14,979 nt of DNA from Octopus sinensis. Lineage: Eukaryota. Under the pieces are notes generated by a model. The model was not told where the DNA came from. It made no database searches and worked only from the letters and a program-made list of their open reading frames with translations. The stretch is from positions 1 to 14,979 of the forward strand of contig NW_021825554.1 of assembly GCF_006345805.1 (NCBI RefSeq), in the 5' to 3' direction. This document shows, in pieces, positions 1 through 14,979 of this stretch (positions within the stretch are counted from its first letter, which is position 1; every line of letters begins with the position of its first letter). Position numbers and translations under genes: made by a program.

Positions 1-1
1 C

Positions 2-260
2 AAATCTTCTGAAGAAATCGCAGATTTATTCCAAAGAATTTTTTATTATTCGGGCCTCCGCTTATTCTACACACTGATATGGAAGGGAATTAGCCTATGA
101 TTCACTGGATTATCAGAGGCACGAGAAAGTGCATTAGAAAACTTAATTATTGCTGGCGAAAAAATGATTGAAAAAAGAAAATGGAGATACGACGAAGAAA
201 TATCAATGTCGGAACGACTGTGCTTTTAAGGTCTCAAGCGTCAAATTAATTTTAGACAGG
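2..260 (+). mobile_element. Degenerate DDE integrase remnant, Ginger/KRBA2-SCAND3-like (pseudogene, runs off the window start)
   Basis: Joining frames gives KSSEEIADLFQRIF..FGPPLILHTD(N)GRE, matching the integrase-core motif IFxxFGxPxILxxDNGxEF. Two 1-nt deletions are needed (~45, ~79). Further on are ARESALENLIIAGEKM and NVGTTVLL, which resemble the C-terminal part of this family. Confidence 0.5.
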
Positions 261-546
261 ACAACGATGCCAATGTTCGGCAGTATCCGCTGTACGATGG
301 ACTTGATGTTAATAAGTATATTGTTGTCGAGCGAAGAAATGATCTCTATGTTATCGAAAGGAGGACGGTGAGCGGTTACACGGAATTCATATTTCTCGAT
401 TAGCTAAAATGATTAATTTTCATAAATCCATAATAAAATAATTTTTTATTTTAATAACATAAATTTTATATGAACAATTTATTAGGATAACCTAAAATGG
501 AATAAAATATTCAAACGTATAAGTTAACTGCGTAAATTGAGTGTGG

Positions 547-564
547 TTATTATTATTATTATTA
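547..564. repeat. (TTA)6 microsatellite
   Basis: ttattattattattatta read directly. Confidence 0.9.
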
Positions 565-943
565 TGAAGCACTTTCGGAAAAGTCATAAGTTAATTAAGC
601 TTTCCTTGTTGCCACCATTGAAATTCTCCTTAACCGCGATGTTTCCCGTCCATTACTCTTTATGCGGACTTCTGAATAGTTGCACATCAGAATAAAAAAC
701 ACTGGGAAATCTTAAACCTAATTCACAAAAGAGCAAGATAAGTCTCGACATTGAAAAAATTGAAATTATTATTAATTTGAATTGACAACAGAATTATTAA
801 GATTGCATTTACGAGAATACCTTTATTGACTTTTCTAAAGATAGTTGCCGAATGCTGATTCCTCCTTCGATGCCGTGATAAAAGATGTGAGTCATTTCAG
901 AAACGGGAACGGTCTTTTTTGACGTGAACGATTTAATTCTTGG

Positions 944-2215
944 TTATTTTGTAATCCAATTTAATTTATCTAAATCAGACATGCTCAAATCCGAAGATTC
1001 AACTTCGTTAGATGGCCGAGACAATATTATTGGATACCCCATCAGATCAGAAGAACATTTTACCAAATAAAGTCCAGTTTTATCAGCAGGTTTTTGGTGT
1101 GTTTCCTAATATTTATTCGATCTCTTAAACATCACAACCATGGATAGCATTCCATTAATGAAGGCAGCGCAAATTGACTCAATATTCCTTACATTTCGAA
1201 GTAATTTAACATAAACGTCTTCAACAACGACTCCGACTATAAAATAATTTTGCCAATATCCGCTGAGAAATAAGTCCATAACCAGCATCTTTCCGAATCA
1301 CAGTCATTCTGGCAGCTCCAAAACTCCAATCCATGTCATGATAAACTAATTAAAATGACTTTTACAGTAAAAACAAAATTTTAGACAATCAAAATACCTG
1401 TCCTATTTTCGAACAAATCAAAGTACAGTAAATTATTGGACGCCGAAATTTTAGCCTGAGACAGATAGTTTAATCAGTAATACAGAGGCTATGGCATCCT
1501 TCATTGAAGGTCTTGTCTCTGTTGCATATCCTGTCGAATAAACAGAATGAAAATACCGACGTCCCCCCTACAATTTCCCACCGCGACATAACTCGATACC
1601 AGTTTGCTCGTCCCAAAGAAGTCATTGTATAAAACCTTCTCGACTTTTTATATTTTGAAATAAAATACCATTAAAATTACACTTTTTAGGTCTGGAATCA
1701 CTTCTATAGAAGTAATAATAATTTAAACCGTTATTTTCGTCAGAACAAGCCGGCTGAGTTTCCAACAAGGCGGTTTCCGCTGAATCCACGATTTAATGGA
1801 TTTGTGAATTTTCCGGAAAAACCTGACTTTCGAAGGTCGGCACGGCTAAATTGTCTTTCCGAAACTTTAAGCGAATTTTTCTTCCCAAACTCAGGATCGG
1901 AGAATTGTGAAAAGTCAATGTCCTGTTTAGACAAGTCTGGAAATTTTACCCATGTTTGCCTGCATAGTAATGTTACTTTATAAACCAATCCATCCAAATT
2001 TTTGACCAGTGTTAAGATCCAGTACTTTTTGATCATCTTCCCCCTCTCCTTTCTTTAAACAGCTGGGCTTACTGAGGTCACTGTTTTCCAGAGATCTTCT
2101 GAATTTGCTGAATATTTATTATTTTATCAATTTATGATATACATCTGTCGAAAAAAGAACTTCTATCTATGCATGTGGTGGTGATATTTTTATGTTGAAT
2201 GTTTCTTAAAGACAT
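944..2215 (-). pseudogene. MRPS5: Mitochondrial ribosomal protein S5 (uS5m), frameshift-disrupted, 8 introns retained
   Basis: The reconstructed product contains SFFDRSNSEDLWKTVTSVSPA, DLNTGQKFG, PLNRGFSGNRLVGNSAG, TMTSLGR..YRV.VAVGNCRGDVGY, FENRTVYHD, GYGLISQRIL, EDVYVK and ETHQKPADKTGLYLV, colinear with animal MRPS5 motifs (SFFTKLTADELWK, DLNRGQIIG, RGWSGNSWGG, VLVAVGNGKG, YEDHTIFHD, GYGLRCHR, ETHQQLADKKGLHVV). GT-AG introns: 2108-2142, 1960-1985, 1704-1728, 1644-1668, 1531-1556, 1456-1483, 1346-1397, 1106-1138. Frame breaks at ~2059 (TAA 2055-2057), ~2028-2048 (compensated), ~1950 (TAA 1946-1948), ~1743 (TGA 1740-1742), ~1588 and ~1242. The 3' end at TAA 944-946 is uncertain. Confidence 0.9.
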
Positions 2216-2334
2216 GTTTTTTTCAATGATCCACAAGGAACAAACTTTCAACATTACTACTATTAATTAAACACATATAATTATTAATTTGAAAAAATTA
2301 AAATCAACAATATTAGATCAGTTTTCTAGCTTAT

Positions 2335-2905
2335 CGGAGACCTAGTCGCCATCCGCCAGAATTCAGATCTCCGCCCTCTTGAGGACATTGCTCAGAAACA
2401 AGGAGCACATAGAGCTCAGTTAACCCATTTCACCGAGACTTTGACCCTTCCTCGAGATGGAGGTAGATCCATACCGGGATGTCTCGCAGTTCTTTTCAAT
2501 CTGGAAGAAGGACCAGGATGGCAAGTAGAAGGAGCAGAAAGTGAGATTGGCTGACTTTGTTGCCGCCATCATGACATCTTGGAAGATGGAAAGCAGCCCC
2601 TTCAGAGAGGTGTTGGTGCGTACAAGTTTGCGAAGAACTTAATGATGGCTTGCCGATATTTCACTATGCCTGAAGCAGAAAAGAGGGCTCTGGCGGAAGA
2701 ACTACGAAGGCACCGAGATTCGAGCATTATTCCGCGATCCTCTAGCAACATCGGCGAAATACAGTGAAGATCTTCTATGGGTATGTCGGATTTCCTCGCT
2801 TCCACACAATCAACCTGGAGATGGTTCATGAGTTCATCGTCTCTGGCGTGCTTTCCCAAGCGGCTAGACCAGCTGGTTCTCAGGCCTCTTCAGCACCTTT
2901 AGTTA
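2335..2905 (+). other. GC-rich, intronless, decayed coding-like island of unknown origin
   Basis: Sampled 60-nt lines are about 48-53% GC against about 25% just upstream. Protein-like peptides alternate between + frames (FLEMEVDPYRDVSQFFSIWKKD; VRLADFVAAIMTSW; YKFAKNLMMACRYF; KIFYGYVGFPRFHTINLEMVHEF) and are separated by stops and frameshifts. No family recognised. Confidence 0.4.
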
Positions 2906-2970
2906 GTCTTATTATTTTCTTTTTCCTGACATCTTGGTCATTAATGAGACTTCATTCAGCACCTTTAGTT
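2889..2970. repeat. 16-bp direct repeat TTCAGCACCTTTAGTT (2889-2904 and 2955-2970)
   Basis: Exact match read directly; the copies are 66 nt apart. Confidence 0.9.
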
Positions 2971-3000
2971 TTTGATCAATAAACCAGTGTTTCTCAACGT

Positions 3001-3076
3001 TGGGCCCCAGGCCCACTTGTGGGCCTGAGAAATTTTGAAATGGGCCTGAAGATTTAATTGGGCCTGGAGTGGGCCT
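3001..3076 (+). repeat. Left subterminal TGGGCC(T) motif array of the transposon
   Basis: TGGGCC at 3001, 3020, 3041, 3059 and 3070, plus an inverted AGGCCCA at 3009-3015. The same motif occurs at the right end at 5098 and 5128. Confidence 0.85.
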
Positions 3077-3208
3077 CAAAGAAAATATGTTAATACTAAT
3101 ACTAATAAATCTTTATTCGTTATTATTTTCAAATTGATTTGATTTGTTTTTAATTTAATGATATTGTCATATTTAAATTTAAATATTATAGGCCTGATTG
3201 TATAGTTC

Positions 3209-5031
3209 ATGTCAAAAGTACACAAGGAAAAAAGGAAGACTACACGCAAATACCAGACTGATTTTTTATTACTAGGCTTCATCCCATCAAGTGCTGATTC
3301 TAAGAGGCCTGAATGTGTGGACTGTGGCTTAGTAATGACAAATGTTTCCATGAAGAAATCAAAATTGTTCGCCCATCAACAGTTGAAGCATCCTGCTTCT
3401 GTTGGAAAGGAGCGCAGCTATTTCAGGAAGAAAGTGGAGTTACGCCAAAAGAATGCTCCAAAAACTTTAGAATTCTGCTTAAAAAAAGCAAATGAGCATA
3501 ATAACAAGACACTAAAAGTCAGTTATGCAGTGAGTGAACTGGTTGCTAAGGTGGGGAAGCCACATACAATTGCAGAACGTCTGGTGAAGCCAGCAATGTT
3601 GATCTGTGCTAAAGAACTGCTAGGAGAACAGGCTGCCAACATTCTACAAAAAATCCCATTGTCTAATGACACAGTGAAGAGAAGGCAAATTGAAATGGCA
3701 GAAAACCTCGAGAAACAGCTTGTGGAAAAATTAAAAGTTTCTAAGTTCTCACTACAAATTGATGAGACAACAATCAACAATTCTGCCTTATTACTTACTT
3801 ATGTCCGATATATTGATGCAATGGCAATTCATGAAGAAATGTTATTTATAAAAAAGTTGATTGACACACGAAGCGACACTATATATGCGGCTGTTTACGA
3901 CTATCTGTACGATAATGGGATCCCTCTGTCAAATCTGTTGCAGATTGCAACAGACGGTGCCAGCGCTATGACCGGCAAACAGAATGGCTTTGTAGCTAAA
4001 TTAAAAAAAGTTGCCCCTCATATATTGGCAATTCATTGCATCATCCATCGAGAACATCTTTGTGCTAAATCTCTCAATGATGACATGGAACATGCATTGA
4101 AAGTCGCTGTTTCAACAGTGAATTTTGTCAAAGCCAATGCTTTGCATGACCGCCTATTTCAACATTTATGTGAACATGAGGACCACCAGAGACTCCTCAT
4201 GCACACTGAAGTGAGATGGCTTTCCAAAGGAAATTCCCTAGTTCGTCTTGCTGAAATGTGGGATATGGTTCTTATTTTTGTTCATGACATGAAAACACAA
4301 GCTTGTAGCAAGAAGCAGAAAGATAAAGCTGAGACTTTGTTTTCAGTGATAAATAACAACGATACAAAAGCAAGGATTTTTTACCTGGCTGACTTATTCG
4401 CACATGTCAACCAACTGAACATGACACTGCAAGGGCGAAATGCTAATCTGATAGATAGTGCTGAGAAAGTACGCTCTTTTTTGAACAAGTTATGTCTCTG
4501 GAAGATGCATCTTCAAAAAAATGAATTTGCTTATTTTTGTAATTTTGCCAAAACTGCTCCGAGCTCAGAAGTAATCGCAAGCTGCACTGACCACTTGAAA
4601 TGCTTGAAAGAAGATATGACTAGAAGATTTAAAGATATCATCGAAATGAATCCGCCTAGTTGGATTATAGATATAGCACATTTTGACGTATTAAGTGAAA
4701 AAGACATTGATCCTATTATTGCTGGAGAACTTCTTGAACTGAAGGAGAACAAAGTATTAATGAAAAATATTGAAAGGGATGGCTTATATGGATGGATGAA
4801 AGTAGAATCGATTCATCCATTACTCTTTGAAAAAGTTGTTCCGTTTGTACTTGGCTTTCCCACCACTTGGTTGGTTGAGACAGGATTTTCTGCAACAAAC
4901 GATTTACTCACAAAAAACGCAATCAATTGCAGATTGAGAAGAGAGGAGACTTACGTTTGAGGTTGAACCAAGATCTGGAAATTCAACTTGACAAATTGAT
5001 AGATAGACATCAAGAGCAGTGTAGTCATTGA
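3209..5031 (+). CDS. Buster-type hAT transposase (ZBED5/SCAND3-like). The given 583-aa ORF stops at 4960; the conserved C-terminus lies in the -1 frame and ends at 5031
   Basis: BED-like zinc finger (RPECVDCG...HQQLKH), catalytic D motifs LQIDETT and IATDGASAM, CxxH motif HCIIHREHL, EVRWLSKG, and catalytic E in WLVETGFS. After the A6 run (4912-4917) the -1 frame reads RNQLQIEKRGDLRLRLNQDLEIQLDKLIDRHQEQCSH*, the usual hAT C-terminal dimerisation tail ending in a QxSH-like motif. Confidence 0.93.
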
Positions 5032-5642
5032 CATTTTAATAAGATTTTTATGTTAATAAAAATACTTTTTTGTTAATCAAAGTTTTATTAAAGGCAATGG
5101 GCCTGAGATTTTATATGACCCTGAAAATGGGCCTCAGGGAAAAAAAGGTTGAGAAACACTGCAATAAACGACATTTCATTCCCAATTCCATAGAGGATTA
5201 AGTATTCCGAAACTTTGTCTTAAGCTAAAAACTTAATGCTCTGGAATTGAATTTAAATAACCGTATTGTTCTCATATAGTGCTACCTGACTAATGCACTA
5301 ATAGCTTAAACATGGTTTGTAGGAAAATTATACTTTAGCCAGCTAATTTAATTAGTCTCGTGGAATTTATTTGAACAGGTGAACCCTCGCAATTTGGCCA
5401 CCGTTTAAATCAATGATTTTGATGCTATGTTGGTTTGCGGGGAATCGCGATCGTCAAAATAATAAAGAAAAATTTATTAATTTAAGATATTTATTGAAGA
5501 GATCAACAAAAGAACTTCAGAATCTAATTTTATTGAAATTTATTTATATTTTTAAAACTTTTCAGCCTTGGCGTCTCACAGCTCTGGAATGTGACAAACT
5601 ATTTTTTACTAAAAAATAAGATTATAAAAATTCATTTATTCG

Positions 5643-5672
5643 AAAAATTGTCCCGATAGGAACTCGAATCCT
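5643..5672 (-). pseudogene. tRNA-like 3' half (T-arm, acceptor strand, T5 tract); possible tRNA or SINE remnant
   Basis: The minus strand reads AGGA-TTCGAGT-TCCT-ATCGGGACAA-TTTTT: a 4-bp stem with a 7-nt TTCGA loop followed by a Pol III-like T run. The invariant G53-C61 pair is absent and no 5' half is recognisable. Confidence 0.3.
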
Positions 5673-5683
5673 TGAATTTTCTA

Positions 5684-5720
5684 CTATGCCCAAGATATGA
5701 AGCTATGCCCAAGATATGAA
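5684..5720. repeat. Tandem duplication of CTATGCCCAAGATATGAA (period 19)
   Basis: 5684-5701 and 5703-5720 are identical. Confidence 0.95.
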
Positions 5721-5890
5721 TAAAATTCTTTAGAACTTCATTCTTTAAAGTAATTCTGCACCTTCTACTAAATATCTGTTTCCCTATTAGTGCTGTTGTA
5801 ACGTGACCCCTTGTGCAGAAAGAGTTTGGGCATGTCCTCTGATATCAGAAAATAAACGCAAATCAAAACTCGAGAAATACGAAAAAATTA

Positions 5891-7097
5891 TTAATGTATC
5901 GTAGACAACTTTGTAACAATGCAAACGCGAAAAGACTGGTCAAAAGATGTGGCAAGAGCCAACCCCTGCATTCCCCGACACCACTGAAAACTCGCAATAG
6001 TTGAGTCGCCAATGTAACATTCTGCAACAAATCAAGACTTCCGGCACATCCAGTTGTATTACCATTTCCATCGTCAATAATTCTTTTTTGAGGATATTTA
6101 CTAATCATTTTTATAAAAAAAATAATAACTATTTCCAAAGATACAGAGATCCTGACCCTCCACTAGTCATAAAAATTTCCCGATTTTGAGGCAAATGACG
6201 AAGTGTCCATAAAGTTGATTTGAGCCTAAATTCTATTAAAGATGTAAATTACTGTTTCTGTTAAAGAAGCAAAACTGTTCGATTTTGCACTTTCTGTCCT
6301 CATGTCAAAACATGGAACTTAGACTCCAGAGTAGTCACAGCCAATTTGTTCATACAAATGTCCTTCCTGTCGAATTCGACACAACACACTCCGTTTTTTA
6401 CATTTGTTTCCCAACGAAGTGCCATGGCACGTAAATCAAACAATTTTACGTCTCCGTTGTCAAATCCTGCACAAAGACCCCGATCACTCTCATTATATGC
6501 ATTTCCTCCATTTTAAAAACTTAATAAAAATACCGAATGCTAACGCCCACAATCTCGACGTTTTTCATCGAGGGATGGCTCCATCGACACAACCGGAGAA
6601 TCAGGCTGACGAGGATCCCACACTTTTACAGTCCCGTCTCGACTGCAGGTAGCTATTTCCGCTGCTCCCTCTCCTATTCCAGGCCGCCAACACCGTCCGT
6701 CGACCATATTTATGATCTCTGAATGTGCTTTTACGGAATAAACGAAGAATCGATTCTTTCCATATCCCTTGAAAAGTTATAATTCCATAGTAAGACCAGA
6801 TATCTAACGTTCCGTTAAGTCCCCGGTAGCTAGATGTTGTTTTCCTAATGCAGAAGCACCGAAAGACGAGCATCGAAGAGAGACAGGCTTGCTGACCTTA
6901 GAAAGTTAAAAAAATAAAATTACTTCTTGTACAAGTACAGCGTCCATGTTCTCCATTTCGTAAATACTAATTATTCCGTCCCCCTTTGGTTGACTGCCGA
7001 TGATGGAAAATTTGGTGGTATCTGGAATCCATTGGCCGTCATAAATAGTGTAGTTCAATGATTTTTGAACGTGAAGGATTATTTGTGGCTTCTCCAT
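5891..7097 (-). pseudogene. WDR92: WD repeat protein 92 (DNAAF10/Monad), frameshift-disrupted, 5 introns retained
   Basis: The reconstructed product is colinear with animal WDR92: MEKPQIILHVQKSLNYTIYD, HLATGD(F)[75 protein letters not shown](P)IASF, SFDQSFRVCIVTKL. Introns: 6897-6923, 6768-6796, 6506-6533, 6226-6252, 6101-6129. Indels at ~6817, ~6744, 6694-6701 (GACG duplication), ~6680, ~6549, ~6308, ~6221 (-2) and ~6000. Confidence 0.93.
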
Positions 7098-7389
7098 GTC
7101 CAGTAAACAATGCAAGTTTAAAAGTGATATTTACATAGAAACACTTTTATTTGAAATTTCTATTAAATATTATCAAAAATAAAAAAAAACATATATCCAT
7201 GATCCATATGTGAGGGTGAGTTTTGCATAGGTCTCATATAGTCTGAGGAAAAGAGACAATTATACAGAAATTTTTTAATCCAAGTTCTCATAAGCTTTTC
7301 CAAGGTCACCATAGATTACAATTTTCTTTTCGCCATGTCTTTCGGTGTCTTGAAGAAAAAAGCCAGGTTTCTTTGTCATTCTCTGCCGT

Positions 7390-7745
7390 TCTTGATCATC
7401 CAACATCTATACTTATAATAATTTTTCTGATCTCATAATATTGATTCTATGTATACTAAATAGGAATGGGAATAACTATTCTCCTGGTGGTGTGCAAAAT
7501 ACATTTATGACACCATGGGATGTAGTGTTGCTAATAAGAACTTTTGTTATAAATAGAAAAACCTGAATCCGAGTGTATGAGTTTATATCCAAAAAACTAC
7601 TGTGTACTTATATCAGTTTTCCGTGACTTACAGTGTCAAAAGCCGAAGTAAGACTAATTCCAAGAATAGTTATAGATTTTCTAAACATTCTGGGACACCA
7701 AAATACATTATCTGTGATTCCCCAGTCTGAAAACCGCTCTGACTC
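7390..7745 (-). mobile_element. Heavily decayed non-LTR (LINE-type) reverse transcriptase relic; may extend to ~8030
   Basis: One minus frame carries SAFDTVSHGKL (to 7614), ISNTTS, PPGE*LFPFLF (from 7490) and MLDD (from 7406). The spacings of 51 and 28 codons match KAFDTVxH...PQGSxLSPLLF...YADD. QSGF at 7730-7741 lies in another frame. Several in-frame stops. Confidence 0.6.
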
Positions 7746-8514
7746 TAAACTAGAGAATATTTAAAGCCCCTTGGATCCAACTAAGTATAATTAAGACAAG
7801 GAATTTTCGTATATTGGTCAATATATAACAGGCGAATTTTTTATACTAGTCCCGCGGTTAAGTTTCTAGATTGGTATTAGTAGTCTATATCCAAAAAACC
7901 ATTTAGCATTTCTGCTGATAATCTCTTTGTTAATGATTATCGAAACTTGAACATTTCTAAAATTCCCGTTAAATTTTCGATGGGGTAATATTCAAGTAAT
8001 TTTGATAGGATTTTATCTGGTACTATAGAATGTTCAGTTTATTTATTGAATACTTTAAATATACGGGAATAAAGAATGCAGAAAACGATTTTAAATATAA
8101 AAATAAATAAAAGTAAAGAATTCTGTGTTTAAGCGCCGCTTTTTTTAGGGAAATTAACTTTCGTTCCTCAAAGTTTGTTTTCAAACTGAAAATTTTTTTA
8201 AAAAGTTTTCTTCTAAATTTATTTATTGTTAAGTGAAGTCTTTTTAAATACTGGCTTTATGTAACCGCACATACACACGGAATCCTTGCAATCATAGGCT
8301 ACTTAAGTCATAAGAGAAAGCTAAGTTGCTTTCTGTGGAAAGAGTTAAGGCATTGGTTTTTGATATTCTTCATGTTACAACTGTTTCTCAAATTTAATTA
8401 CCCTTTTATTACTCCAAACAATGATTTTTACTATAAAAATTATTTATATAATTATTTTATTTTAATTAATAATTGAATGACTAGTAAAATGCTGTCTTGC
8501 TCACGTTATTATTG

Positions 8515-9643
8515 ATGTCTGTTACCAAAATCGAACTGCCTATGCAAGAAACTCAAAAAGATCACAAATATCTCAAATACATGAGCATAATTTTGCTGGT
8601 GATACAATCAAGCTCAACAGCACTTGTAATGCGATACGTCCGCACTCGCGAAGGGAAAATATTCGATTCTGCCACGGCCGTAGTATGTACAGAAGTCCTA
8701 AAAGTACCTAAAAAGTGTCTTATTCTCAGACATTGATATGTATGTGTGTCATTGCCCACCAAAACGGAGGACTTTTCGGACTTTTATACGACCTCCAATA
8801 TCATATAATCACTAAATACCAAGATATGCTAAAAATGGCGATTCCCTCACTCTGTTACGTAGTACAGAATAATTTGGTATATGTAGCTGTTTCCAATCTT
8901 GATGTTGCTGTTTTTCAGGTTTTGGTGTTTGTTTTTTAATCCTCAGACTTTGATGCAAATGAAAATAATAACGACTGCCTTTTTCGCAGTGATTATGCTT
9001 AAGAAGAAGTTGTCACGTTATCAAATCATTTCTCTTCTCATTCTAACATGTGGCTGCATTTTTGTCAACGTCCAGGTACACTTTTTATTACATTATGTAG
9101 TCGAGCTCTGAGAAAGTGAATAGAACTCAGATGCTGTCTTATGGACTCACTAGTATATCTATTGCCGTTATTCTATCCGGATTTTCTGGGGTCTTTACAG
9201 AAATGATGTTAAAACAGTCCAATCCGTCGCTTTGGTCAAGAAATATTCAGGTTTTATTTTTTGATGTTTTGTTAGATGGGACTGTATGGAACCATTGGAG
9301 GGCTTTTTACGATTTTGGCTAAACCTGACGGGGCTCAAGTTTTTCAATTCGGTTTTTTCCAAGGGTACACTCCTTATGTTTGGTTAGAGTCTGATTGTAG
9401 TTCATGTTTAGGTTAGTAATAATTCTACAGGCAGTGGGTGGACTTTTGGTGGCTTCAGTAATGAAATATGCGGACAATATTTTGAAAGGGTTTGCGGCCG
9501 CGTGTGCCATCATATTTTCAACTTTTGGGTCTATTTTCCTCTTTGATTTTACCCCGGATTATTTGTTTTTTGCCGGAATTATACTCGTTGGTCTCTCGAC
9601 GGTTATTTATGCCAAATATCCGTATAAGCAACCTACTAAATGA
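8515..9643 (+). CDS. Nucleotide-sugar transporter, SLC35A family (UDP-Gal/UDP-GlcNAc transporter-like), about 331 aa, 6 exons, intact
   Basis: Exons 8515-8703, 8730-8918, 8947-9075, 9101-9250, 9276-9382 and 9412-9643 (996 nt) splice into one open frame. Family motifs: TAVVCTEVLK, IPSLCYVVQNNLVYVAVSNLDVAVFQ, QMKIITTAFF, SGFSGVFTEMMLK, LWSRNIQM, GGLLVASVMKYADNILKGF. The A2 versus A3 paralogue is not resolved, and the start codon could be 8542. Confidence 0.93.
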
Positions 9644-10688
9644 TTATTCTTTTTTGGTTTTATTTATTGTTCCTGATTGTTTCGTTATTTGAACTATTCT
9701 TTGTGTTATTCTTAGTTGGAGTCTAATGATTCTAAAAATTCGAAAATCAGCCAGGAATATTATCTTGGTTTATTAGACATGATGAGTCAAATGATCTGCT
9801 TTAAGTTTCCTGTCAGAAGGACCTAGAAGATAGAACTGGGACAATAAGTTTTTAATAAAAATAGTTCCAAGAATTCCAATCTTCTAGTCATCTTCCGTAT
9901 AACTTTGTCAATCCTTAGAGTGTCTTATTCTAAAAACATTTAAATTAAAATTTTTAATTGACTTAAAAAACAAATAGTTGCACATCAGTCAGTTTTCTCA
10001 CAATTTGTAGAACCTATTATAGAAATTATAGAGAATCGTTAATTCCATGGTTCCCGAAGGAATTTTTCTTGATAATGAATAAGCTAGTTCGTGTATCCCT
10101 TTTTCAGATTTTTTCTTGAAATTAACTAACTGCAGATCTTTAAAATCGATTTAGCTTTTTTCGCCGCAACTCCACTGATCTGAAATTCTAGTATGACAAA
10201 CTCCATACTGAAGGAAGACGGAGTATTTTGCATGTTTGTTTAGTTCGCCAAAGAGCAGGCATATATAGATTTAAGGAGAACTGAATCATCCTATTTATGC
10301 ATTTTTAATTATGTTTATCAGCTTAAATGGGTTCTAGAATCGACGGGGCGCCGACTAAAGGAAGAGCCCTGTTGATATTGTTTTGAAGTGTCAAATTATT
10401 GAACATAACATTCTATAAACAAATTGTATTTAAATCTAAATGCACAAATGCGTCATAAAATTATAAACTGTTTATAATAAAAAGAAAAATCCAATAAAAT
10501 TAACATAGATTTGAAAAGTATGATATTGATAAATAGCTATTTTTAGCAATCATATTTGTCGGAAATTAAAACACTTTTAATAATTCATAAATGCATGACT
10601 TGGAAATAATGCCATTCACGATACTATATTTTGTGTACTTTTTGATACTCAAAGTTAAAGAAATTAAAAGGTTAAAAAGGAGTAAATT

Positions 10689-11134
10689 CTATCCAAAAAC
10701 CCGTTCCTTAGCATACTCAATATAGACAAGATGATCATCTTCCACAAACTTGTCATAAATCTCTCCAATGGTGCAACTAATGTAATCTATTATTAGTAAC
10801 TGCAAGGAAGCTGGTTTGCCACCGACAGAAAGAAATATAGCCGAGTCTGACTGTAGTTTTAAACGATTCCTCACAAGACGACATATAGAATCCATAGTAA
10901 CAGTACGGCTAATTATAAATCTCCGTTTATCTAAGCATTCCAATTGTTCATTACTGTTTAAACGATCGATAACAACCTTATATAATTACTTAAGTAGAAT
11001 ACAGGGACTTTAGATGGATGAGATTCGAGTGCTTCTGTAGCTCTTGCCTTTCGATTTTCTACGAGAAGTAACAAATTAATGACAATACCAAAAGAATGTA
11101 TTTCTTTATATCTTCTTATATCATTAGTTTTCAT
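10689..11134 (-). CDS. ATG8: Divergent ATG8/LC3/GABARAP-family ubiquitin-like protein, intact, ends in Gly
   Basis: Introns 11059-11088, 10977-11002 and 10777-10800 give MKTNDIRRYKEIHSFENRKARATEALESHPSKVPVVIDR...LDKRRFII...RNRLKL...AIFLSV...TIGEIY...LVYIEYAKERVFG*. This matches the Atg8 pattern Y/FKxxHxFExR, PxKVPVIIE, LDKxKF, IRxRLxL, YxxExxFG. Confidence 0.9.
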
Positions 11135-11639
11135 AAATAAACCACAACTAATTTTATTGATTTAATATTTGATATGTTATTATTTCGTAAAGTATAAACA
11201 TTATTTTAAAAAATGTAGAAAAATTTTAGTCCCGATTAATTAATTAATTACCTACGAAATGTTTTTCGTTTAACTGAATGCTTCTACGATTATTTAATGA
11301 AATCATTTTGTTGAAGAAACACAGAATCTTTAAAAGCGCTGATGAAAACCTCACATATGAGCCTAAATAAAAAAGATACAAATCAGACATGATCGGATTT
11401 GTTTCCTTTAGAAAAATGGAGTTGTTATACACTTACTGATTTTTCAGGCAAGCTTATTCGCGACTTATTCATGATCAACGTTTAAGAGATCTGTGAAATT
11501 ATCTGAGGACTGTATTTTAGCATCTTTTTTTAATCCAATTTAAAGTATGACTCATATACGTACTGTAAATCTAGTTTAAGTAATCTTTTAGTAATTATTT
11601 TTTTCTTGAATTACAAGGCTAAAATTAACGAAAAAGATT

Positions 11640-12690
11640 CTTGACACTTCAAAACTTATGAATGATTGAGACAATAAATACGGGAGAGAGTTACGCAGGT
11701 TTAGTTAAAAAAACTGTTAAAAAAGTCGCTTGTATAATATTTTGAAGAATTTGTTAGGTCATTTTGTATGAATAGTTGCAGGGTATTTACAGAATGGATT
11801 TCGTCTGTGAAATGCATTAAGGTTTATTGTTCAGGCCCAACGTTCCCGAGTTGTTTGCAGTATAGGTAGAACAATTGCGATGCATAAACACTTTCACATG
11901 TGTTGAAATGCGCGTGTATCTTAGATATTTTGATTTTAATCTTTTGAATGGAAGAACCGAGAGCATTTTTCTTCGCTGAACATCTTTCCAGTCGTCAAGT
12001 AATGATCTGCATTTCTTCGTTCTTTTCTATTTCTTCTCTTTTGACATTTTTAAATCAAAAATCATTTAGGGCATGATTGCCGACTTTTCCGACTTTTTCG
12101 ATCTCAAAATATACTTCATCCGCGTATATCAGTGTTATGATTGAACTTGGCCTAATTTTTGCTCATAAGTTTGGGAGAGCAAATAACAAAAAGTATTGGG
12201 GATAAAGAGTCGCCTTATGAAGTACAATTATGTGTTTTGAATTTGCGAATTGCCAAACTTCTATTTTGGTTTTTCAGATAAGGCACGTATGTTTGTAAAG
12301 GTCCCAAATAAACTTAGTAGCTTATTCTGCGTACAGGATCGAACGTTTAGAGAAATCACTTCCTAGTATGTGAATAAACTTCTGGAATTTCCGCTCAAGA
12401 TACCTTTCAACAGCGACCTGGCAACATTTTCAATTTTTTAGTTATTGCTTGATTATCGCTCGATTTGAGAGTGGCTTCATAAAACCGCGAGTTCATGCGC
12501 ATGCACTTGAATTCACACCTACATAGGAAGATATTATTATTTAATGAAATTTCGGAGATGAATCTAAATCTGAAATAATCGGGACTGCTGGAGACATTCT
12601 CGATTCCAAAAGATCTTTTTCTGCTCTTTCCAGGACCATCAAAGACCTTTCAGGTACAGAGATCAAAGATCTTACTATTTTTGATTTCTA
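11640..12690. other. Stop-poor, coding-like relic of an unidentified gene; strand uncertain
   Basis: One minus frame runs about 350 codons with about 13 stops (roughly half of what this composition predicts), e.g. QVAVERYLERKFQKFIHILG and YADEVYFEIEKVGKVG. The mirror + frame is also stop-poor and has intron-like GT..AG stretches. No family recognised. Confidence 0.3.
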
Positions 12691-12981
12691 ATCAATCTGA
12701 AAATCAAAAAAGGCATTATTGAAATGCAACTCTGAAAAGGCCACGCTAGATTGTGTGTCTAATAGGATCTGTCTCTGGGGGCTTAATTAAGTTTTTTTCA
12801 AAAATTATTTTTGTTAGTTCTAAGCTTATTTTTCTGTTGCGATTTTCTTATGCATAAAAAAATTTATTTAAGACATGATTTGAATTCTTTAAACAGATTA
12901 ATATTATTTTAATTACAATTTAATGCAGAAATTAATTTGTTTATTTAACTAGAAATAAAATATGAAATATTACGAGCGAAA

Positions 12982-14979
<1,998 letters not shown>

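Follow-up and report, generated by a model that had tools for sequence, protein, structure and literature searches.

The window analyzed here is a 14,979-nt stretch of DNA in which two conserved genes, one MRPS5-like and one WDR92/DNAAF10-like, together carry 13-14 frame-breaking indels. We put the probability at about 60% that these frameshifts are consensus errors of the deposited assembly, from an unpolished long-read block, and not part of the organism's DNA. Most likely, the lesions are not a real biological feature.

We built gene models with a custom aligner tolerant of introns and frameshifts. In a PDB search, the MRPS5-like gene matched residues 189-392 of human uS5m at E=1e-22 and residues 88-146 at E=1e-4, and its repaired product scored above the Pfam cut-offs for PF21251 (45.9 bits), PF00333 (37.8 bits) and PF03719 (25.6 bits). 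Judged by these matches, the uS5m N-terminal extension and the S5 N- and C-terminal domains are all present, which supports the predicted identity. Two frame jumps in this gene, at 1556-1531 and 1483-1456, were rejected as frameshifts; they are introns of 26 and 28 nt. The WDR92 model came out identical from five different orthologs. Named DNAAF10/WDR92 proteins matched it at 53-62% identity over 100% of the query, with E values down to 1e-143, and mollusc orthologs were 62% identical to the repaired protein. This full-length, collinear similarity to DNAAF10 orthologs points to the same family. Left unrepaired, the spliced WDR92 mRNA reaches a termination codon after 88 codons.

Table 1. Genes, elements and frame-breaking lesions in the window (positions count from its first nucleotide)
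Feature	Position	Strand	Remarks
MRPS5 (uS5m)-like gene	2215..944	-	spliced, frameshift-tolerant alignments; PDB and Pfam matches
MRPS5 introns, 7-8, GT-AG	2142-2108, 1985-1960, 1746-1704 (optional), 1668-1644, 1556-1531, 1483-1456, 1397-1346, 1138-1106	-	
Lesion M1, -1	2059..2060	-	SPA then GLKKGEGE; alternative: frame runs through TAA 2057-2055, shift at 2024
Lesion M2, -1 at GGG run	1949..1951	-	GKHG then VKFPDLS; alignment and three-frame reading
Lesion(s) M3, one or more (+1 or -2); two in the model that omits the 43-nt intron	1640..1750	-	exact site ambiguous; alignments and manual frame analysis
Lesion M4, -1	1588..1589	-	between YTMTSLGRANWYRV and VAVGNCRGDV
Lesion M5, +1	1238	-	between GYGLISQRILAKLFY and VGVVVEDVYVKLL
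Relic, GC-richer, reverse-transcriptase-like motifs	2330..2900	+	RQNSDLRPLED, LADF; stops and frame hops
hAT-like (FAM200/GTF2IRD2-like) DNA transposon	2985..5161	+	17-nt terminal inverted repeats and target-site duplication
Sole transposase lesion, A6 run one base short	4912..4917	+	next frame KRNQLQIEKRGDLRLRL...QCSH, stop 5029-5031
WDR92/DNAAF10-like gene	7097..5891	-	ATG at 7097, stop 5893..5891
WDR92 introns, 5, GT-AG, 27-29 nt	6923-6897, 6796-6768, 6533-6506, 6252-6226, 6129-6101	-	
Lesion W1, -1	6817..6818	-	ATGD[F]NGTLDIW
Lesion W2, -1	6744..6745	-	WDMERIDS then VYSVKAH
Lesions W3 and W4, net +3	6679..6701	-	GACG tandem duplication 6694-6701 (+4), then -1 near 6679-6680
Lesion W5, -1	6550..6551	-	KRRD[C]WALAFG
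Lesion W6, -1 in or adjoining T run	6310..6311	-	KFH[V]FDMRT
Lesion W7, +1 or -2	6222	-	-2 restores conserved His of AHKST
Lesion W8, -1	5999..6000	-	LATQ[P]IASF
SLC35A-type nucleotide-sugar transporter, 331 aa	8515..9643	+	5 introns of 25-29 nt; no lesions
ATG8-like gene	10689..11134	-	no lesions
SMC3, 5' half	12982..14979	+	human SMC3 1-551, E=6e-136; GT-AG-only path 566 aa; no lesions

The first-pass annotation had reported about 14 indels in the two genes, and spliced, frameshift-tolerant alignment bears this out, with 5-6 in the MRPS5-like gene and 8 in the WDR92-like gene, or 0.64-0.69% (13-14 in 2,040 aligned coding nt). The density is alike in both, 8 in 1,050 nt for WDR92 versus 5 in 990 nt for MRPS5 (p=0.58). 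SLC35A, ATG8 and SMC3, previously described as free of lesions, indeed have none in 3,045 coding nt (Fisher p about 3e-6 to 7e-6 against the broken genes). Equal density in both genes, with so much clean coding sequence a few kilobases away, argues for an assembly error, and an indel density of about 0.65% is within the error range of an unpolished CLR consensus. At least 9 of the lesions are a single missing base and 3-4 are surplus bases or 2-nt deficits; the set is deletion-dominated, not deletion-only. It had further been claimed that most are a base missing beside an identical one. Seven of the nine single-base deficits do fit, but this is not clearly above chance, since one can choose, over a span of a few nucleotides, where the base is missing and which base it was.

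We then considered damage other than indels. As had been asserted, the aligned frames of both broken genes hold no stop codon in the most parsimonious models, a result that depends on how the MRPS5 N terminus is modeled, because an alternative frame passes through TAA at 2057. If 5-10 substitutions are assumed per indel, the probability of zero stops is 0.03-0.001. GT-AG is kept in all 12-13 introns (25-52 nt), so that 48-52 splice-site nucleotides are intact. The repaired WDR92 protein mismatches 4 of 69 invariant columns and 31 of 176 columns that are at least 90% conserved; for SLC35A, which is intact in this window, the counts are 2 of 41 and 13 of 87. Conserved-column mismatch runs at 5.8/10.5/17.6% versus 4.9/9.8/14.9%. 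By this comparison, missense change at conserved positions of WDR92 is no higher than in SLC35A. Across the W3/W4 span, the present frame reads RCWRP where the ortholog consensus is VGGL, and the other frame reads DGVGGL, the consensus. Damage that is almost purely indel, spares the splice sites and adds neither stops nor surplus missense change supports the assembly-error reading, and it agrees with the annotation's view that this is not ordinary neutral decay.

The lesions may nevertheless be real, which we consider possible but clearly less probable. The region at 0.9-7.1 kb would then be a redundant MRPS5-WDR92 pair, in a segmental duplicate, or in a degenerate haplotype block that entered the haploid assembly, and it would have escaped selection recently, with functional copies elsewhere or on the other haplotype. 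Slippage-biased decay would have produced 1-nt losses and gains and short tandem duplications, and transposable-element debris and a young hAT element would have landed there. Equal lesion density in the two genes is what shared age predicts, and the hAT element, given its nearly intact ORF and flawless target-site duplication, would suit a recent insertion into sequence already dead. The GACG duplication (already noted in the first pass) and a tandem duplication of 19 nt at 5684-5720, whose copies are identical, are typical of true slippage, and one MRPS5 reading contains the TAA. The Dicyema japonicum genome, reported with 49% repeats and 1.24% heterozygosity, would also suit such a block. 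However, the parsimonious model contains no nonsense codon, every splice site is preserved, and missense change does not exceed that of SLC35A. Under real decay, no more than about 2 substitutions could have accompanied each indel, and eukaryotic pseudogenes usually show far more. It would also take chance for the limits of the decayed block to match the gene ends. Unprocessed (duplicated) pseudogenes do resemble the window in being intron-bearing copies with frameshifts, adjoining transposable-element debris and having intact neighbors, but the window genes lack their premature stops, splice-site loss and excess radical substitutions.

From intron size and best protein matches, the window looks dicyemid, and we infer that it is part of the Dicyema japonicum Platanus and Falcon assembly. 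Among animals, introns of 25-29 nt have been described only in myxobolids and D. japonicum, and every best match of the intact SLC35A is a spiralian protein, from octopus, oysters, snails or a nemertean. Because dicyemids are ciliated, they are unlikely to manage without WDR92. An animal that has both cilia and mitochondria should not be able to do without either gene, which is a further reason to favor the assembly-error reading. We also considered a source among the myxobolid myxozoans, for example Henneguya salminicola. That animal has neither a mitochondrial genome nor cilia, so that MRPS5 and WDR92 would be unitary pseudogenes freed by loss of function. Its median intron is 27 bp, and it is just the genes for a mitoribosomal protein and for an assembly factor of ciliary dynein that are broken, with housekeeping neighbors intact. 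This source is nonetheless very improbable, given the spiralian matches of SLC35A and the lack of any cnidarian among the named top WDR92 matches. Myxozoans as a group have no cilia, and WDR92 should be unrecognizable in one, yet here the repaired protein and its orthologs share 62% identity and the introns are intact. The conservation of SMC3 relative to human is likewise unexpected for myxozoan proteins, and an indel-only pattern speaks against any old decay.

The published D. japonicum assembly merged Illumina (Platanus) with PacBio RS II (Falcon) data, the latter at a nominal coverage of about 100x, and gave 5,012 predicted genes and 76% BUSCO. The paper, the only one on a dicyemid assembly that was found, describes no polishing; the words "polish", "Pilon" and "Quiver" are absent from it. 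If the window belongs to this assembly, its merged Falcon contigs, for which no polishing is described, are one more ground for the assembly-error reading. Such a merge would produce a mosaic of accurate Illumina-derived blocks and long-read-derived blocks in which small indels amount to roughly 0.5-1% and substitutions hardly occur. The long-read block in the window would span about 0.9-7.1 kb, its limits being approximate. It would probably have been kept because short reads did not assemble across the reverse-transcriptase-like relic and the hAT repeat, and short-read quality would begin at about 7.1-8.5 kb. In the animal, MRPS5 and WDR92 would both be intact and expressed. Frameshifts caused by long-read assembly errors are documented, in general terms, in PMC12007338 and PMC8812927. 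As in unpolished or hybrid assemblies, clusters of 1-nt indels disrupt otherwise conserved genes, substitution-type damage is lacking and accurate sequence adjoins error-rich sequence.

Some observations fit assembly error less well. Error density is not uniform in the block: a single lesion, as previously stated, lies in the 1,821 nt of the transposase between the two genes (p about 0.001-0.002 versus the flanking genes), a pattern not expected of a simple uniform error block. The multi-copy transposon may be cleaner because reads of many copies feed its consensus. A repeat cleaner than its unique flanks is the reverse of what polished assemblies usually show. In contrast to the errors of unpolished or hybrid long-read assemblies, the lesions do not cluster in long homopolymers, and one is a 4-nt tandem duplication. 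The GACG and 19-nt duplications look like real replication slippage and unlike typical single-base read errors. PacBio data at the nominal depth should also give less than 0.65% errors unless local depth was low.

The annotation had offered three options. A long-read or polishing artefact is the best supported, slippage-biased decay is a live rival, and editing or frameshifting that rescues the genes found no support. In this third option, bases are truly missing or extra in the DNA and nuclear mRNA is repaired by insertion/deletion editing or by repeated ribosomal frameshifting, which we regard as extremely improbable. The argument for it is indirect only: two indispensable conserved genes are frame-broken and show no other damage. 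Were the germline breaks real in a dicyemid and both genes expressed at full length, which is scarcely credible, nucleotides would have to be added to and removed from nuclear mRNA, or ribosomes would have to shift in both directions with no motif. Different sites call for different bases (T, G or C), 4-5 sites require removal, 3-4 of them of a base and one of 4 nt, and the neighboring genes require no repair. No shared motif or slippery heptamer was found within 15 nt of any of 13 lesion sites, and the runs at the sites are short (1-5 nt), which makes transcriptional slippage implausible. Insertional RNA editing occurs in Physarum mitochondria and U insertion/deletion in kinetoplastids, +1 frameshifting is frequent in Euplotes, and poly(A)-tract transcriptional slippage operates in insect endosymbionts. 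There, too, the DNA looks frame-broken, and full-length protein is still made, but each of these systems uses one nucleotide type or one motif (such as AAA-TAA/TAG, or A runs of about 9 nt or more), and all except Euplotes are organellar or bacterial. The sites in the window are heterogeneous, bidirectional and motif-free, and the genes are nuclear, since they have spliceosomal introns. We know of no such system for nuclear spliceosomal genes. Editing or recoding is effectively excluded.

If the lesions are artefacts, they are cautionary: gene-loss and "reduced genome" claims for parasites like dicyemids may be inflated by frameshift-ridden long-read blocks, and seeming pseudogenes of essential genes should be compared with reads before they are interpreted. 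If they are real, they would document in a dicyemid either a mutation spectrum biased unusually toward indels or a degenerate haplotype block, of moderate interest for studies of mutation and genome reduction. Interest would be major solely if the very unlikely repair of transcripts or reading frames were true.

Two elements lie between the broken genes. The relic next to MRPS5 had no Pfam match and, judged by its motifs, is a putative reverse-transcriptase remnant. The transposase of the second element has 12,442 relatives, proteins of about 590 aa among them, and the C terminus of its shifted frame matches that of the full-length ones (...RGDLRL...QGSH). The transposase itself gave a weak Pfam match only, to DUF4371 (E=0.034), and the gene adjoining one of its relatives matches PF27046 (FAM200-GTF2IRD2-like). 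The target-site duplication, CAATAAAC, is a perfect 8 bp at 2977-2984 and 5162-5169. Together with the short terminal inverted repeats and a hAT-type C-terminal region, this 8-bp duplication supports assignment of the predicted transposon to the hAT superfamily.

The first-pass annotation had counted about 14 indels in MRPS5 and WDR92 and none in SLC35A, ATG8, and SMC3. We examined these genes with a protein-to-DNA aligner written for this analysis, which permits GT-AG introns, one- or two-base frameshifts, and stop codons. Indeed, with introns and frameshifts accounted for, the two broken genes carry 13 to 14 lesions in 2,040 aligned coding nucleotides (0.64 to 0.69%), and not one is present in the 3,045 coding nt of the three intact genes (p = 3e-6 to 7e-6 by Fisher's test versus the broken genes). 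The SMC3 path aligns over its whole length with residues 1 to 551 of human SMC3 (E=6e-136). Lesion density does not differ between MRPS5 and WDR92 (p=0.58). The transposase of the hAT-like element located between them has a single lesion in 1,821 nt (p about 0.001 to 0.002), in line with the one that had been noted. Here an A6 run is short by one base, and the frame after it reads on as ...KRNQLQIEKRGDLRLRL...QCSH, matching the C termini of full-length relatives.

Features of the window and lesions of the MRPS5-like gene
Feature	Position (nt)	Strand	State
MRPS5/uS5m-like gene	2215..944	-	broken
MRPS5 lesion	~2060	-	-1
MRPS5 lesion	G run 1949-1951	-	-1
MRPS5 lesion(s)	between 1750 and 1640	-	one or two
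MRPS5 lesion	1589	-	-1
MRPS5 lesion	1238	-	+1
RT-like relic, GC-richer	~2330-2900	+	reverse-transcriptase-like motifs, stops, frame hops
hAT-like transposon	2985-5161		17-nt terminal inverted repeats; perfect 8-bp target-site duplication CAATAAAC
WDR92/DNAAF10-like gene	7097..5891	-	broken
SLC35A-type nucleotide-sugar transporter	8515-9643	+	intact; 331 aa; five introns of 25-29 nt
ATG8-like gene	11134-10689	-	intact
SMC3, 5' half	12982-14979	+	intact; path with GT-AG introns only, 566 aa

The window is AT-rich eukaryotic DNA with spliceosomal introns of merely 25 to 29 nt. Once its frame is restored at the lesions, MRPS5 scores above the Pfam cutoffs for the uS5m N-terminal extension and both S5 domains and matches mammalian uS5m at residues 88 to 146 and 189 to 392. 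Two of its frame jumps are introns, of 26 and 28 nt, rather than frameshifts. Misplaced ultrashort introns do not explain the remaining jumps: outside those two in MRPS5 the explanation fails, and in WDR92 a path with GT-AG introns only requires nonhomologous sequence in place of conserved segments. Five orthologs from different phyla gave an identical WDR92 model with five introns of 27 to 29 nt. Single bases are missing from it at about 6818, 6745, 6551, 6311, and 6000, and at 6222 either one base is extra or two have been lost; the second option would restore a conserved His. Where the gene reads RCWRP, the neighboring frame gives DGVGGL, the exact ortholog consensus. The GACG duplication reported in this gene is a tandem one (6694 to 6701), followed about 18 nt on by a one-base loss, and this explains why the stretch has left the frame that yields DGVGGL. 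When spliced without correction, the WDR92 mRNA meets a stop after 88 codons.

The damage does not look like ordinary decay, as the first-pass annotation had argued. About 5% of random substitutions in the codons of the broken genes would yield a stop. Decaying eukaryotic DNA usually accumulates 5 to 10 substitutions per indel, at which 3 to 7 stops are expected and the probability of zero stops is 0.03 to 0.001; zero is unsurprising only at ≤2 substitutions per indel. The most parsimonious model has none. The purine-rich stretch of MRPS5 at 2024 to 2075 (- strand), AAAGAAAGGAGAGGGGGAAGATGATCAAAAAG, gives K/R/E/G-rich peptides in two frames, and either one looks like the basic segment near the N terminus of mammalian uS5m. 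Its lesion can thus be read in two ways, as a single frameshift or as a TAA with a frameshift; in the second, alternative reading the frame is kept across the TAA at 2057 and changes at 2024. The description of the genes as free of nonsense thus holds for the parsimonious model only. All introns keep GT-AG as described, with every one of the 48 to 52 splice-site nucleotides intact (probability 0.17 to 0.02 at the same divergences). Against its orthologs, repaired WDR92 mismatches 4/69 invariant columns, 13/124 columns conserved at ≥97%, and 31/176 at ≥90%, two of the columns (positions 152 and 153) lying inside the frame-shifted RCWRP stretch. The corresponding numbers for intact SLC35A in the same window are comparable, 2/41, 6/61, and 13/87. 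Amino acid change in broken WDR92 is not detectably above the lineage baseline. The lesion process is essentially indel only.

It had also been proposed that most lesions are a missing base next to an identical one. This applies to 7 of 9 single-base deficits, but about half of random deletions would also adjoin an identical base; since both the site and the identity of a lost base can vary over a few nucleotides and 7/9 is near chance, we give this pattern no weight. An association with homopolymers was not demonstrable, as run-length spectra are alike across the regions of the window. A further proposal, that editing or recoding of the transcripts rescues the genes, hardly deserves credence: the needed bases are heterogeneous, some sites require removal of a base, shifts in both directions are required, the sites share no common motif, and the genes are nuclear and intron bearing. 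A repair mechanism is thus not supported, and the cause of the frame breaks is most likely technical.

We favor, with a probability of about 0.6, the view that ~0.9 to 7.1 kb is an unpolished block derived from long reads in a mosaic assembly and that its small indels are consensus errors. Such errors would produce an indel-only spectrum, equal density in both genes, intact splice sites, normal conservation of the repaired proteins, and a sharp switch to lesion-free sequence. They also explain why the victims are two genes that should be indispensable to the animal. The window has no case or N patterns marking an assembly join. A block of consensus errors alone does not account for the transposon inside it being ten times cleaner; reads from many copies may have deepened the transposon consensus. 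Consensus errors also leave two duplications unexplained, GACG and a perfect 19-nt tandem duplication at 5684 to 5720 (CTATGCCCAAGATATGAAG, 1.9 copies) in the WDR92 3' flank, within the lesion-bearing block. Both resemble true slippage mutations or polymorphisms rather than read errors. These duplications, the young hAT insertion, and the equal lesion density would all fit real lesions in a redundant duplicate or degenerate haplotype that decays with a spectrum biased strongly toward slippage. This is a possible but less favored explanation, and it requires mutations of an unusual spectrum as well as a functional copy as yet unseen.

Among animals, introns this short are reported only from myxobolid myxozoans and the dicyemid Dicyema japonicum (2026 survey, PMC13644364). 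Intact SLC35A finds its best matches only in spiralians, namely octopus, oysters, snails, and a nemertean. Large protein searches returned only distant orthologs for WDR92 and SLC35A and no protein from the same species. A ciliary dynein assembly factor whose sequence looks fresh is understandable in a dicyemid, which is ciliated, but not in a myxozoan; to our knowledge, myxozoans have no cilia. From the short introns, the spiralian affinity of SLC35A, and the fresh ciliary gene, we infer that the window is probably dicyemid. Origin from a myxozoan (Henneguya), with MRPS5 and WDR92 as unitary pseudogenes, would elegantly account for which two genes are broken, but the taxonomic affinities of the proteins and the fresh look of WDR92 contradict it, and we consider it very unlikely. 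For the D. japonicum genome, Illumina (Platanus) and PacBio RS II (Falcon) assemblies were made apart and then merged, and the words polish, Pilon, and Quiver are absent from the paper, which gives 1.24% heterozygosity, 49% repeats, and 76% BUSCO completeness (PMC6736024). If hybrid unpolished blocks are common in the source assembly, one may speculate that the very low gene count of D. japonicum and its 76% BUSCO partly reflect assembly frameshifts rather than gene loss.

Rfam and tRNA scans of the window detected nothing, and five of its ORFs had no exact counterpart on look-up. Pfam gave no match for the RT-like relic, the ORFs at 1 to 943, or a putative small gene between WDR92 and SLC35A (7278 to 7688, - strand). 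The latter reads MFRKSITILGISLTSAFDT... and ends ...KKIVIYGDLGKAYENLD, with a hydrophobic stretch at its N terminus. Positions 1 to 420 (+ strand) resemble the 3' end of another gene, terminating ...YPLYDGLDVNKYIVVERRNDLYVIERRTVSGYTEFIFLD*; a 25-nt intron is likely at about 229 to 253. The relic has a GC content of 46%, versus about 34% elsewhere; because Pfam finds nothing, its RT assignment is a putative one based on motifs. The hAT element is inserted at the right edge of this relic. Over 1.1 kb, and as far as the terminal inverted repeat, its 3' half (4038 to 5161) shares 80% identity with a copy at 9533 to 10650 of L001, a gene-poor, TE-rich locus (mariner-type transposase, RT fragments) on an 858-kb contig of the ENA metagenome assembly ERZ25067582. 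This contig could come from the same species or a relative; if it belongs to the cephalopod host, the shared element would be a hint that the transposon moved horizontally between host and parasite.
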